Shown: one piece after another, positions 1 to 64,000 of the stretch
Numbering within the stretch: position 1 is the first letter of the stretch
Layout of the letters: each line of letters opens with the position of its first letter
DNA from: a virus
Virus record (IMG/VR): IMGVR_UViG_3300032893_000009
Span: 32,001-96,000 of that record
Direction: 5' to 3' (one strand)
Length of the DNA stretch: 64,000 nucleotides
Notes under the pieces: model-generated
Told to the model about the DNA's origin: nothing
Database searches by the model: none
Seen by the model: the letters and a program-made list of their open reading frames with translations, nothing else
Translations under genes and position numbers: made by a program

Positions 1-272
1 TCGATGAGAATCATGTGCTGGTGCTGGCCAATTTCAACCCCCGCAGCGTGGACATTCTTACCGCCCGCGAGGACGTGCTGCTGTTGCCCAGCGTGCTCGA
101 TCCGGTCACGGTTCACAGCCACGCCGCCAGCAAGAACCGGGCACAACACTTCGAGGCACTGCGCAAGATCGGCATGGACGAAACGCATACGACCGCGCAT
201 CTGGCCCGGTTCGCCGCTGAAAAATGCGGGCTGCATTTGGATATTTAGGACGGCTTTTGTCTACTATGAAGT

Positions 273-1928
273 ATGCGGGTTCCCGTTCTGCTGACCAATC
301 GCCGGGCTGTCTTTCCGCCTCTCGACGCAGAGGTGTATGACAGGCTGCGTGCTTTCTGGTCCTTCTCTCCCAAGGGGCTGTGGTACATGCCCCAGTACAA
401 GCCCACCAAGATACTGCGCGGCCAACGCGACGAGACTGCGAAGCGAATTGAGGAGTTGAAGCGGCAGCGCCCGGTGAAGTCGTCCCGCATCCGGGCCATG
501 GAAGCAGCAGTCAGGGAAGCCGACGAGCAGCTGAAGGGGATGTGGGACGGCAAGATTAATCTGCTCAAGCGGGGCGCACTCTCCGCCGGTCTGTTTCGTG
601 CCACTTGGAAAGAGGCTGAGCAATCCACAGGCGTGAAATTCTTGTGGAAGAGGGAGCGCAAAACCCTGCCGCTCAAGCCCGGTCTTCCTCCTGCCGACGC
701 CAAGTACGAGCATCAAAACGAGTGCGTGACCGCCATGCTGAACAACATCGAGCGCGGCGGCGGCATCGTGCTCGCAGCCACCTCCAGCGGCAAGACAGCC
801 ATTGCTGCGCGCCTGTTCTCGTGGCTCGACTGCGACTGCTTGTTCGTGGTTGATCAGCTGGACTTGCTCTACCAGCAGCAGGAGGAGCTGGAGGCTTGGC
901 TGCATGAGAAGGTGGGCGTGGTAGGAGAAGGCCGCTTCGAGCCCCGGCGCGTCACCGTGGCCACCATCCAGACCCTGAACCACCACCGCCAGCATGCGGA
1001 CTTCCGCAAGTGGTACGGACGGATTCAGGTGATGGTGGTCGATGAGCTGCACGAGCAGCTGGCGCGGCGCGACTTCAACGTGCTCGAAGCCATCGAGCCG
1101 GTGGCCATCTTCGGCCTCACCGCCACCCTGCAGCTGGGGGTCAAGGAGACGCGCCTGCGCGCCTATGCCTTCGCCGGGCCGGTGCTCTACCGCTTCCCCA
1201 TCAAGGAGGGTGTGGAGCGCGGGGTGCTGGCCAAGGGCTACGCCCTGCAGCTGCTGTTCAAGCCCGAGGACTGCGCCAACATGGACTGGCGCGACGAGCT
1301 GCGCCTGCAGGTGCTCGAAAACGAGTTGAAGCTGGACTCCTGCTGGGAGATGGTTGATGTGCTGGTCAACATGATGAACCGGCATGTGATGGTACTCGTC
1401 GAGCGGGTCCGGCATCTGGAGGACGTGAGCGACATCTGCAATGCCATCCCCCACGGCGTGGCTTACGGCAAGGTGGACGTAACCATGCGCGGGATGGTCA
1501 AGGAGATGTTCGAGGCCGAAGACCTCAAGCTGATGCTCACCAACAAGGTGTTCAAGAAAGGCACGAGCATCAAGCGCATCGATGCCATGATTGACATGGC
1601 CGAGGGCAAGAGCAAGAATGACCCCGTACAGAAGTATGGCCGGGGCCTCCGGCTGCATCCCGACAAAAGCGAATTGATCTACATCGATTTCGGCACCGAT
1701 GGAGACGGACGCTTCGCCAAAGCCGCTGCTTCCCGGCGCAAGGCCTTGCGGGACGCGGGTATTCAGGTGACTGTGGTGAAAAATGTATGCAGCACCGGTC
1801 AGGCCCTGCTCGCATTGCGTAAGTTTATCCGCAAGGTTGCCGCATATGACCGCCAATCAGACCCTGCAGTACAACACTCTCTCCGCTTCGATCAGCCTGA
1901 TCAAAGACAAACTGGAACGGATTCGTAA
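273..1928 (+). CDS. Superfamily 2 (UvsW/DEAD-like) helicase
   Basis: Motifs AATSSGKT (Walker A), VVDELHE (Walker B), GLTAT (III), QKYGRGLR (VI). Confidence 0.9.
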   Translation: MRVPVLLTNRRAVFPPLDAEVYDRLRAFWSFSPKGLWYMPQYKPTKILRGQRDETAKRIEELKRQRPVKSSRIRAMEAAVREADEQLKGMWDGKINLLKRGALSAGLFRATWKEAEQSTGVKFLWKRERKTLPLKPGLPPADAKYEHQNECVTAMLNNIERGGGIVLAATSSGKTAIAARLFSWLDCDCLFVVDQLDLLYQQQEELEAWLHEKVGVVGEGRFEPRRVTVATIQTLNHHRQHADFRKWYGRIQVMVVDELHEQLARRDFNVLEAIEPVAIFGLTATLQLGVKETRLRAYAFAGPVLYRFPIKEGVERGVLAKGYALQLLFKPEDCANMDWRDELRLQVLENELKLDSCWEMVDVLVNMMNRHVMVLVERVRHLEDVSDICNAIPHGVAYGKVDVTMRGMVKEMFEAEDLKLMLTNKVFKKGTSIKRIDAMIDMAEGKSKNDPVQKYGRGLRLHPDKSELIYIDFGTDGDGRFAKAAASRRKALRDAGIQVTVVKNVCSTGQALLALRKFIRKVAAYDRQSDPAVQHSLRFDQPDQRQTGTDS

Positions 1929-2445
1929 GTACATCGCCACCACCTACAAGATCAACGGCGGGCTGCCCCCTGACGAGCAGTTCGCCATGCGGGTTCTTGC
2001 CAGCCGCTGCCGGGAGCTGGATCGCTGGTTCATCATCGAAACCTCTCCTCCCAACGATCCTGCACGACGCAACGCCGAGGCGGAACTTCAGATGGCTCAC
2101 CGCGACACTGGAGAGCTGTTTCGCTGGCGGGTATCCAACCACAGCTTTGGAAGGCTGGGCTGCACCGGCTGCGAGTTCGATCTGGTGGGGCTGGCGCGCG
2201 TGCCTCTTACCGGAGTGTGCCACTGTGGGAAGGGTGTCCTGCATTCTTTGCTGGTGGAATCGCAGCAGGAGTTCGTAGAGGGGCTGGAGGGGTTCTGGAA
2301 GGGGGTAGGACTGTTTCAGGGCCAAGAATCGCTCTGGGGGGCCTCTGGGAGGCCGGGAACGGCCATTTTGGGACCTGGAGGGGGGATTCTGATGGTCTGT
2401 GAGGCCTGCGGGCAGTGGGAGGTGCGGCCATGTCCGGCTTCCTGA
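1846..2445 (+). CDS. Hypothetical protein, Cys-rich (possible Zn-binding)
   Basis: ORF overlapping the helicase end; CxxC/CxC motifs. Confidence 0.5.
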   Translation: MTANQTLQYNTLSASISLIKDKLERIRKYIATTYKINGGLPPDEQFAMRVLASRCRELDRWFIIETSPPNDPARRNAEAELQMAHRDTGELFRWRVSNHSFGRLGCTGCEFDLVGLARVPLTGVCHCGKGVLHSLLVESQQEFVEGLEGFWKGVGLFQGQESLWGASGRPGTAILGPGGGILMVCEACGQWEVRPCPAS

Positions 2446-2765
2446 TGTGCTTGGTGGAGTTTCTGGGCGGCTGGGCTTGGGGGTCCTTTCTGGGCCGGAG
2501 GAAGTACATCCGCTGGGAGGCCGAGCTTAAAACGCGGACGCGGGCGCTGCTGGAGGACCGGGGCAAATTGGAGGAGCGCTTGGAGGCGGAGAAGCAGAGC
2601 ACCCGGAGCGTGGATGCCTTGGTGGTGGAGGACGCAATCAGGAGGGAGGCCCGGGCCAAGGCCGCTTTACGGGCGGTGTTGAAGCAGGATGGGTGCAGCG
2701 AGGCGGAGATCGCCATGGTGATGAGCAACGTGGACAACGTGAAAGACGGAGATTTGCAGGAGTGA
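2430..2765 (+). CDS. Hypothetical membrane-anchored coiled-coil protein
   Basis: GGAGGT RBS; hydrophobic N-terminus followed by a charged helix. Confidence 0.55.
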   Translation: MSGFLMCLVEFLGGWAWGSFLGRRKYIRWEAELKTRTRALLEDRGKLEERLEAEKQSTRSVDALVVEDAIRREARAKAALRAVLKQDGCSEAEIAMVMSNVDNVKDGDLQE

Positions 2766-2786
2766 ATTTCGACGCGCCGGGTAATC

Positions 2787-2816
2787 AGATAACCTTCGGT
2801 TATCTTCTTACTTTTC
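2787..2816 (+). terminator. Probable intrinsic terminator
   Basis: AGATAACC-TTC-GGTTATCT hairpin followed by TCTTACTTTT. Confidence 0.55.
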
Positions 2817-2829
2817 ATTCATCAATAGA

Positions 2830-2947
2830 GACGAAAGACAGATTCTATAGTATGGCTATAGGGTCTTTATGATGGCAGGGGGATGGCAGGATTGATAGGG
2901 AAGGAAGGGGGAGTATGAAACAAGACGCAAAGTGAATTCTCTAGTAT
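2830..2947 (+). promoter_or_regulatory. Two tandem GACG-N14-TAGTAT promoter-like motifs
   Basis: GACG 2830 / TAGTAT 2848 and GACG 2924 / TAGTAT 2942. Confidence 0.6.
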
Positions 2948-2984
2948 GTGGACGTAGGCCGTAAGGGCCACAGGAGGAAACGAT

Positions 2985-3305
2985 ATGCCGAGGCTGGAAA
3001 ACTGGAGCGTGGGACAGGCTGGTCCGCTGGATGCAGTGTTTGGGGTCATTCGCCTGAAGGGTGTGAGCGTGGGCGACGAGCGAATCGATCCGAACACCGG
3101 GAACAGGATGGAGGGGCAGGTGATCACCACTTCGCCGCTCAAGGAATTCAACATCGAGAAGCGGCAGGCGCAGACGCTGCACACCCTGTATGAGCTGGGT
3201 GCGGTCGAAGCGGGCTATGCTGAACACATCAAGGTCAGCGACCCCGAGCGGTATGCCGAGCTGGTGCAGCTGGGCTACATCACCGACAACAGCCCTGCCA
3301 ACTGA
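2985..3305 (+). CDS. Hypothetical phage protein
   Basis: AGGAGG RBS; coding-like codon usage. Confidence 0.7.
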   Translation: MPRLENWSVGQAGPLDAVFGVIRLKGVSVGDERIDPNTGNRMEGQVITTSPLKEFNIEKRQAQTLHTLYELGAVEAGYAEHIKVSDPERYAELVQLGYITDNSPAN

Positions 3306-3376
3306 GTTTGGCGGGCATGAAGGGCACAACCCCGCCGGGTAAGACGGGGTTGTTCCACGAAGAGAGGAGAAATCGT

Positions 3377-3991
3377 ATGCAGGACATCAAGGATTTGCTC
3401 AAGGCGGAAATCGAGAAGAGCAACGTTTATTCCAAGCGCAACTTCGGCCTGATCACCGGCGACGGTTTCAGGGAGATGGTCGAGGACCTGCTGAAGAGCA
3501 AGGGCTTCACCATGTTCCTGCTCACCGCCTACATGACCAACATCATGGGCACCTCCGATCTGGCCGAGTGGGCCAAGAATTCCGGCAAGCTGGGATCGGA
3601 GATTACCATCGACGGCCTGCGCGACATGATCCGCGACAACATCGATACCTTCCGGCCTTTGCTGGAAATGCTCTACTGGGGCATCAACATCGGGCGCAAG
3701 CTGGAGCGCGACGAGCAGGATACGCTGCGCCAGATGGAGCAGGGTATGAGGCTTGATCCTGCCGACAAGGCCGAGCTGGATGCGATTCTCGCTGAAGCCA
3801 ACAGCGAGCATGTGTGCCCGATCTGTCACAAGGCCATCGAGGATGGCGACGTGTGCGAGATGCCGGGTGGCCCGCACGCGCTCTGCGACGATCCCAAGCT
3901 GGAACGCCACAACCGGCTCAGCCGTTCAGGGCCTGACGGCTCGCGGCAGACTGGCTATGTGGACGACTCCGGCACGGAGTGCTGGCTGTGA
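3377..3991 (+). CDS. Hypothetical protein with C-terminal Cys/His cluster
   Basis: GAGGAG RBS before ATG 3377; CPIC...C...HALC. Confidence 0.65.
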   Translation: MQDIKDLLKAEIEKSNVYSKRNFGLITGDGFREMVEDLLKSKGFTMFLLTAYMTNIMGTSDLAEWAKNSGKLGSEITIDGLRDMIRDNIDTFRPLLEMLYWGINIGRKLERDEQDTLRQMEQGMRLDPADKAELDAILAEANSEHVCPICHKAIEDGDVCEMPGGPHALCDDPKLERHNRLSRSGPDGSRQTGYVDDSGTECWL

Positions 3992-4554
3992 GTCTGGAAG
4001 CCCCAATCTGGACGCTGGCCAACGAGATCAGCGGGATTATAGGCCGCTGGCTGGAGGAGCACGAAGGCAAGAAGTTCTTCGGCAAGTTCCGCCCTCTTGA
4101 TCTGCTGCGCCTGACCAAGCTGCAGGTGTGGAGCTGGCGCTACCGGCTGGACATCGAGGAAATCCTGACGCTCATCCTGCCGCCCCTGCGTTCCGCCATG
4201 TCCGCCCGGAATCCCCGGCACAGGTACGTGCTGGGGGTCACCGTGGCCGCGCTGACCGGACGCGGGGCCGAGCAGATTCTGCTGAGCGAGCTGCGGGAAA
4301 ACTATCCGGCCTTGGAGAACCGGGCCATCTGGCGGGATCAGGAGCGCCAGCGGCAGCTGGACCGGGAGCGCCGGGAGGAAGGGGAGGTGGAGGTCAGGGA
4401 GTCACGCTTCAAGGGGGTGCTGGAGGCCGAGTCGGTGGCCGATTACATAGAATCGTACAGGAAGCGGGCGCTGGCTACACGCAGGCGGATGAATGCCGAG
4501 CTGGCCAGTGCGAAACGGAAACGCAAGCGTTACCGGGGCAACCCGTGGCTGTGA
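3979..4554 (+). CDS. Hypothetical protein
   Basis: Coupled ORF with phage-like codon usage; start uncertain. Confidence 0.6.
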   Translation: MLAVSLEAPIWTLANEISGIIGRWLEEHEGKKFFGKFRPLDLLRLTKLQVWSWRYRLDIEEILTLILPPLRSAMSARNPRHRYVLGVTVAALTGRGAEQILLSELRENYPALENRAIWRDQERQRQLDRERREEGEVEVRESRFKGVLEAESVADYIESYRKRALATRRRMNAELASAKRKRKRYRGNPWL

Positions 4555-4561
4555 GGTGAGC

Positions 4562-4867
4562 ATGGGCTACTACATTCAGACGAACAGGAATCATGGCAAG
4601 GCGGAGGATATTGCCAAGGAGTACGGCGGATTTATTCTGCCCAACGCTCCGAAGAACTACGCGGACATCCCTGCCGACAAGGCATTGATCGTGGTGGTGG
4701 ACAACGGTCCTTTTGAGGCTGCCGCGTTCGCCTATGATGCAGAGGAGTTCAGCGTCTTCACCGACCGGGAAGACGACCGGCCCAAGCAGTATGTGCTGAT
4801 CGACCGGGAGGCCGCAGAACTGGCATCCGGCTTCCGCAAGGAGCCGAAGCCAGGGGTTGTGGGGTGA
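4562..4867 (+). CDS. Hypothetical phage protein
   Basis: GAGGTG RBS, ATG 4562. Confidence 0.7.
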   Translation: MGYYIQTNRNHGKAEDIAKEYGGFILPNAPKNYADIPADKALIVVVDNGPFEAAAFAYDAEEFSVFTDREDDRPKQYVLIDREAAELASGFRKEPKPGVVG

Positions 4868-4965
4868 ACCATGTGCCCCTTCGTCTGCGTGCGGCATAAC
4901 TGGACGTCATATTCACATCCATGTCCGCATTGCGCCATGGAAAAACGGAAGTGAGGAGAAATCGT

Positions 4966-5280
4966 ATGACAACGAAGAAGAAACCAACGTCTGACGAGGC
5001 GCAGAGCAAGGCGGTGGATGCTCTGTTGAACGGTTTTGCAGCCACTCTCGATGCTGTGGGCGTGCTGGTAGTATCTCTGCCGCGTGATCCCAAACTGCGT
5101 AAAGAGGGGGTTTGGCTGTCTGTGCTCGATAAGGGCCACTGCGCGCCGGAGCTTGTTGATCTCAGCGTCAAGCTGCTGCAGCACTATCGTATGAGGTCGC
5201 TGGTTGAGGCTCTGGTGGAGTCCGTGGCCAAACCTCCCAAGACGCGGCGCAAGAGGCTTACAACCAAAACCGGCAAGTAG
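4966..5280 (+). CDS. Hypothetical protein
   Basis: GAGGAG RBS, ATG 4966. Confidence 0.55.
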   Translation: MTTKKKPTSDEAQSKAVDALLNGFAATLDAVGVLVVSLPRDPKLRKEGVWLSVLDKGHCAPELVDLSVKLLQHYRMRSLVEALVESVAKPPKTRRKRLTTKTGK

Positions 5281-5286
5281 GCGCTT

Positions 5287-6600
5287 ATGGAAGCCACTCT
5301 ACGGCGGCAGGTGCTTCGTGCGGCTGTCAGGGACCGGATGTTCCTGAAGACCGTGTGCCATGACATAGCGCCCGCCGATTTTCCTGACAAGGCCGAGCAG
5401 GTCGTCGCCGAGATCGCCCTGAAGTTCTGGGAGGATCACGGCGAGCCTGTCGGCGCTCTTCTGCGTTCCGACGCGGAGGATGCCAGCCGCCACCAGCACC
5501 TGAATCCGGAGGAGCGCAAGAAGCTCCGCCAGCTGGTGGATGAGATACAGGGCGCGCAGAAGGACCTTGTGCCGGTGCGCGCCTTGCAGGACCGGGTGAT
5601 GGCCCTGCGCCGCGACACCTTCTATGAGAAGGCGCTGGACGACATCATCACTGCGCAGGAAAAAGGGAATCTGAACACTGCTACGCTGGAGGAGATCGTG
5701 GACCGGGCGCGCCGGGAGTTGTCGGATCGCCTGTATGTCGCCAGCGACTACCTGAATGAACTGGACAAGCGCATCCTGCGCCGCCAGATGCGCAACGAGG
5801 ATGATCTGTATCCGCAGCTGATGATCGGGCCGCTGGACGACCGGATCAAGATCATCGGGCGCGGCCACTTCGGCCTCTTCATAGGCCCCTATGCCTCTGG
5901 CAAGTCCCTCTTCCTGCTGCACACCGCGCACGCCTATGCCTTTCAGGGCCTGAACGTTCTGTACATTACTCTCGAAGACCCCAAGGATGTGCTGGAGAAC
6001 CGCATGGATGCCGCCATGACCGGCATTCCCATGGGCAAGCTGCACCAGCTGCCCAACCGGCTGCGCAGGCGTTTCGAGGAGATGCGCGGGCTGGTGCGGG
6101 GACGCATCAAGATCGTGGACGCCACCGAGGGCGGCTTCACCATTTCCAAGTGCGAGAAGCTGTGGGAGCAGCTGCGCGCCGACGGCTTTATTGCCGACGC
6201 TATCATCATTGACTACGACGAGGAGATCGGCTGCGAGGTGAAGTTTACCGGCGAGATGCAGCGCAAGCGGGAGTTTGAAGAAATCTACAAGCGCATCCGG
6301 CGCATGGCCAAGAAGCTGGACGTGATCGTGTGGACCGCTTCGCAGACCAAGCGCGGCACTGCCGACAAGAAGGTGATTACCGGCGACATGATCGGCGAGG
6401 ACATTTCCAAGGCCAAGAAGGCGTTCATTGCTATTGGCATCGGGCGCTACAAGGACGAGGAAAACAAGAAGTACCTGTACGTGATCCGGCATCGTCTGGA
6501 CCGCGACAAGTTCGGGGTCGATATTATGTCGAACTACGAGGCTGGAATCGCCTACGACGCGGAGGCCACGCGGCTGATGCTGAGGAGACCGAAGGCGTGA
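5287..6600 (+). CDS. DnaB/gp41-like replicative helicase
   Basis: Walker A GPYASGKS, YITLE, IIIDY, VWTASQ. Confidence 0.9.
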   Translation: MEATLRRQVLRAAVRDRMFLKTVCHDIAPADFPDKAEQVVAEIALKFWEDHGEPVGALLRSDAEDASRHQHLNPEERKKLRQLVDEIQGAQKDLVPVRALQDRVMALRRDTFYEKALDDIITAQEKGNLNTATLEEIVDRARRELSDRLYVASDYLNELDKRILRRQMRNEDDLYPQLMIGPLDDRIKIIGRGHFGLFIGPYASGKSLFLLHTAHAYAFQGLNVLYITLEDPKDVLENRMDAAMTGIPMGKLHQLPNRLRRRFEEMRGLVRGRIKIVDATEGGFTISKCEKLWEQLRADGFIADAIIIDYDEEIGCEVKFTGEMQRKREFEEIYKRIRRMAKKLDVIVWTASQTKRGTADKKVITGDMIGEDISKAKKAFIAIGIGRYKDEENKKYLYVIRHRLDRDKFGVDIMSNYEAGIAYDAEATRLMLRRPKA

Positions 6601-6605
6601 AGGGG

Positions 6606-7346
6606 ATGAGTATGAGTGCTGCCGACGTTGTTCAATGCCTGAAGGGATTCTTCCCAGCTCCGGCATGGGCCTTTCTCGAACAGGTGGCTGACGGAACCGG
6701 AGCGCGCCAGCACCGCTGGGCCGATGCCGTGGCCATGAGTGTGTGGCCGTCGCGCGGATACGACATTCACGGCATCGAGATCAAGGTTTCGCGGTATGAC
6801 TGGCTGCACGAATTGCGGCAGCCCAAGAAGTCTACAGCCGTGCAGCAGTATTGCAACCGCTGGTGGATCGCCACCCCGGACGACGCAATCATTATGCCCG
6901 GCGAGCTTCCTCCCACGTGGGGTTGGATGGTGGTGAAGGGTAAAACCATGAAGGTGGTGTCTCCGGCACCGCCTTTGAAGCCCAAGCCTGTATCGCTCGA
7001 ATTCGTGGCCTCGATTCTGCGTAATGTGCAGAAGGCTGACGAGCATGCCATAGAGGTCAGGATCAGGAAGGAGCGCCACGAAGCTCACGAGATCGGTGGC
7101 AAGTACCATCGTGAGAAATACGAGAGGTTGCGGCAGCAGTGCGAGGAATTCAAGGCCAAGAGCGGCATTGAGATCACCGAGTATTCCGGCGAAGACATAG
7201 GCGAGGCTGTGGAGACTCTTCAGCGCTTGTCTGGGAATCTTGCCCGTGTGGCAGATGCCATCGACGCCTGCGAACGGGTAAAGGGAATGCTGAATTCTGT
7301 GATGAAGCTGGCTAGTCTCAAGGACGTGGTGAAACCGAAGGGGTGA
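6606..7346 (+). CDS. MmcB-like PD-(D/E)xK nuclease-family protein
   Basis: ADAVAM...HGIEIKVSRYDW...K signature. Confidence 0.7.
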   Translation: MSMSAADVVQCLKGFFPAPAWAFLEQVADGTGARQHRWADAVAMSVWPSRGYDIHGIEIKVSRYDWLHELRQPKKSTAVQQYCNRWWIATPDDAIIMPGELPPTWGWMVVKGKTMKVVSPAPPLKPKPVSLEFVASILRNVQKADEHAIEVRIRKERHEAHEIGGKYHREKYERLRQQCEEFKAKSGIEITEYSGEDIGEAVETLQRLSGNLARVADAIDACERVKGMLNSVMKLASLKDVVKPKG

Positions 7347-7349
7347 TTT

Positions 7350-7565
7350 ATGAGTGCGGGCATTGATATTGCCGTGTGCCCTAGTTGTAATAGGGTGCCG
7401 TTCGGCGTCTACCAGTCCGCTCCCGAATTAATTGACGGAGAGTATCTGGTGTCGTTTAGTTGTGGCTCCTGTGGCTACTTAGCCGGTGTCAGGGTGCTCC
7501 CCAAGGGGGTCATCCCGGTGGGCAGCGCTCTGGTGAGCTGGAATCGTCTGGTCGAGGGTAGATGA
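7350..7565 (+). CDS. Small Zn-ribbon protein
   Basis: CPSC...CGSC. Confidence 0.5.
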   Translation: MSAGIDIAVCPSCNRVPFGVYQSAPELIDGEYLVSFSCGSCGYLAGVRVLPKGVIPVGSALVSWNRLVEGR

Positions 7566-9595
7566 GATCGCTGCCCCAATTCGAGGGATCGCCGGAGCAC
7601 CTGCGCGGACGCGCCGACCTGCGCTTGCGTCTGATGCTGTGCGCTGAGGAGCTGCACATGCGCTACCCATGCGACGTGTACCTGTGCGGCTCCGGGCTAC
7701 AGCGTGAGGACCCGGAGGACTGGGATGTGCGGGGCATATTCGCCAACGAGGTGTTCGACGAGCACGGGCCGAGCTACTGGGCGATGGAGGCTGCGCTGTT
7801 CACCACCGAGCAGGAGAAGCTGCAGGGGCTGGCCCTCGATGTGCGCCTTTTACCCAGCCGCCTGTTCTACCGCCTCGGGGCGCTGTCGCTGGACCGCCAC
7901 GAGGCCTCTGCGGCCCCGGAATGGCCTATTCTGACAGCGCCCAGTCCCGAGGAGATCGCCTACGGCAAGGAAGTGATTGAGCAGAACAAGCATCTGCCTG
8001 ACTTCCATGTGCTGCTGGGCTCGGTGATGTATGCGCGTGGCGACAAGCAGACGGCATTGCAGGCCTTCCTGAAGGCCGTGGAGCTGGAGCCGGAGAACCA
8101 CGGGGCGTGGCTGAACGTCGGCAACATTCTCTACGACTGGGGCGAGTTCAAGCGGGCGGCGGTCTACTATCGACGCGCCCTGATCCTGAAGCCGGACTAC
8201 GCCAAGGGCTACCTCAACATGGCCAACGTTCTGGTGCAGATGGGCAACACCGTTTCCGCGCTGCCGTTCTACGATCAGGCTCTCAAGATCGATCCCGAGA
8301 TGGGAGCCGGGTATCACAACCGGGGGAACTGCCTGATTGCTCTCAAGAAGTACGACGCAGCGGAGAAGGATTTGATGCGCGCCTTGGAGCTGGAGCCCGA
8401 TGACGAGCGGGTGTACAACACGCTGGGCAACCTGCGCACCAGTCAGGGGCTGGAGTACACGGCGGGCGCGGCCTACCGGACAGCCATCCTTGTGAATCCG
8501 AAGTACGCGCCGCTCTACACCAATCTGGCCAACATCTATGCCAACCTCAACCGCCAGCGTGACGCAATCGTGAACTACGAGCGCGGCCTGATTCTCGATC
8601 CCAAGAACCCCGGGGTGCGCTACAATCTGGCGCTGGCCTATCTGCGCGCCGGGGAGTACAGGCTGGGGTGGAGGGCCTACGAAGGGCGCAGCGACTTCCG
8701 TGAATTGAATGTGAAGAAGCGCGATTTCGGCAAGCCCAGATGGGATGGGAGCCCCTTGGAGGGCAAGCGGATTCTGGTGCATTGCGAGCAGGGTTTGGGC
8801 GATACCATTCAGTTTGCGCGATACATTCCGCTGGTGGAGCGCATGGGCGGGAAAGTGTATTTCGAGGTGCAGCACGGCCTGCAGAGGCTGATGTCTACCG
8901 TGGATGGCGCGAAGATGATTTGCACCCGTGGAATGCCGCTGCCGGAATTCGATCTGCACTGTCCTTTGATGAGCCTGCCTGCCATCTTCAAGACGGACAT
9001 CGATACCGTGCCCCGCAACGTCCCCTATCTGCGTGCGTGGAAGTGGGAGGCTGAGCAGATGTGGCGGAGGTATCCGCTGCGCTGGCACGGTTCCGGTTCC
9101 TACCTGCGCGTGGGGATCAGCTGGGCGGGCAATCCCAAGTACAAAAAGGATCACGAGCGCTCTTTCTCGCTGAGCGAGTTTGCGCCGCTGGCCGACGTGG
9201 AGGGCGTGAATTTCTACTCCCTGCAGAAGGGACCGGCGGCGCAGCAGATCGAGAAGTATCAGGATCGGATCATGGTCTTCAACGCCTCGGAGAATGCCAA
9301 GGACTTCGCCGAGAGCGCAGCGCTGATCGATACGCTCGATCTGGTTATCAGCAGTGACAGCTCACCCATGCACCTCGCAGCGGCGATGGACAAGGAGGTG
9401 TGGCTGCTTCTGGCTTATCTCCCCGACTGGAGATGGATCGACGGGGAGAAGACACCGTGGTACCCCAACGTGAAAATCTTCCGGCAGACGTCGCCGGGGG
9501 ACTGGGCTGGGGTTTTTCTAAGGGTACGACAAGCACTGGAGGAATTCGTTGCCGTGCGAAAGGGGGTGCGTGATGCCGCTCAAACCTGTTCCTAG
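7562..9595 (+). CDS. TPR-repeat / GT9-like glycosyltransferase with N-terminal nucleotidyltransferase-like domain
   Basis: About 7 TPRs; EQGLGDTIQFARY, DLVISSDSSPMHLAAA, DWRW; N-terminal VYLCGS...DWDVR. Confidence 0.85.
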   Translation: MRSLPQFEGSPEHLRGRADLRLRLMLCAEELHMRYPCDVYLCGSGLQREDPEDWDVRGIFANEVFDEHGPSYWAMEAALFTTEQEKLQGLALDVRLLPSRLFYRLGALSLDRHEASAAPEWPILTAPSPEEIAYGKEVIEQNKHLPDFHVLLGSVMYARGDKQTALQAFLKAVELEPENHGAWLNVGNILYDWGEFKRAAVYYRRALILKPDYAKGYLNMANVLVQMGNTVSALPFYDQALKIDPEMGAGYHNRGNCLIALKKYDAAEKDLMRALELEPDDERVYNTLGNLRTSQGLEYTAGAAYRTAILVNPKYAPLYTNLANIYANLNRQRDAIVNYERGLILDPKNPGVRYNLALAYLRAGEYRLGWRAYEGRSDFRELNVKKRDFGKPRWDGSPLEGKRILVHCEQGLGDTIQFARYIPLVERMGGKVYFEVQHGLQRLMSTVDGAKMICTRGMPLPEFDLHCPLMSLPAIFKTDIDTVPRNVPYLRAWKWEAEQMWRRYPLRWHGSGSYLRVGISWAGNPKYKKDHERSFSLSEFAPLADVEGVNFYSLQKGPAAQQIEKYQDRIMVFNASENAKDFAESAALIDTLDLVISSDSSPMHLAAAMDKEVWLLLAYLPDWRWIDGEKTPWYPNVKIFRQTSPGDWAGVFLRVRQALEEFVAVRKGVRDAAQTCS

Positions 9596-10109
9596 ACCCC
9601 CAATTCGTTACGGAGAAATTGACGGTGAGTCTGTAGCTTATATTCCTTTGACAAAGGGTGAGTGGGCTATTGTAGACAGACGTAATTTGTGTCTGGTTAA
9701 AGGGTGCTGGTGGCTTGATATTCGTGGATATCCTGTTCAGCGCCGGGGAGGTCGTGTACCAGTACCGATGCAGAACGTCATTATGCCCCCACCGCCCGGA
9801 AAGATTACTGATCACAAATTCGGCAACCCTCTAGACAACCGCGAGTCGCAACTTCGTTATGCAACTAGGCCTGAGAATTGCAAGAATTTGGCGAGGTATA
9901 GGAACAACACCAGTGGATATAAGGGTGTTCATTGGGATGCTAGAAGTGATAGGTGGATTGCGCAGATTTCTATTGCTGGGCGACGTGTTTATCTTGGATG
10001 TTTTGTCAGAAGTGAATTGATAGAAGCTGCCAAGGCTTATGACGCAGCGGCAATGGGATGCTATGGAGAGTTTGCGAGGCTTAATTTTCCTTGTGTGAAG
10101 GAGGGGTAA
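9573..10109 (+). CDS. HNH-AP2 homing endonuclease
   Basis: DHKFGNPLDNRESQLR, NTSGYKGV, AAKAYDAAA...FARLNFP; lower GC than flanks. Confidence 0.9.
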   Translation: MPLKPVPRPPIRYGEIDGESVAYIPLTKGEWAIVDRRNLCLVKGCWWLDIRGYPVQRRGGRVPVPMQNVIMPPPPGKITDHKFGNPLDNRESQLRYATRPENCKNLARYRNNTSGYKGVHWDARSDRWIAQISIAGRRVYLGCFVRSELIEAAKAYDAAAMGCYGEFARLNFPCVKEG

Positions 10110-10253
10110 TGAACGTGCTTCGGATTAAAGACGGAAAGGTGGATGGCATAGCATTAAGCAGCGCCACCCCGGCGGTGGCGGAGAGAACCGCGAGCATGCT
10201 GAATTCATTTTCAGGTAAAACCGGCTTCACATTTACGACGGATGGGGGAGCGA

Positions 10254-11216
10254 ATGATTCTGATGGACATCTTATTGCAGGCGGGAATCAGGTATCGACA
10301 GGCCAAGAACAATCCCGATGAGGTGATGATATGCTGCCCGTTCTGCGGCGACGACGAGTTCAAATTCGGGCTGAATCTGGACAACGGCAAGGCGCATTGC
10401 TTCCATGGCCGCTGTGACTGGAGATCGAGCAGCGTGGTGTACACCGCCCGCGAGCTGTGCAAGGCGTGGGGCATCGACTTCAACTGGCGACTGCGTTTGA
10501 GTGCCGCCGAGGCCGATGACAGGGAGCCTGAAAGTATAGCGTTTTCCGAGGTCGTCCCGGCTGGCCTGCCTCCCGAATTCGAGCACTTTACTCACGAGGT
10601 TGATCTGGTGGGCGACGCCGCCTTTGCCTACCTGCGCAGCCGTGGTGTCACATGGGCCGAGGTGCAGGAGTACGACATTGGCTTCGCGGCGGTAGGCAAG
10701 TTCGCATGGCGCGTACTGTTTCCGGTGATCGGTGACGACGCCGTGATCTACGGCTGCGTGGGCCGCGCCTTTGCGGGAACGGTGTCTCCGAAGTACCTCA
10801 ACACCGAAGGCATCAAGATTCTCTGGAACGGACAGCGGGTTGCCAAGCAGGCGGTGGTCTGCGAGGGTGTGCTGGACGCAATAAGGGTGAACCGGGTGCT
10901 GCACAGGTGGTTCCCCGACTCCGTGGCTGTGGCTAATCTGGGCAGCGCCATCACTCCCCAGCAGATTGCGCAGCTGGCCAAGTTCGAGAGCATGACTCAG
11001 TTTCCCGACTTCGACGCGCCCGGGGTGAAGGGGGCCATTCAGCGGGCGGAGGCCTGTACTGCAGCCGGACTGGCTACCAGCATCATCGAGCCAACCGAGA
11101 TGGACGGCACCGACCCCGGCGATATGACCGACGAGATGATCGCAGCCTGCCTGCGTTCGGCGCGTCCATGGACCAAGATGCAGAAGTACAGGATGCGGCT
11201 GGCCGCATTGAGATGA
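10254..11216 (+). CDS. DNA primase (Zn finger + TOPRIM)
   Basis: CPFC...HCFHGRC, YLRSRG, PKYLN, CEGVLDA, DFDAPG. Confidence 0.9.
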   Translation: MILMDILLQAGIRYRQAKNNPDEVMICCPFCGDDEFKFGLNLDNGKAHCFHGRCDWRSSSVVYTARELCKAWGIDFNWRLRLSAAEADDREPESIAFSEVVPAGLPPEFEHFTHEVDLVGDAAFAYLRSRGVTWAEVQEYDIGFAAVGKFAWRVLFPVIGDDAVIYGCVGRAFAGTVSPKYLNTEGIKILWNGQRVAKQAVVCEGVLDAIRVNRVLHRWFPDSVAVANLGSAITPQQIAQLAKFESMTQFPDFDAPGVKGAIQRAEACTAAGLATSIIEPTEMDGTDPGDMTDEMIAACLRSARPWTKMQKYRMRLAALR

Positions 11217-11223
11217 GGAGCAT

Positions 11224-12207
11224 ATGCAGATCATTGTTATCGACGCACGTAATATGTGTTACAAGTTCGGCTACGTGGGCAAGGACCTCACTTCCTCCAC
11301 TGGCGAGCGCACGGGGGCCATTCACGGCGTATTGATGGGCATGAGCGCTCTGAAGCGTCACTACCCGGACGCCAAGTTCGTGGTGGTCTGGGACGGTATG
11401 GACACCAACCATACGTGGCGGGTGGGCGTGTTCCCCGAATATAAGGCGGCGCGACGCGAGCCACCTTCTCCAGAGCAGGCCCAGCTGCGGGCGTCGGTGT
11501 TGAAGCAGATTGTCCTGATTCAGCAGATGCTGCAGGCGGTGGGAGTGGTGCAGATCGAGGTGCCCCGTCTGGAGGCCGACGACGTGATCGGCATCCTGAG
11601 CGAGAAGCTGACCGCGCGGGGCTGGCCGGTGACCGTGTACTCCTCGGATCAGGACTACCTTCAGCTGATTCCCTTCGGGGTCATGGTCATTACCTCAGCC
11701 TCTGCTATGCCGGTCAGCGCACAGGCGGTGCAGTACAAGTGGAAGTGCCAGCCGGAGGATTTGCTGAAACTCCGTGCGCTGCTGGGAGATACCTCGGACG
11801 GCATCCCCCGGGCGGTTTCCGGGGTGGGTCCGGTGGCTGCCGCCAAGTACATCGCTTTGGGTGTGGACCCCTCGGTGCCCAATTTCGACGGGCTGCCACG
11901 GACAGTGCGCGAGCAGGCGGAAAGACTGCGGCCCTCATGGCCCAAGATTCACCAGAACTGGCGGCTGATGAAGATTCTGCGCAGCTGCCACGACCCGGAC
12001 TTCCCCAAGGAGCTGGCCGGGCCGGTTACCGTGGAGACGCGCCGGGTGCTCAGGGAGCTGGCCGGGCCAGTGGACCGGGATACCGCGCTTTACGAGCGGA
12101 TGCTGAGCCAGATGGCGGCCCTCGATCTGCATCAGGCCATCGCCAACCGGCGGGAAATCTGGAACCTGCAGACGACCTCTTTGGAAAAGGAGGGGCGTGT
12201 GGTATGA
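11224..12207 (+). CDS. 5'-3' exonuclease / flap endonuclease (RNase H-like)
   Basis: IDARN, YKAAR, EADDVIG, SSDQDYLQL, GDTSDGIP, GVGPVAA. Confidence 0.92.
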   Translation: MQIIVIDARNMCYKFGYVGKDLTSSTGERTGAIHGVLMGMSALKRHYPDAKFVVVWDGMDTNHTWRVGVFPEYKAARREPPSPEQAQLRASVLKQIVLIQQMLQAVGVVQIEVPRLEADDVIGILSEKLTARGWPVTVYSSDQDYLQLIPFGVMVITSASAMPVSAQAVQYKWKCQPEDLLKLRALLGDTSDGIPRAVSGVGPVAAAKYIALGVDPSVPNFDGLPRTVREQAERLRPSWPKIHQNWRLMKILRSCHDPDFPKELAGPVTVETRRVLRELAGPVDRDTALYERMLSQMAALDLHQAIANRREIWNLQTTSLEKEGRVV

Positions 12208-12671
12208 AGCCTTGGGGTTCTGTATCAGCGGCAGAGCGTTTCTGGAGTCATGTAGACCGTAGCGCTGGTCCTACTGGGTGCTGGCCTTGGACGGGCCGCC
12301 GAATACCTCCTAGGGGGTATGGCCACGTTTGGTTTGGGGGCAGACACAGGGTGGCTACGCATGTGGCCTGCGAACTGGCTGGGAGGAAACTGCCTGCCGG
12401 TTTGTTTTGGCTGCACACCTGTGATAATCCACCCTGCTGCAACCCAGACCATCTGTATGCAGGTACCAAAAAGAATAATGCCGATGACTGCGGACGCAGG
12501 GGGCGTCGGGCTGTTGGTGAGAGGCACCCCATGCACAAACTGACGGTGGTGGATGTCAGGGGTATAAGATTATTGCGCCAAGCCGGAATGACGCAGAAGG
12601 ACATCGCTGCACAGTTTGGGGTGACTCAATCGACTATCAGTTTGATAGTGCTCGGTAAGCACTGGAAGTAG
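12204..12671 (+). CDS. HNH endonuclease with C-terminal HTH
   Basis: CWPWTG...GYG...HTCDNPPCCNPDHLYAGT...N. Confidence 0.9.
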   Translation: MKPWGSVSAAERFWSHVDRSAGPTGCWPWTGRRIPPRGYGHVWFGGRHRVATHVACELAGRKLPAGLFWLHTCDNPPCCNPDHLYAGTKKNNADDCGRRGRRAVGERHPMHKLTVVDVRGIRLLRQAGMTQKDIAAQFGVTQSTISLIVLGKHWK

Positions 12672-12717
12672 GCGGTGTGCAGGTCGTGGACGCAGCCAAA
12701 CCATTGAAACTGAACTG

Positions 12718-12755
12718 AATAAAGACGTTGCACATTTCTCCAAACGTGCTATACT
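12718..12755 (+). promoter_or_regulatory. Sigma70-type promoter
   Basis: TTGCAC-N16-TATACT with extended TG; upstream AATAAAGACG. Confidence 0.7.
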
Positions 12756-12777
12756 AATGATGTTTGGAGGACGCACC

Positions 12778-13059
12778 ATGGCAATGAGTAAACAGGACTT
12801 TATCGCGCTGGTGGATGCAGTTTGCACGGTTAAACGGCGTCAGGGATTGTGTGGGTCAACGGCCCTTATCAACACTTCTGGGGCTGTGGCTGTAGATGAG
12901 CTGGCTCTGGAACTGGCGCGAGTCTGCGCAGCTCAGAATCCAGCTTTCAACCGCGAGCGTTGGTTTGGGTACATCAATGACCAGTGCGGGCCGAGTGGCG
13001 GAGTGGTTGGTGGTGCGGTGCGCAACAAGCTGTTCAACGAAAGGGAAGGCACCTGCTAA
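12778..13059 (+). CDS. Hypothetical phage protein
   Basis: GGAGG RBS downstream of the promoter. Confidence 0.65.
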   Translation: MAMSKQDFIALVDAVCTVKRRQGLCGSTALINTSGAVAVDELALELARVCAAQNPAFNRERWFGYINDQCGPSGGVVGGAVRNKLFNEREGTC

Positions 13060-13075
13060 CGGTGAGGGGGATGAT

Positions 13076-13900
13076 ATGGGACGCAAAATTGTATTTCTCG
13101 ACTTCGACGGGCCGATCATCCCCTCTTTGTCTTGGCGGCGGACGCCCGGCTTCGGCAGCTACGATGACTACGATGAAGTAACGGCTGGCTACATGATTGA
13201 TGATGGGCGCGTGACGTGGCATGAGCCTACGGCGTGGCCTCCCTGTATCAAGGAGCTTAACCGCATCACTGACAAGACCGGCGCGAAGATCGTGGTCAGC
13301 TCGGCATGGCGGGCAGCTGGCTATGAGGCTGTCAGGGATGATCTGAAGCGGTGGGGTGCTACGGCTGAGGTCATTGACATCACGCCCTGCGGGTTTGTTC
13401 ACTCTCGGACTTATGGAAAGGATGCCCCTCTGCGTGGCGAGGAGATTCAGCAGTGGCTGGATGCCAACCCGGATGTCAAGTCGTTCGTGATTTTTGACGA
13501 CGACAACGACATGGCGCATCTGCGTCCGTATCTGGTGCTCACGCCGATGAGCACGGGCATCACGCGCGAACTGGCTGATCGGGCAATCCGCATTCTGGAG
13601 AGAGAGAGAGAGTTCCTAGTGGAGAGCCGCGATTACGTGCCCGGTGACCGGGTGGTGGTGGACCCCAAGGGTCTGGACCTCCCGGGCACCGTTAAGCGGC
13701 TGCGGATAGTAGATCGGGTGAGTCCGATCTACACCGTGGTGCTGGACGATCTGAAGGCCACTCCGACCGGCCTTTACTACGCCCGTGGCTTCGAGCTGGG
13801 GGCGGATAACAGTGGTAAAGAGGCACCTAAAATCGTGATTGACACACCGGGAGAGTGGTGTTCTACTAGGTGCCTCGATCCGTTTGAATACGTGGGGTAA
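13076..13900 (+). CDS. HAD-family (Swiss-Army-knife RNA-repair type) phosphatase with extra C-terminal domain
   Basis: VFLDFDG, VVSSAWR, RGEEIQQWL, FVIFDDD. Confidence 0.8.
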   Translation: MGRKIVFLDFDGPIIPSLSWRRTPGFGSYDDYDEVTAGYMIDDGRVTWHEPTAWPPCIKELNRITDKTGAKIVVSSAWRAAGYEAVRDDLKRWGATAEVIDITPCGFVHSRTYGKDAPLRGEEIQQWLDANPDVKSFVIFDDDNDMAHLRPYLVLTPMSTGITRELADRAIRILEREREFLVESRDYVPGDRVVVDPKGLDLPGTVKRLRIVDRVSPIYTVVLDDLKATPTGLYYARGFELGADNSGKEAPKIVIDTPGEWCSTRCLDPFEYVG

Positions 13901-13904
13901 GTTT

Positions 13905-15449
13905 ATGCGTGTCTCGCCCTTGGTGGACAGTTGCGACCGTCTCATCTTCAAGAAAGCTGCCAAAACCTACAACCGGCTATCCCCCGAAAATCAGCGCTGG
14001 ATCGACTTCGAAGACGTCATACAGGACGGCTTTATTGAGGCATGGCAGGCCGAGCAGCGCTATCGGCAGGACTTCGGAACCAAATACTCCACCTATCTCT
14101 ATCGCGGCCTTGATCTGCTGTTTCATGGACGCTACCACGCCCCTTTGCAGCAGCAGAAGCGTGTGGCTCGTCTCAAAGAACTGGATGCGCCGGTCCCGGG
14201 CAGCGAGGACACGTTTCCCGATCTGGTAAGTCAGGAGCCGACGCCGGAGGAAATCTTTTCCGCTGTCTCCGGGGTGCTGCAGGTCTGCCATGCGCTTCCA
14301 CCCGATGCGGTGAGTTTTCTGCTGCAGGTTGTCACCACCGAGACGGGGCAGATTACAAGACGTGGCTCGAATTCTATAGTATTGATACCGGAGGCCTGCC
14401 AGCGGTACGACGTGCGCCGGGAGGACTTGGCGCTGATTATGGTCAGCGCCTACGCCAAGTCAATGCTGGTGGAGGGTGTGGTGGCTGCTGCCGGACATCT
14501 GGGAGAGGACGATGCCAAAGTTCTGGAGTGCATCAATTGCCGGGCGTCCTTCTCTCTTAACGATGCCCGCAAGGGGCGCTACTCGGCTACCAGTCTGACC
14601 TGTCTTACGTGTCTGCGTGAGCTGCACGCAAGCGGGCCGGAACTGACTTGCTTCGGACGCCGTAAGGTGGTAAAAGGAAAGACGGTCGTGGAGGGATACT
14701 CCGAGGCCGATACCGAATGCCGTATGCACTGCCGCGACCGGGTGGCGTGCAGGCAGTTCATCGAGAAAGGGGAGAAGCGTATGACGACGGGAAATGTGGA
14801 GAATATTGAACTGGAGACTGAGGGCATCGACTTTACGGACATCGAGACTGGTGACATCGAGGTGCCAGCATCGCCGGAAGCGGCCCCCGCAACTAAGCCG
14901 AGGAAGGCGGCTGCCAAGCGTGCTGCGAAGCCTGCGAAGGTCGTAGAACCCGAGCCGGTCGCAGCCGAGCCCGAGGCACCTGTCAAGAAGGCTGTGAAGG
15001 CGGCACCCAAGAAGGCTGTGAAGGCGGCACCCAAGAAGGCTGCGAAGAAGGCAGCACCCAAGAAGGCTGCGAAGAAGCCCGTGCAGCGGTCCAAGAAGTC
15101 CACTGCCAAGATCGATCCCAAGGAAGCCAAGAAGCAGGGTCTGATCAAGCTGGACGAGCAGGGCCGTGACCTGCCCTTCAAGCCGGGTAGCGTGATGCGC
15201 TACTACCTCACGGAGGCGATGGAGCCGGGTGGCACAACCGAGGCGGCGCTGGAGAAGTTTGCCAGCAAGAACGGTTACAACCACAAGTTCCAGATGGCCG
15301 TGCTGCTTAGTGGCAAGTCGGGTGACAGCGGACGCCGTCCCTATCCGAGCACGCACACGTGGAAGGTGGAGCGGGACGAGAAGACCGGCAAGATTCAGGT
15401 CTACAACGTGCGCCGGATCGCCTTCTATGCCCGCATGGACCGGGTGTAG
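13905..15449 (+). CDS. Sigma-factor region 2-like protein fused to Cys-rich domain and histone H1-like tail
   Basis: FEDVIQDGFIEAWQAEQRYRQDFGTKYSTYL resembles sigma70 r2; CxxC pairs; KKAAPKKA repeats. Confidence 0.65.
   Translation: MRVSPLVDSCDRLIFKKAAKTYNRLSPENQRWIDFEDVIQDGFIEAWQAEQRYRQDFGTKYSTYLYRGLDLLFHGRYHAPLQQQKRVARLKELDAPVPGSEDTFPDLVSQEPTPEEIFSAVSGVLQVCHALPPDAVSFLLQVVTTETGQITRRGSNSIVLIPEACQRYDVRREDLALIMVSAYAKSMLVEGVVAAAGHLGEDDAKVLECINCRASFSLNDARKGRYSATSLTCLTCLRELHASGPELTCFGRRKVVKGKTVVEGYSEADTECRMHCRDRVACRQFIEKGEKRMTTGNVENIELETEGIDFTDIETGDIEVPASPEAAPATKPRKAAAKRAAKPAKVVEPEPVAAEPEAPVKKAVKAAPKKAVKAAPKKAAKKAAPKKAAKKPVQRSKKSTAKIDPKEAKKQGLIKLDEQGRDLPFKPGSVMRYYLTEAMEPGGTTEAALEKFASKNGYNHKFQMAVLLSGKSGDSGRRPYPSTHTWKVERDEKTGKIQVYNVRRIAFYARMDRV
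14985..15077 (+). repeat. Tandem 24-27 bp repeats encoding KKAVKAAP/KKAAKKAAP
   Basis: AAGAAGGCTGTGAAGGCGGCACCC twice plus variants. Confidence 0.85.
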
Positions 15450-15468
15450 GCCTGCCAACATTAAGCCA

Positions 15469-15500
15469 AGCCGCCGTCACTTCGACGGCGGTTTTCTTTT
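15469..15500 (+). terminator. Intrinsic terminator
   Basis: GCCGCCGTC-ACTTC-GACGGCGGT followed by TTTCTTTT. Confidence 0.8.
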
Positions 15501-15512
15501 ATAGAGTGAAGT

Positions 15513-16256
15513 ATGCCGGGATACATGGGCGGGAAGTTTCGCATCCGCTACCAGATTGCGGAGTACATCAACAGCCTGTCGCCACGGGTGTACATGGAGC
15601 CGTTCTGCGGCTTCTGCTGGGTGGGGGAACGGGTGCGCTGCCCGGTGCGCCATTTCTCCGACATCAACGCGGACGTGATCCTGATGTGGCAGGAACTGCA
15701 GAGGGGATGGAAGCCGCCGACGCAGATGACTGCCGAGGAGTTTGGTGCTCTGAAGCGCCAGCCCGGTCCATCGGCTCTGCGTGGCTTCGCGGGCACGTGC
15801 TGTGCTTACGGTGGCGAACTGCTGCGTGGCGGTTTCGCGCGGGACAAGCAAGGTGTCAACTATGCTGCGCAGGGTGCCCGGCAGCTGGGACGCCGCATAC
15901 TGGGCCTGCGGGGAGCGACCTTCGCCTGCATGGATTATCGTGCTGCGCTGGACAGCACCGACGCGGATGTGGTGTATCTCGACCCGCCATATGCAGGCAC
16001 TCGTGATTACGGCCAGTTCGATTCGGTGCAGTTCTGGACGGAGGTGCGCAGGCGTTCCGGTGGTAGGCGGCGCATTTTGGTTTCCGAGTACGAGGCCCCG
16101 GAGGACTTCACCGTGGTGCTGGCCACGCGCTCTCGCATGGGCTTGAGGGTGGGCAGCAGAAATGCGCTGGAGCACGAGCTGCGCGAGGAAAAGCTGTTCG
16201 AGTTCAATCCACCCGATAATAACCGGGTGGTATTCTCCTCCTTCGACGCGGGGTAG
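15513..16256 (+). CDS. DNA adenine methyltransferase (Dam/D12 class)
   Basis: YMGGK, EPFCG, SDIN, VVYLDPPY. Confidence 0.9.
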   Translation: MPGYMGGKFRIRYQIAEYINSLSPRVYMEPFCGFCWVGERVRCPVRHFSDINADVILMWQELQRGWKPPTQMTAEEFGALKRQPGPSALRGFAGTCCAYGGELLRGGFARDKQGVNYAAQGARQLGRRILGLRGATFACMDYRAALDSTDADVVYLDPPYAGTRDYGQFDSVQFWTEVRRRSGGRRRILVSEYEAPEDFTVVLATRSRMGLRVGSRNALEHELREEKLFEFNPPDNNRVVFSSFDAG

Positions 16257-16274
16257 TTTTTATACTATGAAGGT

Positions 16275-17345
16275 ATGGCTACCCAACAGGTGAAAATGCC
16301 CGCCAAGAGTTTCCGTGCCTTGATAGGTGCTGTATTGAAGTTCCCGCCCTCTGCCACGGTGGCAGCATCTCAGGTAATTCATTTCGGTGTGAGCCGGGGG
16401 CGCGCTCGTGCCTCCATTGCCGGTACGATAGTGTCCACGGCCTCTGTGGTGTGTGGAAGTGCCCTAGACGACTTCAGCTCCGATTACCGGCCACTGGAGA
16501 GCTTTGCGGAGCTGCTGCCGGACGACGCCACCTTGGATATTGAGTCCTCTTCCAAGGAGAGTCACGTACTGTTCAAGTGCGGCGGTCTGGACCTCAAGCT
16601 ACCCTTAACCAAGGGGGCAGTGCTGCCCAGACCGAAGGTGCCGGAGCCTTTCTTCACGGCAACGGAGGAGACAGCTAAACTTCTGCGCTGGCTGGCGTCG
16701 GTAGCGGAGAGCGATGAAACCAAGCCTGACATGCACTGTGTGTACCTGCGCCACGGGGCGGCGATTGCCGGGGATCAGCAGTGCATCGTGATCATCAATC
16801 ACAAGGACCTTCCCGACGTGGATTCACCACTGCCGTTGTGCGTGTGTGCGCAGTTGAAGCCCGGGGACAAGCTGGCCAATGCTGAGAACGGTCTTCTGGT
16901 GGTGAGCGGGTGCGGCGTGGCACAGGTTCCCCATTTGACGCAGACACTTCATTTTCCGCTGGGCGTGGTGGACCGGCTGGAGGCCGCGAAGATGTCGAGC
17001 TATGGGCGCTGCGACGTGGCCGCGTTGCGCACCGTGTTCAAGGAATCGTCGGACTGCGTGGCCCGCATCCCCAACGTCCCGGCCTGCATCACCCTGACCT
17101 TCACCGACAGCGGTATTCACGTGCTGGCGAAGAGTGACACGGCCTCGTTCCACACCAGTTTGTCCGGCAAGGTTGATCTGGCTGGCAAGATGCTGCTGGA
17201 GCTTTCCAAGGCCGAGGAGGCGTTGGCCGGATTCGACGGCGGCGAGATCGTCTGCAGTCAGTTGCTGCCCAAAGGTGAGGGCTTGCTGGCAGGAGGCGTA
17301 GTACGGGCGTTCTTCTCTCCGGTGCATCTGACTGGGGCGAAGTGA
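16275..17345 (+). CDS. Putative divergent beta sliding clamp
   Basis: 356 aa (DnaN-like size); MHCVYL...AIAGDQQCI resembles LxGVxx...ATDGHRL; adjacent to the polymerase; clamp loader in the same module. Confidence 0.45.
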   Translation: MATQQVKMPAKSFRALIGAVLKFPPSATVAASQVIHFGVSRGRARASIAGTIVSTASVVCGSALDDFSSDYRPLESFAELLPDDATLDIESSSKESHVLFKCGGLDLKLPLTKGAVLPRPKVPEPFFTATEETAKLLRWLASVAESDETKPDMHCVYLRHGAAIAGDQQCIVIINHKDLPDVDSPLPLCVCAQLKPGDKLANAENGLLVVSGCGVAQVPHLTQTLHFPLGVVDRLEAAKMSSYGRCDVAALRTVFKESSDCVARIPNVPACITLTFTDSGIHVLAKSDTASFHTSLSGKVDLAGKMLLELSKAEEALAGFDGGEIVCSQLLPKGEGLLAGGVVRAFFSPVHLTGAK

Positions 17346-17347
17346 GC

Positions 17348-17437
17348 TTACTTCGGACGCGGCTTCGGCTGGGGCTTGGGTGTCTTGACCGAAGCCTGCA
17401 TCTGCTTGATAACCCGACGCTGATCCCAGAAGCTCAT
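17348..17437 (-). CDS. Putative 29-aa basic antisense peptide
   Basis: MSFWDQRRVIKQMQASVKTPKPQPKPRPK; preceded on the minus strand by TTGACA-N18-TAACGT. Confidence 0.45.
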   Translation of the reverse strand: MSFWDQRRVIKQMQASVKTPKPQPKPRPK

Positions 17438-17493
17438 ACTGACGGGGACGTTACCATGGAATCTTCCGACATGTCAAATGAAGATGGTGTTAC

Positions 17494-20400
17494 ATGCCCT
17501 TTGCCGAGCTGACACAGGTGCGCAGAACCAAGCGGATTCGCAAGGACGCTCCGCGTGGTTGTGAAGCGTGCCCGCTGAACAAAATCGAAGGCATTAACAA
17601 GATCATGGGCACCATCAGGGGCAAGCGCATTCTGGTGGTGGGCCAGAGCCCCGGCATGACCGAGAACCGCGCGGGCCACGAGTTCGTCGGCGACTCCGGT
17701 GAATTCCTGTGGGTGGAGATGGACGCGGTGGGCCTGCATCGCGAGGACTGCGACATCTTCAACGTGGTGCGCTGTGTCCCTGCCGACCTGATCGAGGGCA
17801 CCTACTTCAGCAGGCTGAAGATGCGCAGCCCCACCCCGGAGGAGATTCACTGCTGCTCCGTTCACACCGAGAACACGCTGCCCAAGGTCAAGGCCAAGCA
17901 CATCCTGATTCTCGGCCAGATTGCGCAGAAGGCTTTTCTGGAGACGCGCTCGGTCCCGCAGCAGAAGATTTTCTGGAGCGAGAAGCACCAAGCAAAAATC
18001 TATCTTGCCGATCACCCCAGCTTCTTCATTCGCGGCTATGGTGCAGGGGCACGCATCGAGGCCTTCCGTTCCACTCTGAAGCAACTGGCCATCGACGCCA
18101 GCGATGGGGATTATGCGGAGAGAGCGGACGACAACTTCAGCTATCTGCGCGAGCAGCGATACCTGTTGATCTCCACAGCGAAGCGTGCGGCGTGGGCAGC
18201 TAATATCATTAAGGCTTACGCAGCCAAGGGCCGTCGCATCTCAGTCGATGTGGAGTACGACATTTTCGACGGCAACCGTTTCATTTTTGCCTGCGGCTTC
18301 TGCCCCCAGCCGGGACTGACTTTCGTTTTCGTGAATGACTTTCCTGCAGTACAGCAGGGTGATCAGGATCGGCGTGCCGTGCTCTTCCACCGTGACGCGC
18401 TGCTTAGTAATGCTGCTATCAAGAAGGTGTTCCATTACGGCTGCTCGGATATCAATGCGCTGGAGGAGGACGGGGTTACAGTGCAGGGCTATGACTGGGA
18501 CACCAACGTAAGCGAGTATCTGTACTACCCGGACGAACACAACAAGTACGGCTTGGCCAACATCGCCGAGCGCCGCTTCCAGCAGTTCTCCGGCTACAAG
18601 CACATCATCTTCGACGACCTGTTCAATGCTATGCCCGAGGACGTGAAGGTTCCCCCGGCAGTGCGTGGCGGCTCCTACGATTCCAAGGAGACGTGGCTCA
18701 AGGCGCACGGTGGATTTCATCTGAGCCGGTTGCGTGCCGACACTCTGCGCCTGTACAACGGTGCGGACTGCGACCTCACCAAGCGCATCGAGATAGACAA
18801 CAAGAAGAAGGTGCCGCATGCGCTGGTGAAGCTCTACATGGACCTGAATTTTCTGCTGCTCAGGATGGAGCAGAATGGCCCGTGGTTCGACGACTGGCAG
18901 CACAGGCAGGTGAGCCGGTTGTGGCCGTATCTGGAGCAGAAGGCGCTTGCTGAGCTGCGGGAGATGGTGGGCAGGCCGGACTTCAATCCCGGCAGCCCCG
19001 ATCAGGTTTACGACGTGATCTACAACCAGCTGGGGCTGATATATCCACTGCGCAAGGGCAAGCCAAACACACGCAAGCAGACTCTGATGATGCTCTCCCG
19101 CGAGAGCCCGGTGCCCAGTGCTGTGCTGGGGTGGCGTAGATTGAGCAAGGCCCTGTCCACCTACATAGACGGGCCGAAGGCCGTGGCCGAGCGCTTCGGT
19201 GGCCGGGTGAAAACCGTGTGGTGGTCTACCGGGACGACCTCCGGGCGGCTGTCTTCAAGCGGCGGTGATGAAGGTGGCATGAACCTGCAGAATCTGCACA
19301 AGAACAAGCAGCTGCAGAATCAGTACGTGGCTGACCGGCGCTGGCGGCAGGTGTTCAACGTCATTGCCAAGATCAAGCGCACTTACCACAAGGATCGCTG
19401 GGAGACGGAGATTGAGTGCTGGGTGCGCCAGCACATGCCCGATCTTAAGACCTTCCTGATCCTCGACTACGGCCAGATCGAGGTGCGTGTTGCAGCGCAG
19501 GTGTCAGGTGATAAGAACCTGATTCACGACTGCGCCGAGTCCGACATTCACACCCGCGTGGGCGTGACCATGACCGGGTGGGAAGCGGACAAGATCAAGC
19601 ACGATAACGCGACGCGCACGTTGACCAAGAACGTCCACTTCGGCATTTTGTTCGGCATTGAGAAGCACAACCTGTTCGACTTCATCAAGGCTATGAACCC
19701 GGATTTCGACGGCACCGAGGAGATGGTGTTCGAGGCCTATGACCGCTACTTCGCACGCTATCGCGGCGTGGCGCGGTACATTGAGCAGCAGCGGGCTCAG
19801 GCGCAGGGCTTGGGCTACTGCGAAACCATGTTCGGGCTGCACCGGGCGCTGAATGTCACCGACAAGTACGCCGACAACGATGAGGACGACGACCGCGAAT
19901 TCTTTGACAGCTCCGGCGAGCGGCAGACCTCATGGCGCAATCAGTGTATCAACTGTGTGGATATGGGGACGGAAGCTCTTACGCAGCGTGGCTGGGTGCG
20001 CGGAACCGATTTGCGCCCCGGGGATGTGCTATTAACTAAGAATGCCGTTAGCGGGGCGTTGGAATGGCAGGCCGCAACGGATATTAAGGTCTACCCGCGT
20101 CATAAGTCTAAATTGATGCAGTTCAAGTCTCGCACTTTTGACTCTGCCTCGACGCTGGATCATCGTTGGCTTGTGAATGAAAAGAAGGGGAGGGTAAAGC
20201 GTGCAGACGTCGAGTGCAGACTAACATCTGAGATCACGCAAGAGATGCGTATACACCGGACAGGGGCGTATGCTGCCCCGGCAGTTTCTCCTTACTCCGA
20301 TGATTTTGTGCGCTTGGCTGCTTGGTATTTGACCGACGGAAGTTGCTGTTCAGGAGAGGGGTATTCTAGATCGGCGTGTATGCTCTTTCAAAGTCGTGTG

Positions 20401-21402
20401 GGGAACGTTGCGAAAGTGCGGATGATAGACGCTTTGATGGAACGGCTGCGTAAGAATGAGGGTCTTCACTATAGGACTAAATCAAAGGCGCTGCGGCGTA
20501 GCGAGGTGGTTTGGCATTTTGCCGGGGACTTTGGTGTGCGTATGCGCGCGCTGTTTCCAGAACGGTGTTTGACCCCGCAGTTCCTGACGCAGCTTACTAA
20601 AAGGCAGCTTCACATTTTGTTGCACACCATGGTCCTTGGTAACGGCTCTGGTTCTGAACTCAGCACTTTGAAAAAATTGGGTCGTGGGAAGATTACCTTC
20701 GGCACCTCGCGTCGTGCGACTGCCGATGCTTTTCAGATGCTTGTTTCTATGAATGATTTGCACGCCTCGCTGGCTGTGCGCGACTTTTCTGTGTATAACG
20801 CAGGACGTAAAACCTACGAATCTATGCAGAACAATCCTCAGTCCGGCGCTCCTTATTATGTTCTGACACTGTGCAATCGCAAATTTGCTGCTATCTATCC
20901 TCAGCACAAATCGTTCGTGCAGAATGTTGGTGTGTGGTGCCCGATGGTTCCGAATACTTATTTTGTTGCTCGACGCAACGGGCATGTGTTTGTGACAGGA
21001 AACACGCCAATTCAGGGCACAGCTCATCAGCTGCTGGTCTGCGGTATGGTGAATCTGGTGCGCAAGCCGGAAGAGTATACGGTGCTGGGCGCTCCCAGCA
21101 TGGACGTTCACGATGCGCTTTACATGATCGTGAATGTGCTGGAGCTGCAAGAGGCCTATCGCAAGGCCCGCTATCTGCTGGAGGAGGGGTCTCTGAGTAC
21201 GGTCAAGTCCGACTTCCCGCATATCGACTGGAAGGTTCCCATCCGGGTTGCTGCCGAGGCGGGCATCCGGCTGGGTGGCCGTGTGGATTTGGAGGACGAC
21301 AAGTTCACCGTGGGCGGCTATCTGCTCGACTGGTACGGGGTGACCAAGAAGCAGATGCTCGATCTGCATCAGCAACTGGCTGAGGTACCGGACGCCGTAT
21401 GA
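17494..21402 (+). CDS. Family A DNA polymerase with N-terminal uracil-DNA glycosylase-like domain, 3'-5' exonuclease and intein
   Basis: UDG4-like CEACPL/GQSPG/FVGDSG/HPSF; exonuclease DVE, YNGADCD; polymerase TSGRLSS, DYGQIEVR, KNVHFGILFG, PIQGTA, VHDAL. Confidence 0.93.
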   Translation: MPFAELTQVRRTKRIRKDAPRGCEACPLNKIEGINKIMGTIRGKRILVVGQSPGMTENRAGHEFVGDSGEFLWVEMDAVGLHREDCDIFNVVRCVPADLIEGTYFSRLKMRSPTPEEIHCCSVHTENTLPKVKAKHILILGQIAQKAFLETRSVPQQKIFWSEKHQAKIYLADHPSFFIRGYGAGARIEAFRSTLKQLAIDASDGDYAERADDNFSYLREQRYLLISTAKRAAWAANIIKAYAAKGRRISVDVEYDIFDGNRFIFACGFCPQPGLTFVFVNDFPAVQQGDQDRRAVLFHRDALLSNAAIKKVFHYGCSDINALEEDGVTVQGYDWDTNVSEYLYYPDEHNKYGLANIAERRFQQFSGYKHIIFDDLFNAMPEDVKVPPAVRGGSYDSKETWLKAHGGFHLSRLRADTLRLYNGADCDLTKRIEIDNKKKVPHALVKLYMDLNFLLLRMEQNGPWFDDWQHRQVSRLWPYLEQKALAELREMVGRPDFNPGSPDQVYDVIYNQLGLIYPLRKGKPNTRKQTLMMLSRESPVPSAVLGWRRLSKALSTYIDGPKAVAERFGGRVKTVWWSTGTTSGRLSSSGGDEGGMNLQNLHKNKQLQNQYVADRRWRQVFNVIAKIKRTYHKDRWETEIECWVRQHMPDLKTFLILDYGQIEVRVAAQVSGDKNLIHDCAESDIHTRVGVTMTGWEADKIKHDNATRTLTKNVHFGILFGIEKHNLFDFIKAMNPDFDGTEEMVFEAYDRYFARYRGVARYIEQQRAQAQGLGYCETMFGLHRALNVTDKYADNDEDDDREFFDSSGERQTSWRNQCINCVDMGTEALTQRGWVRGTDLRPGDVLLTKNAVSGALEWQAATDIKVYPRHKSKLMQFKSRTFDSASTLDHRWLVNEKKGRVKRADVECRLTSEITQEMRIHRTGAYAAPAVSPYSDDFVRLAAWYLTDGSCCSGEGYSRSACMLFQSRVGNVAKVRMIDALMERLRKNEGLHYRTKSKALRRSEVVWHFAGDFGVRMRALFPERCLTPQFLTQLTKRQLHILLHTMVLGNGSGSELSTLKKLGRGKITFGTSRRATADAFQMLVSMNDLHASLAVRDFSVYNAGRKTYESMQNNPQSGAPYYVLTLCNRKFAAIYPQHKSFVQNVGVWCPMVPNTYFVARRNGHVFVTGNTPIQGTAHQLLVCGMVNLVRKPEEYTVLGAPSMDVHDALYMIVNVLELQEAYRKARYLLEEGSLSTVKSDFPHIDWKVPIRVAAEAGIRLGGRVDLEDDKFTVGGYLLDWYGVTKKQMLDLHQQLAEVPDAV
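19954..21003 (+). mobile_element. Intein (350 aa) with LAGLIDADG-type domain in the DNA polymerase
   Basis: N|CVDMGTEALTQRGW...RRNGHVFVTGN|TPIQG; LAAWYLTDGS block; GC drop. Confidence 0.92.
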
Positions 21403-21420
21403 ATTCTCTAGTATGAATTG

Positions 21421-21972
21421 ATGGCTATCGATTCCAATCTGTTGATCAAGCGCTTGGCTCTGGTGGACGAAAACATCCTTGCCGAGGCCGCCTTGCAGCC
21501 CCAGCGCTTCGTGGATGCCGCCCGCTACCGCGTGGAGGCCATGAAACAGCGTGCGCAGGCACAGGCTGAGCTGGAGTACCGGCGCAGCAGGCTGGCGCTG
21601 GCTGTACGGGCCAAGGTTGCTGCATCCGGGGAGCGTGCCACCGACAAGAACACTGCCGAGCGGGTGGAGAACCACTCCATGATCCGCGAGCTGCGCGCCA
21701 AGCTGGATCGGGCGCTGGAGGTTGAGGAGTTCGCTCGCCTGATCATGGAAGCCTACCGCATGCGCCGCGACGCCATTCGCGTGATCGCCGAGACGCAGAT
21801 TGCCGAGGGTGTGAAGGAGAGCCGCGAGCTGGAGCACATTGAGCAGCGGCGCAAGGTCAATCGGGTGGCGCGCAGTCTTGCCGAGCGGCGGCAACGTGTA
21901 GAGGCACCAGCCAACGACGAGGTTGACCCCTACGACCCTAATCTCCGGGGCGAAGACTTGGAGGAGCCATGA
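21421..21972 (+). CDS. Coiled-coil protein, possible UvsY-like recombination mediator
   Basis: Helical; sits between polymerase and SSB/RecA; resemblance by eye only. Confidence 0.45.
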   Translation: MAIDSNLLIKRLALVDENILAEAALQPQRFVDAARYRVEAMKQRAQAQAELEYRRSRLALAVRAKVAASGERATDKNTAERVENHSMIRELRAKLDRALEVEEFARLIMEAYRMRRDAIRVIAETQIAEGVKESRELEHIEQRRKVNRVARSLAERRQRVEAPANDEVDPYDPNLRGEDLEEP

Positions 21973-22164
21973 GTATGAGTGACGATCTTGTAACGTATCC
22001 CGGGCTGTTCCGTGTCAAGTTGCTGGAGCTTCTTGCTCGTGCTTTGCAGCGGCAAAGTACAGCTGCCGAGGCAGTCGAGGTTTTGCGTATGCTTGGCTGC
22101 CCCGATAACGCTTCGGTGTCGGAAATAAAGGCCGCTCTCCAGCATGCTTTGGAGGTGATTTACA

Positions 22165-22497
22165 GTGACTGACAAGCCTCTGAGCAAGCTGGGCATCACT
22201 GGGGTCACGGTGAGCGTGGAGATCGCCGACAAGAACTACGGTTCCGGCCAGAGTGATTTCATGTCGGTAAGTTCGCGGATACCCGATGGAATGCCCGGGT
22301 TGCCGATGGATATGGACACCGTGATCGGCGACGGGCTGGACAAGTATTTTGCGGCATGGCAGACGTTGCTGCAGGCCGCGCTGGCTTCAGGCAGGATCGA
22401 TCAGGCCGACTACATGGAGCAGACGCGCAGGTTTTTGACTAGAGTAGAGAAGGTTCGGGTTTTGTATCGGAAGATGGTTAAGGCGGAAGCCGTATGA
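22165..22497 (+). CDS. Hypothetical protein
   Basis: GGAGGT RBS, GTG start. Confidence 0.6.
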   Translation: MTDKPLSKLGITGVTVSVEIADKNYGSGQSDFMSVSSRIPDGMPGLPMDMDTVIGDGLDKYFAAWQTLLQAALASGRIDQADYMEQTRRFLTRVEKVRVLYRKMVKAEAV

Positions 22498-22527
22498 GCG
22501 GTAATTCACAATTGGAGATACAAAACA

Positions 22528-23640
22528 ATGGCTTTCGACGAAAGGGCTTATGCACGCAAGCGCGCGGAGCAGCGGCAGCAAAGCTCGTGGTACAAGCTGA
22601 AGGTGGGCGACAACCGCTTCCGCATTCTGCCCACTCCGCCTCCGAAGAAGATCACCTCGGAAACTGACCGGCTGTTCTTCAAGGAGTACGCACTACACCG
22701 CGACGTCGGGCCGCAGAAGGTTACGGTGCGTTGCGGCATCGATCCGGTCAGTGGCGAGGGAGAGTGCTGGATTTGCGACAAGCTGATCCCGCACCTGCAG
22801 GCCAAGAGGCTGGAGCAGCGGGCATCTGCACTGCAGGCCAAGACACAGTTTCTGGTGCAGGTGGCCAGTGTGGATGACGACGACAAGATGACCGGGCCAT
22901 TTCTGTTCACCCCGGCCAAGACTGTCGCCGACCAGCTGCTGGCCTCGATCTTCGGCGCGAAGAAGAAGAGCTACACCGACCCCGTGCGCGGCTACAACAT
23001 TTCTGTCTCCCGTACTGGTACCGGCAAGAACGATACCAAGTACGGCATGATCACTGCGGACGAGGACCCCACCCCGGTTCCCAAGGCGCTGCTGGACAAG
23101 CTGAAGCCGTTTGCGGAACTGAAGGAGGTTCCGATCTACTCGCAGGCCAAGCAGCAGGCTGCTTATAGTGGCAAGTCTGTGGACGAGGTTGAGCCTGAGC
23201 AGGAAGAGGAGCAGCCGCGCAGTCGCCGCAGGGCTGTTGCCGAGGAAGTGGAAGAGCCTGTGGAGGACATCGATACCGAGGCCGAGGCGGTGGATGAGGA
23301 CGACCCTGACTTGGATGCCGATGAGCCAGTGGATGGCGAGGACCTGCCTGCAGAGGACGAGGAGCTGGTGGAAGAGCCTCCCGCGCCCCGTGCCAAGCCG
23401 AAGGCCAAGCCTGTTGCCGTGCGCCGTCCAGCTCCGGTAGAGGAAGTCGCGGATGAGCCCCTTGAGGACGACATCCCCGACGACATCGATCTGGATGCAA
23501 TCGATGATGAGGGCGACGACGCCCCCGACCCGGAGCCTGTGCGGAGGCCTGCTGCCAAGCCGGGTCCACGGCCCGTGGCTGCCAAACCAGCTGCGCGGCC
23601 CGCGTCGAGGGTCTCGGCCCCCAATCCGAAGCGCCGGTAA
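22528..23640 (+). CDS. gp32-like single-stranded DNA-binding protein
   Basis: GDNRFRILP, H...C...CWIC Zn site, RTGTGKNDTKY, long acidic tail. Confidence 0.8.
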   Translation: MAFDERAYARKRAEQRQQSSWYKLKVGDNRFRILPTPPPKKITSETDRLFFKEYALHRDVGPQKVTVRCGIDPVSGEGECWICDKLIPHLQAKRLEQRASALQAKTQFLVQVASVDDDDKMTGPFLFTPAKTVADQLLASIFGAKKKSYTDPVRGYNISVSRTGTGKNDTKYGMITADEDPTPVPKALLDKLKPFAELKEVPIYSQAKQQAAYSGKSVDEVEPEQEEEQPRSRRRAVAEEVEEPVEDIDTEAEAVDEDDPDLDADEPVDGEDLPAEDEELVEEPPAPRAKPKAKPVAVRRPAPVEEVADEPLEDDIPDDIDLDAIDDEGDDAPDPEPVRRPAAKPGPRPVAAKPAARPASRVSAPNPKRR

Positions 23641-23654
23641 TCCGAGCAGCTAAC

Positions 23655-23685
23655 TGAGGCCCGGAGCATCGGGCCTCATTCTTTC
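23655..23685 (+). terminator. Probable intrinsic terminator
   Basis: TGAGGCCCG...CGGGCCTCA followed by TTCTTTC. Confidence 0.65.
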
Positions 23686-23697
23686 TGGAGATGCGAC

Positions 23698-24678
23698 GTG
23701 ATTCCCAAGCCCAAAGCGAAGCGTGCCGAACCTGCTGCGCCAGCCAGCGTGGCGGCACCCGTGAAGTCTGCGGTTCTGGACATCGATGGCAATGCCATTC
23801 AGACGCAGGTCCACAAGATGCTGGACACCCCGATCTTCGCGGTGAAGGAGCGCTACTGGCTGGATACCAAGTCACCGGAGCTGAATGCTACTTTCGGCTC
23901 ACGGGAGAGGGGCATTCCTTACGGCAAGGTCTTTGAGATTTCTGGTTTGGAGCACAGTGGCAAGACTCTGATCGCCAACCTGCTTATGGGCATGGCTCAG
24001 GACGACGGCGCGGCTGCCGGGTACATCGATCTGGAGGATAGCCGCGACGGGGCGTGGGCTACCAAGCTGGGTGTGCATTGGAATGCTGTGACACAGTTCT
24101 ACCCACAACTGGTTAGGCAGGAGAAAGGTCCACCGAAGCTGCTCGGTGTTGAAGAGATTTGCGACCGGGCAGAGAAGGCCATGTATCTGCTACACAAGAG
24201 GGCCGGAGCCAAGAAGCAGTTTTGGTTCCTCGACTCCGTGGCCATGATGGTGACCGGCAAGCAGGTGGATGCTGGCCTGACAGAAATCACTATGAATTCC
24301 AAGCTGGACCGCGCCGCATTTCTGGCTACCATGCTGCCGCGCTGGACGGGACTGGCTGCGAACTACAACGCCATGATCCTTGTCTCCAACCATCTGCACA
24401 ACAAGGTGGGCAAGTTCTTCGGCGATCCCTACGAGACTCCCGGGGGCCGTGCCCTGCGCCACGTCTGTGCGGTGCGGGTGCGTGGGGCGCGCGCCAAGAA
24501 CGGGCGGCTGATGCAGGGCAAGCGGGTGATTGGGCTGGCCAGCATTTTCCGCAATCTGAAGAACAAGAGCGGAGACGGTTCCGTGGAAGGCTGCGAAGTG
24601 GGTTTCAAGGTGCGCTGGGACAAGCCCCTCGCAGTGGTGCAGTTTATGAACGCCAACGAACTCAGAGGAGATGAGTAA
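23698..24678 (+). CDS. RecA/UvsX-like recombinase
   Basis: GIPYGKVFEISGLEHSGKT, YIDLE, LDSVA, TPGGRALRH. Confidence 0.92.
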   Translation: MIPKPKAKRAEPAAPASVAAPVKSAVLDIDGNAIQTQVHKMLDTPIFAVKERYWLDTKSPELNATFGSRERGIPYGKVFEISGLEHSGKTLIANLLMGMAQDDGAAAGYIDLEDSRDGAWATKLGVHWNAVTQFYPQLVRQEKGPPKLLGVEEICDRAEKAMYLLHKRAGAKKQFWFLDSVAMMVTGKQVDAGLTEITMNSKLDRAAFLATMLPRWTGLAANYNAMILVSNHLHNKVGKFFGDPYETPGGRALRHVCAVRVRGARAKNGRLMQGKRVIGLASIFRNLKNKSGDGSVEGCEVGFKVRWDKPLAVVQFMNANELRGDE

Positions 24679-24679
24679 C

Positions 24680-25090
24680 ATGGCAACGAAAAAGACAAGC
24701 GAGGCCCCCGAGGGTACAGGGGAGCAGACCGGGGCGCTGAGCCGCGAAGCTGAATTGACTGCTGCGTTGAATGAGGTGAAGACGCAGCTTGCTAACCAAG
24801 AATCTTTGTACCAGCACGAAGTTGGACGGCTGAAGGGCATCATCGAGCGGCTGCAGCACGAGTCCAAGAGCGTGCATCCCGACGCCACTCCACAGGGCGC
24901 GCTGTCCTATATCATCACCTATCTCGAAGCTGTGGCGGTTGGTGGAAGCGCCGGTTATCTGCGCAGCGCTGTGCATGTAGCTGCTGGCCGTTTGAACACC
25001 GATGATCGCATGAAGCTGCGCGAGTACGTGCAGCGTTTGGCCTCTGCTACTGACGCCGTGGTGCAGGAATCCGCAACATTCTTCGTGTAA
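24680..25090 (+). CDS. Hypothetical coiled-coil protein
   Basis: ORF coupled to the RecA-like gene. Confidence 0.6.
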   Translation: MATKKTSEAPEGTGEQTGALSREAELTAALNEVKTQLANQESLYQHEVGRLKGIIERLQHESKSVHPDATPQGALSYIITYLEAVAVGGSAGYLRSAVHVAAGRLNTDDRMKLREYVQRLASATDAVVQESATFFV

Positions 25091-25100
25091 GGGGGCCGTT

Positions 25101-25424
25101 GTGCAGTTTGTTTGCGGAGTTGTGGACAAGCAGGGGGTGCGCCGCATCCTTACCGCCGAGAGTACGCCGACACTGGAGAACATCGACGACGCGGCGCGGC
25201 GCATGACTGCTCTGCCTGTGGACTGGGGGCCGGAGGCCGATCAGGAAGCCAGCCGGTGGGCTGCGTGGATCATTCTTGATACTGTGACGGGCGCGGTTAT
25301 AGCAGATCGATATTGCGAGCAATATGCTGCTGAGGTGGTCAGGAAGCTGAGCACGGATCGCATGTGGCTCCTACCTGTGGGCGAGGTCGAGGAATGGCTG
25401 AGAACCAAGCAGAAAGTAAACTGA
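25101..25424 (+). CDS. Hypothetical protein
   Basis: Fills the gap between coupled genes. Confidence 0.5.
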   Translation: MQFVCGVVDKQGVRRILTAESTPTLENIDDAARRMTALPVDWGPEADQEASRWAAWIILDTVTGAVIADRYCEQYAAEVVRKLSTDRMWLLPVGEVEEWLRTKQKVN

Positions 25425-26452
25425 CGCAGCAGCTGTCTCTCGCGGCACGGCCCAGAACACTGGATGGCCTGATCGGACAGGGAAGAATGGTGAGCCGCAT
25501 TCGTGGCCACATCGATACAGGCCGCTACCCCAAGGCGTGGTTGTTCTACGGACCCAAGGGGGTGGGCAAAACAACCACTGCGCGTATTCTGGCTCTCTCT
25601 TACCAGTGCTCTCATCAGGAGCTGTTCGGACGGCCATGCAAGGCCTGCCGCGCGCTGTGCCCGGAGGGGGTCTCTGCGGGCATCTGGAGCAACTTTCCCG
25701 TGCTGGAGATTTCCGGTGCGGCCATCTCGACGAAGGAAGAAATGGGCTATGCGCTGTCAGCGGCGCATGCGGGCATCATGGGCGTGGGGCGCTACCGGGT
25801 GTACATCATCAACGAGGTGCAGCGCTGCAGCAGCGCCTGCCTGAGCCTGTTTCTGGATCGCATGGAAGACACTCCCCGGAGCACGGTATTCATCTTCACC
25901 ACCACCGAGGCCTCGCGCCTGAGCGACCCGTTCCGGTCCCGCTGCCAGTGCTACGAGCTGAGAGAGCTGGACGCCGATGGTGTGGGATTGATGGTGGGAC
26001 GTCTTCTGAAGCGCATCGGAAGCGCGTTGCCTGCCGACCGGCTGGTGGAAGCGCTGCTTGACAGCAAGGTATTCTCACCCCGGCTGGTGGCGCAGGCTGT
26101 CGAGAAGTACACCGCCGGGTGCGACCCGGATGAGGCGGCGCTGGTGAGCGGCACGCCGGACGTGGACATCATGGCGCTGTCCAAGGCTATTACCCATGGA
26201 GACTGGCCGAGCGCCGCACAGTATTTGCAGGGAGCGCAGCGCAGCGATGCCCGTTCTTTGCGGGTACTGCTGATGAAGTACCTGCGCGACCAGCTGCTGG
26301 AGTCGTCGGAGATCGGGCCGAGGGCAACCACGGTAGCCAAGGCCATCGATCTCATGTCAAGTGTGACTAATGCCGAGGATGAGGTGGTATTTGCAGCCAT
26401 CTGCTCATCTGCTTATTCTCTGACGAAGCTGTTCAGCCAGTATACGGTGTGA
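25394..26452 (+). CDS. DnaX (gamma/tau)-like clamp loader AAA+ ATPase
   Basis: RPRTLDGLIGQ, GPKGVGKTTTAR, PCKACRAC-like Zn site, INEVQ, SRC arginine finger. Confidence 0.88.
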   Translation: MAENQAESKLTQQLSLAARPRTLDGLIGQGRMVSRIRGHIDTGRYPKAWLFYGPKGVGKTTTARILALSYQCSHQELFGRPCKACRALCPEGVSAGIWSNFPVLEISGAAISTKEEMGYALSAAHAGIMGVGRYRVYIINEVQRCSSACLSLFLDRMEDTPRSTVFIFTTTEASRLSDPFRSRCQCYELRELDADGVGLMVGRLLKRIGSALPADRLVEALLDSKVFSPRLVAQAVEKYTAGCDPDEAALVSGTPDVDIMALSKAITHGDWPSAAQYLQGAQRSDARSLRVLLMKYLRDQLLESSEIGPRATTVAKAIDLMSSVTNAEDEVVFAAICSSAYSLTKLFSQYTV

Positions 26453-26460
26453 GGACGTTT

Positions 26461-29271
26461 ATGAGACTGCTGTTCACGAGTGATTGGCAGGTTCATTTCA
26501 GTAACATGCTGGAGTGTGAACTTTCGCTGGAGGAATTGCTGGCCGCCGCCGACAAGTACAAGCCTGCGGTGATCATCCACGGCGGCGACATGAAAGAGGA
26601 CTACTCGCCTGTGGACGTGGAGGTGGTGAAGTTTGCCGTCCGGGCAGTGCGCCGCATTCGGGAGGCCGGGCACCGGTTCATCATCAATCTGGGCAACCAC
26701 GACCGCATCAGCCAGTCGAGCGAGTCCAAGGACTGGCTGGATGTGCTGGCCGCCGCCGGGGCTGAGGTGGTCACCAAGCCTGCCATCAAGAAAATCGGGA
26801 ATTTGGCCCTGTGCTGCCTTCCGTTCACGGCGGACAGGGAAATGCTCATCAAGGGGGCAAAAGCCCTGCTACGGGCTTCTGCGGGCCACCACGGGCCTAA
26901 AATCCTGCTCTTCCATACCGAGATTGCCGGTGCGGTGCTGAATTCTGCTGGAAGGCTGGGCCACGGCCCCACCCCAGAGGAGCTGGGCTTCGATCAGTAC
27001 GACGCCTGTTTCGGCGGCCATATTCACAACCACCAGAGGATCAGCGAGAACAGCTGGTATATCGGAGCCCCGTTTGCGCAGGACTGGGGCGACGCCAATT
27101 CCAGCCGGGGTCATCTGCTAGTAGATGTAGTACAGACGGTGGGGGTGAAGCAGCTGCGCACTGATATTCCTCACTGGTACGACGTGGGCTATCTGGAGGA
27201 GAACAAGATCACCCCCGAGGCCGGAGCCTACATCCGGTCCAAGGTGCCGGTGACCAGTCGCCGCATCACCGATCAGCTGCGCGAGGAAGAGGAGCGTATT
27301 CGTGCGAAGTACGGCGAGGTGCGGGTTCACACCGTTCCGGTGCTGGTGGACGAGACCCCTGATCAGATGGTGCTCAAGGGTGCCACCGACCGGGAGAAGA
27401 TCGAGCAGTACGTGGCAGCGACCATCACCGAGCAGCACCGCTTCGAGCCCGCGCAGGCGGTCAGCTACATGGAGTCCAAGCTGCAGGGTCTGAAGGAGGG
27501 CGCGCAGGGCGGCGATCTGCATTTCGTGGGCGTGGAGGCGCATAACGTTCTGGTGTTCGAGGACGTGAAGATGCGGCTGGAGAAGCTGGGACTGGTGCTG
27601 GTGCGCGGGGAAAGCGAGGACTGGCCCGGGCGCTCCAACGGCACCGGCAAGAGCAGCCTGCTGAGTCTGGTTCCGATTGCCATGTTCGGGGTGGTGCCCA
27701 ACAAGAAGCAGAAGGCCGATGCGTGGGCTTACGAGCGCGACGAGGCTCCGGCTACGGTGCGCTTGTTGTTGCAAGACGCAGCCAAGCGCAAGATCGAGAT
27801 CATCCGGGGCCGCAGGCCGCACCTGATTCAACTGCGCATCGACGGTGAGGACAAGTCTTCAGGCATCCGAGGCACTGGCAAGAACGAGACACAGGGCCTC
27901 ATCGAGCAGGTGACCGGCTACGATATGCAGATGCTGATGAACGCCGTGTACATCGATCAGGCGGTGGCCAACAGCTTCGTATTCGGCACCCCCAGCGGAC
28001 GCATGGACCTGATTGCCCGCTTCCAGAACCTCGAACGCTTCGACAAGGCTCTTGCGGCGGTGGGCGCGGATTACAAGCGCTGGGAAGGAGCCGTACCACC
28101 GTTGACCGCCCAGATTGAATTATGGGAGCAGGAGATTGATGGGCTGAAGGACGAGCTGCATGCAATCGAACAGGAGCAGAAGTCGAACTGGGGCGAGCAG
28201 CTGAAGGAGGAGCAGGCCAAGCTGGGCAACCTCGTGGAACAGCATGCGGCGCTGTCCGGTGTGGCTGCCACCTATGCGGAGATGCAGCGTGAGCTGGACG
28301 ATCTGCTTGCCGACCGTCATAGGGAGCTTGCAGATGTGGAGAAGCTGGACCGGCAGGTGCATGTGGCCAAGGACCGGGCGGAGCGCGGACGCGAGCTGGT
28401 GAGGGCTGGGCAGTGCCCCACCTGCGCGCAGCCCACCAAGAATCTGGGCGACACGCTGGTGAAGAGCTTCGAGAACAAGGCCAAGGAGATCGAGAGCATA
28501 GCACTGCGGCACCGGGACGCGGTAGACGGGTTGGACCGGAAGGTGGCCGATATTTCCACGAAGCTGGGCAAATTCCAACTGCAGATGACAGGATTGGAAG
28601 GCGAACTGAGCGTCAGCCGTGGCCGGGTGCGCGATCTGCAGAAGGTTGCTGACGAAGAGGCTGAGCGCAACCAGACCCGGGCGGCCAAGATCGAGCGCAT
28701 GTCTTTCGAGCTGGCTTTGAAGAAGCGCTACCGCAGGGCGGCGGTCGCAGCGCGGCAGGAACTGATCGTCGGGCTGGAGATGCTGGAGTATGCAAAGAAG
28801 GCCTTTCACCGCAGCGGCATTCCGCTCTACCTTTCCGTGGGGCTGTGCCCGCTGCTCAATCAGGCTGCCGATGAGTACAGCGAGATTTTTACGGATGGCA
28901 AGCTCAAGGTGACCTTCCGCGTCGAGGACGGGGAGTTTGTGGTGGACGTGGTCAACCCGGTGGGCTCGGGGACCACCGAGGGCCAGTCTGCCGGTGAGTC
29001 GGCGATGGCTGGTCTCATCGCGGCATTTTCCGTGCGCGAGGCCGCGCCCAAGACCAATCTGTTGATCTTGGATGAGCCGGGCACGCATCTGGACCCCGAG
29101 GGGTGCCGCCAGTTTGCACGGGGAATTCTGAAGCTGAAGGACCGCTTCGAGACCATCATGCTGGTCACGCATAATGCTTATATTGCGTCACTTCTCTCTG
29201 GTGAAACGGTCTACACTGTACGGAAGCGGAGCGGACGAAGCAAGCTCTATCTATCATCAAGGAGAGGGTAA
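26461..29271 (+). CDS. Fused SbcD(Mre11)-SbcC(Rad50) nuclease/ATPase
   Basis: SDWQ, GGD, GNHD, GHIH; NGTGKSS, CPTC hook, QSAGE, LILDE, VTH. Confidence 0.9.
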
Positions 29272-29498
29272 TGAAGAACGAGGGCAAGCGTGAGCAGGGC
29301 AGCGTGAAGTGGTTCAATGCTGCCAAGGGGTTCGGGTTCATCGGGCGCAGTGAGGGTGATGATGTGTTTGTGCATTACTCCGGCGTGCGCGGAGACGGCT
29401 TCAGGAAGCTGGATGAGGGTGACCTAGTAGAGTTCTCTCTACAGGCATCCAAGACCAAACCGGGGAAGTTTGAGGCCATTGACGTAGTGAAGGTGTAA
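29271..29498 (+). CDS. Cold-shock protein (CspA family)
   Basis: [22 protein letters not shown]. Confidence 0.95.
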
Positions 29499-29502
29499 GC
29501 CT

Positions 29503-29946
29503 ATGAGGATCGCAGTGGTGGGAGCTAAGGAAAGGGATACGGAGGAGGATCGTCTGCTGGTTGAGAAGCTGGTGGAGCAGATTTCCTCCGAAGCCCCGCA
29601 CACCGTGTTCGTCGGAATGATGACGCACATCGGGGTGGGGCGGTTTCTCAAGGACAAAATTCTGCGGCGCGACGGCAACGGCAGTTTCTCCTTCTCCATG
29701 ATCGAGTGCTCGGTGCGGGTCTTCGCCCGGGGCATGTCCAAGAGCGATCTGGTGCAGATTTATCTGGCGCGCAACGCCACGCCGTTTGAGATCAGTGACA
29801 TGCTGATTTACCTCGCTTCAGAGGACCGGCGCGGCACCTGCGAAGAGCTGCTGGAGCGCTTTCATCATGCGGGCAGGCCGGTGCTGGTGCTGATGCCGGG
29901 TGACCCGTTGCCGGAGCGTATTCTGGAAAGCGCGGAGGTAGCATGA
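29503..29946 (+). CDS. Hypothetical protein (Rossmann/SLOG-like pattern)
   Basis: MRIAVVG start; alpha/beta pattern. Confidence 0.5.
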   Translation: MRIAVVGAKERDTEEDRLLVEKLVEQISSEAPHTVFVGMMTHIGVGRFLKDKILRRDGNGSFSFSMIECSVRVFARGMSKSDLVQIYLARNATPFEISDMLIYLASEDRRGTCEELLERFHHAGRPVLVLMPGDPLPERILESAEVA

Positions 29947-30155
29947 CCTACCATTCGCTGAGCGACAGCGGGATGACGCCGGAGGAGCGCCGTCAAGAGG
30001 CCAATGTCATCATTGCCATATTCAATGACTGCGACGCGCTGGGTAGGCTGAGCCGCAACGAGTATGAATTCGTAGAGAAGATGGCGAAGGGCTTTCCGGT
30101 TTCGACGAGCCAGCTCTTCTGGCTCAGGGATTTGAAAAGCAAGTATTGCGAGTGA
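29943..30155 (+). CDS. Hypothetical protein
   Basis: ATGA overlap, GGAGGT RBS. Confidence 0.6.
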   Translation: MTYHSLSDSGMTPEERRQEANVIIAIFNDCDALGRLSRNEYEFVEKMAKGFPVSTSQLFWLRDLKSKYCE

Positions 30156-30162
30156 GGAGCGT

Positions 30163-30444
30163 ATGAGCAAAGAAGACGTAGCACGGTACAGGGCGGCTGC
30201 CCATGCAATGCAGACTGCGGTGGCTATGAGCATGGAGGTCGATCCGGGCGATTGCACCCCCAAGCATCTTCGAGTGGGTGTCAATTCAGCTCTGTGTGAT
30301 AGCGGAGCCATGGCCGCGCTGCTTATTGCCAAGGGTCTGATCACCCGGGATGAATACGAGAAGGCGGTTGCGGACATGATGGAAGCTGAGGTGCAGCGCT
30401 ACCGCGAGGAGTTGGGTCTGCCGGACAACGTGATATTTTGGTGA
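30163..30444 (+). CDS. Hypothetical phage protein
   Basis: GAGGAG RBS; PKHLRVGVNSA motif. Confidence 0.7.
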   Translation: MSKEDVARYRAAAHAMQTAVAMSMEVDPGDCTPKHLRVGVNSALCDSGAMAALLIAKGLITRDEYEKAVADMMEAEVQRYREELGLPDNVIFW

Positions 30445-30453
30445 GGTAAGCGT

Positions 30454-31230
30454 ATGACAGTTGCTGTGTGTACCATGGGCTGCGACCGCAAGGCTGCAGA
30501 GGGCCAGCCATCTTGGCCTTATCTGTTCGATCTGGACGGCGATTACACCCTTTACATCAACTACGAGTCCACGCATGAAGACAGCGGGGCAAAGTGTGAC
30601 GCCATTGCCGAGGTTGAGGCGCTTGCGCAAAAGTTTCCTCAACGGGTCTGGTCCTTTGACGAGTGGGTCTGGAACACACCTCACGGCACACTCTGGCGTC
30701 ACCGTCCCCAGTACGATCAGGATCAGAACCGGCTGGCCAGCATCGTGACGGCACGGAATATGTGCGTGGAATATGCCATGCAGACCAATGCCAGCCACCT
30801 ATTGTTCTGCGACGCTGACATCATTCCGCCCCGCGACGTGATTCCCAAGCTGCTGGAGCTTAACCGCGATGCGACTTGTGGGCTGGTGCATGGCCGTGGT
30901 GTCCACTCCTCCTGCCAGTATCTGTTTGGCGAGAAGCGGCGCTGGCGGCAGGGTGACCCATCCTACGAGGTCGTGGAGTGCGAGCACGGCAACATCGGCT
31001 TCACCATGATCTCGCGCAAGCTGTTCGAGGCGGTGCGCTTCCGTTACGGCATGTCGATGTATGCCGACGGGCGTAATTGCTTCACCAGCGACGATCCGGC
31101 CTTCCATGCCGACTGCCATCTCAAGTTCGGTACATGGCCTTGGCTCAGGATGGACGTTGAAGGAAAGCATGTGGGCGACCTCAAGGCCGAAGACGTGGCT
31201 GGCTGGGGCGCAGCGGAACCTGCGAGGTAA
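30454..31230 (+). CDS. GT-A fold (GT2-like) glycosyltransferase
   Basis: ARN...HLLFCDADII (DxD), GFTMISR, SDDPAF. Confidence 0.75.
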   Translation: MTVAVCTMGCDRKAAEGQPSWPYLFDLDGDYTLYINYESTHEDSGAKCDAIAEVEALAQKFPQRVWSFDEWVWNTPHGTLWRHRPQYDQDQNRLASIVTARNMCVEYAMQTNASHLLFCDADIIPPRDVIPKLLELNRDATCGLVHGRGVHSSCQYLFGEKRRWRQGDPSYEVVECEHGNIGFTMISRKLFEAVRFRYGMSMYADGRNCFTSDDPAFHADCHLKFGTWPWLRMDVEGKHVGDLKAEDVAGWGAAEPAR

Positions 31231-31232
31231 TC

Positions 31233-31925
31233 ATGCCCGTTTTGAATGCTACTGTGCGCGACTTCAACGTCTTCAAAACCAGTTGGCAGGGGCCTAGCTA
31301 TTCACAGCTTGGCCAAGACGTGTGGGTGATTTTTCAATTGGGCAGGAAGGCCAACGGCTATTTTGTGGAGATCGGCGCTGGCGATGGTGTGATCAATAGC
31401 AACACCTGCATGTTGGAAAGAAAGTTCAATTGGCAAGGGGTACTGGTTGAACCACGTCGTTCTGCGATCCCTTCATTGCTTGCCAACCGTCCCCTCAGCG
31501 TGAAAATGGGGTACTGTGTGATTGGGAATAAGGCTTGGCCTCCGGGGCAAGAACACAGTGTTCCTTTTACTGAAATGCAGTGGGGAGATTTATCAGTGCA
31601 GGAGGGGTATGGGCAAGACCACATGGCCCTGCACCGCCAGCCGCTTGACACGTACCCTGTCTATGCTTACACGCTGGATGAGATTCTGCATTATGCTCAG
31701 GCACCAAAGCAGATTGACTACATGAGCATTGATACCGAGGGAAGCGAGTACGATATTCTGGCGGCATTCGATTTTAGCCGCTACGACATTCAGCTTTTGA
31801 CTGTGGAGCACAACTTCACCGAGAACCGGGCAAAGACCCGTGCGCTGCTTGAGGCCAACGGCTACTTCTGTGTGGACTGGCCGGAGGTCACGGCTTTTGA
31901 CGATTGGTTTATCAAGGAGAGGTGA
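31233..31925 (+). CDS. FkbM-family methyltransferase
   Basis: YSQLGQD, FVEIGAGDG..SNT, IDYMSIDTEGSE. Confidence 0.9.
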   Translation: MPVLNATVRDFNVFKTSWQGPSYSQLGQDVWVIFQLGRKANGYFVEIGAGDGVINSNTCMLERKFNWQGVLVEPRRSAIPSLLANRPLSVKMGYCVIGNKAWPPGQEHSVPFTEMQWGDLSVQEGYGQDHMALHRQPLDTYPVYAYTLDEILHYAQAPKQIDYMSIDTEGSEYDILAAFDFSRYDIQLLTVEHNFTENRAKTRALLEANGYFCVDWPEVTAFDDWFIKER

Positions 31926-32773
31926 TGAAGGCGCTTGTAATTGGAGATCATGGTTTTGTTGGACGGCATCTCTGCCCCATGCTGCACAAGGCGGGGTACG
32001 AGGTATATGGCACCGAGGATTTCGTGCGGAACTTTTTGCCCGACTATCACTCCCGTATTCATTACGACGTAATCGTGCATCTGGGAGCCAACATCGTGAA
32101 CGTCGATGACCGGATGAAGCTGGGCATGCACGGCTACGACGACATCCTGCTCGACTACGAGGTGTGCCGGTATGTGGAGCTGTTTCCGCCGACCAAGGCC
32201 TTCATCGCCATGTCCAGTTGCGCGGTGGATTACCCCGACGATCCCTACTGCATCGTGAAGCGCACGCTGGAGGCCTTCGCTCATACCCTGTTCAAGAAGG
32301 GCGTGCCGGTGGTGACCCTGCGCCCCTTCTCCGGCTACGGCCCTGATCAGTCCACCGAGTATCCATTCCGGGCCATCTTCGAGCGTGCCATGCGCCACGA
32401 AGAGCCGTTGACGGTGTGGGGTGGCACTCAGGTTCGGGACTGGCTGTGGATCGACGACCTGTGTGATGGCATCATGTGCGCCATCGAGTATTTCCCGCGT
32501 GGCGGCGTGTATGAGATGGGCACCGGCATCGGGACGTCGTTGCTGGAGCTGGGGGAGAGGATTGCGCGGGGCGTGGGCTACTATCCTCTGGTAATCGGAG
32601 ATACAAGACGCTGCTCTTCCTCCAATTTCCGTGTAGCGTCTCAGCGGGGGCAGCACCAGTACGGGTGGATGCCCCGGGTATCGCTGGCTGACGGCATCGA
32701 AAAGTCCGTGGCCTACTTCCGCGCGGCGGGCAGAATTCCTGCCGTACTTGAAGACGCAAAGAAAATTGTCTAG
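31925..32773 (+). CDS. NAD-dependent epimerase/dehydratase
   Basis: GDHGFVG, YCIVK (YxxxK), RPFSGYGP, VRDWLWIDD. Confidence 0.9.
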   Translation: MKALVIGDHGFVGRHLCPMLHKAGYEVYGTEDFVRNFLPDYHSRIHYDVIVHLGANIVNVDDRMKLGMHGYDDILLDYEVCRYVELFPPTKAFIAMSSCAVDYPDDPYCIVKRTLEAFAHTLFKKGVPVVTLRPFSGYGPDQSTEYPFRAIFERAMRHEEPLTVWGGTQVRDWLWIDDLCDGIMCAIEYFPRGGVYEMGTGIGTSLLELGERIARGVGYYPLVIGDTRRCSSSNFRVASQRGQHQYGWMPRVSLADGIEKSVAYFRAAGRIPAVLEDAKKIV

Positions 32774-32776
32774 TAT
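32748..32776 (+). promoter_or_regulatory. Promoter for the Y RNA-like array / Ro60 operon
   Basis: TTGAAG-N17-TAGTAT, also GACG-N14-TAGTAT; predicted +1 near 32783, the first base of unit 1. Confidence 0.7.
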
Positions 32777-32782
32777 AGTAGT

Positions 32783-32847
32783 GCGTGAGCCGAATGGCCT
32801 CTGTTCTCTGCTTAAGAAAACTCGGAGGCCTGACAACTTGCCCACGT
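32783..32847 (+). ncRNA. Y RNA-like unit 1 (minimal, 65 nt)
   Basis: GCGTG-AGCCGA...ACAACTTGC-CCACGT; inner stem GGCCTCTG/CGGAGGCC. Confidence 0.75.
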
Positions 32848-32856
32848 CAAAAGTTT

Positions 32857-32999
32857 TGCGAGAGCCGATGTGATTCTGTTCTCTGGGGGCTGCGCCCGCA
32901 AGGGCATCTAGGTTCAAGTCCTAGTTCCCCGACGTGTCGGGGAATGGTGAAATGGTAGACACACAGCTTTTGATCGGAGTCCGACAACTTGCCCTCGCA
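32857..32999 (+). ncRNA. Y RNA-like unit 2 (YrlA-like, class II tRNA mimic)
   Basis: TGCGAG/CTCGCA closing stem; variable arm GCCC-GCAA-GGGC; T arm CTAGG-TTCAAGT-CCTAG; loop-closed acceptor TTCCCCGAC/GTCGGGGAA; D arm TGGTGAAATGGTAGACAC. Confidence 0.85.
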
Positions 33000-33006
33000 T
33001 GAAGTT

Positions 33007-33095
33007 CGGTATGAGCCGGATGAATTGGGTTATCCAACTTGACAATGGATGAGACTCCAATCTCATTTATCCAGTTCAACAACTTGCCCATACCG
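33007..33095 (+). ncRNA. Y RNA-like unit 3 (two-hairpin apical domain)
   Basis: CGGTATG/CATACCG closing stem; TGAATTGGGT/ATCCAGTTCA inner stem. Confidence 0.75.
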
Positions 33096-33103
33096 GAAGG
33101 AAA

Positions 33104-33247
33104 GGCACGAGCCGACAGAGGTTGGTTATCTGCCAAACTGCAGGTCGCGGGTTCAAATCCCGCCTTCCGGGCAACCGGATGTAGCTCAGCTGGCTAGAGC
33201 AGCAGAGGCCGAAAGGCCATACCCGACTTCAACAACTTGCCCGTGCT
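33104..33247 (+). ncRNA. Y RNA-like unit 4 (YrlA-like, class I tRNA mimic)
   Basis: GGCACG/CGTGCT; AGGTC variable loop; T arm GCGGG-TTCAAAT-CCCGC; TCCGG-GCAA-CCGGA acceptor; D arm TAGCTCAGCTGGCTAGAGC. Confidence 0.87.
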
Positions 33248-33255
33248 GAAAGTAC

Positions 33256-33348
33256 GATGGGAGCCGACTGAGCTTCGTTATCTGGATAACGTGAGTTCGA
33301 GTCTCACCAGCCGCAAGGCTGTTCGGAGTTCAACAACTTGCCCCCATC
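33256..33348 (+). ncRNA. Y RNA-like unit 5 (T arm + acceptor-like hairpin, no D arm)
   Basis: GATGGG/CCCATC; GTGAG-TTCGAGT-CTCAC; CAGCC-GCAA-GGCTG. Confidence 0.8.
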
Positions 33349-33399
33349 CTAACCCGACGGAAAGCTGCAGGCCGGTTTGCTTGCAGCGTAGGAGAAACG

Positions 33400-35097
33400 G
33401 TGACACATAGCTATCTGAAGACCGCAACCAACCGCAAGGTTACCCCTCAGTCCCAGCCCATCCCCGGCAGCGTGCAGGTGGAGAACAACGCTGGCGGCTT
33501 CGTGTTTGAGATCGATGACTGGAAGCGCATGGAGCGCTTTCTGATCCTCGGTTCCGAGGGCAATACCTACTACTGCGACGAGCGCAAGATGACCGCGGAT
33601 AACGTGACCTGCCTTGGCCGGTGCCTGAAGGCCGACGGCCATCGTTATCTGAAGCTGGTCGAGGACATCAGCGTTGCGGGCCGCGCCCCCAAGAACGATC
33701 CGGCGCTGCTGGCGCTGGCCTATGCCTTTGCTCAGGGCGATGTGGAGACGCGGCGTGAGGCCGCGCTGGTGCTGCCCAAGGTGGCGCGCATCGGCACCCA
33801 TCTGTTCCACTTTGCCGACTTCGTGGACGGCATGCGTGGCTGGGGTCCGGTTCTGTGCCGCGCCGTGGCCGACTGGTATCTGGGCAAGAAGGCCGGTGAT
33901 CTGGCCAGCCAGCTGCTCAAGTATCAGGCGCGCGACGGCTGGAGCCATCGTGACCTGCTGCGCCTGTCTCATCCCAAGAGCGATGAGCCGGTGATCAACG
34001 CCCTGTTTGGCTATGCGGTCAAGGGCGCTGAGGCGTTGTCCTATGGTGAGGACGAGCCCTTGCGCTTCGTCGGCGCGGTGGAAGAGCTGAAGCGGCTTCC
34101 CAAGCCTCCCGAGGCATCGAAGTCGGACGAGCACCGGGTGGTGCAGCTGATCACCGACTATCGCCTGCCCCGGGAGTGCGTGCCCACCGAGTGGCTGAAT
34201 TCCAAGGCGGTGTGGGAGGCTCTGCTGCGTGGCATGCCCATGACGGCCATGATCCGCAACTTGGGCAAGATGTCGAGCATTGGATTGCTGGCTCCGTTGA
34301 GCAGCACTGCCCGCGACGTGGCGGCCCGTCTTTGCGATGAGGCAGAGCTGCGCAAGGCCCGGGTGCATCCGATTCAGGTGCTCATGGCGCTGGCTACCTA
34401 CAAGCAGGGCCACGGCATGAAGGGCAGCCTGAACTGGACTCCAGTGCAGGCAGTGGTGGCTTCATTGGATGCCGCCTTCTACAAGGCCTTCCTCAATGTC
34501 GAGCCGACCGGCAAGCGTTTCTATATCGCGCTGGACGTGTCCGGTTCAATGGGCGACGGCAACGTGGCAGGGACTCCGCTGACTCCGCGCGAGGCCTCGG
34601 CGGCGCTGGTCATGGTGACCATGCGCACCGAGGAGCAGTATCACATCGTCGGGTTCACTAACGGTCAGTACCGCTCGATGTGGTCCAATGTCACCGGCCA
34701 CGGTTCCGGCGTGACCGACCTGCCGCTGAATCCGAGCATGGACCTCACCACGGCAGTGCAGACGGTGAGCGGTCTGAACTTCGGCGGCACCGACTGCGCA
34801 TTGCCCATGATCGATGCCAAGGCGCGGAAGATCGAGGCGGACGTGTTCTACGTGCTGACCGACAACGAGACGTGGGCCGGTCGCATCCATCCCTGTCAGG
34901 CGCTGCGCGATTACCGGCAGAGCACGGGCATCCCGGCCAAACTGATTGTGGCCGGGCTGACAGCCACTCAGTTCAGCATCGCTGACCCCAGCGATCCGGG
35001 CTCTCTGAATGTGGTGGGCTTCGATGCCAGCGTACCGGCGCTGATCGCCGACTTCGTGACAGACGGCAAGCAGGCCGTTCAGAACATCGAGGCCTGA
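33400..35097 (+). CDS. rsr: Ro60/Rsr TROVE-domain RNA-binding protein with vWA domain
   Basis: NNAGGFVF, RFLILGSEGNTYY, KYQARDGWSHRDLLRLSHP, AMIRNLGKM, MIDAS DVSGSM, GGTDCALPM, TDNETW; AGGAGA RBS. Confidence 0.96.
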   Translation: MTHSYLKTATNRKVTPQSQPIPGSVQVENNAGGFVFEIDDWKRMERFLILGSEGNTYYCDERKMTADNVTCLGRCLKADGHRYLKLVEDISVAGRAPKNDPALLALAYAFAQGDVETRREAALVLPKVARIGTHLFHFADFVDGMRGWGPVLCRAVADWYLGKKAGDLASQLLKYQARDGWSHRDLLRLSHPKSDEPVINALFGYAVKGAEALSYGEDEPLRFVGAVEELKRLPKPPEASKSDEHRVVQLITDYRLPRECVPTEWLNSKAVWEALLRGMPMTAMIRNLGKMSSIGLLAPLSSTARDVAARLCDEAELRKARVHPIQVLMALATYKQGHGMKGSLNWTPVQAVVASLDAAFYKAFLNVEPTGKRFYIALDVSGSMGDGNVAGTPLTPREASAALVMVTMRTEEQYHIVGFTNGQYRSMWSNVTGHGSGVTDLPLNPSMDLTTAVQTVSGLNFGGTDCALPMIDAKARKIEADVFYVLTDNETWAGRIHPCQALRDYRQSTGIPAKLIVAGLTATQFSIADPSDPGSLNVVGFDASVPALIADFVTDGKQAVQNIEA

Positions 35098-35115
35098 AAC
35101 CCTCTTGCACTTCTC

Positions 35116-35152
35116 TGCCGACACTCTATCATTGGGGTGTCGGCATCTTTTT
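35116..35152 (+). terminator. Intrinsic terminator after Ro60 overlapping a sigma70-like promoter
   Basis: TGCCGACACTC/GGGTGTCGGCA stem followed by TCTTTTT; TTGCAC(35105)-N16-TATCAT(35127). Confidence 0.7.
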
Positions 35153-35165
35153 GTTCGGAGTCTTT

Positions 35166-35384
35166 ATGGCCAAGGCTCATGTCGTTGCTAAATACCTGCT
35201 GATGGGCGACACGGTGCCCCCTGCTGGCCCCACGGCCTTCGAGATGGAGGTGCGCAGGCTCAATCTGCAGCCGGATGAGTACAAGGCCTCGCTGGCCCTG
35301 AAGAAGTGGGTCAGCATCAACAGGCACCGGGTGTACGTGCCGGAAAAGCTGCTGGGCGAGTGGGGCTTCTTCGTAGACGCATAA
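35166..35384 (+). CDS. Hypothetical protein
   Basis: GGAG RBS; coding-like codon usage. Confidence 0.65.
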   Translation: MAKAHVVAKYLLMGDTVPPAGPTAFEMEVRRLNLQPDEYKASLALKKWVSINRHRVYVPEKLLGEWGFFVDA

Positions 35385-35414
35385 GCGATTCTCTACCATG
35401 AAAGCGGAGGGAGT

Positions 35415-35852
35415 ATGCACGCGGATTGGAAAGTGTGGGTGTTGCGTGGGGCTCTGCTAGCGGCGCTGGTGGTGTCTGCTTTCAGTCAGGACCGCCCCGG
35501 GTCTGTAATCCTGTCCAAGCCGGGCGAAGATGTGAAGCTGGAGCACGCGGTGGACTCAACCAAGGTGCAGGTAGCCTATGAGAAGGAAAAGAGTCTGCAG
35601 CTTCAGTTCCAGCTGGCTCAGCTGCAGCTTCAGTTAGACCTTAGCCAGCTGCAGTTGCAACATCTCCAACAGCAGCGTCTGCAACAGCAGCAGGGGGCCT
35701 TACAGGACCAGTATCAGGTGCTGGAGAAGGGGATCGCCGACTGGATCGAGAAGGTGAAGAAGGAAAATCATCTGGGCGACGACGTGAGCTACGACCGGGA
35801 GCACGACAAATGGGTGCGGATTCCCAAGCCAGCACCTGCGGCTAAGAAGTAA
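35415..35852 (+). CDS. Signal-peptide coiled-coil protein (Gln-rich)
   Basis: N-terminal hydrophobic segment ending AFS-Q. Confidence 0.7.
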   Translation: MHADWKVWVLRGALLAALVVSAFSQDRPGSVILSKPGEDVKLEHAVDSTKVQVAYEKEKSLQLQFQLAQLQLQLDLSQLQLQHLQQQRLQQQQGALQDQYQVLEKGIADWIEKVKKENHLGDDVSYDREHDKWVRIPKPAPAAKK

Positions 35853-35926
35853 CCGGCACCGCGACTTTGGAGGAACGATGGATAAAAGAGAGGTGACCCA
35901 TGCCGACTAACTAGAAAGGAGTCGTC

Positions 35927-36169
35927 ATGGGCAATGCACATGCGTGGAGGCACCGCCATGGACGGGGCAAACCCTGTCCCAGCGGTTGCAAATTCTGCGC
36001 GGCGCGTCCCTCGGTTGGAGACTATGCCAATTCGACGGGACACCGGCACAACCTCGCAGCCAAGAAGGGCGGGAAACGCAACCAGACCGTGATCGTGGCG
36101 GGCGGCGCAGGCCGCAGCAAAACGATGTGGGTCAAGAGACCGAAGCCGCAGCGCGGACTCGGCTCTTAA
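35927..36169 (+). CDS. Small basic hypothetical protein
   Basis: AAGGAG RBS; CxxxCxxC. Confidence 0.45.
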   Translation: MGNAHAWRHRHGRGKPCPSGCKFCAARPSVGDYANSTGHRHNLAAKKGGKRNQTVIVAGGAGRSKTMWVKRPKPQRGLGS

Positions 36170-36272
36170 CAATCTGGGCGCTGTACAAAACTGGACGAGG
36201 GTGAGAAGGGGTATCACACCCGCGTTCAGGCCTGCGAGACCAGCGCCCAGAACTTCCGAAAAGGAGAAGCGT

Positions 36273-36494
36273 ATGGCAAAAGGGAATCTGTATGAGTATG
36301 TGGTCCTTCATCATCCCAAGGCGAAGAAGGACCTAGCGGGCAACGAGGAGCAGGTGAAATCCTCCATCATCACCGACGTAACGCATGTTCTGGCAGCCTC
36401 CCCGGAGGAGGTTTCCATTCTCGCCGCGCGGTCCATTCCGACGGAATATCTGGACAAGCTGGAGCAGATCGAGATCAAGGTCCGCCCTTTCTAG
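36273..36494 (+). CDS. Hypothetical protein ending at a slippery site (possible -1 extension to 36745)
   Basis: AAGGAG RBS; ends C CCT TTC TAG. Confidence 0.8.
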   Translation: MAKGNLYEYVVLHHPKAKKDLAGNEEQVKSSIITDVTHVLAASPEEVSILAARSIPTEYLDKLEQIEIKVRPF

Positions 36495-36896
36495 CCCAGC
36501 TGGATCGTAAGCGTGCAGCTGGGCAGTTAGCGGACGAGCGCAACCGGGAGTTCGTCAGGCAAAGGAAGGGCATCAGAAGCGAGGCGATGCCGGTGACGTT
36601 CGAGCAGCCAGAATTCCTCGGTGGTCAGCAGATGTTCAATGTGAGCGATGCGGTTGCCGGTGCGTGCCTCACGGCTTGCACATTTACTACCACCTGCGCC
36701 TCTCCTTCGCGCAGCTATTCGGCGAACCTCGTTGTGGATCGGTAGGCTTGCGGGCATCCGGCTCAACTGGGTGCCCCAACCCTCTCAAAACACTACAAAT
36801 AAAGACGCAAAATAAATGCTCACGTTTCTGTAATTGTGCTATATTGGTGATGGCACAGTAGGGAGCTGGACTCCCACGGTTGCCGGAGGAAAGTAT

Positions 36897-37991
36897 ATGG
36901 AGTTGTTCAAGGCACACAACCAGTGGGCGATTCGTCCTGCTGATGAAACCTTCTCAAATGTGAAAACCGCTTTTGAGGCTGCCCGGGAATATGCCCGTAC
37001 CGCCGCCGAGAAGCCTGACGTGCCTCTCACCTCGATTCGTGCAGAGGCCGACGGAGGCGAGGTATGCCTGACCGGCAAGGGCGGAGTCCCTGCCCGGGTA
37101 GGCAACTGGGCCTTTGGCCAGCTGGCCCGCATTGCCGAGGCCCCGGCTGGTTACCTGCGCACCCTGCCTGCAACGCTTGCAGTTCAGAACCTCAACTATG
37201 GTTTGAAGACCGCCAGCGAGTTGCACGCCGATGCCAAGGTCAACATCTTCGCCCACAAGAACGGCGATCTGCTGGTCCGGGCACTGACGTCCGACAAGTA
37301 CCGCCGCATCTGGAACTATGAAGTGCTGGGCCGGATGCTGCCGCTGGAGGCCGAGGGCTGGAGCTGCCCGACGCCGTTCCGGGTGAGGGCCGAGCAGGTT
37401 GCTAAGCCTGATCCCACGGTCTATGTCTCCGACCACGATATGTTCGCCTTTCTGGTTTCCGAGAACCATAGGATTATGGAACCCGGCAACCCGGACGGTT
37501 TGGCTCGTGGATTCTTTGTGGAGAACTCCGAAGTGGGCGCGAGCGCGCTGCGTGTCACCACGTTCCTCTACCGCTATATGTGCTCGAACCACATTGTGTG
37601 GGGCGCTAAGGACGTGAGCGAGATCGCAGTCCGGCACGTGGGAGGCGCACGGGGCAAGCTGCAGACCATGTTCATCGGCCTGACTGAGTACCTGAACGAG
37701 TCCGCTTCTGAAGTGGAAGGCAAGATCAAGCTGGCCAAGAACCGCCTGATCGATGCCGACCCGGACAAGGTGCTGGATGCGATCTTTGCCAAGCTGCGCG
37801 GACAGATTTCCCGCGACGCCTTGCAGAAGTCCTTCCTGCTGGCCTCCGAGAACGCTGCAACGGACGGCGATCCGCGCAGCTTCTGGGGTCTTGCACAGGG
37901 CGTGACCCGCTACAGTCAGACCCTCGCCTTCGCCGACCAGCGCGTGCAGGTGGACGCGGCTGCGGCCAAGGTGATCGATCTGGCCTTCTAA
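36897..37991 (+). CDS. DUF932-family protein
   Basis: WAFGQL, YRRIWN, YVSDHDMFAFL, RGFFVENSEVG, RYMCSNHIVWG. Confidence 0.8.
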   Translation: MELFKAHNQWAIRPADETFSNVKTAFEAAREYARTAAEKPDVPLTSIRAEADGGEVCLTGKGGVPARVGNWAFGQLARIAEAPAGYLRTLPATLAVQNLNYGLKTASELHADAKVNIFAHKNGDLLVRALTSDKYRRIWNYEVLGRMLPLEAEGWSCPTPFRVRAEQVAKPDPTVYVSDHDMFAFLVSENHRIMEPGNPDGLARGFFVENSEVGASALRVTTFLYRYMCSNHIVWGAKDVSEIAVRHVGGARGKLQTMFIGLTEYLNESASEVEGKIKLAKNRLIDADPDKVLDAIFAKLRGQISRDALQKSFLLASENAATDGDPRSFWGLAQGVTRYSQTLAFADQRVQVDAAAAKVIDLAF

Positions 37992-38105
37992 GGTGTTGTT
38001 AGAGAAAGCGGACAAAGCGAACAAAACCGCCGCTTTCGCTACTTGCGGGTAGTGAGGGGCATCGGGACCTGCTCACCATGGTCGGCAGCAATCTCGACTA
38101 CAACA

Positions 38106-38137
38106 AAAGCCCGGGGAGCAATCTCCGGGCTTTCTTG
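38106..38137 (+). terminator. Intrinsic terminator
   Basis: AAAGCCCGGGGA-GCAA-TCTCCGGGCTTT-CTT. Confidence 0.8.
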
Positions 38138-38197
38138 TATCTGCTAGAATTTGCGGTGTGCTATGCTGATTCTCGGAACAGTGCAGCAGGAGGAACC

Positions 38198-38353
38198 ATG
38201 CCGACGAAAAACATGAGCGGGAAATTGGGCACGTCGCCCAGTCCCGTGGCCAACCGCGTGATTTCTAACAACAAGAACGTGCAGCAACCCTGTGGCAGCG
38301 TGCAGTCGGCGCTGGCCGGTAAGTTCACCCGCAAGCCGGTGAAAGTGGGATGA
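38198..38353 (+). CDS. Small basic protein
   Basis: AGGAGG RBS. Confidence 0.55.
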   Translation: MPTKNMSGKLGTSPSPVANRVISNNKNVQQPCGSVQSALAGKFTRKPVKVG

Positions 38354-38568
38354 CACCCACCTTTCTAAATCGGGAGATTGCGTCCCGGGCCGGACGCACC
38401 AAGATAGAGAACATGACGGCTGGTGAGCTGGCGGCCTTTGCAACTGCTGGCGGTAATGCTCTGCTACGCATGTACGGCGTGCAGTATTACTCAGCATTGG
38501 GAAGGAAGTCAGCGGAGAAGCGCAGCAAGAGGCCGACGGTATGCGAAGAGCCAAGCGCGGGCCGGTAG
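38350..38568 (+). CDS. KGG-repeat-like small protein
   Basis: AGGNALLRMYGVQYYSALGRKS resembles the KGG stress motif. Confidence 0.5.
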   Translation: MTPTFLNREIASRAGRTKIENMTAGELAAFATAGGNALLRMYGVQYYSALGRKSAEKRSKRPTVCEEPSAGR

Positions 38569-39359
38569 CGAAGCAGCAACCCAAGAACCGCACGCTTGAC
38601 GATATGCAGCGCTTCTATCGAACGCTGGACCTCGCCGGTTTGTGGGAGGAATTCTACGCCTCCATAGGTTCATCTGGACGTCCCCTGTACAACACCGTCA
38701 GGCAGTTCGCCAAAGCCAAGGCGGTCAATGAAAAACAACTGGAGTTTCTGCTTTGGCTGTTTGGCCCGGAGGGGGCCGATCCGCAGGCTGACCTGTTGTA
38801 CCCCTTTGCCAAGCCTCTGGACTTCGAGAAGAAGCGCGCGAGCGGCGGCTGGTTCACGGACGAGGCGCTGAAGGCCCACAGCCGGGAGATCGCCCGGGAG
38901 ATCAGTGCTCTGGATGCGCTGCGCATGGCGGGCAACGGCATCACCATCAACTCACTGGTCCGCATGGAGAATCTGGCCCGGCGGCTGGATGAGGATTTTG
39001 GGGGCCGCTTCTTCGTAGAGGGCCTGAGCATGAAGCAGAATCTGGAACGGGCTTCGGAGTATGTCAGTCTGCATGCCCGGCTGCTGAACATGATCGCGCA
39101 GGCGCAGGACATCTACGCCAAGAGCCACGGCATCAACTTCGCCGACATGAGCGGCTTCGAGCGGTTGCTGGCGGCGCAGGCCATGACACTGGCGGCCAGC
39201 AGCAATGCCCGCGAGTCGAGGGCTTTTCAGGCTATTCACGATATCACAGAGATGACTCTGGAGAAGGCTGCCAAGCACGGCTTTGAATTGCCTTCTGAGA
39301 TTACCAACAAGATTGTTACGATAGAGGGTAAGAAACCGCCCAAGTCCAATGTGATGTAA
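38541..39359 (+). CDS. Hypothetical helical protein
   Basis: Long ORF with phage-like codon usage. Confidence 0.7.
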   Translation: MRRAKRGPVAKQQPKNRTLDDMQRFYRTLDLAGLWEEFYASIGSSGRPLYNTVRQFAKAKAVNEKQLEFLLWLFGPEGADPQADLLYPFAKPLDFEKKRASGGWFTDEALKAHSREIAREISALDALRMAGNGITINSLVRMENLARRLDEDFGGRFFVEGLSMKQNLERASEYVSLHARLLNMIAQAQDIYAKSHGINFADMSGFERLLAAQAMTLAASSNARESRAFQAIHDITEMTLEKAAKHGFELPSEITNKIVTIEGKKPPKSNVM

Positions 39360-39419
39360 GTCTATTCCGGTTGTCAGTCGTTCTCGTGCGACGTATGGCT
39401 TTGCGAAGGAGAGGCTGAC

Positions 39420-40196
39420 ATGAGGAAATGGCTGCTGTGGATCGGCCTGATTGTGCTGGCCCGTGTGCTGTCTGCGCAGACAGTGACGGTATCCGGCAGC
39501 GTGGTGAATCCCGACGGCTCACCTTTCAAAGGAACCTTCATCATCACGCTGGCCAAGAGCACCGTGGTGAACATCTGCACCACTCCGAATCTTGTGGTGC
39601 CCTCCTACATGAGCATCCCCGTGAACGGGACTTTTCCCTCCACGGCGATTTATGCCACGCCCTGCCTGTCTCCGAGGCTGCCCTACTTCGTCCGCGTGGT
39701 GGATCAGTTCAACCAGTCCGTCTACAGCGACAACTGGTACATCCCGCTGACCCTAAGCGGCACCGTGAATGTCGGGTCACTGGGCGACGTAAAACTGGCT
39801 TCAGGCATCACAGTGGCCGTGCCGCTGGCCATCATCTCCAACCCCAGCGGGAACCAAGTGATTACGCAGCCCCCGGGCACGTCGCTTACCATTAACAATC
39901 TGATTGTGGGCGGAACGTCACCCATTGTGCAGAGCGTGATCGCCTGCGGCACGACGACGACCTGTGCGAATACCGGTCAGACCCTCCCACGTATTGTGTG
40001 GGGCACGGTTACGCTTTCCGGCGGCACTGCCTTGGTGGGAAGCATGCCAGCGTGGACCTCTACAGCATCTTTTGCCTGCACTCCAAATGACCTGACCACG
40101 GCGGGCGCAGCAAAGATCACCAACACCTCCGCGACCAGCATAACGGTTACCGGTGGCACCTCTGACGTAGTGAACTACGTCTGCGTTGGAAACTGA
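39420..40196 (+). CDS. Signal-peptide beta-rich protein (adhesin or virion decoration-like)
   Basis: MRKWLLWIGLIVLARVLSA-Q; Thr/Ser-rich. Confidence 0.75.
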   Translation: MRKWLLWIGLIVLARVLSAQTVTVSGSVVNPDGSPFKGTFIITLAKSTVVNICTTPNLVVPSYMSIPVNGTFPSTAIYATPCLSPRLPYFVRVVDQFNQSVYSDNWYIPLTLSGTVNVGSLGDVKLASGITVAVPLAIISNPSGNQVITQPPGTSLTINNLIVGGTSPIVQSVIACGTTTTCANTGQTLPRIVWGTVTLSGGTALVGSMPAWTSTASFACTPNDLTTAGAAKITNTSATSITVTGGTSDVVNYVCVGN

Positions 40197-40209
40197 ACGG
40201 AGAAGAGCC

Positions 40210-42279
40210 ATGTTCAAAAAGGCTTGCCAACTTCTGCTCGGGACGGCGATGCTGCTAGGTTGCATTACAGCGCGGGCGCAGACCCAGCTGACCGGCACCG
40301 TCAATCTTCCCAATGGTCAGGGCTTCAGTGGGGTGCTGCGTTTTTCATTGGCTCAGGACGCTTCTGTGAGCAGTGCCAGTCCGTGTCCCGGGCCGGAGCT
40401 GGTGGTGCCAACTGAGGTGGTGAACGTCACCGTTACCAATGGGACGATGGTGAGCCCTCCCATACTGGTCAGCTCTTACTGTACGATTCCGCTGGGCGTC
40501 CCTTATTACGTGGTGGCCATCGATACCTATGGCACCGCGGTGTTCACTGATCAGTGGCTTATCAGCGGCTCAGTATTCGACGTGGGTACTGCTGTGTCTT
40601 CTAACTCTTCCCCATCTGGTGGTGGTTCTGGTGGCACCGACGTTTGTACGTTTGGTCCCGGTGACACAAGCAGTGTGTATTGCGGCGCTGGTAACACGAT
40701 ACCGACGGCCAATCCTGCTAACACAAATGTTCTGGGGTATGACAGTCTGAACAACGGCAGCGCTATATCGGGGCAGGTGGTGGCGATAGGCTCCACGCCG
40801 ATTTCCATGGCAACCGTCGGGATGATCACCACCGATGTGGTTGCTATAGGCAACAATCCTTTTAACAATATCAGCCCCGAAGAAGTTGGGTCTTCTGACT
40901 TGGTGGGGATTGGCGATAACGTCGGTGCCAATGCGACGACGTTGTATCATGCTGTGTTGGTAGGTGACGCAGAAGGAAGCAACAGCGACTTGGACAATAT
41001 AGTTGCCGTGGGTTTTGAAGATGCGGAAGGCATACAAGCTGATAGGGTAGTCGCCATTGGCTACAGCAACTTGAGTCCTGTAGGAAACTGCTCAGTGGAA
41101 ACAACCTATGCCATAGGCACATTCAACGGTGTAGGTTGTGATACTGGAAGCATCTACGAGACTGTCATGCTGGGCGATTATAATCTCAATGGTGAGGAGC
41201 ACAACACCGTAGCAGTTTCTGAATCAGTTCACATCGGGGATAGCGCCTCTTTCATTGAATCCTATTCTTCAGGTACAATGCAGGAGATAGTTGTACTCGG
41301 CGACCATAGTAACTACAATTCAGCCTGCATCGCGTGCGAGGCAGTTAGCGAGGCTGATGTAATTGCTATCGGCGATCACACAGCTACAGGCACTGCTATG
41401 CAGAGTGCTACTAATCTTGTTGCCATAGGCAATCATGCTGTCAATACAAGCTCCAGCAGCATAAGTAACATGATAGCTATAGGCAACAGTCCCGCAGACA
41501 GCTCCTCCGGGTCAAATCATGTTGCCTTGGGAAATAGCAGCGACACGGCAGTATCTGGTAACGACGTCATAGCGATAGGTGACAGCGCGTTGCTAAGTGG
41601 TACGTCCTTAACGAATATCATTGCTATCGGTAACAGTCCAGCGACCACGGTGTCAAGCGATACAAACTTCGTAGCTATAGGCACTTCGACAGGATCGGGC
41701 AGTTCCGGCATTTCAAGCGCACTACTAGCAGGACAAGATGCTGGTGAGTCTTTGACCACCGTGACCGACATTGTGGCTATCGGTGACAACGCTGCGTCAG
41801 GCACCAACGCCACTAACGACGTGGTTGCTATCGGCGACAACCCGGCTCTGAGTTCCACAGTCAATGAGCTTGTTGCTATAGGTGATTCGGTAGACCAGAA
41901 TTCGGCTGGCTCCGATCACGTTGTCATAGGTGACAATGCGGGGCCGTGTACAACCCCTTCTACCCTGACAGACATTATTGTGATTGGCGATCACGCCTGC
42001 GCGGACGGCTCTAACGAGGCAGTATTGGGGTCGGCCTCCCACACCACGCTGACCAAGCTGTATGGCGAAGTGGACATCGAGGGCACCGGCACCACCGTGA
42101 CGACCTACACGCCGGGGCTCTTCTCCACACTGCCTACCTGCAACAGCGGCGAGGAGGGATCGGAAGCAGCGGTCACCGACTCAACCACCAATACTTGGGG
42201 CGCAACAATCACCGGCAGCGGTGGCGATCACGTCAAGGCCTACTGCGATGGAACTAACTGGACGGTGGAGGCGAAATGA
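40210..42279 (+). CDS. Signal-peptide protein with YadA-head-like (VAIG) beta-roll repeats; fibre/adhesin-like
   Basis: ARA-Q cleavage-like site; many xxAIGxx repeats; C-terminal AYCDGTNW. Confidence 0.75.
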   Translation: MFKKACQLLLGTAMLLGCITARAQTQLTGTVNLPNGQGFSGVLRFSLAQDASVSSASPCPGPELVVPTEVVNVTVTNGTMVSPPILVSSYCTIPLGVPYYVVAIDTYGTAVFTDQWLISGSVFDVGTAVSSNSSPSGGGSGGTDVCTFGPGDTSSVYCGAGNTIPTANPANTNVLGYDSLNNGSAISGQVVAIGSTPISMATVGMITTDVVAIGNNPFNNISPEEVGSSDLVGIGDNVGANATTLYHAVLVGDAEGSNSDLDNIVAVGFEDAEGIQADRVVAIGYSNLSPVGNCSVETTYAIGTFNGVGCDTGSIYETVMLGDYNLNGEEHNTVAVSESVHIGDSASFIESYSSGTMQEIVVLGDHSNYNSACIACEAVSEADVIAIGDHTATGTAMQSATNLVAIGNHAVNTSSSSISNMIAIGNSPADSSSGSNHVALGNSSDTAVSGNDVIAIGDSALLSGTSLTNIIAIGNSPATTVSSDTNFVAIGTSTGSGSSGISSALLAGQDAGESLTTVTDIVAIGDNAASGTNATNDVVAIGDNPALSSTVNELVAIGDSVDQNSAGSDHVVIGDNAGPCTTPSTLTDIIVIGDHACADGSNEAVLGSASHTTLTKLYGEVDIEGTGTTVTTYTPGLFSTLPTCNSGEEGSEAAVTDSTTNTWGATITGSGGDHVKAYCDGTNWTVEAK

Positions 42280-45017
42280 AGCGCTGTCTATTAGGCTTAC
42301 TCTTTACGTTGCTGCTGGCACTGCCAGCATCGGCCAGCTTGACGAACGTGTACATTGCCCAGTCGTCTGCTGGTAGCGCAGATGGCACTTCATGTGCCAA
42401 TGCTTACGCTGTGACGTTCTTCAATACTTCAGGCAACTGGGGAAGTGGCTCAAGTCAGATAGGCCCCGGTACTACGGTGCATTTGTGTGGCACGTTCACT
42501 TTCTCTGCAGGAGCTACCGCCCTGACGTTCAACGGTAGCGGCACGAGTGGCAATCCCATTACGCTGTTGTGGGAATCCGGTGCTGTGCTGCAGGCCCCAT
42601 ACTTTTCTGCCGCGACCTTCGGCATCAACGGCAACGGGGCATCCTATGTCGTGATCAACGGCGGGACGAATGGTGTCATTCAGAACACCGCCAACGGCAC
42701 GAGCCTCACCTACCAGCAGCAGAGCACGTACATCGGCGGCTTCGGCAGCAACTTTCAGGTCGAGAATCTATCCATGCCCAACGTCTATGTTCACACCGCC
42801 AACGATGACGGGGGCGGGGGATCATGGGGCATCGAGATTCAGGGCCAGAGCAATGTGACCATCGGTCCGGGGAACAGCTTCTCCCAGTGCGACGTGTGCA
42901 TTTTTGATGACTGGACCAACGCGAACAACTCCAACCTGACGATCTATAACAATAATTTCAGCCATGCCAATCAAGATATGGAGTTCGGCTTCTACCCTGC
43001 TGGCACATTTACCAACGTCTACATCTACGGCAACACGGCGGACACTTGGAACAACTGGGACACGGCGGACGACGCATTCCATCACAACTTCGTTCACCTG
43101 TTCACGAACCTGTCCGGCGCGAGCATCACGGGCGACATCTGGATATACAACAACGTGGCCGTGGGCAATATCGGAGCCAACGCCACCTCGATTGTCTATC
43201 TGGAGAACAACAACGGCGGGGCGGGCGGCAGCATCGGAACAAGCTACATCTTCAATAACGTATTCTCCAAGACGAACGCGAATGTGCCCACCTCCACCGG
43301 CATCGTCTCCATGCTGGGCTTCAACGGCGGGTATATCCTGAACAACACCATCATCGACGCGGGCGGAACGGGCTCTAATGCATACAACTGCATAAACATT
43401 TATCAGAACGGCTGGACGGTGAAGAACAACATCGAGCTGGGATGCGGCACCTACATATGGCAGCAGGGATCGGGCATCACGGCCTCGAACAACGACTACT
43501 ACGGCGCATCGGTTCCGCAGTGGATTTACATCTCCTCCTACTACAGCGCGCTCAATTCATGGCAGTCCGGCTGCGGCTGCGACGCATCATCGATTTCATC
43601 CAATCCCAATCTGAATGGAAGCTACGTGCCGGGATCAGGCTCGCCGGTTATCGGAGCTGGTGTAAACCTGTCGAGTCTGGGCATCACCCCGCTGGACAGC
43701 GACGCAGCGGGTAACGCGCGAGGGTCCGGCGCGTGGACCATGGGAGCGTACAACAGCAGTGGCGGTGGTCCCACCTACACCTTGACGGTGACCAACACCA
43801 ACGGCAGCGTCTCCGGCACTAATTGTTCGACGGGCACATATGCTTCCGGCACCGGCATAGGAGCCTGCACTGCATCCCCGAATTCCGGGTACACCTTCAG
43901 TGGCTGGAGTGGAACGGGATCGTGTTCCGGCGCATCTGGTACAGGCACGGCAAGCTGTACGCTGACCAGCAACTCGACTCTCACTGCGACGTTCGCACCG
44001 GTCGGTTCCTATAGCCTCACGGTCACGCACACCAACGGCACAGTCAGCGGCTCCAACTGCTCGACGGGCTCATACAGCTCAGGCACCAGCATCGGCGCGT
44101 GCTCTGCGTCGCCGAATAGCGGCTATACCTTTACGGGCTGGAGTGGAACGGGGTCATGTTCAGGCACATCGGGTACGGGAACAGCATCGTGTACCTTGAA
44201 CAGTAACTCGACGCTGACCGCGACGTTCACTGCCATCGGTTCCTACAGCCTCACGGTTACGAACGCCCACGGCAGCGTGAGCGGTACAGATTGCGCGACG
44301 GGAAGCTACAGTGCCGGGTCGGCCATCGGTGCCTGTACAGCATCACCAAACACCGGCTACACCTTCACGGGCTGGAGCGGTACAGGCTCCTGCTCCGGTG
44401 CCTCGGGGACAGGCACGGCCTCGTGTACCTTAAACAGCAACTCGACGCTGACCGCGACATTTACGATCAACACCTACACTCTGACGGTGACCGCACTCGG
44501 TGGCAGTGTGAGCGGCACCAACTGCGCGACGGGGACATACAACTACTACACGGGCATCGGGCCTTGCACAGCCACGCCGGGCGGTGGCTACACCTTTACC
44601 GGCTGGAGTGGCACGGGCTCCTGCTCTGGCGCTTCAGGAACAGGCACCGCATCCTGTACGCTGACAGCGAACTCTACTCTGGTGGCGACGTTCAGTGGCG
44701 CTGCAGCGACACCCACATTCTCGCCCGGAGGAGGCAATTACTCCAGCACCCAGACCGTGACGATCTCGGATGCTACTCCCAGCTCCACGATCTACTACAC
44801 CACGGACGGCAGCACGCCGACCACGGGCTCTTTTGTATATTCCACGCCCCTCAGTATCAGTGTCACTACGACAGTGAAGGCGATTGCCACGGCCAGCGGT
44901 TACTCGAACAGTGCCGTGGGCAGCGCGACGTACAACATTGGTCCTGCTCCGCCAACGAACTTCCGCGTGGTCGGGGCTATGAAGATCAAGGGGGGATTCA
45001 AGGTGGCTCCCCACTAG
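42276..45017 (+). CDS. Signal-peptide beta-helix protein with four InlB-B-like repeats and a chitobiase/FN3-like domain
   Basis: ASA-S; Asn-rich beta-helix; GYTFTGWSG repeats; IYYTTDGSTPT. Confidence 0.8.
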   Translation: MKRCLLGLLFTLLLALPASASLTNVYIAQSSAGSADGTSCANAYAVTFFNTSGNWGSGSSQIGPGTTVHLCGTFTFSAGATALTFNGSGTSGNPITLLWESGAVLQAPYFSAATFGINGNGASYVVINGGTNGVIQNTANGTSLTYQQQSTYIGGFGSNFQVENLSMPNVYVHTANDDGGGGSWGIEIQGQSNVTIGPGNSFSQCDVCIFDDWTNANNSNLTIYNNNFSHANQDMEFGFYPAGTFTNVYIYGNTADTWNNWDTADDAFHHNFVHLFTNLSGASITGDIWIYNNVAVGNIGANATSIVYLENNNGGAGGSIGTSYIFNNVFSKTNANVPTSTGIVSMLGFNGGYILNNTIIDAGGTGSNAYNCINIYQNGWTVKNNIELGCGTYIWQQGSGITASNNDYYGASVPQWIYISSYYSALNSWQSGCGCDASSISSNPNLNGSYVPGSGSPVIGAGVNLSSLGITPLDSDAAGNARGSGAWTMGAYNSSGGGPTYTLTVTNTNGSVSGTNCSTGTYASGTGIGACTASPNSGYTFSGWSGTGSCSGASGTGTASCTLTSNSTLTATFAPVGSYSLTVTHTNGTVSGSNCSTGSYSSGTSIGACSASPNSGYTFTGWSGTGSCSGTSGTGTASCTLNSNSTLTATFTAIGSYSLTVTNAHGSVSGTDCATGSYSAGSAIGACTASPNTGYTFTGWSGTGSCSGASGTGTASCTLNSNSTLTATFTINTYTLTVTALGGSVSGTNCATGTYNYYTGIGPCTATPGGGYTFTGWSGTGSCSGASGTGTASCTLTANSTLVATFSGAAATPTFSPGGGNYSSTQTVTISDATPSSTIYYTTDGSTPTTGSFVYSTPLSISVTTTVKAIATASGYSNSAVGSATYNIGPAPPTNFRVVGAMKIKGGFKVAPH
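43776..44693 (+). repeat. Four ~234-bp tandem domain repeats (fifth copy at ~46290-46510)
   Basis: Copies begin 43776, 44010, 44244, 44475: YxLTVT..GSVSGxNCxTG...GWSGTGSCSG...TLTATF. Confidence 0.9.
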
Positions 45018-45026
45018 GAGGTTTTT

Positions 45027-46880
45027 GTGAAGCGCATTTTCTCTACGTTCCTTACCGTTTTCCTGCCTGCTTTGCTGCTGTTAGGTCAGAGCAGTGTGAC
45101 GTTGAACTGGACCGCGAGCGCCAACAGCACCCCGGGCGACCCCGGCACGGTGAACGTGTACCGTGGTGGGTCGTGCAATAGTTTCGCAAAGATAGCATCC
45201 GGGGTGGCTGCGGGTGGTCCCTATGTCGATACGACGGTGGCGGCACCGGGCTCCTATTGCTACTACGCAACCGCACTGATTGACGGCTTGGAAAGCGTGC
45301 CCTCGAATTCTGCGGCGGCGACACTCGTAGCGGGCAGCACGGTCTGCCCTTCAGTTACGGTGGGATCGCAGGTACGCGAGTTCTGCACATCCTCGGTCAG
45401 CTGGCATGCGGCGACGAGCGGTGCCAACATCGTCGTGGAGGCCATCGGTGGCGGCGGGAGCGGCAACTACGGCTACGCGGCATATGGCTCAGGCGGCGGT
45501 GGCGGGGCATATGCGAAAGCCTCAGTGGCTTACACGTCCGGCGCTTCTGTCGCGGTGACGGTGGGAGCCGGGGGCGCAGCCAGCAGCACAGCTACAGGCA
45601 ATGCGGGTGGTGCCTCGTCCTTCGGTTCGCTGGTGGTGGCCAACGGCGGGCAGGGAGCCACGAACACGGCCACAGCGGCGCTGGGAGGCTCTGGAGGCAC
45701 TGGCACTACGCTCTACAATGGGGGCGCAGCGGGCACGCCAGCCCCGTACACCGCGTTTGGCGGTGGGGGTGGGGCGGCAGGCCCTAACGGCGCAGGCGCG
45801 GCTGGCGGGGCTGGAAATGCCGCTACGCAGCAGCCGGGAGCAGGCGGTGGCGGCGCATCGGGTGCCGGTGCAGCAGGCAACGGGCCGCCCAGCAATGCGA
45901 CGACCGGCGGTGCTGGCGGGGCTAATCATCTGGCATCGATAGCCGGAGGTCTGGGAGGCACGGGCACTTCTGCGGCAACCCCGGGCAGCGGCGACGTGAA
46001 TGGCGCTTCGGGAGGCGGGGGTGGAGCAAATTTCACCACCAGTCCCAACGGCGGCAACGGCGGTGCCGGGCTGGAATGGGGAGGCTATGGCTCGGGTGGC
46101 GGAGGCGGTGGAGGTGGTGGCATGGGCTCCGGCTCGACGAGCAATGCCGGGAATGGGGGAACGGGTGGACTTTATGGCGGTGGCGGGGGCAGTGGCGGAT
46201 ACACGCCCGGTGGGACGCAGGGTAACGGCGGAGCAGGTGCGCCGGGCATCGTGGTCATCACCTACACGCCCAGCAGCGGGGGCAACAACTACACTCTGAC
46301 GGTGACAGCCACCAATGGCAGCGTGAGCGGCACAAATTGTGCGACGGGAACCAGCAAATCGGGGACCAGCATAGGCCCATGCACGGCGACGCCGAACAGC
46401 GGCTACAGCTTCACCGGCTGGAGCGGCACAGGATCGTGCGCCAGCGTTTCAGGAACAGGCACCGCATCCTGCACATTGACCGGCAATTCAACTCTCACTG
46501 CGACGTTCACCCTGATCCCGGTGACAACCCTTCCCGGTGCGAGCACATGCACTGGCGGGACGCTCAGCTCGGTGACCATTCCCATCAGCGACACCAGCTG
46601 CACTTCGAGCACCTGCGGGTTCTCCATCTACCGCAATACCGGCGTATGTCCGGCGACGCTGGCCGGTTCCACAGGCTGGACGCTGCTGGCTACTCTGCCG
46701 GGCACCTCGACCAGTTATGTGGACAGCACGGTGGTGGCCGGAAACACCTACGCCTACGATGTGGAGGCTACATCCACGACGACGCCGACCACGTACAGCG
46801 GCCCGTCCAACTGTGTGAATGTGACTGCCGTGGCCTGCCGACCGCAGCCGCCAGTGGCGGGAATGCCGTTAGTACACTAG
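45027..46880 (+). CDS. Signal-peptide FN3 / glycine-rich protein
   Basis: FN3-like termini; GGGGG-rich domain typical of phage tail proteins; one InlB-B-like repeat. Confidence 0.75.
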   Translation: MKRIFSTFLTVFLPALLLLGQSSVTLNWTASANSTPGDPGTVNVYRGGSCNSFAKIASGVAAGGPYVDTTVAAPGSYCYYATALIDGLESVPSNSAAATLVAGSTVCPSVTVGSQVREFCTSSVSWHAATSGANIVVEAIGGGGSGNYGYAAYGSGGGGGAYAKASVAYTSGASVAVTVGAGGAASSTATGNAGGASSFGSLVVANGGQGATNTATAALGGSGGTGTTLYNGGAAGTPAPYTAFGGGGGAAGPNGAGAAGGAGNAATQQPGAGGGGASGAGAAGNGPPSNATTGGAGGANHLASIAGGLGGTGTSAATPGSGDVNGASGGGGGANFTTSPNGGNGGAGLEWGGYGSGGGGGGGGGMGSGSTSNAGNGGTGGLYGGGGGSGGYTPGGTQGNGGAGAPGIVVITYTPSSGGNNYTLTVTATNGSVSGTNCATGTSKSGTSIGPCTATPNSGYSFTGWSGTGSCASVSGTGTASCTLTGNSTLTATFTLIPVTTLPGASTCTGGTLSSVTIPISDTSCTSSTCGFSIYRNTGVCPATLAGSTGWTLLATLPGTSTSYVDSTVVAGNTYAYDVEATSTTTPTTYSGPSNCVNVTAVACRPQPPVAGMPLVH

Positions 46881-46965
46881 GAGGAGCAAGCGATAATGCA
46901 GCAGAGGCACGAACAGATCAACTTGGAGAAGGCCCGCTAGAGCGGCGTAATGCAGGAGGTGGCCC

Positions 46966-47376
46966 TTGGATCCCAAGACAACTGAGGAGCGCTTGACCGC
47001 AGTGGAGATCAAACAGCAGCAGATAGCCAACGTGGTGATACCCGCTGTCGGTCAGGCGCTGACGGAGAGATTGGCGCGTATCGAGAACCGCTCCGAACCC
47101 AACTTTTTCGAGAAGCAGCTGTTGGACGGACAGAAGGAGATACGTCAGGAACTGAGCACCATGCGCACCGTGCTGACCGAGGTGAAGGCCGCCTGTCACT
47201 TGAACTGCGGCGACGGGGGACGGGTGGACAGGGTGATCAGCGATGTGGATGCACTGAACGCCAAGGTGGACGACATATCCGCCGACAACAACAAGGCCAA
47301 GGGCATAGGGGTCGCTGTTTTATTCATCGGCGGCCTGCTTCAGGGAGTCGTGGACTGGGTTTTGATGAGGCACTAA
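46966..47376 (+). CDS. Coiled-coil protein with C-terminal TM segment (holin/hemolysin-like)
   Basis: GGAGGT RBS with TTG start; C-terminal hydrophobic helix. Confidence 0.55.
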   Translation: MDPKTTEERLTAVEIKQQQIANVVIPAVGQALTERLARIENRSEPNFFEKQLLDGQKEIRQELSTMRTVLTEVKAACHLNCGDGGRVDRVISDVDALNAKVDDISADNNKAKGIGVAVLFIGGLLQGVVDWVLMRH

Positions 47377-48068
47377 TGCACCGACACATCCATGCCGATG
47401 ACGCAGATGAACAAAGAAGACGCAGGTTGAAGAGGCGTGCGCTGGCAACCATCCTGCTCATGTCCCCGTGGAAGAGCCTGCGCCTGCACATCGGCATGGC
47501 GACGCACGATCTCAACGATTACTTCGATTCCATCGATTCGGTGCTTGATTACAAGGTGATGAAGGACGCCATGAGCCTGCCCGGATTGAAGCAGAAACTG
47601 AACAACTCCATCAGCAAGCTGGTGCAGGCGGCATTGATCAGGGGCTACGACGACGGAGGATCATTGGTGGGAAGGAAGGCGGGCAGCTTCTACATCGCCG
47701 ACGCCAAGGCCCGGGCATCATATCGAGCGCAGGAGATCAGCGACCAGATGAACCTGACGACCAAGAAGTGGCTGGCCGCTGATCCCCACAACGAATTCGC
47801 ACTGAGCGGACAGAGAGCGGAAAGGGCGGCAAGGTACGAGGCCGCAAGGGGCTACTATCAGGGAATGATGGACGCCACCATGGGCGAGGGACTGCTGAAG
47901 AGCTGGGTGTGTCTGGGCGACGATCCTTGCGAGGATTGCCTAGCCAACGAGGAGGACAGCCCGATTGCCATGGAAGAGGTGTTCCAGAGCGGAGACTATG
48001 CGCCGCTGGCCCACTTGAGCTGCAACTGCGTGATCGATCTGTCACGCCCCGAGGAGGACGCACTGTGA
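47376..48068 (+). CDS. Head morphogenesis protein (Mu gpF/SPP1 gp7-like)
   Basis: KSWV...CEDC..N...F.SG...P.AH..CNC. Confidence 0.75.
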   Translation: MHRHIHADDADEQRRRRLKRRALATILLMSPWKSLRLHIGMATHDLNDYFDSIDSVLDYKVMKDAMSLPGLKQKLNNSISKLVQAALIRGYDDGGSLVGRKAGSFYIADAKARASYRAQEISDQMNLTTKKWLAADPHNEFALSGQRAERAARYEAARGYYQGMMDATMGEGLLKSWVCLGDDPCEDCLANEEDSPIAMEEVFQSGDYAPLAHLSCNCVIDLSRPEEDAL

Positions 48069-48673
48069 ACATCAGAGAGCTTATTGCTGCAGGCACCAGC
48101 GAAGGCGCGAAGAAGGGCTGGGATACACGAGGACGTGGCCGGGCCGATGACCAGATGCAGCACATCAAGGACCTCTACCGCGAGGGACAGGGTGCCAACT
48201 ACCCGGTGGACCCGCGCTACAAGCAGCGCTACCGCGACGAAGGTGACAAGGGCAGGACCGAGCAGAAGGCCATGAACAAGGCGCTGGCTATTGCAGGCTG
48301 GCGCGAGGCCACAGTGAAGGACATGGGCAATCCCCTCTACTCGAAGTTCATGCAGGACGCCACGGAACGCAATGCCGATCCCGGGCAGGCACTGGAATAC
48401 GGCCTCAGCCCCCATGAGGTGGTGTTCGTGAACGATGCCCGGCCCAATGAGCTTATTACGACGGACAGAAGCGGCACCGGAGCGGGCAACGAGAACTGGA
48501 ATCACTTCCGGGTGTATCAGCAGGGCGAAGCAGCGAATCCCAACATGCAGCACACCCCGATTTATCAGGTGAAGAGCGGCAGCGGCGTGCACCAGCTGGC
48601 CGAGCATCTGCGTGGAGGAGCGCCGCCCCCGGCGATGCGTTTTTCGGCGGACGTAAACAGGAGGAAGAAATGA
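48065..48673 (+). CDS. Hypothetical (possible internal head) protein
   Basis: GAGGAGG RBS, GTG start; GTSEGAKKGW motif. Confidence 0.65.
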   Translation: MNIRELIAAGTSEGAKKGWDTRGRGRADDQMQHIKDLYREGQGANYPVDPRYKQRYRDEGDKGRTEQKAMNKALAIAGWREATVKDMGNPLYSKFMQDATERNADPGQALEYGLSPHEVVFVNDARPNELITTDRSGTGAGNENWNHFRVYQQGEAANPNMQHTPIYQVKSGSGVHQLAEHLRGGAPPPAMRFSADVNRRKK

Positions 48674-49140
48674 GAATCAGGGACCTGATCGAGATCAACG
48701 CCTACGGAACCAAGGCGGGATACAAGGCGGCGCAGAAGACCAAGACCGACGGGCCTACTGACCACATGGCCGAGTATCACCGCCTGATGCAGGAATCGGC
48801 TGCCCATCAGCGCGCCGCCGACGCCTTGAACCAGAGCCATGAGGACGCGGATTACCCGCTTTACAAGCAGCATGCCAAGAAGGCGTGGAAGCTGGGCAAT
48901 CAGGCCATGGAGCACTTCGGCAAGCTGACCAAGGAACAGCGCTCCATGATGGAAGACCAGCACTGGCAGCAGTCAGGCCAGCAGGTGCAGCAGCAACAGC
49001 AGCAGGGATTCGGACGTCAGCGCCAGCAGGGTTTTGGCAGGCAGCAGCAACAGGGCGGGAACAAGCAGTACATCCAGTCCATCGCCGCCTATGCCACCAC
49101 CCGGGGCATCGAGGCGGCGTGGTCCAAAGCCAAGAGGTGA
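48670..49140 (+). CDS. Hypothetical His/Gln-rich (possible internal head) protein
   Basis: ATGA overlap; N-terminus similar to the upstream gene. Confidence 0.65.
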   Translation: MRIRDLIEINAYGTKAGYKAAQKTKTDGPTDHMAEYHRLMQESAAHQRAADALNQSHEDADYPLYKQHAKKAWKLGNQAMEHFGKLTKEQRSMMEDQHWQQSGQQVQQQQQQGFGRQRQQGFGRQQQQGGNKQYIQSIAAYATTRGIEAAWSKAKR

Positions 49141-49143
49141 GCT

Positions 49144-49695
49144 GTGGCAAACTTCGACGTGGCATTCAATTGGATGATGGACAACGAGGACCAGCCGCGC
49201 AGCTACGCCCTCGTGCCCGATCCGGTGCCGGTGCGGCCCAGTGATTCTGCGGACGTGGCTGCCGCCAAGCGTGCGGCCTACGCCGTCAGCGGCATCAACT
49301 CGTTCTGGCACACGAATCAGTACATGGCCATCAGCCGGTTGCCGCAGGAGCAGCGTGGCCCGGCGGTCGAGTCCGCCTACCAGACAGACTTCTGGAATCA
49401 GTGGATGGCGGGCTGTGATTCTGACGAGGTGGTCAAGCGGGTGCTCGATTGCGAGGTCAACAACGGACCCGGTACCGGCGTGAAGCTGCTGCAGGAATCC
49501 ATCAACGCCATCACCGGAATCGACATGACTGTGGACGGGGCATGGGGTCCGAACACCATGGCCGCCACCAACAACTGCAACGAGGCGATGCTGGTGTCCC
49601 AGTTCAAGCGTCAGCGCGCCGCACTGTATCAGGGCATTTACAAGGAAGACCCCAGCGTTCCGATCAAAGCGTGGCTGGCCAGAGCAGCGAAGTGA
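49144..49695 (+). CDS. Endolysin, GH108-like with peptidoglycan-binding domain
   Basis: FDVAF....NE, GIN, DCEVNNGP, LLQ, VDGAWGPNT, WLAR. Confidence 0.8.
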   Translation: MANFDVAFNWMMDNEDQPRSYALVPDPVPVRPSDSADVAAAKRAAYAVSGINSFWHTNQYMAISRLPQEQRGPAVESAYQTDFWNQWMAGCDSDEVVKRVLDCEVNNGPGTGVKLLQESINAITGIDMTVDGAWGPNTMAATNNCNEAMLVSQFKRQRAALYQGIYKEDPSVPIKAWLARAAK

Positions 49696-49696
49696 G

Positions 49697-49936
49697 GTGG
49701 AGATGAAGCCGCAGATGATCAACGGGTTTCCGCGACGTGCAATGATCGAGAAGATGACCCCCATGGAGCGCCGCCTGCGTGATGACATGATCATGGTGGA
49801 AGCGCTGGGCGCACATCCCCGGCTGACCGACGCGGTGGTGCTGCTGGAGTCGGCCCGCGAGGCGGTGGCGGACTGGGTGGAGGAAAGCGGCTACACGGAA
49901 AGAGTGGGCGTGGGAAGAAAAGTTGAATTACTATGA
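49697..49936 (+). CDS. Hypothetical phage protein
   Basis: GAHPRLTDAVVLL motif; coupled gene. Confidence 0.65.
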   Translation: MEMKPQMINGFPRRAMIEKMTPMERRLRDDMIMVEALGAHPRLTDAVVLLESAREAVADWVEESGYTERVGVGRKVELL

Positions 49937-50013
49937 CAAGGCGATGATTGAAGCCGTATGCTGAGTTGGGAAACAACCGGAATGCCCGGGACAGAAACTT
50001 TGAGGAGTGCATC

Positions 50014-51222
50014 ATGCGAATTTCCCTGTTAGGAGAGGACCTTGCCAAGCTGGTGGCCGCTGGAGACGGCTCCATGGGGCGTTTCAAGACCGGGCGTAGA
50101 TATGATCTGGTGTGCGTTCATCTGCTGCGCGTGGGTTGCCCCCGTGAGCTGACTGCGGCCAAGGAAAACAAGCTCAACATGCCGGTGGTGGTCGAGAAGA
50201 ACCGACGTCATCTGGGTGAGCTTGCGGCCACGAAATACTACCCCGAGGCGGTGGTGGTGTGCGGGGAATATCGCCGCGCGCAGCTGCTGGCTCAAGGCAT
50301 TCTCGACGAGTACGGCTGGGTGGAGCGGGGAGCGCTGGAGGTGCAGGATGCCGACGTGATCAGTGCGGGAGAGCTGACCGGCACGCTGCAGCGCCTGATA
50401 CAGGAACGTCACTGCGGCCCGCGCGTGATGATGGGCCAAGCCTACCCCATCCTCACCGAAGTCCATCCCTATCACAACGCCTGCACCTATGAGCTGGGCG
50501 GCAGGAAGTTCCGCCAGAACTACTCGCTCAACGGCGACGTGAGCCTGAGCGGAATGCCGCTGAAGATCAACGCCAGTTGCCCGGGCATGGACCGCCCCCA
50601 GACCGGCGGCCACTTCACGAGCAGGCCGATGCCGCTGGCCAGCAATCAGGTATCGCAGTTCCCGGCAGCCAGCGCCGATCTGGTGCGCATGATGATCCGT
50701 GACGTGTCCAGCGAGACCAACGTGGTGGACAAGATGCTGAGCGCCATGCGGACGGGATTGTACAAGCCTCTCAAGCCCGACTTCGCGCCGGTCAACCTGT
50801 CCGACGACGGCAAGATTCTCGGGCCGCTGGTTTCAGCAGGCATAGCCCCGGCGGACTTTGTGGTGTGGGCGGACAAGTACATGGAGAGCCGCGAATTCTC
50901 CGATACGCGACGCAAGAAGCTGGCCAAGAGCGGAGCAGCGATGCCCCACGGCGGATTCCCCATCGTCAACCGTGAGGATTTGTCCAACGCCAAGCGTGCC
51001 ATCGGACGCGCCAAGAACCGCGCCGCCACCATCGCCCACATCAACAAGCGGGCCAAGGCGCTGGGCGCGCCGGGATTCGGTGCAGAGGCGGACATGGGCT
51101 CGATGCCTTCCGAGGACGAGGTGAAGGCGCTGGGCATCGGCTTCCATCACAAGATGGGGCACAGATCGATGACCAAGATGCACGACGTGGGCGGGCCTAA
51201 GAAAGTGCATTTCAAGGTGTGA
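50014..51222 (+). CDS. Putative head-associated protein
   Basis: GAGGAG RBS; RKKLAKSGAAMPHGGFPI..EDL.NA..AIGRA module recalled from phage head-region proteins. Confidence 0.6.
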   Translation: MRISLLGEDLAKLVAAGDGSMGRFKTGRRYDLVCVHLLRVGCPRELTAAKENKLNMPVVVEKNRRHLGELAATKYYPEAVVVCGEYRRAQLLAQGILDEYGWVERGALEVQDADVISAGELTGTLQRLIQERHCGPRVMMGQAYPILTEVHPYHNACTYELGGRKFRQNYSLNGDVSLSGMPLKINASCPGMDRPQTGGHFTSRPMPLASNQVSQFPAASADLVRMMIRDVSSETNVVDKMLSAMRTGLYKPLKPDFAPVNLSDDGKILGPLVSAGIAPADFVVWADKYMESREFSDTRRKKLAKSGAAMPHGGFPIVNREDLSNAKRAIGRAKNRAATIAHINKRAKALGAPGFGAEADMGSMPSEDEVKALGIGFHHKMGHRSMTKMHDVGGPKKVHFKV

Positions 51223-51644
51223 TCATGGACTGGCGATTGTGGGCTGGATTGTTCGGAGTCGGTTTGCAGGTTTTCGCAGTGGTGCTCTGGTCACAGGCGC
51301 TGATCATCCCTCCTGCACACACTTTTGTGTGGATTGCGGGCCAGCGTTACGACGTGAGAATCAGCGACCAGCTGGAAGGCCCGGTGTCCAAGGGCGGCAT
51401 TCTCAACCTCGAACTGATCGACGGCTACTCCAGATGTTCGGTGGCGGGCACCCCCGGGGCTATCGGCGTGAACAGCACAGTCATGCCGGTAACGCAGGCC
51501 AAGGTGCTGATCCACGAAGTGATTCACATCGCGCAGAGCTGCGACAAGCGCAACCTGCCACTGGATGAGAAGATCGCCGAGGACGTGAGCGATCTGTTCA
51601 ACAGCCCGCTGGGACCGTTCGTGATCAAGGAGCTTACGCCATGA
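51219..51644 (+). CDS. Membrane-anchored HExxH metallopeptidase-like protein
   Basis: N-terminal TM segment; LIHEVIH. Confidence 0.55.
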   Translation: MIMDWRLWAGLFGVGLQVFAVVLWSQALIIPPAHTFVWIAGQRYDVRISDQLEGPVSKGGILNLELIDGYSRCSVAGTPGAIGVNSTVMPVTQAKVLIHEVIHIAQSCDKRNLPLDEKIAEDVSDLFNSPLGPFVIKELTP

Positions 51645-51871
51645 AGCTACGGGATGCGATAACCGTGATGGAGCTGATTGAGACGCTGGAAAAGTATCCT
51701 CCTGAGATGCCTGTGACAGTGGACATACTTACACCTGTGCGCGGGGGATACCACGGCGAGCGTGCCCGTTTTCTCCTCTATGATCTGCAACCGACCCCGG
51801 ACGGGCCGCCGGGCCGTATTGTCTTCGGTGTGGGCGTGGGCCTGCAGGACATCTGAAATGTGAGGATTGCT

Positions 51872-52180
51872 GTGAACATCCGCGACTACATCGAGATCAT
51901 GGCCGACTACAGCAGCGAGCACTACGAGACGTTTCAGGCTCCTACGCCCATTCCCCACACGCACCCGCCGTACTTGAAGAACCCCCAGAAAACCAAGCTG
52001 CAGGACACGATGCAGGACGGCTGGCGCAGGAAGGACTCGAAGCGCAAGAAGAAGCAGGCGCGGCGGGACATGAAGCAGACGCTGCGCAAGACCCTCAATC
52101 AGGGCAGGCCAACGATGGTGCGCCATGCCCATGGCGGCGATCCCAATCTCTGGGCACCGTCTCAAATAGCGGATTTATGA
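51872..52180 (+). CDS. Hypothetical basic protein
   Basis: GAGGA RBS, GTG start MNIRDYIEIMA. Confidence 0.55.
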   Translation: MNIRDYIEIMADYSSEHYETFQAPTPIPHTHPPYLKNPQKTKLQDTMQDGWRRKDSKRKKKQARRDMKQTLRKTLNQGRPTMVRHAHGGDPNLWAPSQIADL

Positions 52181-52797
52181 GGAAAGTTGATGTGAGCAAA
52201 TTTGCCGTGGTATTTTCTGGCTGCCTTGTCATAGGCTTTGGCTGCTTTGATTTTCTGTGAAAAAGGGAAGCGCCCGATGTGCTTGAACTTTCCATTTACG
52301 GTAATGCCGACGCACCACTTTTTGCTGGCTCTATCCAAGCTGACGCCTTTGTACCCGCTTGTGTTTGTGGTGGGCTTTTTCATGTTCTTCTGGTTTTGGC
52401 TGTGTGTGCATGGGGTGAGATTACTTTCACGATTATTCATTGGGTCATTATCGTGGTGGTCGCACTCTTTTTCTGGTGGGCAATCTATCACGACTTTGTG
52501 CAGCCACTCCCACTTTCCGTTACGGATGCGTGCTGCATATCCTTTGACGTACTGCCAGCGTCCTGCAACCTTGGGCCAGTTCTTGGCGTCGATGATTGCC
52601 TCATGGCCATCGCTTAGGGGTATTGCGTATGTTTCGCTGTCAACTACTCGGTACATGGGGCGTTGCTTTACTGCACCATGTCCCTTGACGAATTTCATGG
52701 GCTGGCCCTTTATCCAACCCTTCGACGCCCGGTTGCGTGGAGCGAGTTTTGTTTCCTCTCCGCAGCCGCATTGGCATAGGCCGTTGGGAATTGACAT
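52162..52797 (-). CDS. HNH-AP2 homing endonuclease (inverted)
   Basis: CQCGCG, DHHDNDPMNNRESNL, NTSGYKGV, AAKAYD; GAGGT RBS; low GC. Confidence 0.9.
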   Translation of the reverse strand: MSIPNGLCQCGCGEETKLAPRNRASKGWIKGQPMKFVKGHGAVKQRPMYRVVDSETYAIPLSDGHEAIIDAKNWPKVAGRWQYVKGYAARIRNGKWEWLHKVVIDCPPEKECDHHDNDPMNNRESNLTPCTHSQNQKNMKKPTTNTSGYKGVSLDRASKKWCVGITVNGKFKHIGRFPFSQKIKAAKAYDKAARKYHGKFAHINFPHKSAI

Positions 52798-52870
52798 TTG
52801 CTACCTCACCATACTCAGTTCTACTGTACCCTAAATTGGGTACAGATCGCCGATCTGTAAAGGAGACGAC

Positions 52871-53182
52871 ATGCACTCTCTCATGTTTCTGCTGGTGCTG
52901 GTAACCATCACCGTTCCGCCTGCCGCCAAGGTGCTGGCCATCGTGGCGGTGGTCTATGCGGTGATACAGGGCCTGAAGCAGGCCCCGTGGTTCGCCCCCT
53001 ATCTGAACGGCTGGGTGGCGGTTCTAGTCAACGTGCTGCTGAGCGCCGGGGGCGTGCTGGTCATCACCTCGCCGGACCAGCTCTATACCTTGGCCACTCT
53101 GCAAAACCTGCTTTTGGCCATTTTGGGGTCTGCGGGCGTTCACGGCACCATTTCCAAGGTGATGATGGGCGGGAAGGGCTAG
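52871..53182 (+). CDS. Holin-like membrane protein
   Basis: About 3 hydrophobic segments; AAGGAG RBS. Confidence 0.65.
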   Translation: MHSLMFLLVLVTITVPPAAKVLAIVAVVYAVIQGLKQAPWFAPYLNGWVAVLVNVLLSAGGVLVITSPDQLYTLATLQNLLLAILGSAGVHGTISKVMMGGKG

Positions 53183-53239
53183 GAAACGCGCCTTGGGGCC
53201 TTGGCGCTCGATTGCGGGGCATTCTGGAAGGGGGCGAAC

Positions 53240-53581
53240 ATGAGTTTTCTGATGCAGAGCTTTCATCATGTCTCCCGGTCGCAGTATGGGGCACTGTGCG
53301 TGCGCGTCAGGGAGCACCTTGGGGTGAAGGTCACGGCCTACGACAACCGGGGCTCATGGACCGGGGCGGCCCTCACCGGTTTCTACACCATCGATTGGGC
53401 CTATGCGCCCAAGAGTTGCGTGCTGATGGTGCGCTGTGTCAGGAAGCCTCCCCTCGTTCCGGGCTTTCTGGTGCGACGCAGGATCGAGCAATTCGTGATG
53501 CAGGGTTTGCGAGCAGCCCCTGTCGAGGCAGAGGCGGAGAAGGAGAAGGGTAAACATGGAAAATCTGGCGTTGAATCGTAG
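53240..53581 (+). CDS. Hypothetical protein
   Basis: Coupled ORF. Confidence 0.5.
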   Translation: MSFLMQSFHHVSRSQYGALCVRVREHLGVKVTAYDNRGSWTGAALTGFYTIDWAYAPKSCVLMVRCVRKPPLVPGFLVRRRIEQFVMQGLRAAPVEAEAEKEKGKHGKSGVES

Positions 53582-54185
53582 GACGTTCCTGAAGCTCTCC
53601 AGCGCGGGCGCGGCAGTGGCGGTGGTCACGGTGCCAAGTTCCGTACTGCTGGAGGGGTGTAGCACCAGCTGGATTACGACGGTGGAGAAAGACCTGCCGG
53701 TAATCGTCAACATTGTGCAAAGCATCATAGCCATCATTGCCGAGGCCACTGGCAATGGGACGCTGGCAGCCAGCGCGGCGGCGCTCATGGCCAACGCCTC
53801 CAATGTGCTCAACGCTGCACTGAATGCGCTGAGTCAGGCGGTGACGGCCTACAACGCGGCCAAGACTCAGGGCAATCTGGACGCAGTGATCGCGGCCCTG
53901 CAGTCGGCGCAGTCGGCGGCCAGCGGTGTCATCACAGCCCTGCAGACAGCCGGTGTGCCGGTAAGCAGCTCGATTGCCACGGTGGTCACGGCGGGCATCG
54001 GGACGGCCATCGTCATCCTGTCGTCGATTCAGGTGCTCATCCCCGGCGCGGCTCCGGCCTCGGTGGTGATGAAGGCGCAGGTCAAGGCAGGTCTGGGCAA
54101 GGTTGCAGTACCCGGCACCGATACCCTGAAGTACGGCTACAACTCGGTGCTCTGGCTGCATGGCCTCAGCACGCACGCTGTCTAA
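53556..54185 (+). CDS. Tat-signal lipoprotein
   Basis: NRRTFLK twin-arginine motif; LEGC lipobox; Ala-rich helices. Confidence 0.8.
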   Translation: MENLALNRRTFLKLSSAGAAVAVVTVPSSVLLEGCSTSWITTVEKDLPVIVNIVQSIIAIIAEATGNGTLAASAAALMANASNVLNAALNALSQAVTAYNAAKTQGNLDAVIAALQSAQSAASGVITALQTAGVPVSSSIATVVTAGIGTAIVILSSIQVLIPGAAPASVVMKAQVKAGLGKVAVPGTDTLKYGYNSVLWLHGLSTHAV

Positions 54186-54193
54186 CCCCGACG

Positions 54194-54217
54194 GGGGCGG
54201 TGAGCAGCCGCCCCTTT
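54194..54217 (+). terminator. Probable terminator or stabilising hairpin
   Basis: GGGGCGG...CCGCCCC-TTT. Confidence 0.5.
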
Positions 54218-54233
54218 CGCTCTAGGAGACACC

Positions 54234-55112
54234 ATGAGCTTTCTGCCTGTATCAGCCGGGGGCCGCCGCTATGGCCGGTTCCGTGATAATCCCAATCACC
54301 CGGCGCGCACCCTGCGCCTGTTCCAAGCCGATCCGGCGGTGGTGCTGCCGTCCAAGGCCGACGTGTGGCGCTTCAAAGGCCCGACCCGCGATCAGGGGCA
54401 GGAAGGATCGTGTACCGGCCAGATGGGAGCTGAACTGCGCGACGCGCTCTATCGCCAGTTCTTCACCTCCGAGGTCAACCAGAGCGTGCCTGCCGACCGG
54501 TTCGAGGCCAGCGCGGAATTCATCTACCTGTGCAACCTGATTGCCGACGGCAATCTGGGCGCGGATGCGGGTTCGAGCATCCACCAGACCTTCATCAGCC
54601 TCAACCAGAAGGGTGCGTGCCTGAATTCGCAGATGCCCTATTCCGACAGCCAGTATTCGACGCCGCCCACTGCCGAGCAGTTTGCCGACGGGCTGGTGTA
54701 CAAGGGCGGCGCATACCACTACATCCCCGATCTCGCCACCATGAAGAGCGTGATCGCCTCCGGCTACAGCTTCGGTTTCGGCATCAGCGTGTACCAGAGC
54801 TTCGAGAGCGACTGGGCGCAGCCGGGTATGATGCCGGTGCCGGACATCACCACCGAGCAGCTGCTGGGCGGCCACGCGCAGCATGTCATGGCCTACGACG
54901 ACACGCTGGTGTTTCCCGACAGCAGCGTGGGCGGACTGGGCGTGCAGAACAGCTGGGGTTCGGGCTGGGGCATCAGCGCCCCGGGCCACTCGGACGGCGG
55001 CTGCTACTGGATGTCCTACAAGTTCGTGGAGCTGAACGATCCCAACAACGGCCCTGCGGTCAGCGATGCGTGGGTTATGCACCTCGGTGCCCCGTGGGTT
55101 CCCAAGCAGTAG
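54234..55112 (+). CDS. Papain-like (C1A) cysteine peptidase
   Basis: DQGQEGSC, GGHA, QNSWG..WG..G..W. Confidence 0.9.
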   Translation: MSFLPVSAGGRRYGRFRDNPNHPARTLRLFQADPAVVLPSKADVWRFKGPTRDQGQEGSCTGQMGAELRDALYRQFFTSEVNQSVPADRFEASAEFIYLCNLIADGNLGADAGSSIHQTFISLNQKGACLNSQMPYSDSQYSTPPTAEQFADGLVYKGGAYHYIPDLATMKSVIASGYSFGFGISVYQSFESDWAQPGMMPVPDITTEQLLGGHAQHVMAYDDTLVFPDSSVGGLGVQNSWGSGWGISAPGHSDGGCYWMSYKFVELNDPNNGPAVSDAWVMHLGAPWVPKQ

Positions 55113-55331
55113 CAAGACCGTGGAGAGTGGAGAAGCCCTGCTGGACGTAGCAGGGCTTTTCTATTATGGAGTGGAGGAACAACGTATGAGTCTGGTTTTG
55201 AAGTCGGTCGAAGAGGAAGCAGCTGCTTGCCGTGAGCGGTGTGCCGGGATGAAGGTCGGGGACGTGATCGTGCTCTGTCATCACGACACCTTATTCACGA
55301 CGCCGACATGGGAGCGCGGTAAGGAGGGACT

Positions 55332-55922
55332 ATGCCTGAGATAGCGGAAGATTTGCGGGGATTGTACGACGAAGCTATGATGCGATCCGAGCAACAGATC
55401 GTAGCGATGCGTCCATCTTTGGTTCAAGAACTCATCGAGCGTACCAGCACGGCGGAAGCGCGGGTGAAGGAGCTGGAGGACGCACTCAAGGCATCGAATG
55501 ATGGCCCGGTCCCAGTCGGCCAGAAGTGGAGTGATTACGCAGCAAGCCCCGAAGGTCAGCTTGAGTATGCAATGGCCGAAATCGCCCGCCTCAAGGCACC
55601 GGTAAGAGATGGGCAGACTGTGTGGTTCCACGGTACCTCACAAGAAAATGCAAAAAGTATAGCGTTGAAGGGCTTTCGAGAAGGCACGTGGTTTGCGCGG
55701 AACATGGAAACTGCGGTGGCCTATGGCGGCCCTTACGTGTTCTCAGTCCGCGTGTCATTCGACGTCGAACTGGAACGCTGGCAGGTGTGCTGTGCAAATG
55801 CCCTTGCCCCGTGCCAGATTGAAAAGCTGACGATTGTCGGTGAGGAGAAAACCCTAGCACAGTTAGAGGCCGAAGTGATAGCTCGCGCACAGAAGGGAGA
55901 TGCGAATGACCCATCCGAATAA
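55332..55922 (+). CDS. Hypothetical protein with ADP-ribosyltransferase-like C-terminal domain
   Basis: WFHGTS...SI...GF...TWFA....A..YG. Confidence 0.5.
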   Translation: MPEIAEDLRGLYDEAMMRSEQQIVAMRPSLVQELIERTSTAEARVKELEDALKASNDGPVPVGQKWSDYAASPEGQLEYAMAEIARLKAPVRDGQTVWFHGTSQENAKSIALKGFREGTWFARNMETAVAYGGPYVFSVRVSFDVELERWQVCCANALAPCQIEKLTIVGEEKTLAQLEAEVIARAQKGDANDPSE

Positions 55923-56358
55923 AAGCCATTTCATCGGAGTTCTGACCAAAGTGGACGAGCCGAGCAATAAAGCGCCCTCTGGTGCGCGGGGGCACACTGT
56001 GGTGCTGACCAAGCAGGCCGCAATGGACGCGATCCCCAGCCTGCTGGGCATGGGAGTTTGCTTTCACGCCGAGAGCAAGCATGTGGTGGGAGCCAAAATC
56101 GGAGTTATCGATACTGCTGAGTTGCACGGCAATGAACTTGTGATCACTGGCTACCTGTTTGCGCGGGACGTGCCGCAGATCGTAAGCCAGATAAGGGCCA
56201 GCGCCGAGTACGGCATGAGTTATGAGCTGGCCGATGCGCACGTGGAAGACATGCGTGCAGCAGTGTGGTACTTGACCAAGGTGACCTTCACCGGGGCCGC
56301 CATCCTCCCCCGCTGCAAGGCGGCCTACAGGACTACGGACTTTGTGCTGGTGGACTAA
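55906..56358 (+). CDS. Putative prohead protease-like protein
   Basis: H...KIGVI...GYLF...GMSYE...FTGAAIL...AAY pattern of the HK97/assemblin fold. Confidence 0.55.
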   Translation: MTHPNKSHFIGVLTKVDEPSNKAPSGARGHTVVLTKQAAMDAIPSLLGMGVCFHAESKHVVGAKIGVIDTAELHGNELVITGYLFARDVPQIVSQIRASAEYGMSYELADAHVEDMRAAVWYLTKVTFTGAAILPRCKAAYRTTDFVLVD

Positions 56359-56391
56359 AAAATTCTTACACGTTGAACCGGAGGCCCACCA

Positions 56392-56742
56392 ATGATCGAT
56401 GAAGCGAGACTGAAAGATATATGCAGCAGGCCACCAGATTCTTACTCACCGGGAAAAGTCCTGACGCCATGCATTATCGCAGACGACGAAGAAATTGATG
56501 CGGCGTTTGACGAACTCCTCGCAGCGCGTGAGGAACTGGAGCGGCTGCGCTGGCGGAGGATCACGCCGGAGAGCCTGCCGAATGCCAACGAAGAAGTGTT
56601 GGTGTGGGATGGGGATTCTGTTCACTTGGCGCTCTATCGGCCCGATTCGGAAACATACCGGTTCGACTGCGACACTTATGGCTTGGAAGAAAAAGAAGTT
56701 GTGATGTGGATGCCCATCGCTCCACCCAAGGAGGAAGCATGA
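56392..56742 (+). CDS. DUF551-like protein
   Basis: W.....LP....VLVW...V.MWMPI.PP. Confidence 0.65.
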   Translation: MIDEARLKDICSRPPDSYSPGKVLTPCIIADDEEIDAAFDELLAAREELERLRWRRITPESLPNANEEVLVWDGDSVHLALYRPDSETYRFDCDTYGLEEKEVVMWMPIAPPKEEA

Positions 56743-57138
56743 TCGAAAAGCTGGAACGTTACGCTCAGGATGGCACGCCAGAGCCCGAGGGCTGGATGTG
56801 CTATTACCGTGTTGCCCGCGCCAGGGAGGATGCGCTGCTGGAGGCGCTGAAATCTGTGGGGGATGAGTTGCCTCAAGGCGGTTGGTGCTTCTGTCCAGCT
56901 TCGCATGCCGGTGCCAAACACACATTCGATTGCGCGGAAGCAAACCAGCTGATACGGGAGATCGAGAGGACGCGATGAGGCGCTTCTGGGTGTTGTTCCA
57001 GGCCTTCTGGTATGGCGTATTCCATCCTTTCCTGACAGATGCGCAGCGCGAGGCCTACGCGCGCCGCGAGGCCGCCCGGTATATGGCACGTTTGACAGAA
57101 CGTGATATACTGGACGAGATGAGGAAGAGGAGACTGAT

Positions 57139-57573
57139 ATGAAACGAATTGTCAAACTGGGATTGCTGTTTGGGCTGGGCCTGCTGGTAGGAGCAGCTTT
57201 CGCACAGGGTAATGCCATGGTGCGGGTGGGCAGTGGGGTGATGATCAGCGCAGCAAAGGATGCGCCCCCGGCGTCCAGCGTGGTGGATAAGGTCAAGTAC
57301 CCCGAGCAGTTCTATGTGGGCACTTCGCAGACGGTAGGCGGCTGGGTTGTCATGTGGCTGGGCAATGCTAGGACGAACACGGCTTACGGCGTGGTGGGCA
57401 ATGCTTGGAGCGCTGTCTTCTACCCCAATCAGTTTGTCGCGGGCCGCTTCGAGCGTGGTGGTTCGGCCATTGAGCTGGCTTACGACGACAAGGGCAGGCA
57501 GAAGACCAGCACATATCTTGTCAAGCAGACGGCTCTGCTGCCGCCTCAGCCTCCGACTCCGGGTGCAAAATGA
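57139..57573 (+). CDS. Signal-peptide hypothetical protein
   Basis: MKRIVKLGLLFGLGLLVGAAFA-Q. Confidence 0.65.
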   Translation: MKRIVKLGLLFGLGLLVGAAFAQGNAMVRVGSGVMISAAKDAPPASSVVDKVKYPEQFYVGTSQTVGGWVVMWLGNARTNTAYGVVGNAWSAVFYPNQFVAGRFERGGSAIELAYDDKGRQKTSTYLVKQTALLPPQPPTPGAK

Positions 57574-57723
57574 TGGAAAACAAAATCTATCAGGTGACGT
57601 TTGACTACTATCGGGGTGAGTGGGTGGCCAAGGTGTTCCTCGGGGGCGTGCTGGTGGCCGAGGGTCGTGCTTACAATATGGTTAGCGCTGTGGGCGACGC
57701 TTTTGAAAAGCTAGGGGAGCGCG

Positions 57724-58545
57724 ATGATTGTCATTCGGAACGTCAATCTGCTGGGTGACACGCTGTACACCCTGCGCCCCATAGCCGAGCTGCACATGCA
57801 GAAGCCCTTGGAGCAGATCGTGATCGGCGTGGGACAGGACTTGGCGGGTGAGATGGTGCGCCGCCAGTTCCCCATGCTGTCAGTGCGCGACGCAGGGACG
57901 CTCTCTCCGGTGGAGAACGCCCAAGCCATCGACCTGACTGCAGGACGTGCCGCGCAGCTGGCCGTTGTACAGCTATACCAGTATCATCGCCGGGTGCATA
58001 TCTCGCAGTGCTTCGCATGGTTGCTGGGAGTGAACACCGATCACTGGGTTGGGGTGCCCGCGCCCCTGACTGGATGGGCAAACATCCATCCGAGAAACAC
58101 CGACGTTCACTACGCGCTCATCGCTCCGTTCTCGCGTTCCTGTTCGAGGCACGTGGGCATGCGTCCCAACAAGACCCCGGACCACGAGCGCTGGATGCAG
58201 GTGATCGAGTGGCTGCGTGATGAACGTGGTTTGCAGCCCACCATTCTGGCTGGGCCGAATGATAACTGGACTGGTTTCCAGTGTGCCAAGACAACCGCCA
58301 GCGACCTTGACGACATGACCAATCTGCTGCGTCATGCTGATTTGATTCTGACGGTGGATAACGGCATCGGCCATCTGGCCAGCGCTCTTGGCTGTAAGAC
58401 GCTGATCCTCTGGCCGCCCATGTCCGGCGTGGATTTCATCGGGCCTCTCTATAATAAATCGACACGGCTGTTGTTCATGCACCCCGAGCGGGTGCGCGGC
58501 GATCAGCTGCTGGAGATCATCAAGCGCGAGGAGAAACTGGTATGA
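57724..58545 (+). CDS. GT9 (heptosyltransferase-like) glycosyltransferase
   Basis: LLGDTLYT, IAPFS, LTVDNGIGHLASALG. Confidence 0.8.
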   Translation: MIVIRNVNLLGDTLYTLRPIAELHMQKPLEQIVIGVGQDLAGEMVRRQFPMLSVRDAGTLSPVENAQAIDLTAGRAAQLAVVQLYQYHRRVHISQCFAWLLGVNTDHWVGVPAPLTGWANIHPRNTDVHYALIAPFSRSCSRHVGMRPNKTPDHERWMQVIEWLRDERGLQPTILAGPNDNWTGFQCAKTTASDLDDMTNLLRHADLILTVDNGIGHLASALGCKTLILWPPMSGVDFIGPLYNKSTRLLFMHPERVRGDQLLEIIKREEKLV

Positions 58546-58783
58546 GCCCCAATATGCCGGATGAATCAGAGCAGGTTGATATTGACAAGCGCCAACGTGA
58601 GGCTGAGCGACAGGCCGAGGAAAGGCTGGCCAGCAGGATTGTGATGTCCATTCTAGGAGACGTAACTGATCGCCGGGGATGGAGGCAGGAGTGGGAGCAG
58701 TTCGATTCCGATGTGCGGGCGGAAGTAAAGCGTGAGTGGAAGCGGCTTATCCTGCGCGAGCTGCGTAGAAAGGAGAAAGAGTA

Positions 58784-59191
58784 ATGAGCAAGACGTTAGA
58801 CAATACCAAGAAGTGGGAGGTCATCTCTCCCGAGGGCTATGTTCTCGGCATGGTGGCGTGGCATGCGCCTTGGCGGCGCTACCGCTTCTGGTCGCTGAGC
58901 GGCACAGTGATGAGAAACATCGATGGCAAGTTCAGTACAGACGGGTGTGAGATATTCAATACCGTGTCCGGTGCGGAGATACCGCAGGACGAGCCCTTGT
59001 TTCTGCTCCGCGCCCGTGATCGGAATGCTGTGGCCACTCTTGAGGCCTATCGCGTGCTTTGCAAGGAATCCGGCTGCAACAACCTGCACATAAAGGGCGT
59101 GGAACAGACCATCCGCAAATTTCAGGACTTTGCGGACGCACACCCGACAGCTATGAAACAGCCCGGCGTGACCCGCGATCTGAAGCTGTGA
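58784..59191 (+). CDS. Hypothetical phage protein
   Basis: DEPLFLLRARD motif; AAGGAG RBS. Confidence 0.65.
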   Translation: MSKTLDNTKKWEVISPEGYVLGMVAWHAPWRRYRFWSLSGTVMRNIDGKFSTDGCEIFNTVSGAEIPQDEPLFLLRARDRNAVATLEAYRVLCKESGCNNLHIKGVEQTIRKFQDFADAHPTAMKQPGVTRDLKL

Positions 59192-59203
59192 AGGAGGCAG
59201 GCG

Positions 59204-59671
59204 GTGCCCATTCGCATGACCAAAGCTGAGCTGCTGGCCGTTCGTGTTGAGGAGCGGGCCAAGATGCGCGTGAAGCAGAAGCAATCAGCCTTCATGCGCC
59301 GCACCCTTTCCATCTACAACGGGCAGAACAAGCGTATAGAGGCTGCCAACGCCGGGGCGCTGCCCTACACCCTTGCTGAGTTCCGCAGCGCAGCCCAGCG
59401 GGCTCTGGACACTGGCTGCTGCTTCTATTGCGGCACCAAGCTGACAGTGCGCAATCTGACTCCTGACCACAAGGTGGCGCTGGCGGCCTGTGGCAGCTGG
59501 AATCTGGACAACCTCGCGTGGTGCTGCCAGAGCTGCAACTGGGAAAAGGGACGGCTCAGCGCGACCGAGTTTCAGGAGCTGCTGCTGTTCCTCGACGAGC
59601 ACCTGAGCCCGGCATCATCCGCCGACGTGAAGCGGCGCTTGAGCATCGGTGGCAAGTGGAGCTGGAAATGA
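59204..59671 (+). CDS. HNH endonuclease (McrA-like fold)
   Basis: CFYCG...DHKVAL..G....NL...CQSCN..K. Confidence 0.85.
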   Translation: MPIRMTKAELLAVRVEERAKMRVKQKQSAFMRRTLSIYNGQNKRIEAANAGALPYTLAEFRSAAQRALDTGCCFYCGTKLTVRNLTPDHKVALAACGSWNLDNLAWCCQSCNWEKGRLSATEFQELLLFLDEHLSPASSADVKRRLSIGGKWSWK

Positions 59672-59765
59672 AGCTCAGGATGGACTCGGACGACTTGTTG
59701 AAGGCGGCGCTGGTTTTGATCTGGCCTGTGACAGGATTGCTTATCTGGTTTTTAGGGGTGGGCAA

Positions 59766-60161
59766 ATGAACCCCGGCTACGTGAGGACGGCGCTGATCTT
59801 CGCCATGCTGCTTATCGCCATCGTGCTGGGCGTGACAGTGTGCCACAGGCACGTTCGCCCACGTCCCCAGCTTCCGCCTGCCCTGACTTCTTCAAACAGC
59901 GTGCTCATCGTGCATGATGCAGAGGGCCGTACCATAGCGATATGTGACCACTACGACGACACAACCTATGTGGCCAGCAAATGCACTGTTGTATCGGTGG
60001 ACGGACTATTGTCGGCGATGGCTCTGATGGAGCACCAGCGCAGCAACAAGGAGCAGTCACAGCGTTACGTGATTGATTACCTGCTGGGCAAGATCAGGGA
60101 GTTGCAGGAGCAGCTGGGCGTTCCCCACGCCCCGACTGGCATACTGGAGAGGGACCTGTGA
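59766..60161 (+). CDS. Membrane-anchored hypothetical protein
   Basis: N-terminal TM helix. Confidence 0.55.
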   Translation: MNPGYVRTALIFAMLLIAIVLGVTVCHRHVRPRPQLPPALTSSNSVLIVHDAEGRTIAICDHYDDTTYVASKCTVVSVDGLLSAMALMEHQRSNKEQSQRYVIDYLLGKIRELQEQLGVPHAPTGILERDL

Positions 60162-60475
60162 TAACCGATTCGACGTGGTATGAGGTGGAGTGGCGCATCG
60201 CAACCCACCCCGCTAATCCGTGGCACCGTTACTGCGACGATCCTCTGAGCTATGACAATGCTCTGGTTTTCAAAAAGGACCATGAAGCGAGCGGTCCTTA
60301 CGAGTGTCGCATTGTGCGCGTCACGATGACTCGTGAGGTGATTGACGAAGCTGCTTGGAAGGGATTCTGACATGAAGACCAAGCCTCTGCCGCCGAAATT
60401 GAAGGCACACTACGAGCGCAGGAACAAAATTTGGAAGGAGGCTGCTATGCCCCTTGGATCGGAGGTGCAACGCGC

Positions 60476-62531
60476 ATGCTGACACGCCAAAATTCCGTAT
60501 GTTTTCTAGGAGCTTGGTTGGACGCATGCGCGTGACCATGCTCTTTGGCGCTTCTACTACCCGCACCAGAACATCCCCGGGTCGAGCTTCTACTGCTTCG
60601 CCAACGCCCCTAACTTCGACGTGATCGCGGGCTGCGACGTGGTGGTGGTGCAGCGCTGCTGTTCCCTGCCCCAGTTCAACTTCATCAACACCTGCCGGAG
60701 TCTGGGCGCGAAGATCATCTACGATCTGGACGACGATGTGTGGGACCTGCCGGAGTACAACCCCGCGCACCAGCCGCTCAAGCAGATGCGCGAGGGTTTC
60801 ATCCAGTGCATCCGGGTGACCGATCTGGTGACCTGTTCCACCAAGACGCTGGCCAAGCGCATCAAGGCCAACGTGAAGCACATGATCAACCCGGCCACGC
60901 GCCGGGAGATTCCCATCGTGGTGTGCGAGAACTGGATGGAGGAGCGGTTGTACGCGACGCCGATGCCGCGCCCCGAGTTCATTGTCGGCTGGAGTGGTTC
61001 GAGTTCCCACGTGGGCGATCTGGAGCTGGTCTACGATGCCCTTAAAGGGGCTGTAGAGGCCCGCCCTGATGCCGTGGTGGAGTTCCGGGGCTGCGAGCCC
61101 AGCGACCGCCTGCGCACCCTGCCTAACTTCCAGCACCGGCCATGGTGTCCGGTGGCCGAATTCTCCGCGCGCATGCCGGTGTGGGGCTGGAGCGTGGCTC
61201 TCGCGCCGCTGACCGACCACGCTTTCAACGAGGCCAAGTGTCTCGCGCCCAGCACATCTATTATCGGCAAGAAATGTGGCCGCTTAGTGCGCACCAATTT
61301 AGCCGACTTTCTCAGTGACGGTGATAATCACATGCTGCCCGGTCCTGATGGACGATGGAGGCGTGTTACGGCATGGGAAAAACAGCCTTTTGGGGCAGCA
61401 TTGTCTGTGCACATGAAGGGCGGTGACATGCTGCATGTGACCCCCAAGCACCGCTTTATTCTTGACGACGGAAAAGAGGTGTGCGCTAAGGATATTAAGC
61501 CCGGGATGATTTTGCGGGAGGCGGACCTGTCTCCGTTAATCGACGATTCTACGGGTCTGCTTGACTTCGAGGCAGGTTGGTTTGTCGGGCATTTTATCGG
61601 TGACGGCAATTGGGGTATGCAATGTGGATCAGGAAAGCGGGGAGGGAATAATCAAGTTGGCTTCGCATGCCATGCGGACCAGAATGTTTTGCATCACAAG
61701 ATCAGGAAATTTGCTGAGAAGCATCATGCGGTGGTAACTGAGTCCGTGATCAGTGCGCGTGGTATCCGTCTGGAGGTGAGTGGAGCGTATGTACATGGTC
61801 TGTTGCGCCAGTGTGTGATTGGGTCCACTAGCCAAGACAAGAGGCTGTCTGTGGCTGCGTGGAATGCGGGCAGGCAGTTTTTACAGGGTGTCCTGATAGG
61901 TTGGCTGGAGGCCGGCGGAAGTTATGCCAAGCCAACTTCAGCTGAGAGGTCTGGACGACGCCCCGGTACATGGAACTTCAGTATAACTCGTAACTGGGGA
62001 TGGCTACGTGACGTGCAGGCTATGTGCTCAGTTCTGGGCTACAGGATGCGCTATCGACGTGGTTTTGCTTCTTGTAAGGGAAAGCAGTTCAAAGTGGTGC
62101 GCGGGTCGATCAACCTTGCATACGTCCCTTATCAGTCGAACGTCTCTCCATTCGAGGTTGCAAGTGTAGAGCACATTCGCACTTCTACTATTGCTGTGGA
62201 GGTTGAGGGTGACCATCTCTTCGTCTTGCCCAGCGGTCTCGTCACGCACAACAGTGCCATCAAAATGTTTGAAGCCGCATATTGCCGCATTCCATGCCTT
62301 GCCAGCTGGTCGAAGCCTTATGACGACTTCACCAGCCACGACCCCGAGCTGCGCTGGTTACTATGCGCTGGTCAAAGCGCTTGGCAACCCAAACTGCGTG
62401 ATCTGGTGTGTGATGAGGCGCGACGTATCGATCTGGGAAACCGGATGTACAACGTCCTGCACGAACACTATTCCTTCGACCGGCCCCACCCCGGGTGGGC
62501 CGAGGCGCTGAGGATGGTAAGGGGGCTGTGA
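60476..62531 (+). CDS. GT-B (GT4-like) glycosyltransferase with intein, interrupted by a 10-nt coding gap at 60533-60542
   Basis: VVVQR, YDLDDD, GWSGSSSH..DL, APL....FN.AK|S.IK..E; RBS GGAGGT and ATG 60476 lie in a different frame from the body. Confidence 0.75.
61239..62252 (+). mobile_element. Intein (338 aa) with LAGLIDADG-type domain in the glycosyltransferase
   Basis: K|CLAPSTSI...VTPKHRF...FVGHFIGDG...LPSGLVTHN|S; GC drop. Confidence 0.92.
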
Positions 62532-62681
62532 TGCGCTGGTTGATGAAGTTCTTCGTGCATCTGATCGATCTGCTGACCGGCTTGGCCATGCTCATGCTGA
62601 TGTTCATCGGCGTGGTGGTTGCGTTGCCTTCTGCATTCGTTCACGGCCTGACCGACGAAATCCTCGGAGAGGAGGGGTCCG

Positions 62682-62957
62682 ATGGAGCTGCTAGTCATTA
62701 GCCTTGTCTTCTTGGGTCCGCTGGCCGTCTACGTGCTGGTGGTGGCTTTCCGGGCGTGGATCGAAGTGCGCTCGACGCCCAAGGTCGATTACTTCACCTG
62801 TGATAAGCACGGATCGTTCCCCCTGAAGTGGGCCATTGACATGCCCATGGACGACGGAGGTCCGCCGCACAAGGTGTGCTGCTTCTGCTTTCAGGACGCC
62901 TACAAGCGCGCCGATTCAATAGTGCGAGAGCAGGAGCAGAAGGCGACGATCCACTGA
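62682..62957 (+). CDS. Small membrane protein with Zn-binding motif
   Basis: TM segment plus CxxH...CxxC. Confidence 0.6.
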   Translation: MELLVISLVFLGPLAVYVLVVAFRAWIEVRSTPKVDYFTCDKHGSFPLKWAIDMPMDDGGPPHKVCCFCFQDAYKRADSIVREQEQKATIH

Positions 62958-62983
62958 TTCCCTATAGTGAAGTGAGGTGTTCC

Positions 62984-63226
62984 ATGGAGCATGACCTTAC
63001 AACTTTCGAGTTCGAGGTGAACAGCGACACGGCCATGATTGCCATGGTCGTCGGTGACAATGCCACGGTGGAGCTTGTGACCGGGGACGAGTCTGTGGAG
63101 CTTAGCGGCAGGAAGGATGCGCTGCTGCGCCTCCTTTGGAAGTGTGTCGAGGCCCTGAACGGTGAGCCGTTGCCTTGCGTTACCACCTCGGTATTGGAGC
63201 AGCTGAATGAGCCCCCGCAACGATGA
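62984..63226 (+). CDS. Hypothetical protein
   Basis: GAGGTG RBS downstream of the promoter motif. Confidence 0.55.
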   Translation: MEHDLTTFEFEVNSDTAMIAMVVGDNATVELVTGDESVELSGRKDALLRLLWKCVEALNGEPLPCVTTSVLEQLNEPPQR

Positions 63227-63411
63227 TTACGAGGCCAGCCTTTCCAAACGGGCCGCAGACCGGGCAATCGATGCTTTGCAGGGTTGCACACTTACCAAAG
63301 AGGACGCACTGAGGATTGCTGAAGCAGTGCTGCAGTGTGTGCGGCCTGATCCTGTCGCAGAGCTGCCGGAATTCAGAGAACCATGGGGATGGAATGTGGG
63401 GGAGCTTACTG

Positions 63412-64000
63412 ATGGTGGCCACTGAGGACATCCTGTTCATCATGCCCAAGGACCGCGAGCTGCAGTTCCCGGCCATGGCCGCGCTGCAGTCCTACGTGAA
63501 CAACTACCAGATGAAGATGGAATCCAACTGCGTGACGACGGTCATGCCTGAGTACCGCTTCCGCTACCAGACCACCATGAGCCCGGAGGACTGGGAGCTG
63601 TTCGCCAAGCTGGGCATCGCTCTTGTCCAGCAGCCGGAGCAGATCAGCTTCCCCGACTCGGTGATCGAGATGAGCGACGCGAAGATTCTGAGCTTCTACA
63701 ACTCCGAGAAGCATGCCGCGCAGGTGTGCGCCGCGCTCAGCGGGGTGGAGGCTCCGCCCTATCCCAAGGTGAAGCAGCCAACGCCGGGGCTGGCGAGCGG
63801 GGTGCTGTGCATCACCGACTACCCGGTGCCCCACACCCTGTTGGAGAAGGTTTTGCAGTGGAGAGGCGAATATAGTGTGCAGCTGATGATCTCTGAAGAT
63901 TGGACGCGCCTGCTGGACACGACCACGGATGCTGCGCCCACTCCGGTTTACGTGGGCACGCAGAGCTGGCAGACCTATGCTCTGTCGGCCATGAATCTGC
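63412..64000 (+). CDS. Hypothetical protein (runs off the window)
   Basis: GGAG RBS, ATG 63412, open to the window end. Confidence 0.65.
   Translation, partial: MVATEDILFIMPKDRELQFPAMAALQSYVNNYQMKMESNCVTTVMPEYRFRYQTTMSPEDWELFAKLGIALVQQPEQISFPDSVIEMSDAKILSFYNSEKHAAQVCAALSGVEAPPYPKVKQPTPGLASGVLCITDYPVPHTLLEKVLQWRGEYSVQLMISEDWTRLLDTTTDAAPTPVYVGTQSWQTYALSAMNL

Follow-up and report, generated by a model that had tools for sequence, protein, structure and literature searches.

The DNA that we analysed, a window of 64,000 nucleotides, belongs to a complete phage genome of 119 kb (118,881 bp) from a wetland source, and the genome setting is clearly that of a phage. Reading the window identified five RNA units lying head-to-tail between 32783 and 33348, and 51 nt after the end of the fifth, on the same strand, is the start codon of a Ro60 gene (Table 1). 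The sequence-only reading that preceded this work had these units tiling the gap before the TROVE gene, and each lies where it was placed. It had given the linkers as 7-11 nt, whereas we measured 9, 7, 8 and 8 nt. Short open reading frames of 41-71 aa overlap the array region on both strands.

Layout of the locus

Table 1. Features of the array, the Ro60 gene and their flanks, in window coordinates.
Feature	Position	Strand	Basis
Phage promoter-like motif, AAGACGCA-N12-TAGTAT	32751..32776	+	pattern count and related sites
Unit 1 (U1), 65 nt, predicted minimal Y RNA	32783..32847	+	
Unit 2 (U2), 143 nt, Y handle and predicted permuted class II-like tRNA mimic	32857..32999	+	
Unit 3 (U3), 89 nt, Y handle and 10-bp hairpin module	33007..33095	+	
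Unit 4 (U4), 144 nt, Y handle and predicted permuted class I-like tRNA mimic	33104..33247	+	
Unit 5 (U5), 93 nt, Y handle, T arm and GCAA-capped hairpin	33256..33348	+	
Four single-stranded linkers, candidate endonuclease processing sites	within 32848..33255	+	sequence read
Linker 1, CAAAAGUUU	32848-32856	+	
Linker 2, UGAAGUU	33000-33006	+	
Linker 3, GAAGGAAA	33096-33103	+	
Linker 4, GAAAGUAC	33248-33255	+	
Ribosome-binding site AGGAG, 5 nt 5' of the Ro60 GTG start	33390..33394	+	sequence read
Ro60 / Rsr orthologue, 565 aa, TROVE ring and vWA domain	33400..35097	+	Pfam, PHROG, solved relatives
Intrinsic terminator-like hairpin (13 pairs), then UCUUUUUGUU	35116..35155	+	terminator scan

Judged by its sequence matches, the phage protein is a canonical Ro60. 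It matches the Pfam families TROVE (3.1e-42) and vWA_Ro60 (4.6e-58) and PHROG 850, 'RNA-binding protein' (2.1e-77). Among solved structures it is closest to X. laevis Ro60 (1yvp, 7.7e-123, over residues 16-555) and human RO60 (9nen, 2e-122), and D. radiodurans Rsr (2nvo) matches at 1.7e-111. Identity to the 358 homologues from phage databases does not exceed 46%. The phage genome encodes no RtcB, and ARAGORN found no tRNA gene in the window or the whole genome, so the genome itself names no partner. Conservation of Ro60 and Y RNAs spans bacteria to humans, and the human protein is an autoantigen in lupus and Sjogren syndrome.

A sigma-70 consensus scan found no promoter on the + strand at the array, and the promoter originally proposed, TTGAAG-17-TAGTAT, matches the consensus at 8 of 12 positions. 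The pattern AAGACGCA-N12-TAGTAT, however, has two copies in the window where 0.01 would be expected, the second at 2922, and looser copies are found at three further + strand sites in the genome. From these five sites we infer a phage-specific promoter-like motif that would start transcription at about 32783, where unit 1 begins. The terminator expected after Ro60 was recovered by the scan as a hairpin at 35116-35145 followed by a T run, and no terminator-like site was found between the units and the gene. Short linkers and the lack of an intervening terminator-like site suggest that a single primary RNA probably spans the array and the gene. The sequencing runs found to contain this sequence are all of DNA.

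The shared handle and its modules

Every unit has a closing stem of its own and a common G-A-G-C-C-G-R / ACAACUUGCCC helix in which one C is bulged. A covarying upper stem and a GUUAUC/GUUCUC motif are likewise present in each, and the inner module differs from unit to unit. There are exactly five exact copies of ACAACTTGCCC in the window and five in the whole 118,881-bp genome, every one inside the array. Allowing one mismatch gives seven in the window against 1.28 expected, a count reached by 0 of 100 shuffles. GAGCCGR by itself occurs no more often than chance predicts (27 matches, 27.4 expected), though five of the 27 head the five units, as the GAGCCG(A/G) opening described earlier requires.

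To assess pairing, a structure-blind MAFFT alignment of the five units was compared with shuffles and slid controls. Pairing was found in 98.8% of 81 cells (27-47% in the slid controls), and 9 of 18 pairs were changed on both sides, a result that none of 500 shuffles matched. All cells of helix 1 are paired in all five units, and its closing pairs covary. RNAalifold, run on the structure-blind alignment, returned 17 pairs, which cover the closing stem, the upper stem and, within the conserved helix, the two G-C/C-G pairs; 9 of the 17 carry compensatory changes. It omits two G.U/A-U pairs beyond the bulged C, whose position was placed by the alignment to RF01656. The closing stems therefore differ in sequence yet pair as listed in the sequence-only reading; the inner (upper) stems pair too, and its claim of covariation within the array is borne out. 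One position of the handle is an A.C mismatch in five of five units; in 69 of 81 relatives the same position is Watson-Crick or G.U (G-C 45, A-U 21, G-U 3).

We built a covariance model from the array units; the handle-based model used for the locus counts is R2. It is scarcely credible that the repeats are chance similarity or short protein-coding frames. Frames of 41-71 aa do overlap the region on both strands, but the motif count lies above all shuffles, the substitutions compensate one another within RNA stems and do not follow codons, and R2 E-values run from 1e-8 to 3e-14.

The units differ in what they carry on the handle. U1 has the closing stem GCGUG/CACGU, the handle, an upper stem GGCCUCUG/CGGAGGCC, the motif UUCUC and a small loop; it scores 51.8 bits with model R1 and 47.5 bits with R2, has a fold z-score of -2.75 and is an exact match to the GNCGAAN0-1G motif published in PMC4201824. 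U3 (R2 58.9 bits, z-score -3.63) carries an inner 10-bp hairpin in which no tRNA features were found. U5 (R2 66.9 bits, z-score -3.34) has a strict T arm (33291-33307) and a GCAA-capped hairpin (33308-33321); it shows no convincing D arm and resembles the 'top half' of a tRNA.

In U2 (R2 50.4 bits) the arms are a V arm (32894-32905), a T arm (32908-32924), a closed acceptor-like hairpin (32925-32944) and a 3-bp D arm (32947-32962). The minimum-energy fold is a four-arm junction with a modest z-score of -1.80, and the strict T arm has 5 bp, G53-C61 and a UUCAAGU loop. No Rfam YrlA match to U2 is listed at E<=10, and its tRNA shape is a prediction from the fold. U4 (R2 69.9 bits) has a variable loop AGGUC (33142-33146), a T arm (33147-33163), a closed acceptor-like hairpin (33164-33181), a D arm of a looser pattern placed after the T arm (33184-33200) and an extra GAAA hairpin (33207-33218). 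Its match to Rfam YrlA (RF02553), at 37.3 bits (E 2e-6), stays under that family's gathering score of 69 but aligns to all 114 model positions with the T, AS and D helices in order.

Strict T arms (5-bp stem, G53-C61, UUCRANY loop) are thus present in U2, U4 and U5, and in none of 205 reverse-complement controls. The permuted order of T arm, closed acceptor-like stem-loop and D arm is given by the model alignment in U4 and by the fold, with an added V arm, in U2, and both acceptor-like stems have 7-8 bp. On this modelling, U2 and U4 both mimic a circularly permuted tRNA, as YrlA does.

U3 and U4 both match RF01656, the nematode Y RNA homologue, and align end to end with its consensus; for U3 the score is 28.1 bits (E 0.0019), short of the gathering score of 38. 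At Rfam gathering scores (Y_RNA, RF01656, YrlA) there were no matches in the window, and for the vertebrate Y_RNA family no match to the window's units is listed at E<=10. The Rfam comparison proposed with the first reading gave YrlA and RF01656 matches, all of them below threshold. All five predicted folds place an internal module distal to the stem of Ro60-binding type. By sequence and predicted fold, the description of Y RNA-like units with one Ro60-type bulged-C handle and differing inner modules holds up.

Relatives beside other Ro60 genes

R2 gave 220 matches in the window and 80 viral Ro60 loci (5 and 215), 175 in 80 metagenome loci and 211 in 80 bacterial loci. All 601 matches at these 240 Ro60 loci are on the Ro60 strand, the usual arrangement for Y RNAs of bacteria and phages. 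The phage's own genome has exactly five matches, and 396 kb of unrelated viral contigs had none at E<=1. The 215 viral matches answer the covariance-model search that the sequence-only reading had proposed. Covariation also extends to the homologous loci: in 81 relatives 95.0% of cells are paired, against 66.7% when shuffled and 39-46% in slid controls, and 424 cells are doubly changed against 111 in shuffles. The terminal stem bearing the bulged C is 93.7% paired in these relatives, and the handle and GUUAYC motif are near invariant. Unit length across the relatives is bimodal (60-80 and 120-150 nt), and two phage relatives found with R2 exceed the RF01656 gathering score.

Tandem arrays are the norm beside Ro60 genes. 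Of 76 distinct viral Ro60 loci, 38 have at least three units, 10 at least five and one has 13, and bacterial loci have up to 7-9. The five units had looked exceptional on the premise that one or two Y RNAs are typical of a locus, a premise that these counts do not support. As rows of Y RNAs are common beside Ro60, the locus is instead a good new example of a known system. Many of the related Ro60 loci adjoin true tRNA gene clusters.

Such neighbours, with the tRNA-type T arms of three units, might suggest that the units are remnants of a decayed or rearranged phage tRNA cluster with no role related to Ro60. We consider this very improbable. ARAGORN detects no tRNA in the window or the whole genome, the best-conserved parts of the 81 relatives are the non-tRNA handle and the GUUAYC motif, the handle stems covary, and U1 and U3, without tRNA features, carry the same handle. 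Across the loci and the unrelated viral DNA searched, matches are also confined to Ro60 neighbourhoods and the Ro60 strand.

Alternatively, the array might stay uncut and act in cis as a structured leader of the Ro60 mRNA, feeding back on translation or stability or serving as a scaffold for several rings. The 7-9-nt linkers and the lack of a terminator-like site before the gene would suit a leader, as would the usual closeness of the nearest unit to the Ro60 start (median gap 69 nt, 51 loci) and the higher-order Ro60-RNA assemblies reported for phage phiLo (PMC12135203). However, 12 of 62 viral loci with units have them downstream of Ro60 (41 units, against 164 upstream), a position from which a leader role is impossible, and the Y RNAs adjoining Ro60 in Salmonella, Deinococcus and M. 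smegmatis are reported to accumulate as discrete Ro60-bound RNAs (PMC4201824). The linkers are also alike, as processing sites should be. Among 89 viral-array linkers of at most 30 nt, the commonest length is 8-9 nt and the A+T content is 68%, compared with 47% for the units, and AAGTT (AAGUU in the RNA) occurs in 12 of the 89 against 1.7 expected by shuffling. A leader is therefore improbable.

Proposed role and comparison with known systems

The 630-bp region is very probably a tandem array of five Y RNA genes serving the phage's own predicted Ro60. We propose that one transcript would begin at about 32783, span the array together with the Ro60 frame and end at the terminator (35116-35155), and that this precursor would be cut in the purine/AU-rich linkers of 7-9 nt. 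The 5' and 3' ends of each freed RNA would close into a stem with the bulged-C helix (5' GAGC-C-GR : 3' UUGCCC), topped by the upper stem and then GUUAUC/GUUCUC. This common handle would dock on the outer face of the Ro60 ring, like the frog and Deinococcus Ro-Y RNA complexes, leaving the variable modules facing away from the ring and determining the contacts of each particle. The candidate modules are class II-like and class I-like permuted tRNA mimics, a T-arm 'top half', a long hairpin and a minimal loop.

It is quite possible, if a little short of probable, that the tRNA-shaped modules tether Ro60 to host enzymes that recognise tRNA and to 3'-to-5' exoribonucleases such as PNPase, as part of a complex like RYPER, and so redirect decay and quality control of structured RNA, above all tRNA, during infection. 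Rather unlikely, in our view, is that the five modules form a deliberate panel on one handle, covering the structural classes of host tRNA for a phage with no tRNA genes and acting as decoys or Ro60-exonuclease traps for anti-phage systems that cleave or sense tRNA. If this were true, Ro60 arrays would be a general, programmable form of RNA-based counter-defence. A preprint describes a Ro60-like phage protein that counters a defence system (bioRxiv 10.1101/2024.10.10.617714), making the idea testable.

The locus is a compact test case, with a promoter-like motif, five RNAs, Ro60 and a terminator in 2.4 kb of a complete phage without tRNA or RtcB genes. The wider result may outweigh the locus itself. 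The handle model picks up short Y RNAs to which tRNA-domain searches are blind, and with it rows of three to thirteen units prove usual at the Ro60 genes of viruses and bacteria. 'One protein, many adaptor RNAs' thereby becomes the default picture to test.

Y RNAs are described as modular, with a Ro60-binding stem made of the 5' and 3' ends (bioRxiv 10.1101/312249), and YrlAs are tabulated beside Ro60 in 254 bacteria and 22 phages (PMC4201824, Tables S1-S2). The Salmonella Typhimurium locus rsr-yrlBA-rtcBA (YrlA, RF02553; tRNA-like domain, PDB 6cu1) likewise has a GNCGA-type terminal stem, and its YrlA and YrlB genes lie beside Ro60 on the same strand, as here (PMC4201824). YrlA has a permuted tRNA-like domain of T arm, closed acceptor-like stem and D arm (bioRxiv 10.1101/312249), as predicted for U2 and U4, while YrlB has the T arm only (PMC4201824, bioRxiv 10.1101/312249), as U5 does. 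Modification by TruB/DusA or cutting by RNase P is known for Salmonella and M. smegmatis YrlAs (bioRxiv 10.1101/312249). In contrast to Salmonella, the phage cassette has five units rather than two and lacks RtcB and RtcA, its YrlA score is about half the Rfam gathering threshold, all its units have the A.C mismatch in the handle, and U2 resembles a class II tRNA in its long V arm and 3-bp D stem.

Among phages, Caulobacter phage CcrColossus has three tandem putative YrlAs on the Ro60 strand within 1 kb, at 368, 661 and 874 bp from the gene, while the mycobacteriophages listed have one YrlA each, against five units here (Chen et al. 2014, Table S2, PMC4201824). That survey, as described, used a tRNA-domain model, to which short non-tRNA units such as U1 and U3 would be invisible. 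Thermus phage phiLo has Y RNA-like genes directly upstream of its Ro60, as here, though two rather than five; its Ro60 binds both RNAs, Yrl1 and Yrl2, and forms a ternary complex with RNA and host PNPase in vitro (NAR 2025, PMC12135203). Its TROVE protein is distant from ours (E 8e-4, where cellular Ro60s give 1e-111 to 1e-123), and that report contains no occurrence of 'tRNA-like', whereas such modules are predicted for U2 and U4.

By analogy, the functional model would be Yrn1 and RYPER (Ro60-Y RNA-PNPase) of Deinococcus radiodurans, in which the handle binds the ring and another module tethers the exoribonuclease. Upstream of rsr that species encodes four small RNAs, and Yrn1 differs from YrlAs in module order and sequence, having evolved independently (PMC4201824). 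No PNPase-binding module is recognisable in the units of our array. Nematode stem-bulge RNAs (RF01656) and vertebrate Y RNAs are eukaryotic, transcribed singly by Pol III and without tRNA-like modules, unlike this array, but they share with it the bulged C of the lower stem, the upper stem followed by GGUUAUC, and a 3' strand of the form CAACUUG.

The array and its setting

The window is phage DNA. It comes from a viral genome of 118,881 bp that has direct terminal repeats and is rated complete. The window's genes with PHROG matches, which include DNA polymerase, helicases, primase, clamp loader, UvsX, SbcCD, tail fibre and endolysin, lie nearly all on the + strand. Reading of the sequence bore out both the number and the boundaries of the five Y RNA-like units (U1-U5) that a sequence-only reading had placed upstream of the phage Ro60 gene. 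The units, of 65, 143, 89, 144 and 93 nt, run head-to-tail, with linkers U1/U2, U2/U3, U3/U4 and U4/U5 of 9, 7, 8 and 8 nt.

Features of the Y RNA-Ro60 cassette (window coordinates)
Feature	Position	Strand	Details
Promoter-like motif AAGACGCA-N12-TAGTAT	32751-32776	+	second copy at window 2922-2947
U1	32783-32847	+	read from sequence 32500-35400
U2	32857-32999	+	read from sequence 32500-35400
U3	33007-33095	+	read from sequence 32500-35400
U4	33104-33247	+	read from sequence 32500-35400
U5	33256-33348	+	read from sequence 32500-35400
Ro60 ORF	33400-35097	+	565 aa, GTG start, AGGAG 5 nt upstream
Terminator-like hairpin	35116-35155	+	13 pairs + T run, 3' of Ro60

Each unit opens with a 5-7-bp closing stem, whose sequence is unique to that unit, followed by A-G-C-C-G-(A/G), 2-3 unpaired bases and an upper stem of 7-8 bp, again distinct in each of the five. 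After the upper stem comes UUAUC in U3-U5 or UUCUC in U1 and U2, and then the variable module. Beyond the module, the upper stem is completed by its 3' strand, (N)ACAACUUGCCC follows, and the 3' half of the closing stem ends the unit. Exact copies of the 11-mer ACAACTTGCCC number five in the window and five genome-wide, all of them within the array; with one mismatch allowed there are 7 matches in the window against 1.28 expected, a number reached by none of 100 shuffles. The 7-mer GAGCCGR alone is not enriched in the window (27 matches, 27.4 expected).

The adjoining gene encodes a canonical Ro60, with Pfam TROVE (3.1e-42) and Ro60 vWA (4.6e-58) domains. Its closest solved relatives are frog Ro60 (1yvp, 7.7e-123), human RO60 (2e-122) and Deinococcus Rsr (2nvo, 1.7e-111), and the TROVE protein of Thermus phage phiLo is a distant match (8e-4).

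A phage-specific promoter-like motif and a terminator flank the cassette. The hairpin and T run confirm the terminator proposed to follow Ro60. A sigma-70 scan found no + strand promoter; the promoter-like motif has 2 matches in the window against 0.01 expected, with looser copies at three further + strand sites (the regions of window 36802 and of L288:6488 and L288:11723, L288 being another piece of the genome). Over these five sites, apparently all intergenic, its form is AAGACGCA, about 12-13 nt, then TAGTAT, TATAGT or TACAAT. Judged by this motif, +1 would coincide with the opening base of U1, at about 32783, and a phage protein with a sigma-70 region 2 (window 13839-15449) could read it.

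No linker is long enough to hold a promoter, and a terminator scan found no terminator-like site between the units and the Ro60 gene, which argues that array and Ro60 are probably made as a single precursor RNA. This precursor would be cut in the linkers, which across arrays have a modal length of 8-9 nt and an A+T content of 68% (47% in units), and which contain AAGUU in 12 of 89 cases against 1.7 expected.

The three sequencing runs listed with this DNA are all wetland DNA, with no RNA run among them. One other sample holds an identical 903-nt piece spanning the array, and the contigs aligned to the window carry no informative variants. RtcB was not found in the phage genome. The sole other RNA-repair-flavoured gene noticed in the phage encodes a 334-aa protein (window 12896-13900, +) with the HAD domain of 'Swiss Army Knife' RNA repair proteins (HAD_SAK_2, 2.6e-24). 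Elsewhere, a 1417-aa frame (L288:13668-17921, genome 108668-112921, +) combines phage portal and LAGLIDADG homing-endonuclease domains, perhaps because the portal gene carries an intein or a fused endonuclease, and a 1186-aa protein with a zeta-toxin-like kinase domain (L286:6238-9798, +; Pfam Zeta_toxin, 5.1e-19) sits among large genes at the left end of the genome.

Covariation and relatives of the units

Closing stem, bulged-C helix and upper stem form a Ro60-type handle common to the five units, and its pairing is conserved through changes in sequence. We scored the proposed structure on a structure-blind MAFFT alignment of the units (A1). Of 81 cells, 98.8% were paired, and both sides change in 9 of 18 pairs, matched by none of 500 column shuffles, confirming the covariation claimed for the differing stems. 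Sliding the 3' partners by 1-3 columns reduced pairing to 27-47%. RNAalifold on A1 independently predicted 17 pairs, 9 of them with compensatory changes; these take in the closing stem, the upper stem and, within the conserved helix, the two G-C/C-G pairs. The two G.U/A-U pairs past the bulged C were missing from its prediction. Folded singly, U1 to U5 gave z-scores of -2.75, -1.80, -3.63, -2.89 and -3.34.

A covariance model built from U1-U5 (R1) was searched against 80 viral and 80 metagenome loci with Ro60 relatives 41-58% identical to that of the phage. At E<=1, with the window excluded, it gave 98 viral and 75 metagenome matches, all on the Ro60 strand. When the 81 best (E<=0.003, 61 sources) were aligned, 95.0% of 1453 cells were paired (66.7% in shuffles) and 424 cells showed two-sided changes (111 in shuffles), in an alignment that, being fitted to the model, leans towards the structure; slid controls, at 39-46% paired, and the strand bias are independent of that fit. 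The covariation extends to homologous Ro60 loci.

A second model built from these 81 relatives (R2) matched, at E<=0.01, 220 times in the window and viral loci, 175 times in metagenome loci and 211 times in 80 bacterial-genome loci, which include Myxococcota, Alphaproteobacteria, Chloroflexota, Armatimonadota and others. Every match lay on the Ro60 strand. The model found exactly five matches in the phage's own genome, and 396 kb of unrelated viral contigs gave none at E<=1. An exact 15-mer scan had returned 115 single-match loci that are not relatives: R2 scored none of the 80 fetched, indicating chance matches, and these were reused as a negative control.

The consensus of the handle is G-(G/A)-G-C-C-G-(A/G) ... 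GG-UUA(U/C)C ... ACAAC-UUG-Y-Y-C. The U, U and C of UUAYC are unchanged in 81/81 relatives, a figure that may be inflated because their alignment descends from a model containing the motif. The GG-UUA(U/C)C segment after the upper stem (columns 27-35 of alignment A3) equals the Ro60-binding helix in conservation, and occurs also in the nematode stem-bulge RNA consensus.

At one handle position (2 of GAGCC against the middle C of GCCC) all five units place A opposite C. The same position is G-C, A-U or G-U in 69 of the 81 relatives, and A.C in just two others. As the mismatch has been kept while the flanking stems fully diverged, it looks selected, and it may reflect co-adaptation with the phage's own Ro60.

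A single-protein scan of viral contigs found no close relatives of the exact array. Ro60 homologues P0002-P0005 show 67-73% identity, compared with at most 58% for loci from alignment-based scans. In a phage-database DNA search no record covered at least 80% of the query, and all 30 matches listed lay inside the Ro60 frame.

tRNA-like modules and array size

The whole window gave no Rfam match at gathering thresholds. In E-value mode over region 32600-33500, U4 matched YrlA, the tRNA-mimicking Y RNA (RF02553), over all 114 model positions (37.3 bits, E 2e-6; gathering score 69). U3 and U4 matched RF01656 at 28.1 and 21.3 bits (gathering score 38), in an alignment that positions the bulged C, the GGUUAUC motif and the CAACUUG strand; this family comprises nematode stem-bulge RNAs, homologues of Y RNAs. 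The vertebrate Y_RNA family was not among the matches listed.

Class II tRNAs combine a long V arm with a 3-bp D stem. The predicted fold of U2 shows both features on the layout of U4, and U2 gave no match to the YrlA model. The acceptor-like stems of U2 and U4 span 7-8 bp. The U5 module comprises only a T arm and a GCAA-capped hairpin; U1 and U3 lack tRNA features, and U1 is an exact fit to the published Ro60 motif GNCGAAN0-1G (PMC4201824). In U4 the predicted order is variable loop, T arm, closed acceptor-like hairpin, U-A and a 4-bp D arm, after which a 4-bp 'anticodon-stem' equivalent connects the tRNA-like domain to the handle. The same circularly permuted tRNA arrangement has been described for YrlA (bioRxiv 10.1101/312249). 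U2, U4 and U5 each contain a strict T arm (5 bp, G53-C61, UUCRANY), a feature seen in 0/205 reverse-complemented units. A D-arm regular expression matched 24 times in reverse-complement controls and is non-specific, so the T arms and the alignment to YrlA were used in its place. With ARAGORN, neither the window nor the whole genome yielded a tRNA or tmRNA.

The sequence-only reading put the typical number of Y RNAs at such loci at one or two, which was not borne out: five is not unusual. Among 76 distinct viral loci (fetched flanks only; duplicates L148, L123, L166 and L197 dropped), 15 had no units, 9 had one, 14 two, 16 three, 12 four, 4 five, 3 six, 2 eight and 1 thirteen, counts that are lower bounds because some flanks are incomplete. 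At least three units were thus present in 38 of the 76 and at least five in 10. Bacterial maxima were 9 units (L365), 8 (L314, L305) and 7 (L349, a Methylobacterium isolate). The largest array seen, L182 (= L271) 686-2981, packs 13 units into the 2.3 kb before a viral Ro60 gene, a tRNA-Ser gene lying in between. Viral units precede Ro60 at 51 loci (164 units) and follow it at 12 (41 units), and none falls within the gene. Unit lengths are bimodal (60-80 and 120-150 nt), the strict T arm occurring in 55 of 78 long units and none of 97 short ones.

Certain units of related viral arrays, such as L127:4975-5117, L124:1795-1918 and also L184:2535-2668, carry a tRNA-like domain in normal, non-permuted order on a Y handle; inside such handles ARAGORN called tRNA-Ile(GAT) (L127 5020-5094) and tRNA-Cys(GCA) (L124 1830-1902). 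Clusters of tRNA genes stand beside many viral Ro60/Y RNA loci, with up to 15 tRNAs (L138) and further examples in the L135 and L131 flanks, and a permuted tmRNA adjoins one (L147:6460-6684). The phage studied here has no tRNA cluster or tmRNA.

Possible roles and known systems

A covarying Ro60-type handle is common to five different modules and is tightly linked to a canonical Ro60. Judging from the homologous frog and Deinococcus complexes, the handle would dock on Ro60, leaving the variable modules to recruit partners. In phage phiLo, two upstream Y RNA-like RNAs bind its Ro60, which forms a complex with host PNPase in vitro (PMC12135203). By analogy with RYPER, the Ro60-Y RNA-PNPase complex of Deinococcus radiodurans, the modules could quite possibly tether Ro60 to host exoribonucleases and tRNA-handling enzymes, a proposal we hold tentatively. 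Action as decoys for tRNA-targeting defences, an idea raised for Salmonella YrlA (PMC7790460), seems unlikely. In a preprint, a Ro60-like protein of phage Bas63 is reported to counter the ppl defence system (bioRxiv 10.1101/2024.10.10.617714). Gating of Ro60, or roles not yet imagined, take up the remaining probability.

Our searches of the literature on Y RNA arrays and phage Ro60 counter-defence found no description of arrays of more than three units. Using a tRNA-domain model, Chen et al. 2014 (PMC4201824) reported 355 putative YrlAs in the vicinity of Ro60, spread over 254 bacteria and 22 phages, with three tandem YrlAs in Caulobacter phage CcrColossus and one each in mycobacteriophages (Table S2), and one or two in each of the bacteria in the first part of Table S1; the authors noted that further Y RNAs escaped bioinformatics. 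The initial identification of a phage Y RNA array was right, and the locus is a genuine one, a clean and compact example of a known system.

Follow-up and report, generated by a model that had tools for sequence, protein, structure and literature searches.

Ten extra bases beginning with a stop codon interrupt a phage glycosyltransferase gene after codon 19, and 1-, 6- and 9-nt versions in related phages suggest programmed ribosomal slipping or hopping

How might a full-length enzyme be made from a phage gene whose reading frame meets a stop codon after nineteen codons and continues downstream in another frame? This question is raised by a sugar-transferase gene in the stretch of DNA analyzed here (the window, 64,000 nucleotides of a 118,881-bp phage genome); ten extra bases, the first three a stop codon, break this gene after codon 19 (Table 1). 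The frame opened by the ATG at 60476 reads MLTRQNSVCFLGAWLDACA and ends at the TGA, and the rest of the GT-B glycosyltransferase lies in the +1 frame relative to that ATG. After a TAG at 60507, this long frame stays open from 60510; it reads ...ARDHALWRFYYPHQNIPG, and no ATG, GTG or TTG occurs in it upstream of the GTG at 60621. The original prediction for this locus had been made from the sequence alone, and the elements it described were verified: the GGAGGT site and the ATG overlapping the stop codon of a 36-residue ORF, the TGA that ends this frame, the TAG and the first start codon of the long frame, and a GCG codon followed by the stop and by a GCT that closes the 10-nt gap. It is important to note that the exact placement of the insert is uncertain by as much as 4 nt, as removing any ten bases from 60529-38 through 60533-42 gives the same protein. 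The stop codon of the upstream ORF overlaps the glycosyltransferase start (ATGCTGA), which makes translational coupling of the two probable; the final 20 residues of that ORF are conserved with 85% identity in two related phage contigs, L083 and L084, and a Pfam search with the ORF found no family.

Table 1. Features of the interrupted glycosyltransferase locus (window positions) and the gap forms found at the same site in related phage contigs.
Feature	Position	Strand	Detail
Upstream 36-codon ORF	60372-60482	+	From ATG 60372; stop TGA 60480-82
Shine-Dalgarno-like GGAGGT	60461-60466	+	9 nt 5' of ATG 60476
Glycosyltransferase codons 1-19 (strand beta-1, D-A-C motif)	60476-60532	+	Frame of ATG 60476
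Predicted interrupted 14-bp hairpin	60509-60544	+	Gap pairs with codons 12-16
Proposed take-off codon GCG (Ala19)	60530-60532	+	
10-nt coding gap TGACCATGCT	60533-60542	+	UGA 60533-35, then C
Proposed landing codon GCT	60540-60542	+	Last three bases of the gap
Remaining N-extein	60543-61238	+	Restarts at CTT (Leu20): LWRFYYPH...FNEAK
Intein, 338 codons	61239-62252	+	Cys start, His-Asn end, then Ser
C-extein (92 codons) and stop codon	62253-62531	+	
1-nt form			CTT TGA C, the prfB heptamer; L004, L005, L082
6-nt form, in frame			CTT [TGACTG] GAC; L087
9-nt form, in frame			GCG TGACTGGCG CTG; L083/L084
10-nt form			GCG TGACCATGCT CTT; window

The product is predicted to be a GT-B (GT4-like) glycosyltransferase. 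The AlphaFold model of its closest full-length homologue, P0001 (343 aa, 77% identity), has a pLDDT of 88.5 and a pTM of 0.87 and two Rossmann-like domains similar to solved GT4 enzymes, the top Foldseek matches being BshA, PimA, MshA and TreT (E down to 6e-10, TM 0.6-0.68). Pfam finds no family in P0001, and PF13524 is precomputed for some of the homologues. The 338-residue insertion in the window gene has the characteristics of an intein, whose splicing is predicted; it matches the Pfam Intein_splicing family with E = 2e-5 and 24.9 bits, below the gathering cut-off of 35.8. An intein with 72% identity occupies the same site in L087, and it is absent from all other relatives compared as DNA, in which the gene has about 340 codons.

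The protein homologues indicate what the uninterrupted junction looks like. P0001 reads LDACALWRFYYPH unbroken, from which it follows that the window carries ten extra bases (60533-60542). Skipping them joins LDACA-LWRFYYPH, the junction foreseen by the original prediction, and matches the unbroken reading of the homologue. The D-A-C-A-L-W-R motif is contiguous in P0001, and D-x4-W-R-x3-P occurs without an indel in all 61 of the 99 homologues that have the N-terminal piece; in alignment A1 the D, C, W and R are invariant. The junction is thus intolerant of extra residues, lying in the first turn of helix alpha-1 (residues 17-28 in the homologue model). About 30 of the 99 homologues begin, as called proteins, at or past LWR. 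Such truncated calls were considered as a sign of interruption and rejected, because intact loci also receive them (P0094 at L008, P0095 at L095, P0112 at L002 and P0023 at L006), and interruptions were counted only where verified in DNA. Among sequences known as protein only, the called N-termini of P0003 (MT-LWR) and P0088 (MHALKT-LWR) hint at other gaps; back-translated guesses of gap size are about 5, 10 and 7 nt for P0003, P0007 and P0088, respectively. A search for longer homologues returned only the product of the window itself and that of L087, and blastn of positions 60300-62600 against a phage collection gave no match. In a scan of bacterial and archaeal genomes the best match reached just 38% identity, so neither a prophage copy nor a host was identified.

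Our study compared 28 distinct contigs with a readable 5' end of the gene and identified seven that are interrupted: the window, L004, L005, L082, L083, L084 and L087. All seven fall in one clade of ten contigs (support 1.000), and none of the 18 contigs outside it is interrupted. What is new here is that seven of the ten clade members are interrupted within the same five codons, in four forms (Table 1); our literature search found no report of this glycosyltransferase gap. TGA-C directly follows the last upstream codon in every interrupted contig (L084 is identical to L083). GACGCATGCGCGTGAC is common to the window and its sister L083, which nevertheless have gaps of unequal length, and hence of different frame; each gap ends in an Ala codon directly before Leu-Trp. 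This pair is compatible with a hop, but neither one frameshift nor one read-through mechanism could account for both. Relatives keep a gap, L083/L084 having GCG TGA C.. and 9 nt instead of 10, and the 9- and 10-nt gaps are probably of common ancestry and not independent events. In the window, GCG and GCT belong to the same codon box, and GCT is the sole GCN triplet at offsets 1-10 past the take-off codon. The 6-, 9- and 10-nt gaps each contain a single triplet of the take-off box, whatever the offset, and it immediately precedes the resume codon; the chance frequencies of such a triplet at those three offsets are 0.087, 0.092 and 0.064, respectively, among the 1150 TGA triplets of the window.

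In the relatives, the upstream piece keeps its start codon, its Shine-Dalgarno site and its protein sequence: L083 and L087 also have GGAGGT ahead of the start, and L004, L005 and L082 have strong purine-rich sites there. The intact gene of L002 nests among the 1-nt forms in the tree, which implies that the interruption has been gained or lost frequently. Homologues of the HNH gene at 59204-59671 lie upstream of the interrupted genes of L004, L005, L082 and L083. The idea, borrowed from T4 gene 60, that the gap shields the gene against a neighboring homing endonuclease is not discriminating, because a homologue of the HNH gene also lies upstream of intact L002.

The 1-, 6- and 9-nt versions in related phages suggest that slipping or hopping of ribosomes is programmed at this site. 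We read the ten bases of the window as a short programmed translational bypass, a "stop-hop" over UGA, with confidence that is evenly balanced. Ribosomes would begin at ATG 60476, coupled to the upstream ORF, make 19 residues and pause with peptidyl-tRNA-Ala on the GCG codon and a poorly terminating UGA-C in the A site, UGA-C presumably being a weak terminator in the host. In a fraction of the ribosomes, the peptidyl-tRNA would unpair, the mRNA would slide by 10 nt, and the tRNA would re-pair with GCU, the first GCN triplet met, so that decoding could restart at CUU 60543. The product would carry the conserved junction ...L-D-A-C-A-L-W-R-F-Y-Y... in the first turn of helix alpha-1, and the intein would later be spliced out. 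By the same logic, the relatives would re-pair from CUU to UUU over 1 nt (as in prfB), from CUU to CUG over 6 nt and from GCG to GCG over 9 nt. The programmed hopping originally put forward for this gene thus draws support, at the level of sequence comparison, from the contiguous homologues and from the gap kept in relatives. Expression of the gene, formation of the junction by hopping, its efficiency and its purpose are what we infer; the likely purpose would be a low level of the enzyme, or a level tied to UGA termination in the host (release factor 2).

Several considerations weigh against the hop. GCG and GCU are synonymous, not identical, and one tRNA-Ala of the host would have to read both. 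Strict re-pairing would also be weakened by P0003 and P0088, whose back-translated triplet before the resume point would be ACN and not an Ala codon. In addition, the way the inserts arose, for instance by local duplication within a GC-rich quasi-palindrome, could account for part of the triplet matching. In E. coli, stop-hop constructs work with low efficiency, about 1%.

The GCATG/CATGC hairpin that had been proposed to enclose the take-off codon and stop is not supported in that form: its 5 bp can pair on paper but are absent from the minimum-energy fold, in which the whole gap pairs instead with upstream codons (60509-60544). This 70-nt fold reaches -23.5 kcal/mol (z = -1.86), and 12 of 200 shuffled sequences fold equally well or better, which is weak support for it. 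The 1- and 6-nt sites lie in the loop of predicted 7-8 bp hairpins, L083 is predicted to form a stem of merely 4 bp, and the intact gene of L085 is also predicted to fold. We found no common RNA structure or internal Shine-Dalgarno site across the four gap types, and Rfam returned two chance-level matches, far below threshold. A permissive scan for a stop with a same-box triplet within 15 nt and both frames open gave 390 sites in the genome, so the significance of the window site rests on homology and not on the pattern.

The alternative that the interruptions are null alleles, in which a mutational hot spot at the GC-rich quasi-palindrome encoding G-A-W-L-D-A-C-A leads to recent, recurrent inactivation of a dispensable gene that yields no full-length enzyme, is unlikely in our judgment. 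It accounts for several observations: predicted hairpins of 7-14 bp contain or adjoin the site in interrupted genes and in intact L085; the 1-nt form is a simple duplication of T, which creates the TGA automatically; this form occurs in two distant branches with an intact gene nested among them, as expected of frequent gain and loss; and parts of the inserts resemble adjoining sequence. Against it, every lesion falls inside 5 of about 340 codons, and each multi-base insert opens with TGA-C in frame and closes on a triplet of the take-off box. Furthermore, two kinds of evidence indicate that the gene is otherwise sound. First, its integrity: none of the six distinct interrupted genes has a second stop or frameshift, the inteins of the window and L087 are open, and the window gene has 662 open codons past the gap, its 338-codon intein included. 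The other decay that would accompany inactivation is therefore not found in it, and its gap allele is kept in two different samples. Second, purifying selection: over 314 codons the window and L083, which share the start of the gap, have dS 1.20 and dN 0.143 (ratio 0.12), and L004 and L005, which share the 1-nt form, have dS 0.41 and dN 0.051 (ratio 0.12, 314 codons). Such pairwise ratios mostly reflect the history preceding a recent lesion; hand-computed three-taxon branch ratios are about 0.12 for L004 and 0.13 for L005, next to about 0.08 for intact L002. Within the first 15 codons, the window differs from L083 at 6.0 of 10.2 synonymous and 5.0 of 34.8 non-synonymous sites. Reassignment of the stop codon or a phage suppressor tRNA was rejected, as TGA ends 59 of the 104 long ORFs of this phage and its genome has no tRNA genes.

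We also regard as improbable a programmed +1 frameshift at GCG UGA C, with the relatives using +1 shifts at CUU UGA C or, where the gap is in frame, UGA read-through. By this route the tRNA-Ala would stay or move by one base, GAC would be read, and D-H-A would be added between Ala19 and Leu20. A gap of 10 nt shifts the phase by +1 (modulo 3), into a frame that is open from 60510; yeast antizyme undergoes its +1 shift at GCG_UGA_C, a site described as having high intrinsic shiftiness (PMC5009743); and L004, L005 and L082 carry the exact prfB heptamer, at which +1 reading restores W-L-D-A-C (PMC5289835). In another phage, the called N-terminus of P0007, MRDQA-LWR, is the open +1 reading of a similar gap. 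This proposal would nevertheless insert residues into an invariant motif of the first turn of helix alpha-1 that is indel-free in 61 of 61 homologues, and the would-be inserted residues vary among relatives (D-H-A, x-L-A, x-L). In L083, which shares GCG UGA C with the window, the in-frame gap of 9 nt makes the +1 reading nonsense; L087, with 6 nt in frame, has no productive use of CUU UGA C; and three different mechanisms would be required in one small clade. A Shine-Dalgarno-like element 3 nt upstream of the shift codon, as in prfB, was found in none of the window, L004, L005 and L082, the AGGAG of the window being 17 nt upstream.

Other routes to a full-length product are together distinctly less probable. 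A -2 slip on GC-GCG would let GCG re-pair perfectly 2 nt upstream (TGCGCG), but it would add four residues, R-D-H-A, to the indel-free motif and does not work for the in-frame relatives. Loss of the 10 nt from RNA or DNA in a subpopulation might escape contigs, which cannot reveal rare variants, but no contig without the 10 nt occurs among the Logan contigs compared. Re-initiation after the UGA has no start in the enzyme frame before 60621 to use, and transcriptional slippage has no suitable homopolymer run. Finally, a sequencing or assembly artefact, conceivable in a metagenome assembly of modest depth (11.4 in X1), is very unlikely, almost to the point of dismissal: a Logan contig of 219 nt, from another sample and study (X2, record 4, 60443-60661), crosses the gap with 0 differences and 0 gaps, so the gap is not the artefact of a single assembly, the contig of X1, the possible source run, does likewise, and related gaps occur in six further contigs from other projects. 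No RNA run appears among the sequencing runs listed for this sequence.

The short bypass that we favor resembles known recoding systems in different respects. The 10-nt gap that the original prediction cited for the terminase gene of the Streptomyces phage phiHau3 is confirmed, the gene being described with two such gaps (PMC10732093), and 10-nt and 7-nt coding gaps are reported for phiHau3 and related prophages (Smith et al. 2013, cited in PMC10732093). Mass spectrometry revealed the phiHau3 junction peptide in E. coli when the first codon of the gap had been changed to a stop (PMC10732093). As far as that account describes it, phiHau3 likewise has a short frame-disrupting insert of 10 nt that is absent from counterparts, flanks that are adjacent in homologues, a junction too conserved for extra residues and a slow-to-decode codon at the 5' end of the gap. 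The window gene presents the corresponding features at the sequence level: an insert absent from homologues, a UGA 3' of the putative take-off codon, a same-box landing codon and an indel-free junction. It differs in its trigger (UGA-C, against the rare Leu codon UUA), in the protein (a glycosyltransferase, against a terminase), in the position of its site at codon 19-20, and in having relatives with 1-, 6- and 9-nt forms at the site, two of them in frame; the link proposed for phiHau3 with the Streptomyces bldA tRNA and life cycle is not applicable here.

The 50-nt bypass of T4 gene 60 (PMC5009743; bioRxiv 10.1101/2022.08.31.505936), as these sources present it, shares with our candidate a stop right after the take-off codon, a landing codon that immediately precedes the point of resumption, two ORFs that would yield one polypeptide, and a phage gene with a mobile element nearby (here an intein). 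The two are not homologous, and the window gap is of 10 nt instead of 50, with synonymous instead of identical codons. Of the gene 60-type features, a shared take-off stem-loop, a Shine-Dalgarno site in the gap and an Rfam match were not found, and a signal from the nascent peptide is unlikely because the chain has 19 residues. The gene 60 gap is carried by mobA, whereas no mobA-type element is shown at the window gap.

The synthetic stop-hops of Weiss et al. 1987 in E. coli, described in PMC5009743, have the nine-bases-for-one-residue layout that L087 presents as CUU UGA CUG; those were reporter constructs, whereas the candidates here are natural phage genes under purifying selection. In its treatment of stop-hops, the 2016 review by Atkins and colleagues gives no natural in-frame case as known (PMC5009743). 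The prfB gene for release factor 2 uses a +1 frameshift at CUU UGA C (PMC5289835, PMC5009743). From these descriptions, L004, L005 and L082 have the identical heptamer, with Leu-Asp after the shift, at codon 15-16 as compared with 25-26 in E. coli, and UGA-C is common to all four gap forms; the window, unlike prfB, has GCG and not CUU. The mitochondrial byps of Magnusiomyces capitatus are described as short inserts beside an unused or stop codon in which the codon match is not always perfect (PMC5009743). According to the same description, they occupy 81 sites in many genes under relaxed mitochondrial decoding, whereas the present case involves a single site of one gene family, in phages whose hosts terminate at UGA.

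As a more tentative and rather doubtful extension, the locus may be an evolvable recoding site, in which UGA-C-triggered re-pairing at +1, +6, +9 and +10 nt is interchangeable within the clade and the phage uses the site to set the level of a modifying enzyme or to sense it through release factor 2 activity. The gene does not encode a release factor, and any feedback would consequently be sensing and not autoregulation. For annotation, gene callers truncate such genes, the called starts falling at an internal Met or at V/M-IAGCD. Natural bypassing is known in few cases, namely T4 gene 60 and its homologues, the yeast mitochondrial byps and, as a candidate, the phiHau3 terminase. One conserved junction broken in four ways (1, 6, 9 and 10 nt, with two take-off codons) is a natural mutant series that could show what short hops need, how they relate to +1 frameshifting and whether they respond to release factor 2. 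If the proposed re-pairing is true, in-frame stop-hops would be documented in nature for the first time, and short bypassing and +1 shifting of the prfB type would belong to a single evolutionary continuum.

The original prediction described 60461-60623 of the window as part of a glycosyltransferase (GT) gene with a GGAGGT motif, an ATG, a TGA and a start-less long frame, and this layout matches the sequence: in our frame scan, the long GT frame contains no ATG, GTG or TTG before 60621. The source virus record comprises 118,881 bp with direct terminal repeats, and the window is its bases 32001-96000.

Features of the GT locus in the window and interruption forms in related contigs (L-numbers)
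Feature	Position or contig	Description
GGAGGT	60461-66	Upstream of ATG 60476
GT start ATG	60476	Overlaps TGA of a 36-codon upstream ORF
First 19 GT codons	From ATG 60476	MLTRQNSVCFLGAWLDACA; ended by TGA 60533-35
Long GT frame	Open 60510-62531	One base on from the ATG 60476 frame; reads ...ARDHALWRFYYPHQNIPG...
Intein, 338 codons	61239-62252	Inside long ORF; Cys first, His-Asn last, then Ser
Second GT	57724-58545	Family 9, heptosyltransferase-like, E = 5.5e-8
HNH endonuclease gene	59204-59671	Pfam HNH_5, E = 4.5e-9; ~800 nt upstream of GT
Form A, 1 nt	L004, L005, L082	TGG CTT TGA CGC...
Form B, 6 nt	L087	CTT [TGACTG] GAC; in frame
Form C, 9 nt	L083, L084	GCG [TGACTGGCG] CTG TGG; in frame
Form D, 10 nt	Window	GCG [TGACCATGCT] CTT TGG; frame +1
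Predicted GC-rich hairpin	L085 ~1534-1559; L004 3006-3030; L087 1302-1327	Centred on W-L-D codons; gene intact, 1-nt and 6-nt form, respectively
In-frame TGA	L097 ~591-596	At conserved Leu of ...TC-x-x-L-G-x-K-I-I-Y-D-L-D-D

Of 281 candidates retrieved with the N-extein as query, 99 are homologues. P0001 (343 aa, 77% identity), the closest of those that are full-length, begins with MLKRTNSVCFLGAWLDACALWRFYYPH; therefore, the window's two pieces are adjacent in it. The N-terminal piece is present in 61 of the 99, all of which carry D-x4-W-R-x3-P without an indel, and a 24-sequence alignment shows no variation at D16, C18, W21 and R22. Judged by these alignments, in which the contiguous junction anticipated by the original prediction is found, the window's 10 bases are extra relative to the homologues. 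In the AlphaFold model of P0001 (pLDDT 88.5), strand beta-1 covers residues 8-12 and helix alpha-1 residues 17-28, which places the junction in the first turn of the helix; the predicted fold is GT-B, most like the GT4 enzymes BshA, PimA, MshA and TreT. Other gap readings show in the called N-termini of three relatives available as protein only: MRDQA-LWR in P0007 agrees with a gap of 10 nt as in the window, and in P0003 (MT-LWR) and P0088 (MHALKT-LWR) the triplet preceding the resume codon would, by back-translation, be ACN and not encode Ala, a point against the hop discussed below. Public calls also begin at internal Met residues in P0112, P0023, P0094 and P0095 despite an intact 5' end (loci L002/L003, L006, L008/L116 and L095, where the true start overlaps the upstream gene's stop or lies just after it); consequently, N-terminal truncation in databases is no sign of interruption.

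Relatives were fetched from IMG/VR (101, 80 kept) and from metagenomes (86, 80 kept), and bacterial and archaeal genomes yielded 69 with a best identity of 38%. The 5' end of the GT gene was readable in 28 distinct contigs, window included, counting once any contig found in two collections (duplicates L086, L090 and L116). In seven of them the gene is interrupted, always inside the stretch encoding W-L-D-A-C-A-L, and in every case TGA and then C directly follow the last upstream codon. The extra T of form A creates the prfB heptamer CUU UGA C, and +1 reading restores W-L-D-A-C. In forms B, C and D, the sole triplet of the upstream codon's box, at any offset, directly precedes the resume codon; after the window's 1150 TGA triplets, same-box triplets occur at frequencies of 0.087 (+6), 0.092 (+9) and 0.064 (+10). 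Since forms C and D probably descend from a common ancestor, B, C and D do not represent three independent events. In a maximum-likelihood tree of the GT gene minus its first 20 codons (14 sequences; duplicates L003 and L084 excluded), one clade (support 1.000) unites every interrupted gene with two intact ones, L002 and L085, and none of the 18 contigs outside it is interrupted. Form A occupies two places, basal (L082) and in L004/L005, with which L002 nests. L083 is the window's sister (support 1.000) and carries its 9-nt gap at the same site, as retention in relatives would have it. In L097, a more distant relative represented by a single low-depth contig of 1101 nt, the in-frame TGA may reflect a nonsense mutation, read-through or an error.

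We consider some functional recoding at the gap likely, and the 10-nt hop specifically, about as likely as not overall, would claim the larger part of that likelihood; the homologues and relatives support the programmed hopping originally proposed. The peptidyl-tRNA would re-pair with UGA-C standing in the A site, a single idea that would cover all four forms: CUU to UUU at +1 in form A, as in prfB (PMC5289835 and PMC5009743), CUU to CUG at +6 in form B, GCG to GCG at +9 in form C and GCG to GCU at +10 in form D. The strongest single argument for re-pairing comes from these two sisters: GACGCATGCGCGTGAC is common to the window and L083, their gap lengths lie one base apart, hence in different frames, and both gaps end with an Ala codon adjoining Leu-Trp. 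It is important to note that the hop motif, taken alone, is frequent: a permissive scan returned 390 sites. Fold predictions revealed no common stimulatory RNA structure across the gap forms; in the best prediction for the window, the gap is paired to codons 12-16 (z = -1.86, with 12 of 200 shuffled sequences folding at least as well), and the 5-bp stem originally noted is not included. The predicted W-L-D hairpin may either be a conserved feature of the mRNA or give rise to a mutational hot spot.

A null allele is the rival to recoding itself: the site is GC-rich and quasi-palindromic, therefore perhaps a hot spot, which would explain the recurrence, and we regard this reading as unlikely. 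No second stop or frameshift was found in the six distinct interrupted genes, and in each of them the short upstream piece still has a start codon and, before it, a purine-rich ribosome-binding site. Nei-Gojobori estimates on alignment columns in which none of the 14 sequences has a gap (334 codons; 314 after the first 20) gave, over the 314, dN/dS of 0.07-0.12 in every pair with unsaturated dS (window-L083, dS 1.20 and dN 0.143; L004-L005, dS 0.41 and dN 0.051). Across the first 15 codons, differences between the window and L083 affect 6.0 of 10.2 synonymous but only 5.0 of 34.8 non-synonymous sites. L002 shares 90% identity with L004/L005 over the gene body, whereas its first 15 codons and the region upstream of the gene are unrelated in sequence to theirs; therefore, the 5' end appears to have been exchanged by recombination, which indicates a breakpoint close to the candidate recoding site.

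A +1 shift is possible for the window because GCG UGA C is the yeast antizyme shift site (PMC5009743), but it would insert D-H-A within the indel-free motif and yields nonsense in L083 and L087. An assembly artefact, the alternative raised originally, is highly improbable: among Logan contigs of three wetland runs compared with 60200-61200, those of X1 (possible source run) cover the whole interval with 0 differences, X2 (different sample and study) has a 219-nt contig (60443-60661) that crosses the 10 nt at 0 differences and 0 gaps, and those of X3 leave the site uncovered, although rare variants lacking the 10 nt would not show in contigs. TGA ends 59 of the 104 long ORFs of the phage, which has 0 tRNA genes; therefore, stop-codon reassignment is excluded, and it would leave the window's frame unfixed anyway.

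The family 9 GT, conserved in L002, L004 and L005, lies two to three genes upstream of the gapped one, and the locus resembles a small glycosylation module. The HNH gene is syntenic in L002, L004, L005, L082 and partly L083, and its presence does not correlate with GT interruption. The intein splits the GT after ...FNEAK, at the same insertion site as in L087 (2027-3037); the two are 72% identical and both open, and this intein is absent from all other relatives fetched as DNA. Pfam gave only a weak Intein_splicing match, and by eye the interior resembles a LAGLIDADG-type endonuclease.

Our literature search turned up no phage glycosyltransferase for which a bypass or a shift has been reported. 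PMC5009743 covers T4 gene 60, synthetic stop-hops and mitochondrial byps, and according to it no natural in-frame stop-hop was known. PMC10732093 describes two 10-nt gaps headed by UUA in the phiHau3 terminase, with mass spectrometry confirming bypass in E. coli once UUA was changed to UAA, and 7-nt gaps in two prophages; the window's gap is likewise 10 nt but headed by UGA. The gap would belong with short programmed bypassing, a known phenomenon, and is accompanied by an unusual natural series of gap lengths that is directly testable with reporters.
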